Positions 1 to 64,000 of a stretch of 64,000 nucleotides of DNA are shown here, in pieces. This DNA comes from an uncultured Gemmatimonadales bacterium. Lineage in GTDB: Bacteria; Gemmatimonadota; Gemmatimonadetes; Gemmatimonadales; GWC2-71-9. The notes beneath the pieces are model-generated. The model made no database searches. It saw only the letters and a program-made list of their open reading frames with translations, and was not told where the DNA came from. The stretch covers positions 416,001-480,000 of the forward strand of contig CAWJIM010000024.1 of assembly GCA_963842945.1 (NCBI GenBank). Direction: 5' to 3'. Every line of letters starts with the position of its first letter. Positions within the stretch are counted from its first letter, which is position 1. The translations under genes and the position numbers were made by a program.

Positions 1-302
1 AAGAGGAACATCATCGTCAGCCCGTGCATGGTGAAGAACTGATTGTAGGCGTCCGGGCCCAGCACGGTGTTCTCCGGACGGGCCAGCTGGGCGCGCATGG
101 TTGCGGCTTCCAGGCCGGCCAGCACGAAGAAGATGAAGGCGGTGACGATGTATCGCTTGGCGACGGACTTGTGATCGACGCTCCTCAGCCAGTGCCAGAG
201 CCCGGGAGGCTGGGCCCAGGTCTGCTCCAGCTCGCGCCTGACGCGTTCCTGATCCTCGTACGGCGGTGGAGGCTGAGGAACCGGGGCGGCCGCGGCGCTC
301 AT
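1..302 (-). CDS. ctaD: cytochrome c oxidase subunit I, N-terminal part (runs off the window start)
   Basis: Manual translation of the minus strand from ATG at 302: MSAAAAP...SVDHKSVAKRY...MRAQLARP...YNQFFTMHGLTMMFL. This is the heme-copper oxidase subunit I N-terminal signature. Confidence 0.9.
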   Translation of the reverse strand, partial: MSAAAAPVPQPPPPYEDQERVRRELEQTWAQPPGLWHWLRSVDHKSVAKRYIVTAFIFFVLAGLEAATMRAQLARPENTVLGPDAYNQFFTMHGLTMMFL

Positions 303-1279
303 TTCAGAGTCTCCAGATATGCCAGCAGAGCCTGCAGATCAGCCGGTTCGAGCTGGTTCGGCGGCATGCGGGTGCCCGGCTTGATGGTCTGCGGGTCCAG
401 GATCCAGCCGGCCAAATTGCCCCGGGTATTGGGCAACGTTCCCGCGGCGATGGTCCGCCGGCTGGCCAGATGGGTGAGGTCGGGCCCGATGCGGCTTCCC
501 GGCGGGAGTGCCCGCTATGGCGTGACACATGACGCAGCTCGAGGCCAGAAATACTTCCTGGCCCCGGATGGCGAGCGCAGTGGTTGGGGTGAGAGCGGTA
601 TCCCGCTGTGCGGCAAGCCAGCTGGCAAAGCTGTCCGGGCGTTGGGCGATGACCAGGAAGCCCATCTTGGCATGCTGCTGCCCGCAATACTCGGCGCACT
701 GGCCCCGGTACACTCCGGCGGTGTCGGCTTGAAGCCAAAGGCTGTTGTCCTTGCCCGGTATCAGGTCACGCTTATGGCTTATGGTCGGGCGGCCAGAAGC
801 TGTGAATCACGTCAGTGGAGAGAAGCTCCAGCACAACGGGCCGGCCCGACCGGGATGTGCAGCTCATTGGCCGTGGTGAACCAGTTATGCGCCACCGAAT
901 CGCGGTACTGCAGCTCCCACCACCATTGGTGGCCGGTCACCCGGACCTGCAGCGCCTCCTTGCCGAACCCGCGAGTGAGCTGCCGGCCCACCGCGACATC
1001 GTAGACCAGAAATCCGAACAGGATCAGCACGGTCAACGCCGTCGCGATGCTCACCGCCGTGGTGAGCGACCGCTCCCGGCCGGGATCGGTTTCCGGAGCT
1101 TCGGCGCCGCGTCTGCGGAGCGCACCCAGGAGCAGCGCCAGTACCACTAGGACGAATACGACGGCGGAGACGAGATACATGGCATCCCACAGCCGATCGA
1201 TCAGCCGGGTCTGCGGACTGCTGGGGTTCAGTACCGAGTGAGATTGCTGCAGCAGGCTGAGCATGGCCAGCTCCGTCAT
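299..1279 (-). CDS. ctaC: cytochrome c oxidase subunit II with fused C-terminal cytochrome c (caa3 type), frameshifted
   Basis: Two TM helices, GHQWWW, ELHIPVG, DVIHSFW, CuA motif CAEYCGQQH and heme motif CVMCH. These are spread over several frames (indels near 840, 780 and 495). The stop overlaps the ctaD ATG. Confidence 0.88.
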
Positions 1280-1822
1280 TGCCGCTCAGCCGAAGGGGGA
1301 ACAGCCGACTGCACCGGCTTGGCCTTATCGCTGGCCTGCTCCTGGCTCCGCACCTGCATATCGTCGTTGCGGCCGGTCGCCACGTCCTTCCGGAGCAGCC
1401 CGCTCATGGAGCGCACGTAGGCCACGATTTGCCAGATCTGGTCCGGATTGATCTTGCCGCCGAACGAAGGCATGCCGTTAGGCCTCCCTTCGGCGATGGT
1501 CTCGAAGATGTTCTCCGGCCTGCTGCCGTAGACCCACTCATCGTCCATCAGCGGTGGACCGATGCCACCACCGCCCTGAAAGTGACACCCGGAGCAGTTG
1601 AACAGATTGTACAGCGACTTTCCCTGAGCGACCCCGTACGCATTCTGCTCGTATGGCCCGTTGATCGATCCGCTTCGGACTGGCGGCCCGGGTTGCAGTC
1701 CGGTCTCGCGAGCGGCCGGCATGGTGGAGGTGGCGCTGGGCGGCATACCCTGAAAGTTCCGCTCCTCCCGCTGGCAGGCTGCCAGCGTCAGGCCGACCAG
1801 GCAGATGCCGGCTGCTTCTCAT
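1276..1822 (-). CDS. monoheme cytochrome c (XoxG/MxaG-like), probable lipoprotein
   Basis: CSGCH...GPPLMDDEWVYG...GRPNGMPSFG. An in-frame extension upstream gives ICLVGLTLAAC (lipobox). The ATG at 1822 is one base out of frame. Confidence 0.8.
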
Positions 1823-1829
1823 GACCCCA

Positions 1830-3704
1830 TTACGGAAGTGAGAACACATACAGCATCCCGCCTTTGGTCGTTGCCTGGGGAAGATCCTTCATCGCGTTGA
1901 CGAACCCGAGCGCCGCACTGGAGTCTCTGACATCCAGACCGCCGGCCACCACGGCACCGGCCCAGCCGCCCACCCCGGAGAGCACCGCCACGTACTCCTT
2001 GCCGTCGGGTCCCCGATAGACGATCGGCTGTCCGATGATGCCCGAGCCCACCTTGAACTTCCACAGCTCGGTGCCGTCTCGCGCGTTCAGTGCCTTGAAC
2101 CAGCCGTCCATCGTACCGTAGAACACGACGTCTCCGGCGGTCACCACCGTCCCGCTCCAGACCGGGAACTTCTCCTTCACTTTCCAGACAGCCCTCCGCT
2201 CCACTGGATTCCAGGCGGTGACTTCACCCCGGTGACCGCCCGGTCCGGCGTACATCTTCACGATGGCCGCCACGTAGGGCGTGCCCGAGATGTAGTTGGC
2301 CTCGACTGCTTCTTCGTCCTGGCAGAGGTTCTGGTGCGGGATGTACAGCAATCGGGTGCGGGGTGAGTATGACGACGGCTGCCAGTCCTTGGTCCCCGGA
2401 GCCGCAGGACAGATTCCCCGCACCACCTTGCCGGTCTGCGGGGCCTTCTCCGGTACCTCGATCGGCCGGCCGGTCGTGAGGTCGACGCCCTTAGTGGTGG
2501 TGATGTAACCGTACGGATCGGCGGAGAGGACTTCACCAGTCGTGCGGTCGAGCACGTAGATGTATCCGTCCCGCTCCGGCCGGATCAGCACTTTCCGCAT
2601 TCGACCCTTGATCGCCAGATCCAGCAGGACCAGCTCGTTGACGCCATCGTAGTCGAATAGGTCGTGCGGGCTCCACTGGTAGCTCCAGACCGCCTGTCCG
2701 TCATCGGGATCGCGGGCGAACATGGCGGCGGTCCACTTGTTGTCGCCCGGTCTCACATCCGGGTTCCAGGGACCGGGGTTCGCGGTGCCGTAGTAGATCA
2801 GGTCGAGGTCGCGGTCGTAGGAGATCCAACCCCACACGCCGCCGCCGCCAATCTTCCAGGCATCGCCGGGCCAGGTGGAAACACCGAGGTCCTTGCCTTT
2901 GTCATGTGAGTAAAACGGCTTGAACCGGGAGCCGATCAGTACGTCCTTGTCGGGGCCGGTGTGGTAGGCTCTCCAGGCGAGCTTCCCGGTCTTGGCGTCG
3001 AGGGCGGTAAGCCAGCCGCGGACTCCGAATTCTCCGCCACTGTTTCCCACCAGGACTTTGCCCTTGACCACCAGCGGGGCCATGGTAGTGGTCTCGCCCT
3101 TGTTAATGTCCCCGACCCGGGTGCTCCAGACCTCTTTTCCGGTTTTGGCGTCCACCGCATGCGTCGTGGCGTCGAGACTGTTGAAGTAAATCTTTCCGTC
3201 GTAATACGCCGCGCCCCGGTTCACCAGGTCGCAACAGGCCACGCCCTGTGCCGCAAGGGCAGGGCTCGGCTTGTACGTCCACTTGGCCGGTGCGCCCGGC
3301 TGGGTGAGATCCAGCGCATACAGATAATTCGGAAACGGCGTCACGATGTACATCGTGTTGTCGACCACCAACGGCGCCGCCTCGTGGCCCCGAGTCACCC
3401 CGGTGGAGAAGGTCCATGCCAGCCGCAGCTGGCCCGCGTTCTGGGCCGTGATCTGAGTGAGTGAGCTGTACCGAGTCGATGCGTAATTCCGGGCGGGCAT
3501 GGTCCACTGCCCATCATCCGCACTGGAATCCGAGGTGGCCGTCGCTGGAACTCGGGAGGGGAGACTGGTGGCATTCTGGCCGCGATCCGGGCGATCGGGT
3601 GAACGCGAGCACCCAACCAGAACGAGGAGGGCGCCACCGATCCGGATACACCTGCCAGGCTGCGAGCTCACGCTCATCCTGCCGGTACGAGGGACGGCAA
3701 TCAT
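1830..3704 (-). CDS. xoxF: PQQ-dependent methanol/ethanol-family dehydrogenase, lanthanide-dependent XoxF type
   Basis: Vicinal CCD, GGEFGVRG, NPGPWN and PHDLFDYDGVNE (DYD rather than the DYA of MxaF), PQQ beta-propeller repeats, and N-terminal LLVLVGC lipobox. Confidence 0.85.
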   Translation of the reverse strand: MIAVPRTGRMSVSSQPGRCIRIGGALLVLVGCSRSPDRPDRGQNATSLPSRVPATATSDSSADDGQWTMPARNYASTRYSSLTQITAQNAGQLRLAWTFSTGVTRGHEAAPLVVDNTMYIVTPFPNYLYALDLTQPGAPAKWTYKPSPALAAQGVACCDLVNRGAAYYDGKIYFNSLDATTHAVDAKTGKEVWSTRVGDINKGETTTMAPLVVKGKVLVGNSGGEFGVRGWLTALDAKTGKLAWRAYHTGPDKDVLIGSRFKPFYSHDKGKDLGVSTWPGDAWKIGGGGVWGWISYDRDLDLIYYGTANPGPWNPDVRPGDNKWTAAMFARDPDDGQAVWSYQWSPHDLFDYDGVNELVLLDLAIKGRMRKVLIRPERDGYIYVLDRTTGEVLSADPYGYITTTKGVDLTTGRPIEVPEKAPQTGKVVRGICPAAPGTKDWQPSSYSPRTRLLYIPHQNLCQDEEAVEANYISGTPYVAAIVKMYAGPGGHRGEVTAWNPVERRAVWKVKEKFPVWSGTVVTAGDVVFYGTMDGWFKALNARDGTELWKFKVGSGIIGQPIVYRGPDGKEYVAVLSGVGGWAGAVVAGGLDVRDSSAALGFVNAMKDLPQATTKGGMLYVFSLP

Positions 3705-3772
3705 GGCCAGCGGAGGGCAACGCTGCTGTGACCCACGCTACAATGGCATCGGCTGTTTATACTATTCAGCCC

Positions 3773-5146
3773 ATGCGGACCATTATAGAGCCGTTCAAGA
3801 TCAAGGCCGTCGAGCCGATTCGGATGACGACGGCTGAAGAACGGGATCGCAAGCTGCGCGCTGCCGGCTTTAATGTCTTTCTGCTCCCCGCCGAGGACGT
3901 GCTCATCGACCTGCTGACCGACAGCGGCACGGCAGCCATGAGCTCGGAGCAATGGGCCGCCGTCATGCGGGGCGACGAGTCGTACGCCGGAAGCCGTTCC
4001 TGGTACCGCTTCGAGGCGGCAGTGCACGAGATCTTCGGCTTTCGCCACATCCTGCCCACGCACCAGGGTCGGGCCGCGGAACGGATTCTGTTCTCGGTGC
4101 TCTGCCAGCCGGGCCACGTGGTCCCCAACAACACCCACTTCGACACCACCCGCGCCAACATCGAATTCACCGGGGCAGAGGCACGCGATCTGGTGATCCC
4201 GGAAGGCCTGATCCCCTCCGCCCGTCATCCATTCAAGGGCAACATGGATGTTGACGCGCTGCGCCGGCTGATCGCCGACGTGGGTGCCGAGCGGGTCCCG
4301 CTCTGCATGCTCACCGTCACCAACAACTCCGGCGGGGGGCAGCCGGTCTCGATGGCCAATGTACGGGCCGTCTCCGGAATCTGTAAAGAATATGGGATCC
4401 CATTGTATATCGATGCCTGCCGGTTCGCCGAAAACGCCTACTTCATCAAGCTCCGGGAAGACGGCTACGCCGGCCGGCGGCCGATCGAGATTGCCCGGGA
4501 GCTGTTCTCCTACGCCGACGGCTGCACCATGTCGGCCAAGAAGGATGGTCTGGCCAACATCGGCGGACTGCTGGCCACCAACGACGAGCGTTTGGCCTCG
4601 AAGGAGCGGAACCTGCTCATTCTCACCGAAGGGTTTCCCACTTACGGGGGGATGGCCGGCCGCGACCTGGATGCGATCGCGGTTGGGCTCCACGAGGCTC
4701 TGGACGAGGACTACCTCCTCTACCGGATCCGCTCGACCACTTACCTGGGGGAGCACATTGCGCAGGCCGGTGTGCCCATCGTGCAGCCGCCCGGGGGTCA
4801 CGCGATCTATCTGGACGCGGCGGCCTTTTTTCCCCAGATCCCGCCGCTCGAGCTTCCCGGCCAGGCGCTGGTGGTGGAGCTGTATCGGGAGGCGGGCATC
4901 CGGGGAGTCGAGATCGGCACCGTCATGTTCGGCAAGAGGGATCCGGAAAGCGGGCAGGAGACCGCGGCACCAATGGAGCTGGTGCGGCTCGCGATTCCGC
5001 GCCGGGTCTATACCCAGAGCCACATCGACTATGTGGTTGAGGCCATTCTCCAGGTCTGGGAACGCCGGGCAGAGGTGCGCGGATACCGCTTTGCCGAACA
5101 GGCTCCCTGGCTGCGCCATTTCACCGCACGCTTCGAGGAGGTGTGA
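3773..5146 (+). CDS. tnaA: tryptophanase (PLP beta-eliminating lyase)
   Basis: EPFKIKAVE, DLLTDSGT and the PLP lysine in MSAKKD. VEIG and LRHFTA match TnaA rather than tyrosine phenol-lyase (MERG, LRFFTA). Confidence 0.88.
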   Translation: MRTIIEPFKIKAVEPIRMTTAEERDRKLRAAGFNVFLLPAEDVLIDLLTDSGTAAMSSEQWAAVMRGDESYAGSRSWYRFEAAVHEIFGFRHILPTHQGRAAERILFSVLCQPGHVVPNNTHFDTTRANIEFTGAEARDLVIPEGLIPSARHPFKGNMDVDALRRLIADVGAERVPLCMLTVTNNSGGGQPVSMANVRAVSGICKEYGIPLYIDACRFAENAYFIKLREDGYAGRRPIEIARELFSYADGCTMSAKKDGLANIGGLLATNDERLASKERNLLILTEGFPTYGGMAGRDLDAIAVGLHEALDEDYLLYRIRSTTYLGEHIAQAGVPIVQPPGGHAIYLDAAAFFPQIPPLELPGQALVVELYREAGIRGVEIGTVMFGKRDPESGQETAAPMELVRLAIPRRVYTQSHIDYVVEAILQVWERRAEVRGYRFAEQAPWLRHFTARFEEV

Positions 5147-6210
5147 TCCGGTTGATTGCAGTGGGTGCGGGGCGGGTGTTCGAGCGATTCCACCTGCCCG
5201 CGCTCCGGACTCTGCCACAGTGGTCGCTTGCCGGGGTGGTGGACTCCAGTCCCGGTCGCCTGGCCTGGGCCGCCGCGCAGATACCAGGGATACTCACCGA
5301 GCACACGCTGGAGCGGCTGCTCTCCCGAATACGCCCGGACGCGGTACTGATCTCATCATCCCCTGAGACCCACTGTGCGCTGGCCTTCGAAGCGATGGGG
5401 GCCGGCGCCAACGTGTTGATCGAAAAGCCTATGGTGCTCCGGGTGGCGGAGGCGGAGCAGCTGCTCAACGCCTCCCGCAGCCTGCGCCGCCAGGTTTGGG
5501 TGGGCTTCAATCGCCGGTTTCGCCCCGCGTATATCAAGCTCCGAACTCGGCTCGCATCCTCCGCGGGTGGTCCGGTTCGGTTCGCCCGGTTCGAGCTAAG
5601 GTCTGACCCGCTCGGCTGGGGCTCGGTGTCAACCCACGCGGCTCGGAACGACCGGGCGGCGGCGGTGCTCCAGGATATTGCCAGCCACCAGCTCGATCTG
5701 GTCCCCTGGCTCCTGGGGTGGGACCCCACTCGAGTGCAGGCGCGCTTCCTTCAGCAAGACGACCGGGGAACCAGGATCCAGGTGAATCTCCAATTTCCCG
5801 ACGGGACGGTGGCGTCGTGTCTGGCGGGGCACGTGCCGGGGTACGTGGAGCGGCTGGAGGTCGAATCCAATAGCGGCCGCTGGATGGCCGGCCCCGGCGG
5901 GCTCATGCGACAGCGGGTGTTGCCCCGCACCGCGCTGGAGATCTGGAGCGGGGCCCGCACCCGGGGCCGCGCACTGGCCCATAAATTGATGAGGCGTCCC
6001 GGGGACACCCTGGAGACCTTCCGACGACAGTACCTGGCCTGGGCGGATGCGCTGACGGCCCCGGCGGAGACCAGCGCCACCGAGTCGGCGCCGGCAGCCG
6101 ATGGACGGGCCGGAGCCCGGTCGGTTGTCCTGGTGGATGCGTCGCGCCGGAGCCTGGCGCTAGAAGGTGACTGGGTCGACGTCACCTACCCTCATACCAT
6201 GACCAGATGA
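5143..6210 (+). CDS. Gfo/Idh/MocA family oxidoreductase
   Basis: Rossmann GAG, LIEKP, VGFNRRF, DIASHQLD. Confidence 0.85.
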   Translation: MIRLIAVGAGRVFERFHLPALRTLPQWSLAGVVDSSPGRLAWAAAQIPGILTEHTLERLLSRIRPDAVLISSSPETHCALAFEAMGAGANVLIEKPMVLRVAEAEQLLNASRSLRRQVWVGFNRRFRPAYIKLRTRLASSAGGPVRFARFELRSDPLGWGSVSTHAARNDRAAAVLQDIASHQLDLVPWLLGWDPTRVQARFLQQDDRGTRIQVNLQFPDGTVASCLAGHVPGYVERLEVESNSGRWMAGPGGLMRQRVLPRTALEIWSGARTRGRALAHKLMRRPGDTLETFRRQYLAWADALTAPAETSATESAPAADGRAGARSVVLVDASRRSLALEGDWVDVTYPHTMTR

Positions 6211-7745
6211 ACTCACGCCCACCGGTGGTGATGATCGGACTGGACGCCGCGGATCACGACCTGATCGAGCGGCTCTGCCAGGCGGGAGAGATGCCGACGC
6301 TTGCAGCGCTCCGCGGCCGCGGTGCGTACGGCGGGTTGGAGGGCTGCGCCGCACGCTTCGCAGGGGGGGTGTGGCCCAGCTTCTATACCGGCAGCGACGT
6401 CGCCTGGCACGGCCTCTATCACAACAAAATCTGGCGGCAGGAGCGGATGTGCGTGGAGGTGGCGGACGAGAGCTGGTTTCCGCAGCCGCCGTTCTGGGAG
6501 CTGCTCGACCGGGAGCGGTTTCGGATCGCCGTACTCGACGTTCCGATGACGGTGTCGCTGCCCAAGCCGCTCAATGGCTTTCATCTGGCCGGCTGGGGCA
6601 CCCACGACGTCATCGCCCGCGGTTCCTGGCCCGCCGAGCTGTGGAACCAGCTGGGCAAGGAGTTCGGCCCGCCGTACATGCCGGCGGAATTGTTCGGCGC
6701 GCAATCGGCGGGAAGCCTGCAGCGGTTGACCAAACAACTGATCGACTCCACCGAGCAGATGGCCGCGATCGGTGAGTCGCTGCTGACGCGGGAGCAGTGG
6801 GACCTCTTCCTGCTGGTGTTCGGCGCCAGCCATCGCGGTGGACACTATCTCTGGGACCTCTCCCAGATCGATCGCTCACGGCTTGCAGACGGCGAACGCA
6901 CCGCACTGGAGGGAGCCCTGATCGACGTGTACCGAGCCTTAGACCGGGCCCTAGCCCGGGTTCTGAGCCGGGCTCCGGCGGACGCCCGCATCGTCGTGTT
7001 CGCGGTACACGGGATGGGGCCGAACACCACCTGGGCGGACCGGGTGCCGGACATGCTGCAGCGCATGCTGACCGGTACCACGGCTCAGTCACCTAAGAAA
7101 GGGGCGCTGTATCGCCTGAAGCAGATGCTGCCCTGGCCGCTGGCTCGCGAGATCACCAGCCGTCTTCCGCACAGCGTCCAGAGCCGATTGGTAAAACTCT
7201 GGTCCAAGCGGATGTTCGACTGGGCCACCACCCGCGCCTTTCCGGTTCCCATGGATCACGCGGGGTACATCCGGGTAAACCTTCGGGGCCGTGAGCCGCA
7301 GGGCATCGTCTCGCCCGGTCAGGAGTACGATGCAATCTGCGCGGAACTGGCGGCCGGGTTCATGAGCTTTCGCGACCTCAAGACCGGATCGCCCATAGTC
7401 CGGTGCGTGTACCGCCAGCACGAGCTCGCTCCAGCCGATGCGCCCGCCCGCGACCGCCTCCCGGACCTGGTGATTGAATGGAACGGCGTTTCGCCGATCG
7501 AGTCGCCGGGGATCACCTCCAACCGCTATGGCGAGCTCCGCTGGGCCCCGGCTGGACGAATCCCCTCGGGACGAGCGGGAAACCATCGGGCTCACGGCTG
7601 GTTCGTGGCTGCGGGGGACGGCATAAAACGGGGGCAGGTAGACGGTCACAACATTCTGGACCTGGTGCCAACCGTGTGCGCGTGGCTCGGTGCGGATCTT
7701 GGTGACCGGCTGCAAGGCCGACCCATGCGCCTGTCAGGGCAGTGA
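6207..7745 (+). CDS. alkaline phosphatase-superfamily phosphodiesterase/nucleotide pyrophosphatase
   Basis: MIGLDAAD, WPSFYTG, HRGGH, VHGMG, GNHRAHG, DLVPT. Confidence 0.8.
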   Translation: MNSRPPVVMIGLDAADHDLIERLCQAGEMPTLAALRGRGAYGGLEGCAARFAGGVWPSFYTGSDVAWHGLYHNKIWRQERMCVEVADESWFPQPPFWELLDRERFRIAVLDVPMTVSLPKPLNGFHLAGWGTHDVIARGSWPAELWNQLGKEFGPPYMPAELFGAQSAGSLQRLTKQLIDSTEQMAAIGESLLTREQWDLFLLVFGASHRGGHYLWDLSQIDRSRLADGERTALEGALIDVYRALDRALARVLSRAPADARIVVFAVHGMGPNTTWADRVPDMLQRMLTGTTAQSPKKGALYRLKQMLPWPLAREITSRLPHSVQSRLVKLWSKRMFDWATTRAFPVPMDHAGYIRVNLRGREPQGIVSPGQEYDAICAELAAGFMSFRDLKTGSPIVRCVYRQHELAPADAPARDRLPDLVIEWNGVSPIESPGITSNRYGELRWAPAGRIPSGRAGNHRAHGWFVAAGDGIKRGQVDGHNILDLVPTVCAWLGADLGDRLQGRPMRLSGQ

Positions 7746-8827
7746 CCGGCACTCATCAGACGGCCGGTCGCCCGATCAGCCTCTGTCTGATCAACTACAA
7801 CGGGGCCTCCCACCTCAATCCATCACTCGGCGCCGTGCGCCGATCCCATCTTCGTTTTGCCGAGGTGATGCTGGTAGACAATGGATCTACCGACGAAAGC
7901 CTGGCTCTGGTGGAGCATTGTTATCCCGAGGTCCAGGTGCTGAGGCTGGCCCGGAATGACGGCCCGGCAGCGGCCCGCAATGCCGGTTTTCGGTCGGCCC
8001 GGCACGATCTGATTCTGTTCGTGGACAATGATGTCGCCATTGGGCCCGACTGTGCCTTCCAGCTGCAAGCGGCACTCGGCAAGCGCGCCGGCGTCGTGGC
8101 CGCCATGCCGAGGATGCTCCACGCCGGCCGCCGACACATCATCCAGTACGAAGGAGCGGATTGCCATTTCCTGGGTCACATGATTCCGCGGTGCTGCGAG
8201 CTGCCGCAGGACAGTGCTCCCATGGAAGTAGTGGAAGTGAGCTCCATGGTCACCGCCTGCTTCCTGCTCGACCGGGCCGTGTGGGGCGGAGATCCACCCT
8301 TCGACCCCAGCTTCGTCTTCAACTACGAGGATCACGATCTGGGAGTCCGCAGCCGGGTGCGGGGGCATCGGTTGCTGGCCGTACCCTCGGCCATCTGTCT
8401 TCACGGAACCGGAACACCCGGGCTGTCACACCGTCCGGGGGGGCGGCAGCAATCGGAGCTCCGAGTGTACTGCCTGATGCGCAACCGGTGGCGAATCATG
8501 CTGCACTGTTTCGCTGCACGCACGCTGCTCCTGCTTGCGCCGGTGATCATGCTGTTTGAGCTCTTTCAGCTGGCCGGATGTCTCCGGCGCGGTTGGCTGG
8601 GGATCTGGCTTCGGGCGGTGGGCTGGATGATGTCGCATCCCGGAATCACCCTGCGGCGCCGGCGGCAGGTTCAGCAGGCGCGCCGCACCGCTGACCGGGC
8701 CATTCTGCAAGGGGGAGACGTTCCGTTCTCTCGAGGTCTGGCTCAGGGTTGGGTGGAACGGGCCGCATGCCGAAGCCTGAATCGCCTCAGCCGGGGATAC
8801 TGGCGAGTGATTCAGGGCTGGCTTTAA
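7742..8827 (+). CDS. glycosyltransferase family 2
   Basis: LINYNG, VDNGSTD, ARNAG, FVDND, YEDHDL. Confidence 0.88.
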   Translation: MTGTHQTAGRPISLCLINYNGASHLNPSLGAVRRSHLRFAEVMLVDNGSTDESLALVEHCYPEVQVLRLARNDGPAAARNAGFRSARHDLILFVDNDVAIGPDCAFQLQAALGKRAGVVAAMPRMLHAGRRHIIQYEGADCHFLGHMIPRCCELPQDSAPMEVVEVSSMVTACFLLDRAVWGGDPPFDPSFVFNYEDHDLGVRSRVRGHRLLAVPSAICLHGTGTPGLSHRPGGRQQSELRVYCLMRNRWRIMLHCFAARTLLLLAPVIMLFELFQLAGCLRRGWLGIWLRAVGWMMSHPGITLRRRRQVQQARRTADRAILQGGDVPFSRGLAQGWVERAACRSLNRLSRGYWRVIQGWL

Positions 8828-8859
8828 GCGGCTCAGCTGGCCGCCGATTCTCCCGCCCG

Positions 8860-9405
8860 TTACGCTTTTACTTCCCCGCTTTCCCCCTTCCCCTCTTCCC
8901 CGCTGACTTCATACACCTCTTCTCGGGTGGGCCGGAAGCCTCTATTCAGGTAGTTGGGAAGCGCAGCGGGGTGATCCAGGGTGCAGGTGTGAAGCCACAC
9001 TCGGGTGGGACGGAGCTGCCATGCCGCCTGCGCCGCCTGGGTAAGTAGAAACTTTCCCCAGCCCCGGCCGATGAAATCAGGGAGTAACCCGAAGTACGCG
9101 ATCTCGGCCGAACGATCTTCGTGCTCCCGCAGCTCGAAGTACCCCGCGGGAGCTCCCTCCCAGGACATTACCCAGAGCGACACGCCCGGCGTCGCCAGGT
9201 GGGCCCGGATCCTCTCATCGCTCCAACGCAGGCGGTCGGTCCAGTGGTAGGCTTCGCCGACCTGCCGGTAGAGAAAACGAAAAAATTCGACGCTGCAGTG
9301 CTTCATCCGCTCGATGCGTGGTGCCGGCTCGGCCAGAGTTGCCGGTCGCAGCTCGGCGGGCGAAAGCATCTCGAGATAGGTTCGGGTAACGAGCACCGGA
9401 CTCAT
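8860..9405 (-). CDS. GNAT family N-acetyltransferase
   Basis: AYFGLLPDFIGRGWGK, RVWLHTCTLDHPAALPNY. Start placed at ATG 9405. Confidence 0.85.
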   Translation of the reverse strand: MSPVLVTRTYLEMLSPAELRPATLAEPAPRIERMKHCSVEFFRFLYRQVGEAYHWTDRLRWSDERIRAHLATPGVSLWVMSWEGAPAGYFELREHEDRSAEIAYFGLLPDFIGRGWGKFLLTQAAQAAWQLRPTRVWLHTCTLDHPAALPNYLNRGFRPTREEVYEVSGEEGKGESGEVKA

Positions 9406-9440
9406 GGAGCGAAAGTTACTGCGGAGCGCTGCGGCCTGAT

Positions 9441-9474
9441 AAAAACCGGGCTCCGGAGAATTTCCCGGAGCCCG
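9441..9474 (-). terminator. rho-independent terminator-like hairpin
   Basis: Stem CGGGCTCCGG/CCGGAGCCCG followed by a T-run on the minus strand. Confidence 0.55.
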
Positions 9475-9501
9475 CCCACGTCTCTCCTGAGGATCTCCCG
9501 C

Positions 9502-9534
9502 AAAAAAAAAAGCGGCCCCAGAAACTGGGGCCGC
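9502..9534 (-). terminator. rho-independent terminator of the 9557-9919 gene
   Basis: Stem GCGGCCCCA/TGGGGCCGC followed by T10 on the minus strand. Confidence 0.8.
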
Positions 9535-9556
9535 GGTAAAGCAAGTGTGATTCGGA

Positions 9557-9919
9557 CTACTGCTTCGTGCTGTCCGCGGGCGCGGCCATGTTGCTGCTGT
9601 CCTGGCCCATGTCACCCATGCTCGAGCTGTCGCTCGGCGTGGCAGACGTGCTGCTGTCGGTAGGCGTATAACCCGTGGTGTCACCGGTCGGCGCAGCCGT
9701 GGTGTCTACGGTCGTGGGCGCCGCAGTGCTGTCCTGCTGAACGAAGCTGGTGTCCGCTGGTGCCTGACCCATGGTGCTGTCAGTGGGCACGGCGGTGGTG
9801 TCCGTTGCGGTGACGGCAGTGGTGTCGCCGCGATCCGGCGCCGCACCAGTCTCGTCCTCGCCACGGTTGTGGCAGGCTGCCAAAGTCGCCGCGGCAGCCA
9901 GCATCAGAAGGTAACGCAT
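9557..9919 (-). CDS. small Asp/Thr/Ser-rich lipoprotein
   Basis: MRYLLMLAAAATLAAC lipobox, GAGGAG RBS, repeated DTT/DST units. Confidence 0.8.
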   Translation of the reverse strand: MRYLLMLAAAATLAACHNRGEDETGAAPDRGDTTAVTATDTTAVPTDSTMGQAPADTSFVQQDSTAAPTTVDTTAAPTGDTTGYTPTDSSTSATPSDSSSMGDMGQDSSNMAAPADSTKQ

Positions 9920-10115
9920 GGGGGTGTGCTCCTCTGGGCTAAGGGACCCTGCCCGCCTGAGGGTCTCAGCCGCTGTTGTCGTGTACCGCGGGCTCAACAT
10001 GGAAAACACCGCGCTATTCAAGCCGCGTGGCGAGAATGTACTCCGACATTTTCAATCCCGATAGGGTCTAAATCACACAAAACAGCGGGGGACTGGGGGC
10101 AGCAGGGGGGTGGAG

Positions 10116-12116
<2,001 letters not shown>

Positions 12117-12210
12117 TCAGATCATCCTAACGAGGAGCATTGGCCCCTTCGCAATGCTCAGGGTGACAACGGGTTCTGCCCCGCTGCCCCGCCGCCCCAC
12201 CGTCCCGCGT

Positions 12211-13404
12211 TCACGAAGTAGGCGGATTGAACTGCGCGTGCTGCGCATCGAGCCACGACTTGTGGTATTCCGGGTCTTCAATCGAGAGGGCAGGCTTAGC
12301 CACCTTGAGCGGGCGGAAAGTGTCCATCATGACCGCCAGCTCCTCGGTGTATTTGGCCCCGATGCTCGCCTCAGCCCGACCGGGGTGGGGCCCATGGGGA
12401 ATACCGTCGGGGTGATGGGTGATGCTGCCGAACTCGATGCCCTTCCGGCTCATGAACTCGCTCGAGGCGTAGTAGAGCACTTCGTCCGAGTCGACGTTGC
12501 TGTGGTTGTATGGAGCCGGCACCGCCTCGGGGTGGAAGTCGTAGGGTCGGGGGCAGAAGCTGCACACCACGAACCCATCGCCCTGGAACGTCTGGTGGAC
12601 CGGCGGCGGCTGGTGCACCCGCCCCACGATCGGCTCGAAGTCGTGGATGTTGAAGGCCCAGGGATAGAAGTAGCCGTCCCAGCCCACCACGTCGAACGGA
12701 TGATGATCCAGGATGATCTCGTTCAGACCGTCGTACTGCTTCACCAGGATGCGGAAGTCGCCGCGCTCGTCGTGGGTGCGGAGCTGCGTGGGCCGGCGGA
12801 TATCGCGCTCGCTGTAGGGCGCTCCCTCGATCAACTGGCCGAACTCGTTGCGGTAGCGCTTGGGCCACCGGACGTGCCCCCGGCTTTCCATGATCAGCAG
12901 CTTGGTCGGATCGCTGCTCAGGTCCAGCCGGTAGCGATGCATGATGCCGCGGTGGATGACGAGGTAGTCGCCCTCATGGTATGGGAGATCGCCGTACATC
13001 GTCTCCAGGGTTCCGCTGCCCTTGCTGACGTACACCAGCTCGTCGGCCTGCGCGTTACGGTAAAAGTGGGCGTCGTTCTCGTCCGGCTCTACGTAGAGCA
13101 TGGCAACTTCGTTGTTGAACAGGAGCGGAGTGCGGTCGAGCGTGGGACTGCCCCCCGCCTTGATCTTGGAGGTGCGGAAATGCCGATGCCGGAGCGTATT
13201 GTCCGGGTCCGCCTCGTATTTCGCCTCCCGAAGCCGCTTGGCCGATTTCACCGTCGTGGGCGGATAGGTGTGATACAGGAGCGACGAGGTTCCGGTGAAG
13301 CCCTCGTGCCCCATCAGCTCCTCGGCATAAATCCCGCCATCCGGCTTCCGGAACGCGATGTGGCGCTTCCGGGGAATTTGACCCATCGTGTGGTAGATCG
13401 GCAT
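12211..13404 (-). CDS. hmgA: homogentisate 1,2-dioxygenase
   Basis: PFDVVGWDG, VHQPPPVH, CSFCPR, PYNHSNVDSDE, HPDGIPHGPHP. Confidence 0.92.
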   Translation of the reverse strand: MPIYHTMGQIPRKRHIAFRKPDGGIYAEELMGHEGFTGTSSLLYHTYPPTTVKSAKRLREAKYEADPDNTLRHRHFRTSKIKAGGSPTLDRTPLLFNNEVAMLYVEPDENDAHFYRNAQADELVYVSKGSGTLETMYGDLPYHEGDYLVIHRGIMHRYRLDLSSDPTKLLIMESRGHVRWPKRYRNEFGQLIEGAPYSERDIRRPTQLRTHDERGDFRILVKQYDGLNEIILDHHPFDVVGWDGYFYPWAFNIHDFEPIVGRVHQPPPVHQTFQGDGFVVCSFCPRPYDFHPEAVPAPYNHSNVDSDEVLYYASSEFMSRKGIEFGSITHHPDGIPHGPHPGRAEASIGAKYTEELAVMMDTFRPLKVAKPALSIEDPEYHKSWLDAQHAQFNPPTS

Positions 13405-13421
13405 CTCGACCTCCAAAAAGC

Positions 13422-13510
13422 GTAAGCGGTGAGCGGTGAGCGGTGAGCGGGTTACCTACGAGATGCTCTTCTGCAGCCCGCTTACCGCTCACCTCTTACC
13501 GCTCACGCTC
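13422..13510. repeat. intergenic heptamer tandem repeat (GCGGTGA)n with inverted copies (CCGCTCA/CCGCTTA)
   Basis: Read directly between hppD and hmgA; the two arms can pair as a hairpin. Confidence 0.7.
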
Positions 13511-13514
13511 TTGC

Positions 13515-14640
<1,126 letters not shown>

Positions 14641-14737
14641 GCTGCCCCCTAAGCTGGCGTTGCTACCCGAGATGTGAGCCTGAGCCAGAGCGACGAACTC
14701 ACGCCTAAATGGAATATAAACATGTAGTTACTCCCCA

Positions 14738-16849
14738 CTACGTGCCGCCGGCGACACCCTCCATCTGCTGGCAGACCAGCTGGTTTAGCTCGGCCGCCGT
14801 AAACGGCTTCTGTAGGAAAGAGACTCGGGATCGACCAAGCCGCGCTCCACCACGTCCACATGGGAATAACCCGACATATAAAGGATAGGGAGATCGGCCC
14901 GAACGTCGCGGATCTTCTGCGCCAGCTCGATGGTCCCGATGTTCGGAACAATGACATCCGCAACCACCAAATCCAATGTAGCGCCGAACTCCTCGAGCCG
15001 GGCGAGAGTCTCATCACCATCGCGAGCTTCATAAACCCGATGACCCTGCTGCTCCAGTACCCGAACGGCCAGCTCGCGGACCCCTTCTTCGTCCTCGATT
15101 ACCAGCACGGTGCCGGTCCTGCATTCTGCCGGGAACGAACCGGACGATCTCGTGCGCTCCACCGGGGCTTCGGCTCGAACCTGGGGCAGACATACGGTTA
15201 CCGTAGTTCCCGTACCCGGCGCGCTTTCGACCCAAACGTATCCCCCGCTCTGCTTCACGATACCGTAGACGGTGGCCAGGCCTAATCCAGTGCCGGATCC
15301 CGCCGGTTTCGTGGTGAAGAAGGGCTCGAAAACCTGCTGCAAGATCCCGGCATCCATGCCGTGCCCGGTATCGATCACTGAGACGAGGGCGTATTCCCCG
15401 GGAACAATGGAATGCCGATGAGCTGCAGGCCGTCTTGCTCGTCCAACCGGCGTGATTCGGTGACCAGGCGTAGGGTCCCGCCTCCGGGCATGGCATCGCG
15501 GGCATTGAATGCCAGGTTGATAATCACCTGGTCCAGTTGCGCGCGGTCGGCTCGCACCAGGGGGCGCAGAGGAGCGAGCGACGCTTCCAGCACGACATTG
15601 GCGGGGAGGAGCAGCTTCAGCACCGACACCAGCTCCTGCACCACGTCGTTCAGCTGGAGATCCGTTGGCTGGAGGATCTGTTGCCGGCTGAAGGCGAGCA
15701 GCTGCTGGGTGATCTTGCCCGCTCGTGTGGCCGCCTTTCGGATCTCCTCGATATCGCGGTGGCGCTCCGCTGCGACCGCCCCACTTCGGGCCAGCAGGTC
15801 GCTGAATCCGAGGATGATGGTCATCATGTTGTTCACTTCGTGAGCTACGCCGCCGGCCAGCCGGCCCACGGCCTCCAGCCGCTGGGCGCGGCGAAGCCTC
15901 TCCTCTGCCCGCTTGAGCTCGGTGAGATCCTGAACGGTGATGACGTAGGAGCTGCCACCCGGACCTGCGGCCAGCGAGGTCACATTGGTCAGCACCGGAA
16001 ACAGAGAGCCATCGGCCCGGAGGTGAAGCGACTCATACACGGGAGGACTCGACTCGCTTCGCCACCCGGCCGGTTCGTGGGCCCGATCGGCGGGGAGCAG
16101 ATCGGTAAACAATCTTCCACTCAGGCTACCGGAGGTCGGATGGCCGTGCAGCGCCGCGAATGCGGGGTTTACCGCCTCGATCCGTTGATCCTCCGCATCC
16201 ACGATGGCGGCACCCCAGCCGGCCCGGTCGAACACCCGGATCCATTTCTGCAGGGTGTCTTCCAGTCGGTAACGGCGGGCCTCCTCATTGCCCAGCCGGT
16301 CGTTCAGGTCCGAGCCCTGAATCGCGACGGCTGAGCGCCGGGCAATAACCTGAGCCGCTGAAAGATCCAGGGCGTGGTACGGCTCGCTCGGCTGAACGCG
16401 CAGCAGTGCCATGGCTCCGAAAATCGTGCCTCCGGAGCGGAAAGGAACCACGATCAACGACTGAACGTGCAGACGCTGTAATAGGGTATCGACCGCGGTA
16501 TCCCGCCGGAGGAAACGGCCGCGGCAGGGGTGAGCTGCGGAATCCAACGGAACTCGCGTCCCCGCTCCGCGTCCGCTTTGGCCAGCCGTCGCAGCGCGGG
16601 CAGCAGGGGGCGGAGTGCCTCCGCGATGTCCGCTTCCTCCCGGGGATTGGAGTGGACAACCTCGATCCAATCCTCCTGTTCCTCACGTTGAACGATCAGA
16701 ACGACGGCGTCTGCAAACCCGGGCACCAGGCACTCGCCGGTCGCTCGAATGGTCCGCTCGAAGCCCGATGCGTGATGCAAAGCGCGGGCGACTCGTTCCA
16801 ACAGATGCAGTCTCTCACCGCCAATGGGACCGGCGGCACCTGAAGTCAA
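14738..16849 (-). CDS. GAF-PAS hybrid sensor histidine kinase/response regulator (frameshifted)
   Basis: GVAHEVNN H-box, NARDAM, FFTTK..GTGLGL, and a receiver ending FLQKPF. Indels near 16530, 15400 and 14820. Confidence 0.82.
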
Positions 16850-17013
16850 GCCAGCCTCCGCGGAGCCCCGCGCAACCCTATGTGTCTGCTCAGCATCAGC
16901 TCAACCTGTGGCCGAAGCGGGCCGGAAGCCGTGATCCCGGTTACGCACACTGCGAGCACGTTTGCCCTTCCCTCCAAAGTGGGCTAGCTTCACTACTCAG
17001 CATCGGAGCGCAA

Positions 17014-18030
17014 ATGGCAGGGCGGGACATCGTGGTCATCGGCGGCTCCGCCGGCAGCATCGAAGCGGTCGCCGAGTTTGTGAAGGGCCTCCCTCCGGAT
17101 TTTCCCGGTTCCGTGTTCGTAGTGATCCACTTCCCCGGGTCGGTCACCAGCACCTTGCCGCGAATCCTGAGCCGGGCCGGACCCCTCCCGGCCCGCCATG
17201 CCGTGCATGGCCAAGCGATCGAGCCCGGCCGCATTTACGTTGCCCCTCCTGATTGTCACCTGCACCTCATCGACGGCCAGACCCGGTTGACCCGCGGCCC
17301 CAAGGAAAATGGTCACCGCCCCGCCATCGATCCGCTCTTTCGCACGGCCGCCCACAGCTACGGGCCCCGGGTCGTCGGAGTAGTTCTATCGGGAAACCTC
17401 AACGACGGCACCGCCGGGCTTCTCGCCGTCAAGCAGCGCGGAGGCATCGCTATCGCTCAGTCTTTGGAGTCCGCGCTCTATCAGGGTATGCCCCGGAGCG
17501 CCATCGAACACGTGGAGATTGATCACGTGCTCGCGCCATCCGAGATCCCCCTGCTGCTCACCGAGCTTGCCCTGGAGCCGGTACAGCGCCCCGAGGTGGT
17601 ACCTATGCCTGATATTTCCCCTGACGACCAGCATGCCGACGACTTTGCCGTTGCCGACCGGCATACCCAGCCGGGAGTTCCGTCCACCATGACCTGTCCC
17701 GAATGCCACGGCACACTCTGGGAGGTCAAGGACGACGAGCTGGTCCGCTTCCGGTGCCGCGTGGGCCACGCGTACAGCGATGAGGCGCTGCTGGTGCATC
17801 AATCGGAGCAGCTCGAGGCGGCACTGTGGACCGCCCTCCGGGCGCTCGAAGAGCACTGGGCCCTGGCCCGGCGGCTGGCGGCACGCGCCAGCAGCCGCGG
17901 TCACTCCCACAGCGCCTCTTCCTTCACCGAGCAGGCTATGGACGCCGAGCACCACGCCTCAGTCATCCGAACCGTTCTGAACCGGGGGGTCCGGACCGGT
18001 GATGCGGCCGAAGCGCTGGTAGTGGGATGA
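17014..18030 (+). CDS. cheB: CheB-type methylesterase with C-terminal Cys/His cluster, no receiver domain
   Basis: GGSAG, VIH, RPAIDPLF, LSGNLNDG, C-terminal CPECHG...CRVGH. Confidence 0.88.
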   Translation: MAGRDIVVIGGSAGSIEAVAEFVKGLPPDFPGSVFVVIHFPGSVTSTLPRILSRAGPLPARHAVHGQAIEPGRIYVAPPDCHLHLIDGQTRLTRGPKENGHRPAIDPLFRTAAHSYGPRVVGVVLSGNLNDGTAGLLAVKQRGGIAIAQSLESALYQGMPRSAIEHVEIDHVLAPSEIPLLLTELALEPVQRPEVVPMPDISPDDQHADDFAVADRHTQPGVPSTMTCPECHGTLWEVKDDELVRFRCRVGHAYSDEALLVHQSEQLEAALWTALRALEEHWALARRLAARASSRGHSHSASSFTEQAMDAEHHASVIRTVLNRGVRTGDAAEALVVG

Positions 18031-19952
18031 GCGAGCGATACTCGGATTCGGCAGAAGAGGCCCTCACCGAGACTGGTGACGGCACTCCGGAGGAAGCGGC
18101 GCTCTCCCAACCGCCGCCGGAGTCCGATCCTGAATGGTCCGGGCTGCTGGAGAACCTCCTCACCTCGCGCGGTTTCGATTTTCACGGATACAAGGCGGCG
18201 TCGCTGGCGCGGCGCATCCGCAAGCGCATGGAGTCGGTCGGGGTGGAGAGCTTTGCGGCATACCAGGAGTATCTCGAGGTCCACCCGAACGAGTTTGCCA
18301 CGCTGTTCAATACCATCCTCATCAACGTCACCAGCTTCTTCCGCGACCCGGCCGCGTGGGAGGTGGTACGTACGGTGGCTGTTCCTGAAGTCCTGGCCGC
18401 CAAGGCTCCCGGTGAGCCGCTCCGGGCCTGGAGCGTCGGCTGTGCTACGGGAGAGGAGGCCTACACCCTCGCCATGATCCTGGCAGAGGAGCTGGGGCTG
18501 GACGAGTTCCGGGATCGGGTAAAGATCTACGCCACCGATGTGGACGAGGACGCGCTCAACACCGCTCGGCATGCCGCCTACAGCGATCGCCAGGTGGAAG
18601 GCGTCCCGCCGGAGCTGCTGACCAAGTACTTCGAGAAGGTGGACGGGCTCAATCTCTTTCGGAAGGACCTCCGGCGGCAGGTCATCTTCGGCCGTCACGA
18701 CTTGATCAACGACGCGCCCATCTCGCGCATCGACCTGCTCACCTGCCGTAACACGCTGATGTACCTGAATGGAGAAACCCAGGCCCGGGTGCTTTCCCGC
18801 CTGCACTTTGCCTTGAACGACGGAGGATTTCTCCTCCTGGGCCGGGCCGAGACGCTGATGGCTCATGGTCACAGCTTCGTGTCGGTAGACCTGAAGCGGC
18901 GGCTGAGCCGGAAAGGCGCCCGTCGAACCCAGGCCGATCCGGGTTTTCCGGAACGGGAGCGCAGGAGCGGAGCACCGGAAAGCATGGACAGTCATCTGCA
19001 GATGGCGGCGTTGGAGGCAAGCCCGGTGGCTCAGATCGTGGTGGATGCTGCCGGGCAGGTGGTGATCGCCAACGATCGCGCGCGGGAGCTCTTCGCTCTC
19101 CGGCAATCGGACGTCGGCCGGCCCCTCCGGGATCTTCCCCTGTCCTACCGTCCGCTGGAGCTGCGCTCCCTGATCGAGCGGGCGGAGGCCGAGAGGCGCA
19201 ACGTCGGCATCAAGGATGTCGAGTGGCGCACGCCCTCAGGCGACTCGCGCTGGCTCGACCTCCAGATCGCTCCGCTCACCGACGGACCGGGTAGCCTGCT
19301 GGGCACCATTCTCACCTTTTCCGATACCACTGCCTATCGCCGGCTGCAGCGAGAGCTGGAGCAATCCCATCAGGAGCTGGAAACGGCCTACGAGGAGCTC
19401 CAGTCTACCAACGAGGAGCTGGAGACCACCAACGAGGAGCTCCAGTCTACGGTGGAGGAACTGGAGACCACCAACGAGGAGCTCCAGTCGACCAATGAAG
19501 AGCTGGAGACCATGAACGAGGAGCTCCAGTCCACCAATGAAGAGCTCCAGACCATGAACGACGAGCTCCGGCAGCGGGGCGAGGACCTGAACACCTCCAA
19601 CGCCCTTCTCCAATCCGTGCTGGCCAGTCTGCGAGGTGGAGTGGCCGTGGTGGACCCCGAGCTCAGGGTGCTGGCCTGGAACCCTCAAGCCGAGGAGCTC
19701 TGGGGACTCCGAGAGGAGGAGGTCGAGGGCAAGCATCTGCTCAATCTGGACATCGGTCTGCCGCTCGAACGGCTGCGGCCCCTGCTCCGAAGCTGTCTGG
19801 GGGGAGAAGGTGGAAACCAGATGCTTGACGCGGTCAATCGGCGGGGCAAGACCATCCGCTGCCAGGTGACCTGCACTCCGCTCCGGGCCGACGGCAAAGG
19901 GGTTGGTGGAGCAATTCTGTTGATGGAGCACTCCGCCGATGGCAGCGCCTGA
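18027..19952 (+). CDS. cheR: CheR-type methyltransferase with PAS domains and heptad coiled coil
   Basis: INVTSFFRD, WSVGCATGEEAY, ATDVD, CRNTLMY, (EELQSTN/EELETTN)n. Confidence 0.9.
   Translation: MSERYSDSAEEALTETGDGTPEEAALSQPPPESDPEWSGLLENLLTSRGFDFHGYKAASLARRIRKRMESVGVESFAAYQEYLEVHPNEFATLFNTILINVTSFFRDPAAWEVVRTVAVPEVLAAKAPGEPLRAWSVGCATGEEAYTLAMILAEELGLDEFRDRVKIYATDVDEDALNTARHAAYSDRQVEGVPPELLTKYFEKVDGLNLFRKDLRRQVIFGRHDLINDAPISRIDLLTCRNTLMYLNGETQARVLSRLHFALNDGGFLLLGRAETLMAHGHSFVSVDLKRRLSRKGARRTQADPGFPERERRSGAPESMDSHLQMAALEASPVAQIVVDAAGQVVIANDRARELFALRQSDVGRPLRDLPLSYRPLELRSLIERAEAERRNVGIKDVEWRTPSGDSRWLDLQIAPLTDGPGSLLGTILTFSDTTAYRRLQRELEQSHQELETAYEELQSTNEELETTNEELQSTVEELETTNEELQSTNEELETMNEELQSTNEELQTMNDELRQRGEDLNTSNALLQSVLASLRGGVAVVDPELRVLAWNPQAEELWGLREEEVEGKHLLNLDIGLPLERLRPLLRSCLGGEGGNQMLDAVNRRGKTIRCQVTCTPLRADGKGVGGAILLMEHSADGSA
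19372..19570 (+). repeat. coding 21/42-bp tandem repeat within cheR
   Basis: Units like GAGGAGCTCCAGTCTACCAAC-GAGGAGCTGGAGACCACCAAC repeated about 4 times, in frame. Confidence 0.85.
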
Positions 19953-22248
19953 CCTCAGCCCGGACCGGGTGGACCAAGACCCGGAACAGCTAGCGGTCAC
20001 CGAAGAGATCCGGGAAAGCGCCGAGCTTGCCCGCCAGGCTCGTGAACGAGAGCGGCAGGGGGCCGAGGATCTACGGGAGGATCAGGAACGAGCCCGCCAA
20101 GCCGGAGAGGAGCAGCGCAGCTGGACCGAAGCGGCCCGAGCGATGGCCGATGAGTTCCGGACAGCAAAGGAGCAGCTGCGAGCCGCAGCGGAGGACGCCC
20201 GATCCTCGGCGGAAGACGCCCGTCAGGCTGCCGAGGAGCTTCGCCGCTCCACCGAGGTTGCCCTCAAGGCCGCATACGATCAGCTCGCCATTCTGCAGGA
20301 GGCCAGGGAGACCTTGGCGCGCTACTGGGAGGAGCCGCGCGCCTCAGGGACACTGCGGGCGGAGGACATGAGTCCCGAGGAATTGGGGAACCGGCTCCGC
20401 CTCGCGCACGATCGCATCGCCTCTCTCACGCAACGCGAAGATGTGGACGCCGAGCAGGCGGCCGACGATCTACGCTCGGCCCTGGAGGAGCTGCGGGTAG
20501 CGGACGAGGAGCTCCGGACCCAGAACGAAGAGCTGGCTACCGCCCAGCTGGACGTCGAGGCCGGGCGCGGTCGCTACTATGAGCTCTTCGACCTGGCGCC
20601 AGACGCCTACTTGGTGACAAACCTGGCGGGCATCATCGACGAAGCGAATCTGTCGGCCACGAAGCTGCTGGGTATTGCGCGGGAGTTTCTGGTCGGGAAA
20701 GCTCTCGCGTCCTATATCGCCACGGACGATCGGGTCCGGTTCCGGTCGTTGCTGAGCGCCCGCGACCGCGGCGGCAGCAGTCGTCCCCTGGCCTTCAGGA
20801 TCAGGGGTCGGGGTGGAACCAACCTGCACGTGGAGCTGACCTACTCGATCATCGACGACGAGCGGGGCAATCCGACCGGGTTCCGCTGGATCGTCCGGGA
20901 CGTCACCGAGCAGGAGCGCATGGCCCGGCAGATCCGGTCGCTCAATTCCGAGCTGGAGTTTCGCGTGGCCGAGCGCACCGGCGCTCTCGAGGCAGCGCAA
21001 GAGTTGTCCGAGGAACTGTTGCAGCGGGAGCAGACCGCGCGCCGCGCCGCCGAGGCCAGCGAGGCCCAGTCCCGGCACGTGCAGAAGCTGGAGAGCATCG
21101 GAGTGCTGGCCGGAGGCATTGCCCACGATTTCAATAATCTGCTTCATGTCATCCTGGGGAATGCGGACATCGCGCTGAGTCGCCTTGCCGGGCGCTCTCC
21201 CGCCCGCGAGCCGCTGGAAGAAGTGATTCGGGCCACGATCCGCGCCGCCGACCTCACCCGGCAGATGCTCGCCTACTCGGGTAAGGGCGCCTTCGTCGTT
21301 CGCAACCTGGATCTCTCCAGTGAAGTGAGAGAGATGGCGACCCTGCTGCGCACCGCCATCAGCAAGCAGGCCACGCTGGTGTGGGAACTGGCCACCGATC
21401 TCCCTGCGGTAAAGGCCGACGCCACCCAGATCCGGCAGATCGTGATGAATCTGATCACCAACGCCTCCGACGCCCTGCAGAACGCCGGCGGCACCATCAC
21501 GCTTCGAACCGGCGTGCTCGACCGAAGCCAGCTCGACGATCCCGCCTTCGGACCGCCGATCGGCGAGGTCGAGCCGGCAGCCGACTACCACGAGGAAATG
21601 GTCTACCTCGAGGTCCACGATACCGGAGCCGGAATGACACCGGATACTCTCCGCCGCATCTTCGACCCTTTCTTCTCCACCAAGTTCTCCGGCCGGGGGC
21701 TCGGACTGGCGGCGGTGATGGGCATCGTCCGGAGCCACCAGGGACTGATTCGTATCCGCACCGAGCCGGATCGAGGCACCAGTTTTCAGGTCCTCTTCCC
21801 GTCCGTGACCGGGAAGGTGATGAAACAGGGGAAGCCATCCGCGGCCCGGAGCGAGTGGCGGGGTGAGGGAACGATCCTCGTGGTAGAAGACGAGGCAGAC
21901 GTACGGGAAGTGGCCGAGCGCATCCTTCAGGATTTCGGCTTCGAAACGATCCCGGCGGGCGACGGACGGGATGCCCTCGACCTCATGGAGAGCAGAGGCA
22001 GCGAGGTTACAGCGATCCTGATGGACCTTTCGATGCCGAGAATGGGAGGTCAGGAGGCCCTGCGCCAGCTACGAGATAGCTGGCCCGACCTGCCCGTCAT
22101 CATGATGAGCGGGTACACCGAGGAGTCCGTCGCGCCGCAGTTCAGTGATGCCGGCCCCGGCGTCACCGCGTTCCTGCAGAAGCCCTTCTTCGCGGAAGAC
22201 CTCATTGGGGTCCTTCGTCGCGTTCTGGTCACCGCCGGACTCAGTTAG
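19939..22248 (+). CDS. coiled-coil/PAS hybrid histidine kinase
   Basis: GIAHDFNN, NASDA, FFSTKFSGRGLGL, receiver with MDLSMP and FLQKPF. Confidence 0.9.
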   Translation: MAAPDLSPDRVDQDPEQLAVTEEIRESAELARQARERERQGAEDLREDQERARQAGEEQRSWTEAARAMADEFRTAKEQLRAAAEDARSSAEDARQAAEELRRSTEVALKAAYDQLAILQEARETLARYWEEPRASGTLRAEDMSPEELGNRLRLAHDRIASLTQREDVDAEQAADDLRSALEELRVADEELRTQNEELATAQLDVEAGRGRYYELFDLAPDAYLVTNLAGIIDEANLSATKLLGIAREFLVGKALASYIATDDRVRFRSLLSARDRGGSSRPLAFRIRGRGGTNLHVELTYSIIDDERGNPTGFRWIVRDVTEQERMARQIRSLNSELEFRVAERTGALEAAQELSEELLQREQTARRAAEASEAQSRHVQKLESIGVLAGGIAHDFNNLLHVILGNADIALSRLAGRSPAREPLEEVIRATIRAADLTRQMLAYSGKGAFVVRNLDLSSEVREMATLLRTAISKQATLVWELATDLPAVKADATQIRQIVMNLITNASDALQNAGGTITLRTGVLDRSQLDDPAFGPPIGEVEPAADYHEEMVYLEVHDTGAGMTPDTLRRIFDPFFSTKFSGRGLGLAAVMGIVRSHQGLIRIRTEPDRGTSFQVLFPSVTGKVMKQGKPSAARSEWRGEGTILVVEDEADVREVAERILQDFGFETIPAGDGRDALDLMESRGSEVTAILMDLSMPRMGGQEALRQLRDSWPDLPVIMMSGYTEESVAPQFSDAGPGVTAFLQKPFFAEDLIGVLRRVLVTAGLS

Positions 22249-22565
22249 CCGGTCCCAGTGCAATTTCGCCGCTGAGGCGCATCTCCCCTTCCTTGAGCCG
22301 GAGCGGGAGGGGGCCCGGGCTGGGGAGAGTTGTCGTTTCTCTCGACCCAGCATGCGGTTACACTCAGAGTCTCGAGCTGCTGCCAATCTCCAGATTCGGG
22401 TCCTCCGAGCAGGATGGGCGTCACCGCTCCACCCGCGCCGGCGGAGGCATATTATTGGTGGTACGACTGTTGCCGGGGCTGGAGCATCTTGAGCCTTCGG
22501 GATCCGTCTCGGCCGCGAGCGGAGGTGCCCGGAAGCGGTAATGCGTGGGTTCACTGAAGAGGTAC

Positions 22566-23063
22566 ATGACGGCCGATCTCACCCAGCTCTTCGAGCAATA
22601 CTACGGCTCGCTCGTCCGGATGCTGTACCGCCGAACGGGAGACCGGGATCGCGCCGAGGATCTGGCTCAGGAAACCTTTGCCCGCGCGGTGGCCGCACCG
22701 CCCAACAACCCTCGGCCGTGGCTGTTCGCCGTCGCCCTGAACCTGGTCCGGGAAGATGGCCGGAGGAACGTGCGCCAGGGCCGGCGGCTCGAGTTGCTTC
22801 GGGCCGACGCCGCGCCGGCCCAGGGGCCGGACGAAGAGTTCGACCGGAACGAGCGTAGCGCCGGGGTGCGGGCCGCGCTGGCTACGCTGACCGAACGCGA
22901 TCGGGAGGCATTGCTGCTGAAGGCCGAGGGGTTCAATTACGGAGAGATCGCTGCCACCTTGGGACTCTCCAAAGGCGCCGTGGGCACCACGCTGGCCCGG
23001 GCCCGGCGCCGGCTGGTGGATGCATATAGAGCGGAAGGACGGGGCAAGAATGTCGCATCTTGA
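22566..23063 (+). CDS. ECF-family RNA polymerase sigma factor
   Basis: AEDLAQETF, WLFAVALN, region 4 YGEIAATLGLSKGAVGTTLARAR. Confidence 0.9.
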   Translation: MTADLTQLFEQYYGSLVRMLYRRTGDRDRAEDLAQETFARAVAAPPNNPRPWLFAVALNLVREDGRRNVRQGRRLELLRADAAPAQGPDEEFDRNERSAGVRAALATLTERDREALLLKAEGFNYGEIAATLGLSKGAVGTTLARARRRLVDAYRAEGRGKNVAS

Positions 23064-24331
23064 TGAAGGCACGCTGCACGCGCTCCTCGACGGTGAGCTG
23101 GATCTGGCGGAAGTCAGCGAGATCCAGAAGCACCTCGGGAGCTGTGTGGCCTGCGGCTCCCGTCTCCAGGAAGTTAAGCAGGTGCTGGCCGAGGCCGACC
23201 GGCTGGTTGGCGCCATGGAGGTTCCGGCCGGCGCCTCACGGCCTCGCTCGGAGGCCCCCCGCCCCGAGCCTCAGCCACTCCCATCCCGGCCGGCGTATGA
23301 GCCGCTGGCGTGGGACGAGCCACCCGTGCTCCTGGTGCCCGATCCGATCGATGCGCATGCCAAGCGCCGGCGACATCGATTCGGGGGCTGGCTGTGGCGG
23401 CAACCCTGGCCGGAATCGTCACCGGAGGCAAGCTCATCGGCCGAGCGTTCGAGCCGAGCCATCCGATGCTTTCGGACCGGGATCTCACTTCGGTCTCACA
23501 GCAAACCGCTCAACCGGCGGTGGTCAGCCCTGAGGAGAGCCGGAAACCCGAGTCTACACTGGCTACTCGGGAGAACAAGTCGAACCGCATCCAGCCGCAG
23601 CGAGCCCCAGCGGCCAGCGCCCACGCCCCCTCCAGCCCGGGCCAAGGTGGCAGTAGACACGTCCACTCTTCCGGCCGACCCGGAGGATTCCGCCGTCTCG
23701 GATTCAGCTGCAGCGGACTCCATGGCATTGGCTGAGGCGGCGGCTGACAGCCTTGCCCAAATCGACGCCGCCGCCGGGGTGGCCGCCACCGCGTCGGCGC
23801 GCCCACAGGATGGCCAGTCGGAGACCGAGCCTTCGTCGAGCGATGCTCTGGCCACCCGCCGGGCCGCCGCCGCGGCTCTGGCCGAGCTGGATCGGGAGAG
23901 ACAGCGCCAGCGGGCCAACGCCGCCACCGCCGCGCTGCCGCCGGCTCGGGTTGAGGCAGAGGCGGAGCCGGCTCCCCGGCCACCTACTCTGGAACAGCGG
24001 TCCCAGGTCTATCTCCGAATCGGGCTGGATGAGGCAGTGAAGCAGCTGGGTGGCCCCGTGCACGTGATCGAGGGGATGACGCCGGAGCTCATCGGCTTGA
24101 CCCGAACCCAGCTGATCCCGGGCACCACGCTCGACCCGTCCGGTGGTACGAGTGGTGTATCTCGATAATAGAGGCCGGCTCATTCTGCTGGATCAGCAGC
24201 GAATGGCCTCGGGGCAGGCACTCAGCACTCCCGCGGGAAGCCTTCGCTGGGCGATCGGAGACGTGATGCTATATCTGCGGGGCGAGCCGAGTCCCGACGT
24301 GCTCAGGAGCTTGCAGGCGCGGGTGAGGTAA
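23050..24331 (+). CDS. zinc-binding (zf-HC2/ZAS) membrane anti-sigma factor, frameshifted
   Basis: LHALLDGEL...HLGSCVAC (HxxxCxxC). A TM segment lies in the alternative frame (GLAVAATLAGIV). Overlaps the sigma gene stop. Confidence 0.72.
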
Positions 24332-24467
24332 AGAGGGGAAGGAATACGGGAGGGTCGGGCAAGACGGGAAGGTATGCGGAAACGGAGACAGGCGGTGAGG
24401 TGAGAGAATCAAGAGACACGTGCTTGAGGAGCATCACATTCTTGCAAGAAACCACATCCCTGGCAGC

Positions 24468-26996
24468 CTATCCGTCCTGACCATCCACCTTCCCGTCCTT
24501 CACGTCCTTCCCGTCGTTCCCGTCCTTATCCAACACCTCCCGCACCTTTCGCATCAAATCGTCTGGCGTAAACGGCTTCTGGATGAACGCGGCCTCCTGC
24601 TGGCTGATGCCGCGGCGAACCACCTCATCGCTGGTATATCCCGAGATATAGATGACCCTCAGCCCCGGCCGCTCGGCCAGGAGTTGATCGGCCAGCTCGC
24701 TGGCGCCCATCTCGGGCATTACCACATCGGACAACAGAAGCTCGATCGGATGCTTGTAGTCGGCCGCAATCCCCAGAGCGTCCCGCCCGTGTCGCGCTTC
24801 CAGGACGGTGTGGCCATGGTCGGTAAGGATTTTCCAGATCAGCTCCCGCACGCCATCTTCGTCTTCCACCAGCAGCACCGTCTCGTCCCCCCGCAGTGAA
24901 GCAGGCGTTTCGGAAACGTTCGGTTCGTCTCCTTCCGCCAGGGGGAAGAAGATCTTCACCGTGGTACCCAGTCCCGGCTCGCTGGAAACCCGGACCACGC
25001 CTCCGTTCTGCTTCACGATGCCGTACACGATGGATAGGCCGAGACCGGTGCGACTCCCCGGCGCTTGGGAGGTGTAGAATGGCTCGAACATGTGGGACAT
25101 GGTATCGCTGTCCATCCCGCTGCCGGTATCGCTGACCGCCAGCACCACGTACCGGCCAGGCTTCACCGAACGGCCGCGGGACGACCCGCTGATCTGCCGC
25201 TCTCCCGTCTCGATGGTCAGGGTTCCGCCGGACAACATGGCATCTCGGGCATTGAGAACCAGATTGACCAGCACCTGCTCCAGCTGAGCCGGGTCCATTT
25301 TGATGTCGCCCAGACCAGAACGCAGCTCCGTGACCAGATTGATGTCAGCGCCGATGAGACGCTGAATGAGACCCTGCATGCCGGTGACGACCGCATTGAG
25401 CTGGAGGGGCCGAGGGTCCTGAGTCTGCTGTCGCCCAAAGGTCAGCAGCTGCCGGGTGAGAATGGCTCCCCGGTCGGCCGCCTTTCGGATCTGCTCGACG
25501 TCTTTCCGCCTCCGGTCGCTCGCCGGGATGTCGCGCAACAGAAGGTCGCTGAAGCCGCGAATGGTGGTCAGCAGGTTATTGAAGTCGTGCGCTACTCCCC
25601 CCGCGAGCCGGCCGGCCGCATCCATCCGCTGAACCTGGCGCAACTGTTCCTCACTCTGGTGCAATGCCGCGCGGGTTCGGGTGCGCTCGCTGATATCGGT
25701 GGCCAGCACCAGGCGAGCCCGGCGCCCATCCCAATCCATTTCATGGGACACCAGCTCCATGTCGACGATGTTTCCGTCCTTGCGCTGGTGCTGGATCAGA
25801 GCCACGTCGGTCCGGGCAGTGCCGGTGCGCTCCAGGCCGTGGTGGACACCGGGAGCATCCTCGGGGGGCAGAATGTCCATGATCGTCATGGAAAGAAATT
25901 CGTCCCGGCTGTAGCCGTAGTGGCGAATGGCTGCCTCGTTCACGTCGAGGAAGGCCAGAGTGTCGCTGTCGAACACCCACATGGGCTGAGGATTGCTGCC
26001 GAAGAGCATTCCGTAGCGCTCGTTGGCTTCCTGGGAATCCCGCTGCAGCCGGCCGTTCTCCACCGACAACGAGGCGCGGCCCGCCAGCTCCTGCGCAAAA
26101 CTCAGGTCGTCCGGTCCATAGACCCGGCCCGACTCCGGTCCGGCTACCAGCGTCAGCATTCCCGCCGTGTGGCCGCGGGCCAGCAGCGGCACCCGGATGA
26201 ACGACCCCGGAGCCAGGACACGAAACAGCTTGAGCTGCTCGGCATCCTCCGTGTTGGCCCGAAGCACGTCATCCGTCACCCCGCCATAACTCCCCCCGTC
26301 TGAACGCCCGAAAGGGGGACGCTGCGAGCCGGACTCACACAGCGCCCGAACCAGCAGATCCTTGGCCGGATCGCGATGCGCGGCGGTTACGAACTGAAGC
26401 TGGCCGTGTTCGTTGGCGACGTGGATTGCACACCAGTCGGCGAGGGTGGGCACGCTCAGCCGAGCGAGATTCCGCAGCGTCGCCTCGTGATCGAGCGAGG
26501 CGGCCAGGATCAGATTTGCCTCGGCAAAAAAGGAGAGCCGGCGATCCAGCCGCTCGGCCTCTGCCCGGGAAAGCTCGACGCCACGCGCTCGCTCGGCGGC
26601 GTCTCTCATCCGGCCGACCAGCAGAACCGTCAAAGGAAAAACCAGGAGAAAGCCGAGGAGGGTATAGGCGTTTTCAGGGGTGTAACGGAGAATGAATCCC
26701 GGTTCCGCCAGGTAATGCCGGGCATACAGGAGGGAGACAACGGCACTCGCGATCCCTGATCGGAGGCCGCCACGATAGGTCGAGTAGACGACTGTGAGCA
26801 GCAGAAACGCGAAGGGGTGGACGATCGGCATGCCGTGCCGGGCCAGCTGATCGAACACAATCGCGGTGGCCAGGGTGAGGAGAAAACCCCTGGCGCCGAC
26901 GCCTAATCGGCTCCAATCCATCCGGGCACGCGCCCGCGCCGCGCGAGCCAGAATGTCTGATCCGGTAATCCGGTGTGCGGCCCCGCTGTCAGTCAT
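24468..26996 (-). CDS. membrane (DUF4118-like)-GAF-PAS hybrid histidine kinase
   Basis: N-terminal TM bundle, LADWCAI GAF, PAS, GVAHDFNN, receiver SDVVMP/IQKPF. Confidence 0.88.
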   Translation of the reverse strand: MTDSGAAHRITGSDILARAARARARMDWSRLGVGARGFLLTLATAIVFDQLARHGMPIVHPFAFLLLTVVYSTYRGGLRSGIASAVVSLLYARHYLAEPGFILRYTPENAYTLLGFLLVFPLTVLLVGRMRDAAERARGVELSRAEAERLDRRLSFFAEANLILAASLDHEATLRNLARLSVPTLADWCAIHVANEHGQLQFVTAAHRDPAKDLLVRALCESGSQRPPFGRSDGGSYGGVTDDVLRANTEDAEQLKLFRVLAPGSFIRVPLLARGHTAGMLTLVAGPESGRVYGPDDLSFAQELAGRASLSVENGRLQRDSQEANERYGMLFGSNPQPMWVFDSDTLAFLDVNEAAIRHYGYSRDEFLSMTIMDILPPEDAPGVHHGLERTGTARTDVALIQHQRKDGNIVDMELVSHEMDWDGRRARLVLATDISERTRTRAALHQSEEQLRQVQRMDAAGRLAGGVAHDFNNLLTTIRGFSDLLLRDIPASDRRRKDVEQIRKAADRGAILTRQLLTFGRQQTQDPRPLQLNAVVTGMQGLIQRLIGADINLVTELRSGLGDIKMDPAQLEQVLVNLVLNARDAMLSGGTLTIETGERQISGSSRGRSVKPGRYVVLAVSDTGSGMDSDTMSHMFEPFYTSQAPGSRTGLGLSIVYGIVKQNGGVVRVSSEPGLGTTVKIFFPLAEGDEPNVSETPASLRGDETVLLVEDEDGVRELIWKILTDHGHTVLEARHGRDALGIAADYKHPIELLLSDVVMPEMGASELADQLLAERPGLRVIYISGYTSDEVVRRGISQQEAAFIQKPFTPDDLMRKVREVLDKDGNDGKDVKDGKVDGQDG

Positions 26997-27193
26997 TGTG
27001 GCTCCGAAGCCCGGCGGATAAGCCAGAGGGTGTGCCGGAACAACCCAAGCTCAATGTAAAATTATCCCCAGTCTGTGACCCGCCACACACCCGACTCCTT
27101 GCGACCATCGGCAGGGCGCGGTAAGCTATGCGCCGTTCTCCCATATCGCGGCACGCCCCATTGCCTCCCGGTTCTCGAAAGGGATCTCGCGCC

Positions 27194-30100
27194 ATGGACC
27201 CACGCCGACGTCTTGTCCTCTCCGCCCTCCCCATCGTCGCCTGTCTGCTGGCGGCGCCATCCCTCGCAACAGCGCAGGTTCAGGCCACCACTGGTGTGAT
27301 CAGAGGCACCGTGAGCGATTCAACCGGCCACCCGCTGGCTGATGCCCACGTGTCGTTGCGCCACTTGGCCACCAACGCGGAGCGGACCCTCACCACCAAT
27401 GCCAGCGGCGTCTACATCGCGACGTTGCTTCGGGTAGGTACCTACGACGTTGCGGCCAGAGCGGTAGGGTTCCAGGAGGACCGGCGGGACAGCGTACAGG
27501 TGCGGCTGGGCGAAACGGTGGAGATCAACTTCATGCTCGCGCCGCAGGTGGTGCAACTGCAGGAGCTGACGGTGGCGGCACCGGAGCGGGGGATAGATCC
27601 TACCGCCTCGGAGTCGGCCACCCGAATGGGCGCGGAGGCGGTGCAGGGGCTGCCCAACAACGGCCGCAACATCTTCAACTACACCACGCTGACCCCGAAC
27701 GTCGCGACGGTGCAGGGCCCCGATGGAGACGAGATCAGCATCGGGGGCCAGCGCGGCATTCACAACAACGTTTCAGTGGATGGAGCGGACTTCAACAATC
27801 CATTCTTCGGGGAGCAGCGTGGTGGGCAGCGTCCGGCTTTCACCTTCAACCTGGACGCAGTCCAGGATTTTGTCGTGGTATCTGACGGGGCCAACGCCGA
27901 GTTCGGACGCTCCGGCGGCGGGTTCGTCAACATCATCACCAAGTCAGGCACCAACCAATTCCACGGCTCGGCCCACTACTTCGGGAAGTACGACGCGCTC
28001 TCGGCCGACTTCACCCACACCTTCCCCGCCGGCGGCACAACCGGCTTCACGCCTGATTTTCAGCAACACCAGTTTGGCGCCACGTTCGGCGGCCCCATAG
28101 CCCGGGACAAGGTGTTCTTCTTCCTGGCTTACGATCAGCAGGTGTACGACGAGACCAAGCAGACCGACCGCCTGGGGGCGATCGACCCCGCCCTGCTCGC
28201 CTTCGTGGACACCGCGTTCAGCGGAGCCCTGCAGGGAGATTTCGGCCCGATCAGCCGGACCAACGATGCGAACGCCTTCCTGGCCAAGCTCGACTTCAAG
28301 CTGGGTGCGAAGAGCAACGCATCGCTCAAATACAACTACACCAATTCCCGCCAGGAGAACGGTACGTTCGATGTGGACTTCTGGGGCCGCAGCGCCAACG
28401 CGTCTCGAGCGGGACTTCTCCCACGCCGTAAACGGCAGCCTGACCTCACTCTTCTCCTCGGCTCTCTCCAACGAGTTCCGTTTCCAGTGGGCCCGGGAGG
28501 ATCGGCCGCGACCCTATGAGGGGGCAACCAACCCGACCGTCGGCCGGCCCTTTCCGGACACCGACATCGGGTTCCTGGCCCCGGACAACTCGTTCCAGGG
28601 CTATCGGGTGGGCATGCCGTTCTTCATTCCAGTAGATGCGCACGATTACCGCTTCCAGGTGCTGGACAACGTCTCGGTGGTCAGCGGCAACCATCTGTTC
28701 AAGTTCGGCGGAGAGTGGAACCGGACCGGGGTTGATCAGACGTTCAGAGGTTTCGGCAACGGGCGAATCGGATTTACCTCCGTCCCCGGATTCCTGAGCT
28801 ACGTCGCGAACCCCGGGTACGTCGAGTGCGCCGTGGACGTCACCAACACGCCAACTCTACCCCAGACTACGGGCGCCTGCCCAGTGGGCCAGCACATCAC
28901 CGGGCCGATTGCCCTTTACCTGCAGCAGGCAGGGCTCAACGGACTTACCGTGGATGAGGCAGGCACCCAGACCATCATCCAGAACGAGCTGGCGCTCTTC
29001 CTCCAGGACAACTGGAAGCCGCAGTCCAACCTGACGGTTAACTACGGCCTGCGCTGGGAGGCGCAGATCGAGCCGAGTCTGATCACGCCGATCCCCGACC
29101 TGTTCTATCAGCCGCTGATCGGGACTACCTCCGTCACGCCGAAAGGCAGCTTCGAATTTCCGGGCGACGGGACCATCCCGTCCGACTACAACATGTTCCA
29201 GCCCCGGCTGGGCATAGCCTACGACATCAATGGCGACGCCAAGCAGGTAATCCGCGCCAACGCCGGCATCTACTACGCGCGGATTCCGGGACTGAACCTG
29301 GCCAGCAGCCGGAGCACCGACGGCTCGCGGGGTCAGAGCATCTTCCGTAACAGCGCGCTTACCCCGATCCTGGGGGCGCCGCCCGCGTACGGGGAGTTGC
29401 TGCCCACGCCGCCGGGTGCGCCGTTCGAGCCGGGTATTTTCGTGTTCGACAAGGATTTCGTGAACCCGCGTACCTTCACCGCGACGGTTGGGTACGAGCG
29501 GGAGATTGGGCGCGGGATAGCGGCCGGCCTGAGCTACACCCATGCCCGGACCGATAACCTGACCCGCTTTATCAACGGCAACGACCCGGTGTTCGGCAAT
29601 GACACCGTCGGTCCCTGGTCTACCGCCTTTGCGCCGGGAGGCGCCCCCGGCCTGGGATCGCTGACCGTGGTCCAGAGCTCGGCCAGGTCCCGCTTTAACG
29701 GAATAACCGCCGAGCTCCGGCGCGCGCTAAACCCCAAGCTCGAGTTCCAGGTGAACTACACCCTGAGCTGGGATAAGGCTGACGACGACAACGAGCGCGA
29801 TCCGTTCACCTTCCGCTATGCCCGGGCCGACTCACTGGAGAAGGAATACAACTGGAGCGACCGGGACCAGCGCCACCGCTTCAACGCCTGGATCCTGGCG
29901 GTACTCCCCGGCGATGTCTTCCTGAACAATCGTCTGAGCGCCTACTCGGCCCAGCCAACCTCGGAGGTCTGCGGCGCCGCGAATGTGGGCACCGGGGTAC
30001 GGGCCTCACAGCCGTCGCAGCGCATCTGCCCCGATGGACACGTGCTCCAGCGCAACACGATCCGCCGAGACAATGCCTATTTCTCCTGGGACATCCGGAT

Positions 30101-30287
30101 CTCGAAGCCAGTCTATTTTGCCCGCGACCGTGCCCTGGAGCTGATCTTCGAGGGGTTCAACCTCACCAACCACGACAATTTCAAGGATCCGTCCACGGCG
30201 GGCACGTTCCTGGTCTTCGACGGAACCATCAGAAGCGGGCTGGGAGAGCCGCGGCAGTTCCAGGCAGGGGTGCGCTACATCTTCTGA
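27194..30287 (+). CDS. TonB-dependent receptor with carboxypeptidase-regulatory-like N-domain (Oar-like), frameshift near 28405
   Basis: Signal peptide, GTVSD..G.PL, LPNNGRN, AEFGRSGGG..NIITKSGTN, FQPRLG, C-terminal RQFQAGVRYIF. Confidence 0.88.
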
Positions 30288-30361
30288 GCCGACCGAGGAA
30301 CCGGACGGGCGAACTCGCTCTTGAACTTGCGGGATCGCCCTTCCTTCTCCGTGACGGGACC

Positions 30362-32314
30362 TCACGCAACCGGTGAGAGCACATCCCGCACCTTGGCGGC
30401 AAGCTCTTCCGGCGTAAACGGCTTGGGCAGAAACTCGTCCACGCCGGCCTCGCTGAAGCGCTGCAGCACCTCTATGTCGCCATAGCCACTCATCGCCACA
30501 ATCGGCGTGTTCGGCTGCAGCCGGCGTAGCTCGGTGGCCGCTTCCGCTCCTCCCAGCTCGGGCATCGTCAGGTCCAGGAGAATCAGCCGCACGTCGTCTC
30601 CCAGGTCGCGCAGCCGCTCCACTGCCTGCTGGCCATCCTCCGCCAGCTCGACGGTGTAACCCGCTTCCTCGAGGACACTCGACACCAGCGCGCGGATGCC
30701 CTCTTCGTCGTCGGCCACCAGGATGGTTCCCGCCCCCTGGAACCCGGTTTCCACACTGAAACGCCCGCTCACCCGGTCGGGAACATGTGAATCACGCGGC
30801 ACCGGCAAGAGAACAGTGAAGGTGGTGCCCCGGCCCGGCTCACTCCGGACGCTGATGGCCCCCCGGTGTCCCCGGACGATGCCCAAGGCTGCTGAGAGAC
30901 CAAGGCCCCGTCCTAAAAACTTGGTGGTGAAGAAGGGCTCGAAAATCCGGTTGCGGGTCTCCGGGTCCATGCCGGCTCCCGTGTCGGTCACATCGATCCG
31001 CACGTATTCACCGGTCACTATGGGGAACCCTTCGGTCCGGGGCTGCTCCCGCCGTTCGGTGAAGTGCTCGGTTCGAACTCGCACCGTCAAGGTTCCGGGT
31101 TCGTCTCCAATGGCTTCGCCGCCATTGATCACGAGGTTCATCACCAGCTGCTGCAGTTGAGCCTTGTCGGCCTCGACCAGCGGGCAATCCTCCGGCACAT
31201 CGATCACCAGGCTGATCTTCTTGGAGATGGAAGCCCTGATCAGCGAGCTCACTTCACTCACGAGCTTGCCCAGGTCCACCGAAGCGATGACGAACCGGCC
31301 CTTCCCGGCGTAGGCCAGAAGCTGCCGGGTAAGGTCCGCCGCTTTTTGGCTGGCCGAGAGCACATCGTGAAGCAGTGAAGCAGCCTGGTCGGTCTTCCCG
31401 GTGTTGAGGGCCCGGCGCGCCAGTCCGGCGTTCCCCATGATTCCAGTCAGCAGATTATTGAAGTCGTGGGCTATTCCGCCGGCGAGGACCCCGATGCTTT
31501 CCAGCTTCTGCGCCTGCTGCAACGCCTCCTCGTTCTCTCGCTGAGCGGCTTCGCTCGACTTCTGCTGCGTCAGGTCTCGGATCACCAGGACAGCACCCCC
31601 AATGGTGCTGTCGGAGGGAATGGGCGCGATGGAGGAGCTGATCGGGATGAGCCTGCCGTCCTTGTGCAGGAAAAAGTCTTCTTCACTGCGCAGAGTCTCT
31701 CCCGTGATCAGCACCTTCATGTGGGGGCACTCTTCACTGGAATACCAGCTGCCGTCAGCCGCACGGCATCGGAGCCTGTCGTGCAGCAGCTCGCCGACGA
31801 GCTCCTCTCGCGACCAGCCGAACATGCTTTGGGCACTGGGATTGATGAACGTCAGCCGACCCTCTTTGTCCACCAGTATCATCGCTTCGGCGGCATTACT
31901 GGCGATGGCATCGGCCAGATTGAGCTGGTACTGGAGCAGCTCCTCGGCGCGCTTCAGCTCGGTGTCGTCGCGGATGATCTTGGCTACTCCAGTTACCGTG
32001 CCTGCTTCATCACGCAGCCCCACCATGACGCCATTGGCCCAGAACCGGGAGCCATCCTTTCGAATATGCCAGCGAGAGTCCTCAGCCCGGCCTGACTGGA
32101 TGGCGAACCTGAGCTCATGCTCCGGAACGCCCTGGAGGTTGTCCTCCGGGGTAAACAGGACGGTACCCGAGCGCCCAATGATCTCGCCGGGCTCATACTG
32201 GAAAATCCGCTGCGCGCCTGGATTCCAGGTCTCCACCGTCCCCTCAAGGCTGAGATGGAAGACGGCGTAATCCACGGTGGATTCGAAGAGCCGTTGATAA
32301 CGATCGTCCGCCAT
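30362..32314 (-). CDS. PAS-PAS hybrid histidine kinase
   Basis: RKDGSRFWA, GIAHDFNN, FFTTKFLGRGLGL, receiver LDLTMP. Confidence 0.9.
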   Translation of the reverse strand: MADDRYQRLFESTVDYAVFHLSLEGTVETWNPGAQRIFQYEPGEIIGRSGTVLFTPEDNLQGVPEHELRFAIQSGRAEDSRWHIRKDGSRFWANGVMVGLRDEAGTVTGVAKIIRDDTELKRAEELLQYQLNLADAIASNAAEAMILVDKEGRLTFINPSAQSMFGWSREELVGELLHDRLRCRAADGSWYSSEECPHMKVLITGETLRSEEDFFLHKDGRLIPISSSIAPIPSDSTIGGAVLVIRDLTQQKSSEAAQRENEEALQQAQKLESIGVLAGGIAHDFNNLLTGIMGNAGLARRALNTGKTDQAASLLHDVLSASQKAADLTRQLLAYAGKGRFVIASVDLGKLVSEVSSLIRASISKKISLVIDVPEDCPLVEADKAQLQQLVMNLVINGGEAIGDEPGTLTVRVRTEHFTERREQPRTEGFPIVTGEYVRIDVTDTGAGMDPETRNRIFEPFFTTKFLGRGLGLSAALGIVRGHRGAISVRSEPGRGTTFTVLLPVPRDSHVPDRVSGRFSVETGFQGAGTILVADDEEGIRALVSSVLEEAGYTVELAEDGQQAVERLRDLGDDVRLILLDLTMPELGGAEAATELRRLQPNTPIVAMSGYGDIEVLQRFSEAGVDEFLPKPFTPEELAAKVRDVLSPVA

Positions 32315-32434
32315 GCTGGCACCCGCTTGAGGATTCCCTGTTCGGGCCCGATCTGACCATCAGGCAACCTGTCTGGCTCGGAGCCTCGGGCTGTGACGTG
32401 GGATACCCAACTGGTACAAGAACTTCGGGAAGAA

Positions 32435-32477
32435 TGTGAGTGCGCTCACAGACCGGGTATCCGGCGGTTGCTATGTT
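32435..32477 (+). promoter_or_regulatory. CRP/FNR-family site plus extended -10 (class II-like promoter)
   Basis: Perfect TGTGA-GTGCGC-TCACA (32435-32450) and TGnTATGTT (32469-32477). The geometry puts the site centre at about -41.5. Confidence 0.65.
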
Positions 32478-32520
32478 AGGCCAGGCTGATGGTGCAGATC
32501 ACCTTAGCGGAGGAAATTCC

Positions 32521-32670
32521 ATGCTGGTATGGCTTGCAGTCATCCTGCTGGTCGCCTGGCTCCTGGGTTGGGGAGTCTTTCATGTTGCGGGTGGCCTGAT
32601 TCACCTGTTACTGGTGATCGCGCTGGTCGTATTCCTGATCAACTTCATCTCGGGCCGTCGAACGGTCTAG
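32521..32670 (+). CDS. small membrane protein, lmo0937/DUF5670 family
   Basis: 49 aa, WLLG...GGLIHLLLVIA, strong GGAGG RBS. Confidence 0.85.
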   Translation: MLVWLAVILLVAWLLGWGVFHVAGGLIHLLLVIALVVFLINFISGRRTV

Positions 32671-32679
32671 GTATTCCTG

Positions 32680-32710
32680 GAGGACAGGGGGATTCGTTCC
32701 CCCTGTCCTC
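32680..32710 (+). terminator. hairpin/terminator after the small membrane protein gene
   Basis: 13-bp stem GAGGACAGGGGGA/TCCCCCTGTCCTC; weak U-tail. Confidence 0.6.
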
Positions 32711-32760
32711 ACCCTCCGCCTCACCCCTGGCAATTACTATGGCTGGTGGTAAGTTGCGGC

Positions 32761-33207
32761 ATGCTTACCGCTACCCAATCAACCCGCATGCGGCGAGGCT
32801 GCGCGGGGCCTGACTCCACTACCGAACCCAGGCGAGTGGTTCTTGTAGTCGACGACGAGCAAGGCCTGCGTGAGCTGGTATGCCGTACTCTGCAGGCTGA
32901 AGGCTTTACTACGCTGGAAGCCGGGCATGGGGCCGAGGCGCTGGAGGTTATGGAAGGCGCCCCCGAGCCGGTAGACCTGGTAGTTACCGACGTGGTCATG
33001 CCCGGTATGGACGGCCGTGAGTTGGGCCGCCGTATCTCCCAGCGCTGGCCTGATCTCCCAATCCTTTACATCTCCGCCTACGACGTGAACGACATCTTCC
33101 GTCGCGGCTCTCCCCGCACCTCCGCCCCCTTTTTGCAGAAGCCCTTCCCGCCCGAGGGACTGATCACAACCGTTCGCGGCCTGATCCGGAGCCGCTCACA
33201 CCGCTGA
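32761..33207 (+). CDS. single-domain response regulator
   Basis: LVVDDE, TDVVMPGMDG, ISAY, LQKPF. Confidence 0.88.
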   Translation: MLTATQSTRMRRGCAGPDSTTEPRRVVLVVDDEQGLRELVCRTLQAEGFTTLEAGHGAEALEVMEGAPEPVDLVVTDVVMPGMDGRELGRRISQRWPDLPILYISAYDVNDIFRRGSPRTSAPFLQKPFPPEGLITTVRGLIRSRSHR

Positions 33208-33488
33208 GGTTGGGGCAGGCTCCAGCGTAACATCGCACCTCGGTTACTGCATTTTGGCGTGATCAGGGTCACGGATCTCGCCTGCTCCCCCCACTATCAC
33301 TATCGACACTCTGCGGCCCGTGTGAGATAACCGAGGTCGCCACGCTGGAAATTCGCCCGGTATCACGCTGGGGAGAGATCTTGGTCGCCTGCTTGTCCGT
33401 CTTCGCAACATCACCCACCCACGACGATCAGAGGGTTCTCCCCCGCGGCCAGATTTCGATCCACGATGACGAATGAGGAGGGGGAATC

Positions 33489-34540
33489 ATGACTGCAGCA
33501 ATCGAGCAGGGCCTTCGGTATCGCCGACGGTATACCGACCAGCCGTCAGGCGATATGGAGAGCAGCGCCCAGCGCCGAGCCAGAGGCCTGGGATGGTTCA
33601 GCATCGGATTAGGCTTGGCCGAGATCGGCGCACCTCGTTCCCTGGCCAGGCTGATCGGCATAAGTGATGACGATGAAACCCGTAACACGATGTTCGCTCT
33701 CGGGTTGAGGGAGATCACCAGCGGCATCGGGATCCTTGCCTCACCTCGCGTCTCCGGGCTGGGTCTGGAGCCGGGTGGGGGGAGACCTGATGGATCTGGC
33801 CCTTCTGGGCAAGGCCATGAGCGACGATCAAAACGATCGGAACCGGGTTGCCGCAGCCACCGCCGCCGTTGCCGGTGTCACCATCGTCGATTTCCTCACC
33901 GGCCAGCAGCTCAGCCGCAACCCGGGAACGGCGGTGAGCAGAGAACCAATGGTTCCGGGATAGTCCAGCAGAACCGCCAGTCCTCCAGCGGAGTTCACGT
34001 CACCCAATCGCTGACCATCAACCGGCCCCGGAACGAGGTCTACGGGTTCTGGCACAACTTCGAGAACCTTCCCCGGTTCATGGCTCACCTCGAGTCGGTG
34101 CAGGTGCTGGACAACAACCGTTCCCGCTGGAAGGCCAAGGCTCCGGCGGGCACGACGGTCGAGTGGGAGGCGGAGACCATCGAGGACCGGCCCAACGAGC
34201 TGATCGCCTGGCGCTCTCTGCCCGATGCGACCATCCCCAATTCCGGGTCGGTGCGGTTCAAGGATGCGCCCGGGAACCGGGGAACCGAAATCCACGTCGA
34301 CCTTCGCTACCAGCCTCCTGGAGGGAAGCTGGGATCGCTGATCGCCAAGCTTTTCGGCGAGGAGCCGGAGCAGCAGGTCAAGGGCGATTTGCGCCGCTTC
34401 AAGCAGGTCATGGAGACGGGAGAGATCGTCCACTCGGATTCAGCAGCATCCATTCCGGCATGCATCCGGCACAGCCACCGGAGAGCCTGGAGGATGTTGA
34501 GCTTCTCGGGACGCCTCGCGAGCACGCGGTTCAACGCTGA
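33489..34540 (+). CDS. SRPBCC (polyketide cyclase/dehydrase-like) protein with N-terminal membrane domain, frameshifted
   Basis: LGWFSIGLGLAE, FWHNFENLPRFM, LIAWRS, DLRRFKQVMETGE. Indels near 33745, 33925 and 34440. Confidence 0.82.
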
Positions 34541-34576
34541 GCTGAGCCGCACGGCTCGGAAAGAGAGACATAGATC

Positions 34577-35749
34577 ATGAAGGCCAACTGCTGGATGGGA
34601 AAGCGGAAGGTGCAAGTCGAAGAGGTGCCGGATCCGAAGATCCTGAACTCCCACGATGCGATTGTCCGGGTCACCTCGACCGCCATCTGCGGTTCGGATC
34701 TCCACCTGTACAACGGCTTCGTCCCTACGATGGAACGGGGCGATGTGCTGGGCCATGAGTTCATGGGCGAGGTGGTGGAGGTGGGCTCCTTCGGTGCGCA
34801 ACCTGAAGGTTGGCGACCGGGTGGTGGTTCCGTTTCCGATCGCGTGCGGCGCCTGCGCCTCGTGTGAAGCTCAGATGTTCTCGCTCTGCGAAAACTCCAA
34901 CCCCAACGCGTGGATCGCCGAGAAGCTGCTGGGGCACTCCCCCAGCGGGATCTTCGGCTACTCCCACATGCTCGGTGGATTCGCCGGCGGCCAGGCCGAG
35001 TACGCCCGGGTGCCTTTTGCGGATGTGGGCCCTTAAAAGTCCCCGAAGATCTGACCGACGATCAGGTGCTGTTCCTGTCGGACATCTTCCCCACCGGCTA
35101 CATGGGCGCGGAGATGTGCGACATCCAGCGTGGGGATGTCGTGGCGGTCTGGGGCGCGGGCCCGGTAGGCCAGTTTGCCATCGCCAGCGCCTACCTGCTG
35201 GGGGCGGAACGGGTCATCGCCATCGACCGGTTCAAGTACCGGCTGGACATGGCCAAGGAACGGGCGGGCGCCTCGGATACCATCAATTACGAGGAGCTGA
35301 ACGTCCAGGACGCCCTGCTGGAGTTGACCGGCGGACGGGGTCCCGACAAGTGCATCGACGCCGTGGGGATGGAAGCGCACGGCCATGGGATTACCTACGC
35401 CTATGACCGGATGAAGCAGGCCACCATGATGGAAACCGATCGTCCCATCGCGCTCCGGGAAGCCATTCTGGCCTGCCGGAATGGTGGGGTGGTGTCGGTG
35501 ATTGGGGTGTACGGCGGGTTCATCGACAAGTTCCCCATGGGGGCCATCATGAACCGTTCGCTCACCATCCGGAGCGGCCAGTGCCATACCCACCGGTACA
35601 TGCGGCCGCTACTCGACCGGATTCAGAAGGGGGAGATCGATCCCAGCTTCGTCATCACCCACCGGCTGCCGCTGGACCAGGCGGCCAAGGGCTATGACAT
35701 GTTCCTGAACAAGGAAGACAATTGCGAGAAGGTGGTGCTCAGCGCCTGA
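34577..35749 (+). CDS. zinc-dependent alcohol/aldehyde dehydrogenase (YbdR/FDH-like), frameshifted
   Basis: ICGSDLH, GHEFMG, CGACASC...[15 protein letters not shown]. Indels near 34790 and 35033. Confidence 0.88.
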
Positions 35750-35774
35750 CGTCGTTCCCTGTTACCGTTCAGGT

Positions 35775-35812
35775 CAGATGCCCCGGTTGCCCCAGCGCAG
35801 CCGGGGCGTCTG
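35775..35812 (+). terminator. hairpin downstream of the dehydrogenase gene
   Basis: Imperfect stem CAGATGCCCCGGTTGC/GCAGCCGGGGCGTCTG. Confidence 0.55.
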
Positions 35813-35893
35813 GCTGCTTGACTGGCGCTTGACCCGTCCAACGCACCATCTCGGCCGAGGCAGCGGCACCGGCCGCTAGGTCAAATGGCGTAA

Positions 35894-35940
35894 CGTGATG
35901 CGGATCACAAACTTGACAGAAGCTCAGCGGGTAAGATACT
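35894..35940 (+). promoter_or_regulatory. CRP-like site and sigma70-like promoter of the Ig-domain gene
   Basis: CGTGA-TGCGGA-TCACA (35894-35909), TTGACA (35913-35918), TAAGAT/GATACT (35932-35940). Confidence 0.55.
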
Positions 35941-35986
35941 AGACTATTACCCGAGAGATCAGAACCTGTTACTGATAGGAACCCCT

Positions 35987-38390
35987 CTGCGAGTTCACCG
36001 GCTGAGAAGGAGACTGCGCGGGCTCCTGCCCATCGTCGCGGCGATCAGCGCGCTGCAAAGCTGCGACAGTGGCGGTGGGGTGGAGCCGTGCGAAGGGCCT
36101 TTCTGCGACCTCGGCCCCGCACGGCCCCAGCCCACCACAATGGAAGTCTGGCGCGGGAACAATCAGACCGGCGTCCCTGAACGGGAGCTAACCGACACCC
36201 TTCAGGTGAAGGTCACCGATAATGCCGGCCGGCCAGTGCCGGGGGTGACGGTGAGATTCAACGTCGCCACCGGTGGCGGTCGGCTTTCCAGTGACAGCGC
36301 GCAGTCCGATACCCTCGGAGTGGCCGGTGTCCGCTGGGTTCTGGGCGAGCAGCTCGGCGCGCAGACGCTGTCCGCCGAAGCTGTCAATAACGACAACGCT
36401 CCGCTGGAACACTCTCCTCTGCAGTTCTCGGCTGAGGCACAGCCGGCGTCACCTGCCAAGCTGATACTACATGCCGGATTGTCGGAGACGGCACAGAACG
36501 GCGTTCCGCTGGAGGGGCAGCCGGTTCTCGATGTGCTGGACGCCGATGACCAGCCGATCGCGGGGGTGGAGGTAGCCGTCTCTGTCAGCTCAGGAGGCGC
36601 CACCGTGAGCGGCAGCGCCACGGCTACGTCGGACGGCAACGGGATTGCCAGCTTCAGCGGCCTGGCTCTGACGGGAGCGCAGGGGGCGCAAACCCTTCGC
36701 TTTACGGCAGCGGGTGCGGAGACGGTGTCGGGTCCGATTCAGCTCTCGGCCGGCACACCCGCCAGCATGAGCGGAGTGGAGCCTTTGACCTATGAGGGAA
36801 CCGTCAATTCCCCCGTGAGCCCGGGACCGTCGGTAATGGTCAAGGATGCGGCCGGCAATGTGGTGCCTGGCGTGGAGGTGACATTCACTGCCAACCGGAA
36901 CTCTTCGGTGTCTCCGGAGGTCGCAACTACCAACGAGCAAGGTCTGGCCCAGGTGAGCTGGACGCTGGGCACCACCGCCAACGTTCAGTACACGCTCACT
37001 GCCCGAATCGAAGCCTCCCCGGTTTCGTCGGTTCGATTTACCGCTACAGCGCGGGCCGGCGCCGCCGGCCGGCTGAGAATCTCGACCCAACCATCTTCGC
37101 CCACACAGAGCGGGACGCCGTTTGCGCAGCAGCCGGTGCTGCAAACTGTAGACGAGAACGGAAACCCGACGGCCCAGCCGGGCGTCGCGGTTACGGCCGC
37201 GATATCCTCAGGGCCCAGTGGCACGCTGACAAACCAGACTGCGACCACCGATGCAAACGGCCAGGCTGCCTTCAGCGGGCTGACGGTCACCGGCGTGGCC
37301 GGCAACTATACGCTTTCCTTCAGCGCACCTGGCCTGGGGGGGGTAACCTCGACCCCCTTTGCCATCACAGTTGGCTCCGCGGCACGCCTGGCATTCGTGA
37401 CCCAGCCCTCCACCGCAGCGCGGAGCCGTCTGCCCCTGGTCAGTCAGCCGGTGCTCCAGATTCAGGACGCCAGCGGCAATCCTATCGCGCAGGCCGGAGT
37501 AATGGTGACCGTCTCGGCGCTACCCTCGGGGACCACGGTCTCCGGTGAAGCCGTGGCGACCGACGAGAACGGACGTGCCGCGTTCAGCGCGCTGACGCTG
37601 CAGGGCATACCCGGACCCAAAGACCTCACCTTTGCCGCTCCGGGGCTGCAGAGCGCGACGGCGCGAGTGACCCTGCCGAGTGTATCCACCGTGACGGCCG
37701 CGCCGAGTCACCCGGCTTCGGCGGTGGTGGGTAGCACCGTTGCCGGGCCGGTGATCTCCTGGACATTCAGAGATGCCTCAACCCGGCCGGTGGCAGACGC
37801 TGATTTTGTCCTGAAGGCGCCGTCTGGCGGAACCGCACTGCCGGTGACACCCTTCAGCGACATCAATGGGGTGGTGCAGGCAGGCAGTTGGACTCTCGGT
37901 CCGACGGCAGGTTATCAGTACCTGCAACTGGGGCTGCCGGATGGCCGCATTTTCCGGGATAGCATTCTCGCCACACCGGGTCCGGCAACACAGCTGGTGA
38001 AGGTCTCTGGAGATGATCCGATACAGTCGGCGCCGATCAATTCTCGAGCTGCCCGACTTGTTTGTCGTCCGGGTGGTTGATCAGTTCGGCAATGGCGTTG
38101 CGAACGTCAGTGTCCAGTGGTCGACCTGCGATGGCACCGCGGGCGAGCCGGTGCCGCCGACGGACGCAAATGGGTATTCGAGCACAAGACAGCCTACCGG
38201 AACGCAACCTTCCGGCGATCAGCCGTTCTGCACCATGGCCACGGCTTCGGGGCTGCAGGGTTCACCGGTCCAGTTCCTTTACACGGTCACCGGCAGTGCG
38301 GCAGCCACGGGCCAGCTTCGAACATCAGCAGTAAGGCACTCGGGACCACCACCGATTGCGCCCGAATCTCGCGCCGCAAGAACCCGCTGA
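35987..38390 (+). CDS. invasin/Big_1-like Ig-repeat surface lipoprotein (frameshift near 38045)
   Basis: Repeated V.D..G.PV.GV.V.F, TD.NG.A.F and WTLG motifs. An in-frame signal peptide with ALQSC lipobox lies upstream of the called GTG. Confidence 0.78.
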
Positions 38391-38396
38391 TCCGGA

Positions 38397-39011
38397 GTGA
38401 GCGTGACCAGAAGCTCTTCAGGACTTCTCACGGCACTGACGCTACTCGCCGCGAGCAAGGCAACCGCACAGTCGGCCCAAGCCGTCTCGATCCAGGTTTC
38501 AGGGCTGTACAACGTCGTGTTCGGCAACGTATTCGAGACGCTGAAGAATGGAGTCGGTGGAGAGGCCCAGATTCGGTACACCCCGGGAGCGCTTTCATTC
38601 GGACTGGGATTTCAATACACCACTCACGATCGCCCACCGGTTCAGCCGAGCGACCCTGAATCCCTGGACTTCAGGCTGTATGGGGGCTTTATCGAGCCGC
38701 GTTATCGGATTCACACCGGGAGCAACGTGTGGGCTCCCTACGTCTCAGCCCGCTTTTCCCTGCTCAAGGTGGGTTTTTCCGATCCTGACTTTTCGCTCTC
38801 ATCTTCCTTCATCCAAATCAACGGAGGTGGCGGCCTGTTGTACCGGCTGTCATCGCGAGTCAATCTCGATATGGGGGCCACCTTCGGGTACAATCAGCTG
38901 GGCGATGGAACGCTGGAGAGCAAATCGAATAACACCGCCACGCAGGTCGAGTCGAGCTCGGGCACAAACGTGATGGTCCGGGTTGGCTTTGCTTTTGGGA
39001 TCGGCGGGTAG
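38397..39011 (+). CDS. outer-membrane beta-barrel protein (OmpA-like barrel)
   Basis: Signal peptide, alternating amphipathic strands, APYVSA, GGGLLY, terminal VGFAFG. Confidence 0.72.
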   Translation: MSVTRSSSGLLTALTLLAASKATAQSAQAVSIQVSGLYNVVFGNVFETLKNGVGGEAQIRYTPGALSFGLGFQYTTHDRPPVQPSDPESLDFRLYGGFIEPRYRIHTGSNVWAPYVSARFSLLKVGFSDPDFSLSSSFIQINGGGGLLYRLSSRVNLDMGATFGYNQLGDGTLESKSNNTATQVESSSGTNVMVRVGFAFGIGG

Positions 39012-39019
39012 GTAGCGGG

Positions 39020-42000
39020 CTAGAGGTCGGGAGAGCCGATGATCCGGCAGCTGGACAGATTAAGGGTGCTGCCGTCCTTCACGAACTCCACCCGGAACAT
39101 GGGCCGGCTGGTGAGCCGGCCTCCGAAGGCGTCCTTCCAGGATAGCCGGAATCCGAATTCCATCGAAGCAGTTGTGCTGCCGATCCGCTGAGCCCCGTCC
39201 TCGCGCTCACCCACCTGCGCAGCCCACTCGCTGGTACGCAAAATCCGGCTGAGCTTCTTCAGATTGTCCCGGTCGCTCTTGGACTCGGGATGATAGAGGT
39301 CTTCCAGCCGGCTGACATCTTTTTGTGCCACCGCGTTGTAGCACTGGTCCACCCCCTGGCCCATCTGATCGATCACCCGCAGCCGCTCGGCGGCTGGATC
39401 ACCCGGAGGTGCGTCAGGTGCCGAACGTCGCGCCTCCTCGGCAGCGAGCTCGGCACGGCTGGTCCGCGGCTGCGGAAGAACGGTGACTCTCACCTTCCCC
39501 GCCTTTCCGTCCACGCTGGCGCTGATGTCTGCGCTGCCCGCTGCGACGGCTACGACCACGCCGGAGGAATCGACCGAGGCCACGTCCGGATCGCTGCTGG
39601 CCCAGACCGCCGGCTGGCCACTCAATTCCACTCCGCGCTGATCGCGCGGGGCTGCCCGGAGATCCAGAGTATCTCCCACCTTGAGCGGGCGGGCCCCACT
39701 AACGTCTACCGACGCGACGGGCGCCGGAGCCACGGACACCGATGAGATTGCCGATTCGCCGCCGCTTCGGGCAATGATGAGCGTACCACCCGGCGCGCGA
39801 GCCCGAATCAGCCCGGAGCTCTGATCGACCGAGGCGACCGACGGATCGCTGGAGCTCCAGGTTGCCCTTACGCCGGGTATCGGTTTGCCGCGCTCATCCT
39901 GGCCGGAGAGCGCCAGCGTCAGCGTGTCGCCCACCCGAAGGGGAGAGGGAGAGGCGATGGAGAGCGAGGCCAGCTGGGGCAACACCGCGGCGCGCGGAGC
40001 CGAACGCACCACAATTCGGGCGCTGTCCCTCCAGGCTCCAGCGGCGGCAACGACCTGGGCCCGGCCGGGAGCCAGCGCCTGCACCAATCCGGAGGAGTCC
40101 ACCGTGAGCACCGTGGTATCGGTCGCGCTCCAGGAGATCCGCTCCGGGTCCACCATCCTGCCGCTGGCATCGCGCGATTCGGCAGCAAGGGGGCTCGACA
40201 TCCCAACCCTGAGCGGACCGGACGGCCGCCGAGTGATCGTGACCGAGACCGGCGCGCCGGTGTCCACCACCGCGGAATCGGCCGGCTTGCTGGTGGAAGC
40301 GATGGCATAACCAGCCGAGCCTAGCCCGGCCTCGTCCGTAGGTGCCGAGTCACGCAGGGCAATGGTCGTCTCCGGAACGGCCGGCGGTTCTGACTGACCG
40401 CGTCCCCCAACCAGCCAGAAGCCACCTGCCACCAGGAACGCGCCTCCGGCGGCTACCAGCCATCCTGATCGACTGCGCGAGCGCCTGGGCTCCGGGCTAC
40501 GCGGCTCGGGCGGCAGCTCCCAGGGGATCGGATCAGGCCGGGGCCGGGAAACGATGGGCTCGGGAACCCGCTCCAGGACGTTGACGCTGATGGAGGAGCT
40601 AACGCCTTCGCACACGGCGGTCAGCATGATATGACCGGGATTCCGGGTAATCACCCAGCCTCCCGCCGTTACCACCGCAATGTTCACATCACTGACGCTC
40701 CAGGCCACGCTCCTGTCGGTGAGCGCGCCGGCCCACCGGTCGAGCGGCGTGGCCGTGAGCGCAAAAGAATCGCCCGCTACAACAGACTCCGGCGCCGCCG
40801 AGATGTGCACCGCCGCCACCCTCGGAGGCAGAACGGTCACTCCGACATTGGCCCGAGCGTCGTCGAGCTCAGCAATGATGCGCGCGGACCCGGCGGAGCG
40901 CGCCGTCAGAACGCCATCAAGACTGACGGTGGCTACGGCGTCGTCCTCGGATCGCCAGGTTACCGGCTCGCCAACCGCTCGTCCCCGCTTGTCGCGAGGG
41001 GTCGCCTCCAGCCGGATCTCGTCGCCCACGGTTATCGCCTTCTCGACCGCCTTTACGACGATGGAATCGGCCCGGGGCGGCGCCACGGTGACCCGCAGCC
41101 GCCCTTCCTGGCCATCGCAGATGGCGCGAATGAGGGCGGTGCCGTTAGTGACGGCAGTCGCCACCGCCTTGGCGGAGTTGACCCGGAGGACGCCGGGTGA
41201 GTCGCTGCTCCATTGCACCGGACTGGTGGGCAATCGGGCGGCCTGGCCATCGTGCACCCGCGCCACCAGCAGGAAACTGTCACCTACTTCGAGGCCGGCC
41301 GGCGGGGGCAGAATGCTGACCGCCCGCATCATCCCCGGTGGAGTAATCTGGAGCACTGCCGAGGACTTGCCGCCAGCCACCCGAGAGCCATTGCGCGAAC
41401 CCCCGAACGAGGTGCGCGCCCCGGCCATGGCGAACCGGCTCAGCTCGGCACGCAGTGGATCATCCTCCGGCAGGGCCGCGGCGCCGAGGGCGGTCAGCGC
41501 CTGCGTCATGCTGGGCCAGCGCTCCTCCGGATTCTTGGCCAGCATCCGCAGAATCGCGCTCTCCAGCTCGGGCGGACAATCTCCAAGCTCGCGCAGAGGG
41601 CGGGGTGGTTGCTCCACGTGCGCCTGGATGACTGAATACGTGGACCCGGTGAACGGTGGTACGCCGGTGATCATCTCATAGGCCACCACACCCAGGGAGT
41701 ACTGGTCCGAGGCGCCCGACACTTCACCGCCGGCGCACTGCTCCGGACTCATATAGGCGGGCGTCCCTACCATGAAGCCGGTATGGGTGTGACTTGGCCC
41801 CTCGGCGGCCTTGGCAATGCCGAAGTCGGTGACCACCGCGTTGCCATCCTCGTCGACCAGGATGTTCGCCGGTTTGATGTCTCGATGCACCACCTTGAAG
41901 CGGTGAGCGTAAGCCAGAGCCGAGCCGACATGGTAGAGAATGGACCGGGCGGTGGCCAGCGGCAGCCTGCCGGCATCCTTGAGGACCTGCTCCAGCGAGC

Positions 42001-42523
42001 GCCCCTGGATGCAGCGCATGACGAAGAAGTGGAGGCCTTCGGCTGCCCGCACCGAATAGACCGAGACGATGTTGGGATGGTTGAGATGCGCGATGGTGAT
42101 CGCTTCACGGCGGAAGCGGTCGATCATACCGTCGCCCATCAGCAGCCCGGGCGACATCACCTTGATCGCCACATCGCGATGCAGCGACAGCTCATGGGCC
42201 AGGAATACCGCGGCCATGCCGCCCCGTCCCAGCTCGTGGCCGATCTCGAACTCGCCCAGGGTAGCCCGCCGGAGCCGGGCTATCACCTCAGCCCAGGGGG
42301 AATCGTCTTCGGTCAGCGCGCCTGAAATGGAGTGAGAGTCGGGCCGGGGAATGCCCGGAGTGCCGCATTTGGGGCAGATCTCGTCGCTCTGAAGCAGGAA
42401 CTCGCCGCAGCTCGCGCACCACAAGAGCTCCGCTCCGCACTGCGCGCAGAAGCGGTCGTCCGGCCCGAGCGGGCCACTGCACTGCAGACAGGCGATGGGC
42501 GCGGTCATGCTGCCGGGAGACAT
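39020..42523 (-). CDS. Hanks-type Ser/Thr kinase with double zinc ribbon and Big_2 Ig repeats
   Basis: Four CxxC, LGRGGMAAV, VAIK, HRDIKPAN, DFG, GTPAYMSPE, repeated W.SSD..VA.V, one TM helix. Confidence 0.9.
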   Translation of the reverse strand: MSPGSMTAPIACLQCSGPLGPDDRFCAQCGAELLWCASCGEFLLQSDEICPKCGTPGIPRPDSHSISGALTEDDSPWAEVIARLRRATLGEFEIGHELGRGGMAAVFLAHELSLHRDVAIKVMSPGLLMGDGMIDRFRREAITIAHLNHPNIVSVYSVRAAEGLHFFVMRCIQGRSLEQVLKDAGRLPLATARSILYHVGSALAYAHRFKVVHRDIKPANILVDEDGNAVVTDFGIAKAAEGPSHTHTGFMVGTPAYMSPEQCAGGEVSGASDQYSLGVVAYEMITGVPPFTGSTYSVIQAHVEQPPRPLRELGDCPPELESAILRMLAKNPEERWPSMTQALTALGAAALPEDDPLRAELSRFAMAGARTSFGGSRNGSRVAGGKSSAVLQITPPGMMRAVSILPPPAGLEVGDSFLLVARVHDGQAARLPTSPVQWSSDSPGVLRVNSAKAVATAVTNGTALIRAICDGQEGRLRVTVAPPRADSIVVKAVEKAITVGDEIRLEATPRDKRGRAVGEPVTWRSEDDAVATVSLDGVLTARSAGSARIIAELDDARANVGVTVLPPRVAAVHISAAPESVVAGDSFALTATPLDRWAGALTDRSVAWSVSDVNIAVVTAGGWVITRNPGHIMLTAVCEGVSSSISVNVLERVPEPIVSRPRPDPIPWELPPEPRSPEPRRSRSRSGWLVAAGGAFLVAGGFWLVGGRGQSEPPAVPETTIALRDSAPTDEAGLGSAGYAIASTSKPADSAVVDTGAPVSVTITRRPSGPLRVGMSSPLAAESRDASGRMVDPERISWSATDTTVLTVDSSGLVQALAPGRAQVVAAAGAWRDSARIVVRSAPRAAVLPQLASLSIASPSPLRVGDTLTLALSGQDERGKPIPGVRATWSSSDPSVASVDQSSGLIRARAPGGTLIIARSGGESAISSVSVAPAPVASVDVSGARPLKVGDTLDLRAAPRDQRGVELSGQPAVWASSDPDVASVDSSGVVVAVAAGSADISASVDGKAGKVRVTVLPQPRTSRAELAAEEARRSAPDAPPGDPAAERLRVIDQMGQGVDQCYNAVAQKDVSRLEDLYHPESKSDRDNLKKLSRILRTSEWAAQVGEREDGAQRIGSTTASMEFGFRLSWKDAFGGRLTSRPMFRVEFVKDGSTLNLSSCRIIGSPDL

Positions 42524-42793
42524 CCGTTAGGGGGGAATCGCTCAATATTGAAGGCCGGTCGAGAAGAGCGCAAACTGGCTCCTAGTCTAGGTCGAGCGCA
42601 GACGCCGGGCAGCGGGGTCTCCCGCCGCCCAAATCCCAGTCGAACGCCGCCAGATACGATTCTCAAAGCTAATGGTCCTGCCCGAACAGGTCTACGTAAC
42701 TCTATGCCTGGCATTTAGATCTGTGAGGAGGATCACGCACCTACCGTACCCTGCCCCGGGGAGCCAAATTGGTGACGTCCGACCAGGAGGAAT

Positions 42794-43219
42794 ATGACGA
42801 CTATGGCCACCAAGCCTGCAGCCCGGCAGCAGCCGGAGTCGCTCCGACTCCGCTCGATCACGCCCAGCTTTACCGTCAACGACATCGACCGCAGCGTGCA
42901 GTGGTATTGCCAGGGACTCGGTTTCTATCTGGCCGAGCGCTGGGAGGACGCCGGGAAGCTCAAGGGAGCCATGCTCAAGGCAGGGGCCTGCGAGCTCGGG
43001 CTTACCCAGGACGATTTCAGCCGGGGACGCGACCGGCCCAAGGGCGTCGGCTTCCGGATCTGGTGCGAGACCACCCAGGACGTCGACGCGATCGCCAAAC
43101 GGCTGCGAGATTTTGGCGGGACCATTACGGAGGAGCCGGGTAATCACTGGGACAACTACAGCTTCACGGCCCAGGATCCGGACGGATTCAAGCTGACGAT
43201 AATTCGGGCGAAAAGCTGA
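42794..43219 (+). CDS. VOC/glyoxalase family protein
   Basis: TVNDIDRSVQWY...LGF, DPDGFKL; GGAGG RBS. Confidence 0.85.
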   Translation: MTTMATKPAARQQPESLRLRSITPSFTVNDIDRSVQWYCQGLGFYLAERWEDAGKLKGAMLKAGACELGLTQDDFSRGRDRPKGVGFRIWCETTQDVDAIAKRLRDFGGTITEEPGNHWDNYSFTAQDPDGFKLTIIRAKS

Positions 43220-44780
43220 GCTTCTGGCGCAGTATCTCCATGGCGGCGTTGCGGCCATTGATCCCGATTACGCTCCCGCCCGGGTAGGTCCCTGCTCCGC
43301 AGAGAAAAACGCCGGTCATCGGCGTGCCCGGCGTCAGTCGCCGGTCCCACATGTAGGCCGGCAGACACTCGCCCTGGAAAATGTGCCCTCCAGTAAGACC
43401 GGTCCGCCGCTCGATGTCCGGCGGACCCATGACCTCCAGTTGCAACACAGCCTCCGGAATGTTGCTGCAGAACCGGCCGATCGATTCCAGCGCCACCCGA
43501 GCAACGTCCTCCCGCCGGCTGTCCCAGCTTCCCGTGCTGAACCGGTAGGGAACCGGCTGGGCAAAGATGCTCATGATGTGTTGGCCGTCGGGGGTCACGC
43601 TCGGATCGTGCGAGCTCTGGAAGTACAGCTCGGTCCAGAGCCGGGGAGGCAGCTCGCCGGCCTGGGCGGCCTGATAGTGCGCCCGCCATTCGGCTTTGCT
43701 GAGCGGGGTGTTGACCTGGCCGAAATGATGCGGCTCCAGCGTGCCCGGGCCGGGCCGTGAAGTTCGGTAGCTCGCTGGAGGGCCACGGTGATCTTGACCG
43801 TGCAGCCGGTCATCGGGATACTGCTCTACCTGCGCCCGCCATCGCCGGATCGGCCGCATCACCCAGCAGCCGGAGCGTGGTGCGGGGGTCCGCGTTGGAG
43901 ACGACGACCGGAGCCTGCAGGCGCTCTCCACCTTCCAGCTCGACCCCCTCTCCGGGCAGAATCCGGCGCACCGGCGCTCCCGCCGTCACCTGGACACCCA
44001 GCCTCCCGGGCAACGTCCGCCAGGATGAACGAGACCCGGCCCATCCCGCCCTTGATATAGCCCCACATGCCGGGCATTCCGCCCATTCGGCCCGAGGCAT
44101 GGTGGAAGTGGATTGACGCGGTTCCCGGTTCGTGCGGGCTGGCATTGGTGCCGATCACGCCCTGCCCCAGCAGCGACTGCTGCAGCCGCTCATCCTCGAG
44201 GTAGCGCTCGACGAACTCCACCATGGACCACTCGAAGAGCAGCCCGATGGCCTCCGGGTCGTGACCGAGGCGGGACTCGATTGCCTCCCGGCTGGGTGCG
44301 GGCCCGATCCACAGGTCGGCCGGACCGGGGGGGCGGAGCGCGTCGCGCACCCGCGCTTTCAAGGCGGACATCGCCCGCCACCCGACGAGATCCTTCGGGG
44401 CAAAGCGGCGGATCTCCGCCTCCAGCCGATCATCGTCTCCCCAGAGCTGCACGCTGCTGCCGTCCTCGAAGGGCACGAACAGTCCTGGCATGGCCGGATG
44501 CCACTCCAGCCCTCGGCGGACCAGCTCCAGCTCCTCGATGACCAGCGGATGGAGCAGCCCACATACATAGGCGCAGGGCGAGACCCGGTAGCCGGGCCAG
44601 GTCTCCTCCAGCGTGCAGGCGCCGCCCAATCCGGTTCCGGCTCTCCAGCACCAGCACCCGGCGGCCGGCCCGGGCGAGGTACGCGGCGCAGGTGAGACCG
44701 TTATGGCCGGCGCCGACCACGATGGCATCCCAGGTCCTGGCGGCCAGCTGCTTGATCGATGAGGATGGAAGGATGGTCAC
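43188..44780 (-). CDS. FAD-dependent oxidoreductase, phytoene-dehydrogenase-like, multiply frameshifted
   Basis: IVVGAGHNGL, GGACT, WGYIKGGMG, VVSNAD, GHIFQG, LCGAGTYPGGSVIGING. Confidence 0.8.
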
Positions 44781-44811
44781 GTAGTAGAGGATAGCTCAGT
44801 TTTACGCCATG

Positions 44812-44839
44812 AAAAAACCCCGCACGGTTGTGCGGGGTC
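44812..44839 (-). terminator. rho-independent terminator of the siderophore receptor gene
   Basis: Stem ACCCCGCAC/TGCGGGGT with T6 on the minus strand. Confidence 0.75.
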
Positions 44840-44859
44840 TCTCAATGCGAAGATGATGC

Positions 44860-46975
44860 TCAGAACCCGGTGGTAACGGCAACCCGGAAGGAGCGTGGCG
44901 AGCCCGGGCTGATGTTGTCGTTGCTGTTCGCGGTCCCGTAGTACTGCTGGTCGAAGACGTTCTCCAGATTCGCCTGGACCCGGAGGTGCCGGCTCATGGT
45001 ATAGTAAGCCGCCGCGTCGAACCGGGTAAAGCTGGGCAGCGTCACCGCATTGTCGATGGCGGCGTACATGTCATCCTGGTAGACCACGCCCAACCCGAAG
45101 CCCAGCGCATGGGTGGCCTGATAGCGGTTCCACAGGGAGACTGTGTTCCGGGGTACCAGGGCAACCCTGGCTCCTTCCGCCGCTGCCACCGTACGGCTGG
45201 TGACCTTGGCATCCTGATTGGCATAGCCGCCGATGATCTGCCATTCGGGCGTCATCGTGCCGGTCAGGCTGAATTCGAAACCCCTGGTCCGCTGGCTGCC
45301 GGTCTGAACCGTTCGGCTGGGATCGGCTGGATCCGGCGCCGTGGTGTTGGTCCGATCCAGGCGATAGACCGCGCTCGCAAGCGAAAGCCGGTCGAATACG
45401 TCCCATTTGGCCCCGATCTCGTAGTTCTTGAACTTCTCGGGCTCCAGGGTCGCGCTGGTCACCGTCATCGAGGAGAACTGATCCCCCGAGCTGGGGAGGG
45501 CCGAGACACTGTAGCTGGAGTACAGGCTGACGGTCTCGACCGGCTTGAACAGCAAGGCGGCCCGGGGTGATACCAGATCGTCGGTGCGGCTCAGCGCGTC
45601 GTTGGTGCGGTGGTTGTAGAAGTCCACATCGAAGTGCTCATAGCGCGCTCCAACGATCGCCTGCCACTGCTCCGACAGCACGATCTGGCTTTGTCCGTAG
45701 AACGACAGCGACGTGGCGCGTGGAATGGTTATCGGCGTCGGTTGCGCTTTGACGGAACGAGACCGGAACCGCGATGGTCGGATTGGATACCGGGGCGATG
45801 AACGCCGTCGTCGAATCGTTGAAGTAGCCGGTATTGCGGAAGTTGTCGGTGATCTGCCGGCCGATGGAAAAGCCGCCGAGCAGCGTCTGGCTGATCGACC
45901 CGGTCACCAGGCGATAGCTGATTTCCGACTCGTTGAACAGGTTGCGCCGCTCGGTCGCGTTGTTGTAGGCCAGGATATTGACCTCGGTGCCCGCCGGGGT
46001 CACCGCGCCGGGATACACGTTCTGGTAGATCTTGTCGTAATCGGCAAAGAGGCTTCGGTTCCGCAGGGTGACCAGGCCTCCGGTGGTGTGCTCGATACTG
46101 GCGGTCCCGATGTTGACTAGCGCATCGGCGTAGCTGACCGAGGGATCGCCGAAGAAGGTGCGGGGCGTGGTGGTCGACAGCGGCGCTCCGCCAAAGGACG
46201 GAATCCCCCGGTCGGCGGTGCGATAGTCCTTGAAATGCTCGTAGCTCGCCAAGCACCCGGGTCTGGGGCGAGAGCTGGATGGTGGCGGTGGGATTGAGGC
46301 CATAGCGCTCGATGTTGACCTCGTTGCGGTAGACATCGGAGTTCTCGTAGACCCCATTGATTCGAAGCGCCACGGCTTCGGAGATCCCCTGCCCCACGTC
46401 CACTGCGGTGCGCCGGTTGCCGTAGGAGCCGCCCTGCAGCGACAGCTCGCGAATCGGGGTCCAGTCCGCCACCTTCGTCACCCGGTTGAGCACCCCGCCT
46501 CCGACTCCCCGGCCGAAGATCAGCGCGTTGGCGCCCTTCAGCGCCTCGACCCGCTCGACGTTGTACAGATCGCGGAAGTACTGGATGTCGTCCCGCATTC
46601 CGTTGACGAAGAACCCGGCCGTGGTGTTGTTGCCGCGGATCGTAGGCTGATCGCGGTTGCCCTCCCCTTGCCCCATGGTGATGCCGGGGATGTACCGGGT
46701 CACGTCGCCCATGCTCTGCATCCGCTGGTCGGCGATCACATTCCGAGTAATGGCGGTGACCGACTGAGGTACGTCGCGAAGCGGGGTGTTGGTCTTGGTA
46801 GCGGTGGAGCTCCGCCGCGTGAAGTAGGCCGGGCCGGGCCGCGCCCTTCACCTCGATGGTTGGGAGGGACAGTGGCGTGGTGTCCCGCTGACGTCGACTT
46901 GGTTGAGTCACCCTGGGCCCGGGCGAGCGATGGCAGGCAGGCCAGCAGGAGGATGGGGGCGAGATGCCGCGGCAC
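44860..46975 (-). CDS. TonB-dependent siderophore receptor (Fiu/BfrD-like), frameshifted
   Basis: ATKTNTPLRDVPQSVT, GEGNRD, ERVEALKG, NYEIGAK, NLENVFDQQY, terminal F. Indels near 46850, 46250 and 45720. Confidence 0.85.
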
Positions 46976-46990
46976 GGTGATTCCCTATTG

Positions 46991-47005
46991 TGAGAATGAT
47001 TCTCA
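46991..47005. promoter_or_regulatory. Fur box (7-1-7 palindrome)
   Basis: TGAGAAT-G-ATTCTCA, about 15 bp upstream of the siderophore receptor start. Confidence 0.75.
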
Positions 47006-47127
47006 AGTAGTCTTCGGCGTGCGCTCCATCCTAAAAGCCAAAGGGGACTGCGTCAATAGGAATTTGATCTGTCAGTTGTGCCAGTTGCCGCTGATGCCGG
47101 GCGATAGGACCATGAGAGCACGCCCTC

Positions 47128-48129
47128 ATGACGATCAAGCTCGCGGGTCTTTTCCTCCTCCTCGGCGCCGGAACCGCCGAGGCACAAAAAGATTCGGTCT
47201 GGATCCGGAATGGAGACCGGATCACCGGAGAGGTGAAGTCGCTTTCGCGCGGATTGCTCAAGTACTCGACCGACGACCTCGGCACCATCTACATCGAGTG
47301 GGACAAGGTCGACCGGATCAGCACCTCCACCGTCGTGGAAGTCCGGCTGGCCACGGGCCACAAGTTTTACGGGCGCCTGGGGTTGGCTCCCACCGGCCTG
47401 CTGGCCCTCGCGGCCGACACCCTCCGGATCTCAGACATCGTGGGCATGACGCCGATCCAGGGGAAATTCCTGGCTCGGCTGAATGGATATTTCGACCTCG
47501 GGTTCTCCTTCCAGAAAGCCCATGGCGCAGTTCAGCTCTCGACCGGCGGCCGAGTGCAGTACCGGGCTCCGAGCGCGGAGACCACGCTCGATCTCACGGG
47601 CTACATCGAGGATCGGGATGACGCGTCCAAAAGCTCGCGCCTGTCCACTGCACTGACCGAGCGGCTGTTCCTGAGTAGACGATGGAGCACCGGTTTCGTG
47701 GTCGGTTATGACCGAAACGATGAGCTCGATCTGTCGGGGCGGGCACGGCTGGTTGGCTTCGGAACCCGAATACTGGCGCAGTCCAACCATATCGAGTTTC
47801 TGACCAGCGTTGGCATGGTGCTGAATCGGGAGCGGTACTTCACCACCGATTCGACGACAACCGGGGTCGAGGGTTTGCTCGGCGTCGCATTCCGCGCGTT
47901 CCGCTATGACCAGCCCAAGCTCGATGCCTCGTTGACCAGCCAGGCATACCCCAGCTTCGTGGTGCAGGGCCGGGTAAGACTGCAGAGCGATCTACGAGTA
48001 TCCTACGAATTATTGAAGGACTTCATGCTGACCGGTACGCTGTTCGATACCTACGACAGCAAACCGCCGGTGGAGGGCGCTCCGAAGAACGACTACGGCA
48101 CCACGCTCGCGATCACCTGGACCTACTGA
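47128..48129 (+). CDS. DUF481/YdiY-like outer-membrane beta-barrel protein
   Basis: Signal peptide, NGDRITG N-domain, amphipathic strands, terminal aromatic ITWTY. Confidence 0.7.
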   Translation: MTIKLAGLFLLLGAGTAEAQKDSVWIRNGDRITGEVKSLSRGLLKYSTDDLGTIYIEWDKVDRISTSTVVEVRLATGHKFYGRLGLAPTGLLALAADTLRISDIVGMTPIQGKFLARLNGYFDLGFSFQKAHGAVQLSTGGRVQYRAPSAETTLDLTGYIEDRDDASKSSRLSTALTERLFLSRRWSTGFVVGYDRNDELDLSGRARLVGFGTRILAQSNHIEFLTSVGMVLNRERYFTTDSTTTGVEGLLGVAFRAFRYDQPKLDASLTSQAYPSFVVQGRVRLQSDLRVSYELLKDFMLTGTLFDTYDSKPPVEGAPKNDYGTTLAITWTY

Positions 48130-48141
48130 CTTCCGATCAGG

Positions 48142-49161
48142 TCAATGATGGTGTTCCGCGGAGTGATGGTGCCCGGATCCGTTCATCGAAGCAGTCATAG
48201 CACCATGCGTACGCACGTCCTGCAAGTAGACGGAATCTCCCCGAGCGACTGTGGGCCATGCGTCGCCGTCGTCGGGCAGCACGATTCCGCCCAGAGCACC
48301 CATCCCTCCGTCTTCCAGCACCTTCCCCGTCGGATTGTCATACTCGGCGGTGAGCCGATACAGATGATCGGGGCTCAGCCGGACGCCGAGCGGCAGGAAG
48401 TAATGAATGGGCATGCCGACGACCTCGCCCTTGTCGTCGAGTTTGGGGCGGGCCTCCCAGAGCACTTTTCCGGCCGAGATGTCCTCGAGCTTCAGGCCGG
48501 TGCCGTATTCATGCAGGTGGCTTCCAGCGGCGAGCAGCCGTGCCGCGACCGCCGGGCGGCCTTCCCAGCTCCGGGAGGATCGGCCCGGCGGCAAGTCGAA
48601 GGCGTGCCGACCCGCCGGTGGCATCACGTCCAGATACACCGGACGGATCCCGACGGGCCGGAGCCATGACGTGGACGGGGTCAGGCCCAGCCGCACGCGA
48701 ACTTTCACACCGTGGTGCTCTTTAGCGGTCGGATTGTGCAGCATGGCGGTGACCAGGAGACTGTCACCGCGATGGACCGGATAGCCGAGGAACCAGGGAA
48801 GGCCGTAGGGCTTGGTCTCGGATCCCGCCGCACCGATGCGAAGTCTGATCTGGCTGAAGAGCTCCCGCTGCTCCGGCGCAATCAGATTCAGGTGGTGAAG
48901 GGCTCCAGGGAGCTTCTCGCCTCGCTCGTCCACCACGTCGAACGCGATGCTGCGGAGCCAGCCTTCGACCGGCAACGCGAGCGTGAGCGGCCGGGGCTGC
49001 TCCATCTCGTCGTGGCCGGCAGCGGACGGCAGGTGGAAGGGTCCCAGCTCGATAGTGTACTCCTCGGTGGGCCCAGCGGCCGCCGCACCGAGGATGACCG
49101 CCAAAGCAGCGGCCAGGGCGAGCCAGCGCCAGCGCCGGCGAGCAAGGATTTTCCTCACCAT
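48142..49161 (-). CDS. secreted protein with copper-monooxygenase (PHM/DBH)-like motifs
   Basis: Signal peptide, LHHLN, MLHN, GSHLH, YDNPT...GGMG, His-rich C-terminus. Confidence 0.55.
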   Translation of the reverse strand: MVRKILARRRWRWLALAAALAVILGAAAAGPTEEYTIELGPFHLPSAAGHDEMEQPRPLTLALPVEGWLRSIAFDVVDERGEKLPGALHHLNLIAPEQRELFSQIRLRIGAAGSETKPYGLPWFLGYPVHRGDSLLVTAMLHNPTAKEHHGVKVRVRLGLTPSTSWLRPVGIRPVYLDVMPPAGRHAFDLPPGRSSRSWEGRPAVAARLLAAGSHLHEYGTGLKLEDISAGKVLWEARPKLDDKGEVVGMPIHYFLPLGVRLSPDHLYRLTAEYDNPTGKVLEDGGMGALGGIVLPDDGDAWPTVARGDSVYLQDVRTHGAMTASMNGSGHHHSAEHHH

Positions 49162-49171
49162 CCCTGGGCTC

Positions 49172-49380
49172 GCTCCCAGGCCCGCACCCGCTGGCGGCGC
49201 GTCGAACACCTCTCGTAGTTTCCCTTTCGCACTTCCTCGCTAGCCTCGGGCGTGAGTAAAACCCCACAGCGGACGATACATCTCGAAATATTTTCGCGAC
49301 CTCGTCCCAGCTTATATCGAAGTACACGTGGCGCAAGGCCGCGCCCAAATGATAATGGTCTTGGGGTGCCGCCGCAGCAG
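49172..49380 (-). pseudogene. internally deleted remnant of an amidohydrolase homolog
   Basis: Three collinear blocks matching 50337-50454, 50582-50627 and 50739-50776. Confidence 0.8.
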
Positions 49381-49439
49381 GGCTCCTGCGCGACGGCCTG
49401 AGCGTGCCGGCCACCAGCCCGAGAGCTGAAAAAGGTCCG

Positions 49440-50201
49440 CTACCGTGACGACTGTGCCTGCCATTCAAGCTCCTCAGCCAGAATGGGGATACCGAGATTG
49501 CTCGCCTGGATACCCTGGGCGACACAGATCTTGAGCACGTCCATGATCTCCTCTACCGTCGCGCCGAGCTTCAGGGCCGTCTGGATGTGCCGGCGAGTTC
49601 CGGGCGCGTACATGTGCGTAATCGACGCATCGACGGCGATGCTCAGGAATTCCGCCAGCTTAGGCGAGAATACGCCGCTGGTGTAAACCGGGAGGCTGAC
49701 CGCGATGATCGCTTCCGTCCATGCCGGGTCAATCTCGAAGAACGCGTCCCATGCCGGATTCCACTGGCCCCCGGCTTTCATCTTGTCGCAGACCGGCGTG
49801 GCCGCCTGGTTCCGAGTCGGCTTCACACCGGCCGCCTTCGCTTCTTCCAACAGAATCGGCGCGCCCAGGCTGCAGGTATGGATCGACAGCAGAGACGCGA
49901 TCTTGAGGACCATCAGGATCTCGTCGCGGGTCGCGCCGGCCCCGAGTGCGCCGCGAATGTGGCGGCGGGTTCCCTCAGCGCTCAAGTTGGTGCAAGCAGC
50001 ATTCACCGCAATGCTGATCAGCTCCACGTCTTTGCGTGGCAGTACGCCGCTGGTCCACGGGTCTCTGGACATCTCGAGGCATCGATCGACCCATGCCGGT
50101 TCCCATACGCGAAACTGGGCCAGCGCAGAGCTGCCCCAGGGGCCGGTTTCCTCCGTTTGATCGCTTCGTGTTGCCCTCGCGGGAGCCTTCAAGCCGCTCA
50201 T
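49440..50201 (-). CDS. carboxymuconolactone decarboxylase/AhpD-like protein (tandem domains)
   Basis: LPRKDVELISIAVNA...HIRGALGAGAT.DEI repeated as KLAEFLSIAVDA...HIQTALKLGAT.EEI. Confidence 0.82.
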   Translation of the reverse strand: MSGLKAPARATRSDQTEETGPWGSSALAQFRVWEPAWVDRCLEMSRDPWTSGVLPRKDVELISIAVNAACTNLSAEGTRRHIRGALGAGATRDEILMVLKIASLLSIHTCSLGAPILLEEAKAAGVKPTRNQAATPVCDKMKAGGQWNPAWDAFFEIDPAWTEAIIAVSLPVYTSGVFSPKLAEFLSIAVDASITHMYAPGTRRHIQTALKLGATVEEIMDVLKICVAQGIQASNLGIPILAEELEWQAQSSR

Positions 50202-50319
50202 GCGTCGCTCATCGTTAAGTCGGTTATTTGCGCAGCGCGCCGCAATGAACGGCAACCGTGCGAAGCGACCTCTACGGACCACCCTCGCGATCACCTGGAG
50301 CTTTTGACACCTCAGTGCA

Positions 50320-51419
50320 CTAGTACTTCTGCGCCTGCTCCCAGGCCCGCACCCGCTGGCGGGCCGCGTCGAACAGCCGCTCGTAGTTTCCCTTTCGCAC
50401 CTTCTCGCTAGCCTCGGGCGTGAGCAGGGCCCACAGCGGACGATACATCTCGAACACCGCGTAGTACTGGGTCGTGTCTCGCGGCGCCACCACATCCGAG
50501 CCGAACAGGAATCGATCGGGGTAGCGGTCGATCAGTGCGGCTGCGCGGCGTGTGGTCTCTGGCGTCGCCAGGAGATACTTGGCGACCTCGTCCCAGCTTA
50601 TATCGAAGTACACGTGGCGCAAGGCCGGGTCGGAAAGAATTCCCTCCACGATCACGCCCTGATTGGGATTCCGTTCCGTCGACCGGCGCCGAGGCGGAGG
50701 CCTGGATCGGGCGCACCACCCGCCCCAGTCCCATGTGGGCCCAGATGATAGTCGTCTTGGGGTGCCGCCGCAGCAGCGCCTTCATCTGGGTGAGGAAGAC
50801 CGGCTCGGCCCCCGCTTTGGCGAACGGCATGTCCATGTCGTTGTGGATCAGTACGACCAGTCCCACCTCCCCGGCAAAATCGAGAATCCGGTCCAGGGCT
50901 GGATCGGTGAGGCTGGCGACATCGCCCGCGATCTTGGATGAAACGAACTCCTTGTGAATGGTGAATTCGCCGATCCCGGTGAAGACACCGGGAAAGGTCT
51001 TGAGCACCCGGCGGATGTGGTCGGCGGCGTACATGTCGGCGGGGTTGAAGCCCGTGATCATCGGATCGAGCCGGGCGCGCTCCTCCGGCTTGAGCGACCG
51101 GTACGCCATCGCGATGAAGGCGTCGGTGAAGGAGTAGTAGTAGAGCGGAGCGTCGCTCTGCAGATAGTAGGTCGGAGCGTAGTCGCCCGAATTTTCGTGG
51201 GACCAGGTCTGCTGCAAGGGAATGCCGAACAGGGTGGACCGGTGGGCCCGCTTCCCCATGATCCGGAGGAAGTCGCGGACGTCGGTGCCTTCCTGGATGT
51301 AGTTGGTCAGGTGGAAGTGGACGTCGTCGAAGTCATCGCTGCTGCCGCCGGCTGCCGCCTGCGCCGCGAGCAGCCGGGGGACCACGCAGGAGAGCGACGA
51401 GAGAGGCTCGCTGCCACAT
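50320..51419 (-). CDS. secreted amidohydrolase (metal-dependent TIM barrel), frameshifted
   Basis: DVHFH, GIGE, IHND, WAHMG, FLFGSD. Probable start MWQRASLVALL at 51419. Indels near 51385 and 50670. Confidence 0.82.
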
Positions 51420-51432
51420 AGTCGGCTCTCGC

Positions 51433-52785
51433 TCACAGCAGGATATCCGTGCCGATGGAGATGGTCGTGCCGCTCTGGCCCGAGGTGTAGAACCCGAAGT
51501 TCGATGCCGCCGGGCTCTTCTCCACCTTTATGAGGTGCAGGTTCAGCCGCCAGCTGCGAGTCCGGCTGGGATAAACGCTCGCGCCACCGGAAACCTCCCA
51601 GGGCTGACGGTCGAAGTCGTCGAATACGTGGCCGTAGGTGAGGTACACCCCCACCAGGCGCGGCACCACCATGTGCATTCCCTGGACCTGAAATCCCTTA
51701 TCTACGATAGACTCCAGCGCGAAGGGACCGGTGGTCGCCAGAAAGTCGGAGAGCTTGCGCACGTAGAACTCGCTCTGGAAGGAGAAGCCGCGATACTTGA
51801 AGCCGGCATCGAGGGCGAGCTCGTCGTAAGTCAGCTTATCCACCGTTACCCCGAGGGCGAGAGCGTCGGCATCGAACGGATTGATTCCATCGGAGAGCTT
51901 GATCTGGGTGGCGTTGGGCGGCGCGGTCTCCGACGCATAACGCGATTCACGGCTGTGAGCGGCCGATGCGCCGAATTGCGTGGCCAGCTTGCTGTGGTAC
52001 TCGAAGTCGCCCAGTCCATTCCGGGCTCCAAACTCGCCCGTGCTCGGCCTCCAGACGACGCTCGCGCTGTACGCCATGTCGCGGGTGTCGTTGGCGGCGG
52101 TGGTACCGAGCTGGCTGATGTTGGTGTTGACCGAGGCCGTGTACCAAAAGCGGTCGATCGGCTGCCCGGTGACGAAAACGCCGGAGGAGAACCCGCCGCG
52201 AAAGAAGTCCTCGGCCATCTGCCGGTCGCTGGAGCCCCAGAAAGGCCAGGAGCCCTGCATCGAGCGCGCGGTGAGATTGGGTGCGATCCCGACTCCAATG
52301 CCGATGGCCTTGTTGAACCGGTAGTTCAGGTTCCCGAACAGCAGGGTCTGCTGCGTGGTGGGCAGCGACCAGAGCGAGATGTTGTAGCGGAACTTGGGGT
52401 CGTAGAAGAACCCGGTGAGCCAGACGAAGGTCCGGTGCCAGTTGAGGTCGTTGCGTGCCTTGACCGCGCGCTCCCGGCCCAGATGGTCCGTGAAGGTCTG
52501 ACCTTCCGACATCTGATTCATGTAGCGGAACACCGCGTAGAAGCTGACGTTGAGGCTGGCGATCTTGGTCTTGGCGATGTCGAAGCCTTTGGCCGGGGTA
52601 AACTCGCCCGCGATGTTGTTGGGAAAGGTTACATCCGATATGGCGGTGGTGTCGTTGGGCTCGCGGCCCGCCTCGTCCTGGGCCAGCGCCCCAGCGGGGA
52701 GGATCGCGATCGCAACCAGACCAGCAATGAGTACCGCACCTGCGGTGCACAGCCAGTTGTGCCGTGCCGTGGTCGCTGGGCGCAT
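51433..52785 (-). CDS. putative outer-membrane porin-like beta-barrel
   Basis: Signal peptide ending ALAQ; aromatic alternating strands throughout. Confidence 0.6.
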   Translation of the reverse strand: MRPATTARHNWLCTAGAVLIAGLVAIAILPAGALAQDEAGREPNDTTAISDVTFPNNIAGEFTPAKGFDIAKTKIASLNVSFYAVFRYMNQMSEGQTFTDHLGRERAVKARNDLNWHRTFVWLTGFFYDPKFRYNISLWSLPTTQQTLLFGNLNYRFNKAIGIGVGIAPNLTARSMQGSWPFWGSSDRQMAEDFFRGGFSSGVFVTGQPIDRFWYTASVNTNISQLGTTAANDTRDMAYSASVVWRPSTGEFGARNGLGDFEYHSKLATQFGASAAHSRESRYASETAPPNATQIKLSDGINPFDADALALGVTVDKLTYDELALDAGFKYRGFSFQSEFYVRKLSDFLATTGPFALESIVDKGFQVQGMHMVVPRLVGVYLTYGHVFDDFDRQPWEVSGGASVYPSRTRSWRLNLHLIKVEKSPAASNFGFYTSGQSGTTISIGTDILL

Positions 52786-52850
52786 CCGCGTTCTCCGTTC
52801 AGGGTTTTAATAGGTCGGCCGATATACAGCTGCGGGTGTTGCCGGCGCGG

Positions 52851-54123
52851 TCAGAACTCCATCTGCAGCCGGCTCTGGAAAAACTGGGTGTTGCCCTTCA
52901 GGGCAAACCGATCGAGCCTGCCGTAACCGTAGATGAGCTCCAGCCGGAGGAAGTCGGCCAGGTGCCAGTTGACCATGGGAGTCAGCCGCCAGAAGGTTCC
53001 GCCCTGCAGGGTCCCGCCATTGAAGTCGCTGTAGGAGAACCGCAGCAGGACCTCCACCGCCCCCGGCCCGCCCTCGAACACCGTTCTCCTCGGTGACACC
53101 TGCCTGAAGTAGCCGCCCACCGTGTTGTAGGAGCGGGTCTCGCCCGTGATCAGCCAGTTGGCGAAGATGTCGCCGCCGTGAAAGACGGGGTCGCCGGTTT
53201 CCGGTGAGCTGGCCTTCTCCCAGTAATACTCGGTGCCGAACAGCCAGGGACCCGGGCGGTAGTACGCCTCGAATCCCAGAGAGCGTCGCCGACGTCGAGT
53301 GGAACTTGCCGGTGTCGATGAAGCTGGGCGCGTCGCTGGCTTCCGGCTTGGCCTTGAGCTGCAGGGTGTCGTTTTCCGGCTTGCCGATATGGAACGACGC
53401 CCCGATGTGAATCAGCTTACCGGCGCTGTCGGAGACCATCGGCACCCAGGCGAGACGGCCAGCGACCGCCTGATGGAAGTAGGAGAAGCTCTCGTCTTTG
53501 GACAGCCAGTCGGTGAACACGCCGAGGTTCCAGATCAGGTGTCGATTGGGCAGATAACCCAGCCACTTGATGCCGTCGGACAGGAGCGGGATTGCGTCGG
53601 AGAAGGTGAACCGCTCGGCGGTCCAGCCGTCGTATCCGGTCATCACCTTATTGAGACTGGGCCCCTCCTTGCTGCGCCCGATCCAGAAGTTTCCCCAGAG
53701 CTCCGGGACTCCCAGCATCAATCCCGTCTGGCGGACGAACCACTCGTCGACGTAGCCGTCGTACATGAACCCGGCCTGGTAGGTGAGCCGCCGCTTGGTC
53801 TTGATCCGTCCGCTGATGAGCAGGCGTGAGTCGCGGATCTTGAACCCGGGCTCGAGGTCCAACTGTTCCTTGGCGGCGGCGTCCTGGCCGTAGGTGGCGT
53901 AGTCCAGCAGGAAGCCGGCGCCGACCCGGAGGGTAAGGAATGGCCCGTCGTATTCGTTCCATTTGACCAGACTACGGCGCGGCGGCTCGGCCTCGGACTC
54001 TCCGGCCGAGATCCCGGTTTCGAGGGTGGTATCGCGAGCGGTTGAATCCGTTTGCTGCGCGCACAGCGATGCGCCCCTCGACCAGGTGAGCGCCAGCAGA
54101 ACCCACGCGAAGGAGGAGCGCAT
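52851..54123 (-). CDS. OprO/OprP-family anion-selective porin (frameshift near 53275)
   Basis: Signal peptide, GRSKEG, ERFTF, RLAWVP, TGETRSY, GAVEVLLRFS, NWHL, terminal RLQMEF. Confidence 0.78.
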
Positions 54124-54138
54124 CGAAGGCTGTTCTGC

Positions 54139-55233
54139 TCAGTACTCGTCGAAGTACCGCTGGATCGTCTTCGGGTCCTTGGTCTTCAGCAGCGCCAGCC
54201 GGAGAAGCACCCGCGCCTTCTGGGGGTTCAGCCCCAGCGAGGCGACAGTGCCCAGGCTGTCGTCGTTCACCTCCACGTTCCGCCCTACCTGGCCGGTGGC
54301 CACCCGGGTCGAGCGCACGCAGACGATCCCCTTCTTGGCCTGGGCGGCCAGGGCATCGAGCGCGCTCTTGGTCATGTTGCCGTTGCCCACACCCGCGATG
54401 ACGATGCCCTTGGCGCCGGACGCGGCCGCCGCGTCGATGATCTTCCCGTCCATGTTCTCGTAGGCCATGATGATGTCCACTCGGGGCAGGACCGTGCTCT
54501 TGTCCACGCTGAACTCCGAGGTCACGGTGTTCTTCCCGACCGGGCCCCGATACCACTCCGGCGTGCCGTAGGCGATGGTGCCGATCAGCCCCGACTGGGG
54601 AGAGAGGAAGGTCTGCACCGCGGTGGTGCTGGTCTTGGTGAGCGAGGCCGCGCCATGGATCCAGTCGTTGACCACCACCAGGACACCGCGTCCAACCGCG
54701 TCCTTGTTGGCCGCGACCGCCACCGCGTTGTAGAAGTTGAGTGGGCCGTCGGCCGAGAGCGCGGTGGATGGGCGCATCGATGCGGTCAGCACCACCGGCT
54801 TCTTCGACTTGATCACGAGGTTCAGGAAGTACGCCGTCTCCTCGATGGTGTCGGTGCCGTGGGTGATGGCCACGCCGGCGACGTCAGGCTGGGCCAGCAG
54901 CTCGTTGATCCGGGTGGCCAGCTTCATCCACACCTGATCGTTCATGTCCTGGGAGCCGATGTTGGAGATCTGCTCGCCCCGCATGTTGGCCAGCTTCTTG
55001 GCCTGCGGTACTGCGTTGAGCAGCTGATCGACCCCCACCTGGCCGCTGGAGTAGCCGGCCTGAACGTCGCTCTCGGCTGCACCGGCTATGGTGCCGCCGG
55101 TGGCGAGCACTACGACGGTCGGCAGGTTTCCCTTGGGCGCCTCCGCGGTCGCCTGGGCGGCCACCGATGCGGTGCCGCCCGCTGCACTGAGCAGCAGGGT
55201 CAGGACGAGGGGAACTGCATTTCGCCGGTACAT
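54139..55233 (-). CDS. ansB: periplasmic type II L-asparaginase/glutaminase-asparaginase
   Basis: Signal peptide, ATGGTIAG, HGTDT, SADGP.N, GVGNGN, LNPQKAR. Confidence 0.92.
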   Translation of the reverse strand: MYRRNAVPLVLTLLLSAAGGTASVAAQATAEAPKGNLPTVVVLATGGTIAGAAESDVQAGYSSGQVGVDQLLNAVPQAKKLANMRGEQISNIGSQDMNDQVWMKLATRINELLAQPDVAGVAITHGTDTIEETAYFLNLVIKSKKPVVLTASMRPSTALSADGPLNFYNAVAVAANKDAVGRGVLVVVNDWIHGAASLTKTSTTAVQTFLSPQSGLIGTIAYGTPEWYRGPVGKNTVTSEFSVDKSTVLPRVDIIMAYENMDGKIIDAAAASGAKGIVIAGVGNGNMTKSALDALAAQAKKGIVCVRSTRVATGQVGRNVEVNDDSLGTVASLGLNPQKARVLLRLALLKTKDPKTIQRYFDEY

Positions 55234-55283
55234 TGAAGCCTCCTATAGCGTGAACAGAAACGGCTTTGACGTGATGACCAGCT

Positions 55284-56853
55284 CTACTTCTTGTGGTATT
55301 GGCTCCGGTCGAGGTTGGTCAGCTTGACCGGGTCCATGATGTCGGCGAGCTGCTTATCGGTCAGAAGCTTCTGCTCCCGGACGATCTCGAGGATGCCCTT
55401 CCCGCTCTTGTAGGCCTCGGCCGCCAGCTCGGTGGTCTTTTCGTAACCCAGCACCGGGTTGAGCGCGGTCACGATGCCCACCGTGGTTTCCATGTAGTGG
55501 TCCAGCACCTTCTTGTTGACCGTGATCCCGTCCACGCAACGGGTGCGGAAGGCTATGGAGGTGTTGTAGAGCAGGTGCTGCGACTCGATCATGGCGACAC
55601 CCTCGACCGGCTCGTAGGCGTTGAGCTGAAGCTGACCGCTGTGGGCGGCGAGGGTCACGGTGTAGTCGTTCCCCATGACCCGGAACGCCACGAGGTTCAC
55701 CAGCTCGGGAATGACGGGATTCACCTTCCCCGGCATGATCGAGGATCCCGGCTGAAGCGCCGGAAGATTGATTTCGGCGAGGCCCGCGCGGGGGCCCGAG
55801 GTGAGCAGGATCAGGTCGCTCGCGATCTTGGACAGCTTGACCGCGACGCTCTTCATCGCCGAGGAGTACACCACGAAGCCCTGCTGGTCCCAGGTGGCCG
55901 ACAGCATGTCCGGGGCGGCCTTGATCGGCTTGCCGGTGAGCTTGGCGAGGTGCGCCGCGGTGCGCTCGGCATAGCCTTTGGGGGCGTTGAGTCCCGTCCC
56001 GATGGCCGTGGCGCCCATGTTCACGGTGTACAGATACTTCTCCGCGTCGCGCAGCAGGGCAATCTCGCCGTCCAGCGAAGACGCAAAGGCGTGAAACTCC
56101 TGCCCCACCGTCATGGGCACCGCATCCTGCAGCTCGGTGCGTCCCATCTTGACGATATTCATGAACTCGTTGCCCTTGGCCCGGAATGAGGCGGCCAGCT
56201 TCTCCAGCTCGGCGATGAGTTTCCCGTTCCGCAGAATCAACGCGATCTTGATGGCGGTCGGATACGAGTCGTTGGTGGACTGAGACTGGTTCAGGTCGTC
56301 ATGCGGCTCGAGAACCTCGTAGTCGCCCTTCTTGTGCCCGGTCAGCTCCAGCCCGACGTTGGCCATCACCTCGTTGGCGTTCATGTTCGTCGAAGTGCCG
56401 GCGCCACCCTGGTACCAGTCCACCGTGAACTGGTCGTGGTACTTGCCCTGCAGCAGCGCATTGGCCGCCTTCTCGATGGCCGCCAGCTTGTCCTTCTTCA
56501 TGGCGCCCACGTCGGTGTTGCCCTGTGCCGCGGCCAGCTTCACGATGGCCCACGCCTCGATGAACCCCGGATAGTGGTTGATCGGCACTCCCGAGATCTG
56601 GAAGTTCTCCAGCGCCCGGGCGGTCTGGACGCCATAGTAGGCGTCGGCCGGGATCTGCCTTCTCTCCCAGGAGGTCCTTCTCCGTGCGGGTGGCTCCGCC
56701 CTGGCTGGCGGGCTGAGCGGTGGGCTGCTGTGGACCCTGTGAGCCCTCGGTCGTTTGCGCAACAGCCGGCGGGGCTTCCCGGGATTTGCACCCCCAGGTG
56801 AGCCCTAATGCCAGGATCGGAGCCAGCAGCGCGCCCTGTTGTGTTCTATTCAC
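55284..56853 (-). CDS. aspA: aspartate ammonia-lyase with N-terminal lipoprotein signal (one extra base near 56658)
   Basis: RTEKDLLG-E-K/QIPADAYYG, GGAGTSTNMN, SQSTND, GSSIMPGKVNP. N-terminus ...LALGLTWGC followed by a Q/P-rich linker. Confidence 0.88.
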
Positions 56854-56878
56854 AGTGACACTCCTTCTTCTTCCGCGG

Positions 56879-57913
56879 CTAGCTCTTGGGCTCGACCGCG
56901 TAAGGATTGGCGTGCAGGCGGTTCACGATCTCGATGATCGCTTTCTGCGCCCGTACGCTGTTGCCCGCATCGTCGAGTGGCGGTGAAATGACGGCGATGC
57001 CGAACTTGCCCGGCGCGACGGCGATGATCCCGCCGCCTACGCCGCTCTTGCCCGGCAGTCCGGTGTGGTAGAGCCATTTGCCGGTGTCGTCGTACAGTCC
57101 GGCCGTCGCCATGACCGCCAGCACATAGGGCACGTTCTTCGAGCTCATCACCGTCTTGCCGCTCACCGGGTTCTTGCCCCCGTCGGCCAGGGTGGCGGCC
57201 ATGGTGGCCAGGTCCTTGGCGTTCACGTTGATGGAGCACTGCTCGGTGTAGACGTCGGTGGCCTGGTCCGGCTTCTCCTTGATGTAGCCGTAGGCGTACA
57301 TCAGGGCGCCGATGGCCTGGTTGCGCTGGTTGGTGGCGGCTTCGGACTTGAAGACTTCCTCATTCACGGCGAGCGGCCTGCCGGCAAAGGCCGAGTGCCA
57401 GTCGAGGATGCTCTTCCACACCTCGTCGCGGGTGCCGCCCTTGACCATGGAGGTGGTAGCGATGGCGCCCGGATTGACCAGGGAGTTCATCTCCGGCCCG
57501 CCCAGCGCTTTCTGGGAGAACTCGACCGATACGATGGAGTTGAAGCGCATGCCGGTGGCGTCCACGCCGACCGTCTTCTCGATCTTCTCCGGCCCGTCCT
57601 CCTCGATCACCTTGGCCAGGGTGAAGACCTTGGAGATGGACTGGATCGAGACCTCGGTCTTGATGTCGCCCGCGGTGTAGACCTTCCCGTCGGTCGTGAC
57701 CAGCGCAATGCCGAAGACCTTGGGATCCACTTTGGCCAGCGCCGGGATGTAGTCGGCGTTCTTTCCCTCCTGCAGATTCTTGAACTTGGTGTAGGTCTCA
57801 TTCAGGACCGTCGCGATCGACTGGTTCTGGCCCTGAGCCGTGAGAGCCGGCGGAACGCTGGCCCCGGCGGCCGCCAGGGCCAGGGTGAGTATTGCGCGAG
57901 AAGTCCTGATCAT
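56879..57913 (-). CDS. glsA: glutaminase A with N-terminal signal peptide
   Basis: ADYIPAL, QSISK (SxxK), NPGAI, PGKSGVGGG, GNSVR. N-terminus MIRTSRAILTLALAAAGA...ALTAQ. Confidence 0.9.
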   Translation of the reverse strand: MIRTSRAILTLALAAAGASVPPALTAQGQNQSIATVLNETYTKFKNLQEGKNADYIPALAKVDPKVFGIALVTTDGKVYTAGDIKTEVSIQSISKVFTLAKVIEEDGPEKIEKTVGVDATGMRFNSIVSVEFSQKALGGPEMNSLVNPGAIATTSMVKGGTRDEVWKSILDWHSAFAGRPLAVNEEVFKSEAATNQRNQAIGALMYAYGYIKEKPDQATDVYTEQCSINVNAKDLATMAATLADGGKNPVSGKTVMSSKNVPYVLAVMATAGLYDDTGKWLYHTGLPGKSGVGGGIIAVAPGKFGIAVISPPLDDAGNSVRAQKAIIEIVNRLHANPYAVEPKS

Positions 57914-57924
57914 GGAGATCACCC

Positions 57925-59115
57925 TTAGAAGGTCTTGGAGAAATTGTATTTGAAGGAGAACTGGACCTTGAAGATGTCCGAGCTGAATCCGTCCTCGAAG
58001 TTCGTGCGGTCGGCCCACTGGAGCTCGGCAACCGTCATGACGCCCGGGACGGGGTAGTACGCCACGTTGCCGACGACATAGTTACCGTGGCTGAAGGCGT
58101 CAGCCGTCTGAAGCTCGCTGTTGTCGATATCCACCATCGAATAGCCGATCGAGGAGCTGAACCTCTCGTTCCACGTATGGTCCAGGAACGCCACGACACC
58201 GAGGACAGGAAGCGCGACGCCCTGGATCGGCGCGACCGGGTCGCCGGCATTTGTCTCGATTCCCACGTCGGCCGGGGCGTCGTTCATGTAGTTCTGGATG
58301 CCCTCGCCGTACACCACCGAGCCACGGACGATATTCTGCTCACCGATCTTCACGTTGGTACTCCCGTGGATGCCCCAGCCGAGCGCGTCGCCGCTCAGGT
58401 CGAACGCGTCGGTGCCCTGGTCCTCCCACTTGATATACCGGGCAATCCCGGAGATCTCGATGTAGCCCCACTTCGTGGCGCGGCGGTATTCGGCGGAGAG
58501 GTCAGGCAGCGGGAATCTCGGTTTGACGTCCGCGATCTCGATCCGGCCTGCCACATCTCCCTGGTCAGCGCTGGCACCCGGCCGCTCCAGCGCGATGGTC
58601 ATCCGGGTGTCCCCCTGGATCGGCATGTAGCGCAGCTGCACGTTGCGGAAGAAGACCATTCCGTTCGGCCCCCAGTATTCGACCGTGTTGGGGAACACGT
58701 CGATGTCCATGAACGGGCTCCAGGTCTGACCGGCACCCCACTTGCCCAGCTCGCCATAGGCATGCCGAAGCCGCAACGTGGTCTGCCCGGCGTCCACGCC
58801 GGTGCCGAAGAGCTCGAACTCGAACTGGGTCTTGAGGGTGCCCACCTTGGTCGGCGTGCTGGAGCGCACGCCGAAGCGGGTCTGCCGAGCGCTGAAGAAG
58901 GCTTGGCCGTCGGGGGCGAACTGATTCTCGAAAGCGGGGAGCTTGGTGGGCCGGACGACGTCGAACCAGGCGGGGTCGATCTGATTGACATTGTACCCGG
59001 CATCCATCATCGCGAAACCGTACACCTCGAACGTGGATGAATCTGCGGTGCCTTGTGCCGCCATGGCCGAGGGAAGGCTGCAGAGCAGCAGGGCGGCGAA
59101 AAGACGTGCTTTCAA
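57925..59115 (-). CDS. DcaP-family trimeric outer-membrane porin
   Basis: Signal peptide, EVYGF, RQTRFG, RLRHAYG, GQTWSPFMD, ALERP, PDL, terminal F. Confidence 0.82.
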   Translation of the reverse strand: MKARLFAALLLCSLPSAMAAQGTADSSTFEVYGFAMMDAGYNVNQIDPAWFDVVRPTKLPAFENQFAPDGQAFFSARQTRFGVRSSTPTKVGTLKTQFEFELFGTGVDAGQTTLRLRHAYGELGKWGAGQTWSPFMDIDVFPNTVEYWGPNGMVFFRNVQLRYMPIQGDTRMTIALERPGASADQGDVAGRIEIADVKPRFPLPDLSAEYRRATKWGYIEISGIARYIKWEDQGTDAFDLSGDALGWGIHGSTNVKIGEQNIVRGSVVYGEGIQNYMNDAPADVGIETNAGDPVAPIQGVALPVLGVVAFLDHTWNERFSSSIGYSMVDIDNSELQTADAFSHGNYVVGNVAYYPVPGVMTVAELQWADRTNFEDGFSSDIFKVQFSFKYNFSKTF

Positions 59116-59429
59116 GGGATGGTCCTCGCAGCTGACGTGAGCACACAGACGCGTGATTCGCCTGATGGGACGACGAAGCCGGGGTAGGTCTTCTCCTGGA
59201 TGGGGCTATGATAAGGCGGGAGAAACGGATGGAGGAACTAGACCTTCGTGCAGGAATTGCCTTGAGTTATGCCATCGAGCCCAGCGTTCGGGCGGAAGAG
59301 AAGAATGGCCCGCGATGAGTGCGCAGCCTTCCCTGTCCCAATCTGATACACGTAGTGCGCCCGGACCGAACCCACCGCTTCAGGCTCAACCCCGAATCAG
59401 ACTGGATCCCAGCTACCTGATCCACGCTC

Positions 59430-59891
59430 TCATTGGAGCGCCATACAGACTGCCAGCGCGGCCGCGATCGCAATCGCGTCCTCGATGAAGGCGGCGGGGT
59501 GATCGTTTCCTAGAGCAGCCGCGAGCCAACCGCGGAAGAAGTGTCCGCCCAGCGTCCCAACCACGGCGCCGGCAACGCCCGCGACCGCTCCGCCCAGCAT
59601 GGTGCCGCCGGCAGTTCCTACCGCTGCGCCCGAGAGCGCACCCGTGACGATGCGAGCGCCGAAGCCCAGGGGCGCCGTGCGGCTGGGTGTGGACGGGAGC
59701 TGATCGACCACCAGCTCGCCCAGCGCGAGCAGGGTCAGGACCCAGGGCGTCCACCGGTAGCCGAGAAAGGCGAGCCCGGTGCCACCCAAGTGGAGTCTTC
59801 CCAGATAGGATGCCCAGCTCACCGCGGCCGGCGCAGTCATACTGCGGAGCCCGGCGACCACGCCGATGAGAAAGGCCAGCAGGTAGGCCAT
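59430..59891 (-). CDS. DUF4126-family membrane protein
   Basis: GLRSMTAPA, GELVVDQLP.TPSR, AFIED. Confidence 0.75.
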   Translation of the reverse strand: MAYLLAFLIGVVAGLRSMTAPAAVSWASYLGRLHLGGTGLAFLGYRWTPWVLTLLALGELVVDQLPSTPSRTAPLGFGARIVTGALSGAAVGTAGGTMLGGAVAGVAGAVVGTLGGHFFRGWLAAALGNDHPAAFIEDAIAIAAALAVCMALQ

Positions 59892-60145
59892 CAATGTCGG
59901 TCTCGCGCATGATTCCCCCGAGTAGAAGGATTGGGCGATCGGGGAGCTCGCGCGACTGGCAGAAGAGTTACTTGACGGGTCCCGAACGGCTTCATACCGT
60001 CGTGTGACACCTGGAAAACAAAACGGGCGCACAATCGCAGCGGCTGCGTGGGCAACACCCGGCACCTCCACCAAGTTGCGGGGCGTAGCCGGAGCTGCTC
60101 GGCGCGGGATTCAGGTCACTTCCAACATTAAGGAGGCGGAGCGAA

Positions 60146-60701
60146 ATGAGGACGAAGGGCATGCTGACGGATTGCGATGATTGCGGGTGCGCTCGGCTGC
60201 GCGAAGCCGGATCAGTCGCCCGAGACCGGCAAATATGCCCTGAAAGTGCCGAATGGCCTCGCCTTCTCCGAGTTCAAGGGCTACGAGAACTGGCAGCTTG
60301 TCTCCGTCAGTCAGGACGGACCCGCAATGGCTGCCATTCTGGGGAATCCGGAGATGATCAAGGCCTACGAGGCCGGTATTCCCGGCAATGGCAAGCCGCT
60401 CCCGGATGGCGCCAAGTTCGCGAAGATCCACTGGGTCCCCACGAAGATGGCGACCTTCCCCGCGGCGACCGTGCCAGGCAGGCAACACGACGTCGACTTC
60501 ATGGTGAAAGACAGCAAGAGATTCGCGGACAGTGGCGGATGGGGATGGGGCGCATTCGAGTACGACTCCGCGTCCGGGAAGTTCGCGCCCGCCACCACGG
60601 CGGCCAACCCTCCGCAGGGGAACGATGCCAAGTGCGGATTCGCCTGCCACACGATTGTGAAGAACCGGGACTACGTCTTCACCGACTACGCGCAGCGCTA
60701 G
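60146..60701 (+). CDS. cytochrome P460/c'-beta family lipoprotein
   Basis: GYENW, PDGAKFAK, FMVKD, GGWGWGAF, C-terminal CGFACH...DYVF. GALGC lipobox; ATG 60146 needs one indel. Confidence 0.82.
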
Positions 60702-60868
60702 ACCCGTTTCGGCGAGCGTACGCACGGTCGTCGTACAGCGAGTTACTTGACGGGTCTTGTACGGCCCGAGGCTATGAGCAAATGATGAGCGGAAGGCGGA
60801 GTTCCGTGCGGTTCTGACGATGTAAGCCTGGACCTACTTAGCTGCTATGAACCTGGGAGGGGGATTCG

Positions 60869-61363
60869 ATGGCGCAACACAAAGGGGATGAACCCGCAAT
60901 TTCGCGTGACCGGCTGGCGGAACTACTCAACGAGGACCTGTCGCGCGAGTACCAGGCGATCATCAGCTACGTGGTGTATTCCCAGGTACTGAGCGGCGCG
61001 CAGTACATGGACATCGCCGCCCAGCTCGAAATCCATGCCCGGCAGGAACTCGATCACGCGCTGATCCTGTCGCGACAGATCGACTACCTCGGCAAAATGC
61101 CGGCCGTCACCTCGAAACCGGTGCGCACGTCAAAGAAGGCCGAAGATATGCTGCGTTTCGATCTCGAGAATGAAAACGAGACGATCCGGAATTACCGCGA
61201 TCGCGTCCGGCAATGCGAGGCGCTGGGCGAATATGCGATGGCGGAACAGATCCGCCAAATCCTGGTGCAGGAGCAGGACCATCAAATCGATCTGGCCACA
61301 GCTCTTGGCGAAGACGTCCCAGACCTGTCGGCGCCGAAACGTCCCGGGAAAGCTGGGGACTGA
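60869..61363 (+). CDS. ferritin-like/bacterioferritin-family protein
   Basis: LNEDLSREYQAI, ELDH, ENETI, EQDH di-iron ligands. Confidence 0.85.
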   Translation: MAQHKGDEPAISRDRLAELLNEDLSREYQAIISYVVYSQVLSGAQYMDIAAQLEIHARQELDHALILSRQIDYLGKMPAVTSKPVRTSKKAEDMLRFDLENENETIRNYRDRVRQCEALGEYAMAEQIRQILVQEQDHQIDLATALGEDVPDLSAPKRPGKAGD

Positions 61364-61372
61364 GGTGCCCGT

Positions 61373-62506
61373 GTGATGGCCAGTGACTGGACTCAGAACC
61401 GGCTCACCGCGAGACTCGGGATCGAGTATCCCATCATCCAAGGTCCGCTCGGCGGGCTGTCGTCACAGCGATTGACCGCCGCGGTGTCCAACTTTGGTGG
61501 ACTGGGATCGTTCGGTGCCCACTCCAGGACGCCGCCAGAGATCAGAGACGTGATCGCGGAGATTCGCTCCCTGACCTCCCGGCCGTTCGCCATGAACCTG
61601 TGGGTGTCCATGGAAGACGAGGGCGCCCGGAGCTCGGATGAGACCGCATTCAACCGGTCGCTGGCACCGCTCGCGGATCACCTGGTCGAATTGGGAGTCC
61701 CCCGCCCTACCTTCCGTCCGTATTCTCCCATCCGCTTTGAAGACCAGGCGCGGGTGCTGTTGGAGTCGAAGGTCCCGGTCTTCAGCTTCATCTTCGGCAT
61801 CCCTCCTCGGGAGATCCTCGAAGAATGCCGCGCCAAAGGCATCGTCACGGTTGGGACCGCGACGACACCGGAGGAGGCGGCAGCACTGGAGCAGGCCGGG
61901 GTGGATGCCATCGTCGCGTCGGGATTCGAGGCCGGAGGACACCGCGGCTCGTTTCTCCGTACGGCCGAGGACTCACTAACCGGGACCATCTCGCTCGTGC
62001 CCCGGGTCGTGGACCTGGTAAATGTCCCGGTGATCGCGGCCGGCGGCATCGCCGATGCGCGGGGAGTGGTCGCCGCGCTGGCTCTCGGCGCCGAGGCAGT
62101 CCAGATGGGAACTGCCTTCCTGGCCTGCGAAGAATCCGGCGCCAGCCCGCTGCATCGCGACGCTCTGATGCGACCCGAGGCCGGGCACACCGCTCTGACC
62201 CAGGGGTTCAGCGGAAGACTCGCGCGGGGCATTCACAATCAATTGCTCGAGGAGCTGAATCGTTCGGAAACCGAGATCCTGCCCTATCCGCTGCAACGAG
62301 CCCTGGTCAGGAGTCTCTCGGTGGCGGCCGAGGCTCAGGGCCGATCGGATCTTCTACCGCTCTGGGCCGGCCAAAGCGCGACGCTCTCCCGGTGGACCGA
62401 CGTATCTGCATTCCTAAGGTCACTGGTAGAGGAGCTTTCCGAAATCGCCGGACCAGTGGTTCAGTGGAGCGGGAACCGCCGTCACCAGCATGCGGTTCCT
62501 CGATGA
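61373..62506 (+). CDS. nitronate monooxygenase-family flavoprotein
   Basis: PIIQGPLGG, EAGGHRG, IAAGGIAD, QMGTAF, LWAGQS. Confidence 0.88.
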   Translation: MMASDWTQNRLTARLGIEYPIIQGPLGGLSSQRLTAAVSNFGGLGSFGAHSRTPPEIRDVIAEIRSLTSRPFAMNLWVSMEDEGARSSDETAFNRSLAPLADHLVELGVPRPTFRPYSPIRFEDQARVLLESKVPVFSFIFGIPPREILEECRAKGIVTVGTATTPEEAAALEQAGVDAIVASGFEAGGHRGSFLRTAEDSLTGTISLVPRVVDLVNVPVIAAGGIADARGVVAALALGAEAVQMGTAFLACEESGASPLHRDALMRPEAGHTALTQGFSGRLARGIHNQLLEELNRSETEILPYPLQRALVRSLSVAAEAQGRSDLLPLWAGQSATLSRWTDVSAFLRSLVEELSEIAGPVVQWSGNRRHQHAVPR

Positions 62507-62536
62507 TCCCGAAGAGTTCCCTCAAGGAGGTGCCGT

Positions 62537-63592
62537 ATGCCGCTGCGTCTGTCACCCGTCATGGCCGGGGCAATGCTGCTTTGCGCGACAGCCGGCCTGC
62601 TGGGGTGCAACCGCTCGAGCCCGGGGGCCGAGCAGACCCGGGCACCGGCGGTAACGGCTGACTCGAGCTCCGCCTCGACTGCGAGCCTGCCGCAGCAGAT
62701 TGCGGATCAAATGGTCCTGCTCAACGGCGGGATCCATACCGGATTCCGGTTCAATCACGCCAAAGGGATCGTCGTGAGCGGGAACTTCACGCCGACCGCT
62801 CAAGCCAAATCGCTGAGCCAGGCCGCACAGTTCACCGGGCCTGCGGTGCCGGTGATTGTCCGATTCTCCAATGCTCCCGGAGTCCCCATCAACGCGGACA
62901 ACGACCCCGGATCGGGTCCCCGCGGCATGGCTATCCGCTTCACCCTGCCAGGCGGGGCGTTCACCGACATCGTCAGCATTTCGCACAACGGCTTCGTGGT
63001 GGGCACCGGCGATGACTTCCTGGCATTCTTCAAGGCGATCGCGGCGAGCGGCCCCGACGCTCCGCACCCGAACCCGGTTGAGTCTTTCCTGGGGAGCCAT
63101 CCGCGAGCCGCCAAGTTCGTCACCGAGGTCCAGCTGCGGCCCAGGAGCTACGCCACCGTCGCTTACTTCGGGAACAACGCCTTTGTCTTCGTGGACGGAA
63201 ACGGCAAGAGACAGGCGCTGCGATACCAGACCGTTCCGGTTGCCGGCGTGGCGAATCTGGACTCCGCGTCGGCGGCGCGGGCCGACAGTAACTACCTGCA
63301 GGAGGAGCTTCGGCGGAGACTCGCGCGGGGCCCCGCCCAGTTCCGTCTGTACGCCCAGATCCCGAATCCCGGCGACCCTACCAACGACGGCTCGATCGTG
63401 TGGCCCGACGACCGGAAACGGGTTCTGCTGGGCACAATTAGCCTGACCAAGGTCGAAGCCAACCAGGAGGAGCTGCAGCGCTCGCTCACGTTCAATCCCA
63501 CGTTCCTGACCAAAGGGATCGAGCTGTCCGACGACCCGCTCGTCCAGCTTCGATCGGCGGTGTACGCGCTGTCGGTGGCGCATCGGCATTAA
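62537..63592 (+). CDS. catalase-related peroxidase (SrpA-like), lipoprotein
   Basis: RFNHAKG, VRFS, RGMAIRF, SDDP...RSAVY; GLLGC lipobox. Confidence 0.85.
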   Translation: MPLRLSPVMAGAMLLCATAGLLGCNRSSPGAEQTRAPAVTADSSSASTASLPQQIADQMVLLNGGIHTGFRFNHAKGIVVSGNFTPTAQAKSLSQAAQFTGPAVPVIVRFSNAPGVPINADNDPGSGPRGMAIRFTLPGGAFTDIVSISHNGFVVGTGDDFLAFFKAIAASGPDAPHPNPVESFLGSHPRAAKFVTEVQLRPRSYATVAYFGNNAFVFVDGNGKRQALRYQTVPVAGVANLDSASAARADSNYLQEELRRRLARGPAQFRLYAQIPNPGDPTNDGSIVWPDDRKRVLLGTISLTKVEANQEELQRSLTFNPTFLTKGIELSDDPLVQLRSAVYALSVAHRH

Positions 63593-63663
63593 AGAAGACG
63601 GAGAGACGGAGAGACGCAGAAGTGACATGAAGGCCTGAGTCATTCAGTCATGGAGGAATTACC

Positions 63664-64000
63664 ATGTCGACCATCACCACCATCGATGGAACCGAGATCT
63701 ACTACAAGGATTGGGGAAAGGGGCAGCCGATTGTGTTCAGCCACGGCTGGCCGCTCTCGGCCGATGACTGGGACACGCAGATGATGTTCTTCGTGCAGCA
63801 GGGGTATCGCGTCATCGCCCACGACCGGCGGGGGCACGGCCGCTCCACTCAGACCGCCGATGGCCATGACATGGACCATTACGCCGACGATCTGGCTGCG
63901 GTGGTGAACACGCTCAACCTGAAGGACGCGATCCACGTGGGTCACTCGACCGGCGGCGGCGAGGTCGTGCACTACATTGCCCGGCACGGCGAGCGCCGGG
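63664..64000 (+). CDS. non-heme chloroperoxidase/perhydrolase alpha/beta hydrolase (partial)
   Basis: [27 protein letters not shown]. Confidence 0.9.

Follow-up and report, generated by a model that had tools for sequence, protein, structure and literature searches.

Does this bacterium release the nitrogen of amino acids outside its cytoplasm? Aspartase and GlsA-type glutaminase are handled as cytoplasmic enzymes in annotation and metabolic models. The window (the whole stretch of 64,000 nucleotides that we analysed, from an uncultured Gemmatimonadales bacterium) encodes both with predicted export signals, in one operon with an asparaginase, an amidohydrolase and porins. An earlier note on this DNA read the operon as a deamidation and deamination chain moved to the periplasm and fed by dedicated porins. 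We put slightly better than even chances on the operon encoding a mainly nutritional pathway in the periplasm that strips amino acids of their nitrogen. Since three predicted pores accompany four enzymes with predicted export signals, ammonia stripping between the two membranes appears likely. Whether amino acids in soil lose their nitrogen outside the cell or are absorbed whole is a standing question, as put in PMC5207700.

The seven genes are co-directional and tightly spaced, as the note had it: all lie on the minus strand, in the order first described, with 11–68 nt between neighbours. Six families also stood as named, and the seventh gene, first listed as an unknown barrel, is assigned below by its predicted fold. 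In comparison with close relatives, the frame is shifted by four single-base insertions, at about positions 56657 (aspA), 53280 (the OprP-like porin gene), 51387 and 50680 (both in the amidohydrolase gene). These are likely assembly errors, because frame changes were also found in seven of 20 other genes tested in the same genome and the relatives are intact (the OprP-like porin frame, for one, in relative L046). On the same grounds it is unlikely that these genes are pseudogenes, as the insertions are of single bases and absent in relatives.

Export signals were called by a home-made rule (a positive n-region, an uncharged hydrophobic stretch, and an AxA-like site or lipobox), which gave two false positives among eight non-module GlsA copies. 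By this rule the N-termini of six of the seven proteins pass as they stand; the amidohydrolase passes only once the 51387 insertion, which falls within its signal, is allowed for, and its uncorrected GTG frame fails. The claim that every protein begins with a signal peptide or lipobox thus held directly for six and, for the seventh, only after correction. Rule-based counts for DcaP and the barrel across loci were discarded, as their long N-terminal extensions exceed the search distance. Export of AnsB is ordinary for type II asparaginases. For GlsA and AspA, relocation out of the cytoplasm is well supported by their sequences, since no in-frame start lies between signal and catalytic domain in either, the signals are conserved across several phyla, and the mature domains are poor in cysteine. 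Mis-called starts or frameshift artefacts as the source of false signals were rejected by checks of the starts, the homologue N-termini and the insertions.

The glsA gene (56879..57913, minus strand) has an ATG start and a predicted Sec signal peptide, with no ATG, GTG or TTG in frame in the first 60 codons past the start. It encodes a glutaminase A of the YbaS-like subfamily (346.9 against a cut-off of 27 for PF04960, 426.2 against 395 for NF009020, 352.1 against 255.4 for TIGR03814). E. coli YbaS (1u60) is its best solved relative, and alignment to that structure together with motif counts found S-x-x-K, YxxQC, G-L-Y-D and KSGVGGG, motifs that we take to be catalytic. The search queries started six codons downstream of the ATG, at 57895. 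A signal was present in GlsA at 59 of 61 amidohydrolase-baited loci, in all 16 Gemmatimonadota module copies and in 112 of the best 120 closest proteins, a list that, as for AspA, was ranked with a query including the signal and contains kin that are not independent. Median cysteine content was 0.32% in exported GlsA (n = 80) against 1.68% in others (n = 14). This genome (87% complete) yielded no second GlsA or AspA, only a FumC-level paralogue at 42%; the plasmid collection gave a single distant amidohydrolase match, and nothing with more than 60% identity to GlsA or AspA. A quick tree, which carried long-branch warnings and omitted loci L008–L027 together with their wider duplicates, placed YbaS and the gad-linked GlsA of Bacteroides on long branches among the exported GlsA lineages (support 84–87).

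One rival reading is periplasmic acid defence. YbaS and GadC form the glutamine-dependent acid resistance AR2_Q of E. coli (PMC6250119, PMC5695133), and YbaS is described as active at pH 4–6 (PMC6250119). An exported counterpart, in which released ammonia raises periplasmic pH, would agree with the shared subfamily (NF009020 above cut-off, 1u60 as best PDB match), with the quick tree, and with module hosts that include many Terriglobia and show fermentation genes near a few loci. However, YbaS lacks a signal and lies beside ybaT or gadB/gadC, whereas GlsA here carries a predicted signal and lies beside porins. The module loci gave no match to gad or gadC (one weak YbaT-like match, in L210), a search of 261 loci gave no glutamate decarboxylase or GadC match apart from the control locus, and no GAD was found in the genome. 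The chemistry also argues against it: neither Gln → Glu⁻ + NH4+ nor Asp⁻ → fumarate²⁻ + NH4+ takes up a net proton at a pH above the carboxyl pKa values of ~4.1–4.4, and a porin-open periplasm would lose NH3. The hosts also comprise Vicinamibacterales, Pontibacter and Cellvibrio, none of which is an acidophile to our knowledge. The acid buffering that had been suggested for the operon is therefore weak, as net proton consumption is not expected above ~pH 4.5 and module loci gave neither gad nor gadC, and we consider acid defence rather unlikely.

The aspA gene (55284..56853, minus strand; families Lyase_1 and FumaraseC_C) has a GTG start and encodes a predicted lipoprotein signal, with Cys22 as its cysteine, and a tether rich in Pro, Ala and Gln. 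The profiles, read on the intact relative L003, scored 668.5 against 510 for NF008909 and 628.6 against 681.2 for TIGR00839, with the FumC models far lower. An N-terminal extension was present in 111 of the best 120 homologues (90 with a lipobox, 20 hydrophobic without one, and one other); the remaining nine are called from an internal Met. Among 73 distinct metagenome AspAs, 66 passed the signal rule, four were truncated and three failed, and none of 11 other AspA or FumC proteins passed. Tat export was considered and rejected, as RR occurs within the first 30 residues in 43 of the 111 extensions and is absent from the window's copy. Median cysteine content was again low, 0.23% in exported AspA (n = 79) against 1.34% in others (n = 12). 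A search of 401 Acidobacteriota genomes, with N-termini judged by eye, separated two groups: all ten matches at 71–82% identity had a signal, GRT-E and 1–4 Cys, and none of the 17 at 52–62% identity had a signal, all being GRT-Q with 5–13 Cys. In the AspA tree the exported proteins form a single clade (100/100) on a long stem branch (0.42), nested in cytoplasmic DASS-linked aspartases. DASS follows aspA in ten of 13 cytoplasmic sister copies and lies within 1.5 kb in none of ten exported ones. The tree shows one evolutionary origin for the predicted exported aspartase, from a cytoplasmic, carrier-linked ancestor.

The clade is also marked at the active site. Where Gln or His is expected after GRT (Gln in E. 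coli AspA), Glu stands in all 120 homologues and in the ten close Acidobacteriota matches. A PDB search with a short fragment of this region gave no match. In AspB, His188 at this position is reported to contact the substrate amine, and the catalytic roles of Ser, Met, Lys and Asn in the SS-loop GSSIMPGKVN are described in the same source (PMC11744663). All 78 exported-clade domains carry that loop as well as STND and GGAGT. Glu at the His188 position could shift the pH range or the substrate of the enzyme; that it might suit low pH, and so acid defence, is speculation.

Downstream of aspA lies ansB (54139..55233, minus strand), which matches the Asparaginase family and encodes a type II L-asparaginase (437 against a cut-off of 314.3 for TIGR00520) with solved relatives and an N-terminus that passes the signal rule. 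The amidohydrolase gene closes the operon (50320..51419, minus strand) and encodes a predicted exported enzyme of the amidohydrolase superfamily. Its match to Amidohydro_2 (PF04909) is marginal, and H9, H11, E126, H167, H203 and D283 are invariant in 67 homologues. The model (pLDDT 80.5) is a TIM barrel with HxH, His, His and Asp as metal ligands; the best structural matches are uncharacterised (Z 20.9, 17% identity), the top set being 12–18% identical and tied in Z. Searches by sequence, fold and Atlas found no characterised close relative, and there was no PDB sequence match. It is very conserved and the most constant partner of GlsA; ammonia release by it is putative only. These features, together with the invariance of GRT-E and the long stem branch, would fit a lyase and an amidohydrolase that act outside the cytoplasm on other substrates, such as modified aspartate or glutamate amides, in which case the chain would be something other than a plain Asn-Asp-fumarate route. 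Against this, the GGAGT, STND and GSSIMPGKVN motifs match aspartases, the GlsA motifs are in place, and of the 47 loci with enough downstream DNA, 44 have ansB close to aspA. We regard other substrates as very improbable.

Three predicted porins would feed these enzymes. DcaP (57925..59115, minus strand, TTG start, predicted Sec signal) matches PF19577 with 68.3 bits against a cut-off of 27, passes the signal rule and aligns with Acinetobacter baumannii DcaP (6eus) at E 2e-8. The OprO/P-family, OprP-like porin (52854..54123, minus strand) matches PF07396 (33.1 against 20.9) on its C-terminal frame. The former unknown barrel (51433..52785, minus strand, predicted Sec signal) had no Pfam or NCBIfam match; its AlphaFold2 model (pLDDT 89.2) is closest to OprP (2o4v, Z 26.7, rmsd 3.2, 320 aligned), and among 993 relatives at the 50% level the Atlas neighbours are labelled porin or Porin_O_P. 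By its predicted fold it is a second OprP-like porin, of an unnamed family. Relatives of OprP are known for anions, not neutral amides (for OprP, from the structure title), and the same holds for relatives of DcaP.

The gene combination is conserved across genomes, as had been supposed, though mostly as two separate modules. Neighbourhood comparison showed that the operon joins dcaP-glsA-porin-amidohydrolase to aspA-ansB-porin, which are usually found apart; all seven genes occur together in three of 55 full-length amidohydrolase-baited loci. The cultured Pontibacter ruber (L108) carries the first of these modules, dcaP-glsA-porin-amidohydrolase. The lack of an inner-membrane transporter proved to be local. 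A scan of the operon and of flanking ORFs gave no carrier, but in 19 of 80 loci exported aspA has one close by (Dcu in eight, AspT in eight, DASS in five). Most exported-aspA loci show none, a carrier being present in five of the 20 long loci. Loci L038, L053, L126 and L129 had suggested that exported AspA and a carrier strictly exclude each other; the carrier-bearing loci undo this, and carrier scarcity near exported AspA is a tendency only. The 80 loci also hold a Tat-signal serine dehydratase (four), Pta (five), Ack (four) and PFL (three).

Where carriers are absent, the cell might simply take up the ammonium, discard the carbon skeletons and avoid importing amino acids. Such pure nitrogen scavenging would suit the window's operon and the two amtB genes of this genome, and a precedent is reported in P. 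aeruginosa, which uses glutamine nitrogen without a glutamate carrier while glutamate accumulates outside (PMC7962211). A sigma-54-like motif, scored against a consensus sequence, also lies 150–350 nt upstream in 12 of 30 aspA-first loci, against 32 of 1550 random windows. However, the DNA upstream of the window's operon lacks the motif (best score 7/11), and scores of at least 9 at amidohydrolase-baited loci (6 of 64) are near background. The sigma-54 activators near the module are GAF-type, not NtrC-type, no amtB match was found in the module loci examined, and a minority of loci have dicarboxylate carriers and pyruvate-fermentation genes next to the module. We consider pure scavenging unlikely.

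In the nutritional reading, the three predicted porins would admit Gln, Asn and Asp to the periplasm, where an exported glutaminase and asparaginase and a lipid-anchored aspartase would deaminate them on the outer side of the inner membrane. GlsA would convert Gln to Glu and NH4+, and AnsB followed by AspA would convert Asn to fumarate and two NH4+, with the amidohydrolase probably supplying or paralleling the chain by hydrolysing some amide. Glu and fumarate would be imported by dicarboxylate carriers, here perhaps the DctA/GltP family member encoded elsewhere in this genome (on C19), and in some relatives by Dcu, DASS or AspT beside the module. Ammonium would be taken up separately, through the two AmtB proteins, or left outside, and since it would be handled apart from Glu and fumarate, carbon and nitrogen uptake would be uncoupled. 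The chain first proposed thus keeps its relocated GlsA and AspA and its conserved gene combination, and loses the lack of a carrier as a general feature. Nutrition is the likely role, and low-oxygen energy metabolism probably the role in some relatives; the latter reading rests on the relatives, as the queries used for PFL, Dcu, AspT and serine dehydratase gave no match in this genome. A periplasmic fumarate reductase as consumer was rejected, as the three strong PF00890 loci of this genome look SdhA/FrdA/NadB-type, with no signal where the start is readable. We tentatively extend the reading to widespread nitrogen-stripping islands, made of exported glutaminase and asparaginase, a re-tuned lipoprotein aspartase, a Tat Fe-S serine dehydratase and an amidohydrolase, each together with porins, a possibility we find somewhat doubtful. 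It is no less doubtful that such cells import carbon skeletons only, and that NH4+ and its proton stay outside.

By analogy, the operon would work like the periplasmic deamidases of Campylobacter and Pseudomonas, yet with an aspartase and a GlsA that are predicted to be exported. C. jejuni 81-176 is described as splitting amides in the periplasm, where the AnsB signal widens its diet, and as importing the acids via DcuAB, DctA and Peb; in that account its AspA acts on imported aspartate and a secreted GGT handles glutamine (PMC4178425). The window's operon differs in that predicted signals stand on a GlsA-family glutaminase and on the aspartase, and in that it also encodes dedicated porins and an amidohydrolase. 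In P. aeruginosa the periplasmic glutaminase-asparaginase AnsB, with AatJQMP and under AauSR/RpoN, frees ammonia from glutamine independently of glutamate uptake; the system is presented as an asparaginase-family enzyme with an ABC carrier and, as far as that account goes, has no exported aspartase or GlsA (PMC7962211). Its sigma-54 control resembles the motif upstream of the relatives' aspA modules. Exported amidases (here AnsB and GlsA, by their predicted signals) are thus common ground, and the exported AspA departs from these known systems. In a Bacteroides locus (L228), aspA likewise occurs with a Porin_O_P-family porin and a secreted AnsB, but its AspA lacks a signal and aspA is separated from ansB by a Dcu carrier, whereas in the window the aspartase has a predicted export signal and the carrier is absent. 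Our literature search found no description of an exported aspartase, an exported GlsA or such a route.

The predicted exported AspA clade has a one-residue marker, GRT-E, and an origin that can be traced to a carrier-linked cytoplasmic ancestor. It would change the assumed route of amino-acid nitrogen release in Gemmatimonadota, Acidobacteriota and other soil groups, and its named genes make the soil question testable. We know of no isotope method that can assign the mineralisation-immobilisation route to organisms; nitrogen-stripping islands, if real, would be a gene-level marker for such non-cytoplasmic deamination in abundant soil phyla. The locus also yields a very conserved, predicted exported amidohydrolase and two porin families without known substrate. 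Short contigs from relatives, spanning most of the operon, occur in three metatranscriptome runs and in one DNA run; as they share only 6–15% of words and contigs cannot show transcription, they were not used as evidence. A scan for sigma-70 promoters and terminators gave nothing exceeding shuffles. Upstream of dcaP, a segment aligned in the window, L046 and L047 (59205..59260, minus strand) is a candidate promoter or regulator site; it has no match to the sigma-70 consensus and conserves a TATCAT hexamer and a CCT-N6-AGG inverted repeat, the latter found also in L050 and L054.

The operon consists of seven minus-strand genes, in the order dcaP, glsA, aspA, ansB, OprO/P porin, second porin and amidohydrolase, and the gaps of 11-68 nt confirm the co-directional, tightly spaced arrangement described in the earlier note. 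The source genome (4.3 Mb, 24 contigs, 87% complete) carries frequent frame errors, with 7 of 20 unrelated genes tested changing frame. The named close homologues come from Gemmatimonadales. Compared with close relatives, four single-base insertions break three operon genes: aspA (about 56657), the OprO/P porin gene (about 53280) and the amidohydrolase gene (about 51387 and 50680). The true start of glsA is the ATG at 57913, and the glsA queries used in our searches began six codons past it. The claim that every gene carries a signal was assessed by a home-made rule (positive n-region, uncharged hydrophobic stretch, AxA-like site or lipobox); it held for six N-termini as they stand, and for the amidohydrolase only after allowing for the first insertion. 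About 1 kb downstream of the amidohydrolase gene, three fragments (window 49170-49380) match its 3′ part at 91-98% identity; they stem either from a duplicate that has decayed or from faulty assembly.

A gene-neighbourhood search, suggested in the earlier note, showed that the gene combination is conserved, but as two modules, with all seven genes rarely together. Among the best 80 of at least 578 amidohydrolase loci, the partners were the second porin (69), glsA (61) and dcaP (54), and more rarely ansB (12), the OprO/P porin (11) and aspA (6). In 40 of the 55 full-length loci found with this bait, dcaP and glsA co-occurred with the second porin, and three of the 55 contained the whole set of seven; L003 and L182, two loci from relatives, likewise contain the whole set, in a different gene order. 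When aspA was the bait, the 47 loci with enough downstream DNA included ansB in 44, the OprO/P porin in 36 and glsA in only 13. Because partner counts differ between the two baits, we read the operon as a dcaP-glsA-porin-amidohydrolase module into which an aspA-ansB-porin module is inserted. Hosts of the amidohydrolase loci are Gemmatimonadota, Acidobacteriota, Gammaproteobacteria, Bacteroidota, Verrucomicrobiota and Eisenbacteria. The system is real and conserved, and its distribution is patchy: counting the source genome, any glsA match was found in 4/36 genomes of the genus and 17/401 of the phylum.

Four lines of evidence, all computational, agree in predicting export of GlsA and AspA. In both genes the stretch from signal to catalytic domain is free of in-frame ATG, GTG and TTG codons, and the signals are kept across homologues while their sequence drifts. 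GlsA passed the signal rule in 16/16 Gemmatimonadota module copies and in 59 of the 61 loci fetched by the amidohydrolase bait, both misses having an Arg within the hydrophobic stretch. Outside the module six of eight GlsAs failed, and the two passes were internal segments as judged by eye. Two glutaminases outside the module are unusual: in the first (L042:2277-4121) two domains lie in tandem within a single frame, and the second (L045) is extended by a long stretch at its N-terminus. As for AspA, 111 of the 120 closest proteins have an extension (90 lipobox, 20 hydrophobic without lipobox, one other) and the other nine were called from an internal Met. The query ranking these proteins included the signal, and therefore the test was repeated with a query restricted to the mature domain. 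Among distinct metagenome AspAs, 66/73 passed the rule, four were cut by contig ends and three failed; 0/11 other AspA/FumC proteins passed. In an Acidobacteriota search of 401 genomes (the source genome and 400 others, drawn evenly), 24 had an AspA match at E 1e-150 or better; by eye, signals were present in 10/10 N-termini at 71-82% identity and 0/17 at 52-62%. Exported proteins generally avoid unpaired cysteines. The mature domains of exported AspA and GlsA are poor in Cys: median content of the mature proteins, compared among related and thus not independent sequences, was 0.23% in exported AspA versus 1.34%, and 0.32% in exported GlsA versus 1.68%.

The fourth line is a 51-row tree, whose rows were our choice from the loci collected. 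Here a single clade (100/100) holds the exported AspAs, 26 rows in all, and is nested within cytoplasmic AspAs, most of which are followed by a DASS carrier gene; this nesting points to a single origin of the exported form. The DASS gene lies after aspA in 10/13 cytoplasmic sister copies and within 1.5 kb of it in 0/10 exported copies. The exported clade has Glu after the active-site GRT (120/120) and other aspartases have Gln or His, which makes GRT-E a marker of the clade. That position contacts the substrate amine in AspB, as outlined in PMC11744663. It is possible, though improbable, that the lyase with this Glu acts on a different substrate. Among atypical aspartases, L172:6578-7954 belongs to the exported clade, has lost its signal and lies directly behind an AspT-family carrier gene; L255-L258, from Acidobacteriota, begin with a long stretch that is not a signal and is apparently a regulatory domain fused to the enzyme; and P0349, a 782 aa protein listed with aspartase and asparaginase domains, is either a fusion of AspA with AnsB or the product of a read-through error.

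The second porin, the "unknown barrel" of the earlier note, had no Pfam or NCBIfam match; its confident model (pLDDT 89.2) matched OprP best (Z 26.7, rmsd 3.2, 320 aligned). Some homologues (L030, L031, L037) have an N-terminal Cys-containing domain ahead of the barrel. The amidohydrolase is modelled as a TIM barrel, with His9, His11, Glu126, His167, His203 and Asp283 invariant in 67 homologues, and none of its top structural matches, which do not exceed 17% identity, is a characterised protein.

We prefer, with modest confidence, periplasmic deamination for nutrition. Amides and aspartate would enter via the porins, GlsA, AnsB and AspA would free ammonium outside the inner membrane, glutamate and fumarate would be imported by separately encoded carriers, and ammonium would be imported or left outside by need. 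A possible benefit, which we only infer, is that cytoplasmic ammonium can exit as NH3, dropping a proton inside, and periplasmic deamination would avoid this. The claimed absence of an inner-membrane carrier stands for the window's operon but not for all relatives, as 19/80 exported-aspA loci have one (Dcu 8, AspT 8, DASS 5); such carriers occur at 8/80 amidohydrolase loci. The source genome has one DctA/GltP-family gene, two amtB genes and one distant DASS, and our AspT and Dcu queries found no match in it; amtB was not matched in module loci. Acid buffering by released ammonia would fit the kinship of GlsA to YbaS, but is unlikely: above about pH 4.5 these reactions take up no protons on balance, and gad and gadC, the partners normally expected, had no match in module loci; nor is the operon a member of the glutamine-dependent acid resistance system AR2_Q as outlined in PMC6250119 and PMC5695133. 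C. jejuni (PMC4178425) and Pseudomonas (PMC7962211) have systems that work in a similar way, combining a periplasmic deamidase with a carrier, and the one in Pseudomonas is a precedent for pure nitrogen scavenging, which we consider quite unlikely here. The Bacteroides aspA/dcu-ansB-porin locus also resembles the operon. The system is apparently undescribed: open PMC/bioRxiv full text, covered mostly as title and abstract start with subscription journals largely missing, gave no exported aspartase, exported GlsA-family glutaminase or such cluster; supplementary gene tables might mention signals.

In a minority of relatives exported aspA neighbours a twin-arginine-signal serine dehydratase (4/80), an MFS carrier, Pta, Ack and PFL, which suggests carbon-skeleton import and fermentation there; no such neighbourhood was seen in the source genome. 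Five L-serine dehydratase genes (TIGR00720) with the signal DRRxFxxRS (L151:4937-6289, L165:4663-6015, L195:15457-16809, L205:3439-4788 and L080:16081-17430) are located close to the core module or to an exported aspA, in many cases together with MFS-Pta-Ack-PFL genes, and probably encode Tat-exported Fe-S deaminases. A sigma-54-like motif occurred 150-350 nt upstream in 12/30 aspA-first loci, versus 32/1550 random windows and 1/30 on the opposite strand, and was absent upstream of the window's operon. Its spacing was steady, 200-300 nt 5′ of the aspA match, in L149, L150, L161, L163, L164, L186, L191, L192, L201, L206 and L210, and GAF-type sigma-54 activator genes lay near aspA in 4/80 loci. 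Past the operon's 5′ end, the plus strand (window 60177-63592) encodes cytochrome P460-like and ferritin-like proteins, a nitronate monooxygenase and a catalase-related protein with a lipoprotein-like N-terminus. A DUF481 outer-membrane barrel (window 47128-48129) recurs near the module (23/93 loci), as do DUF3300/DUF2950, a LuxR-type response regulator with a HisKA_3 kinase, and bestrophin-like genes.
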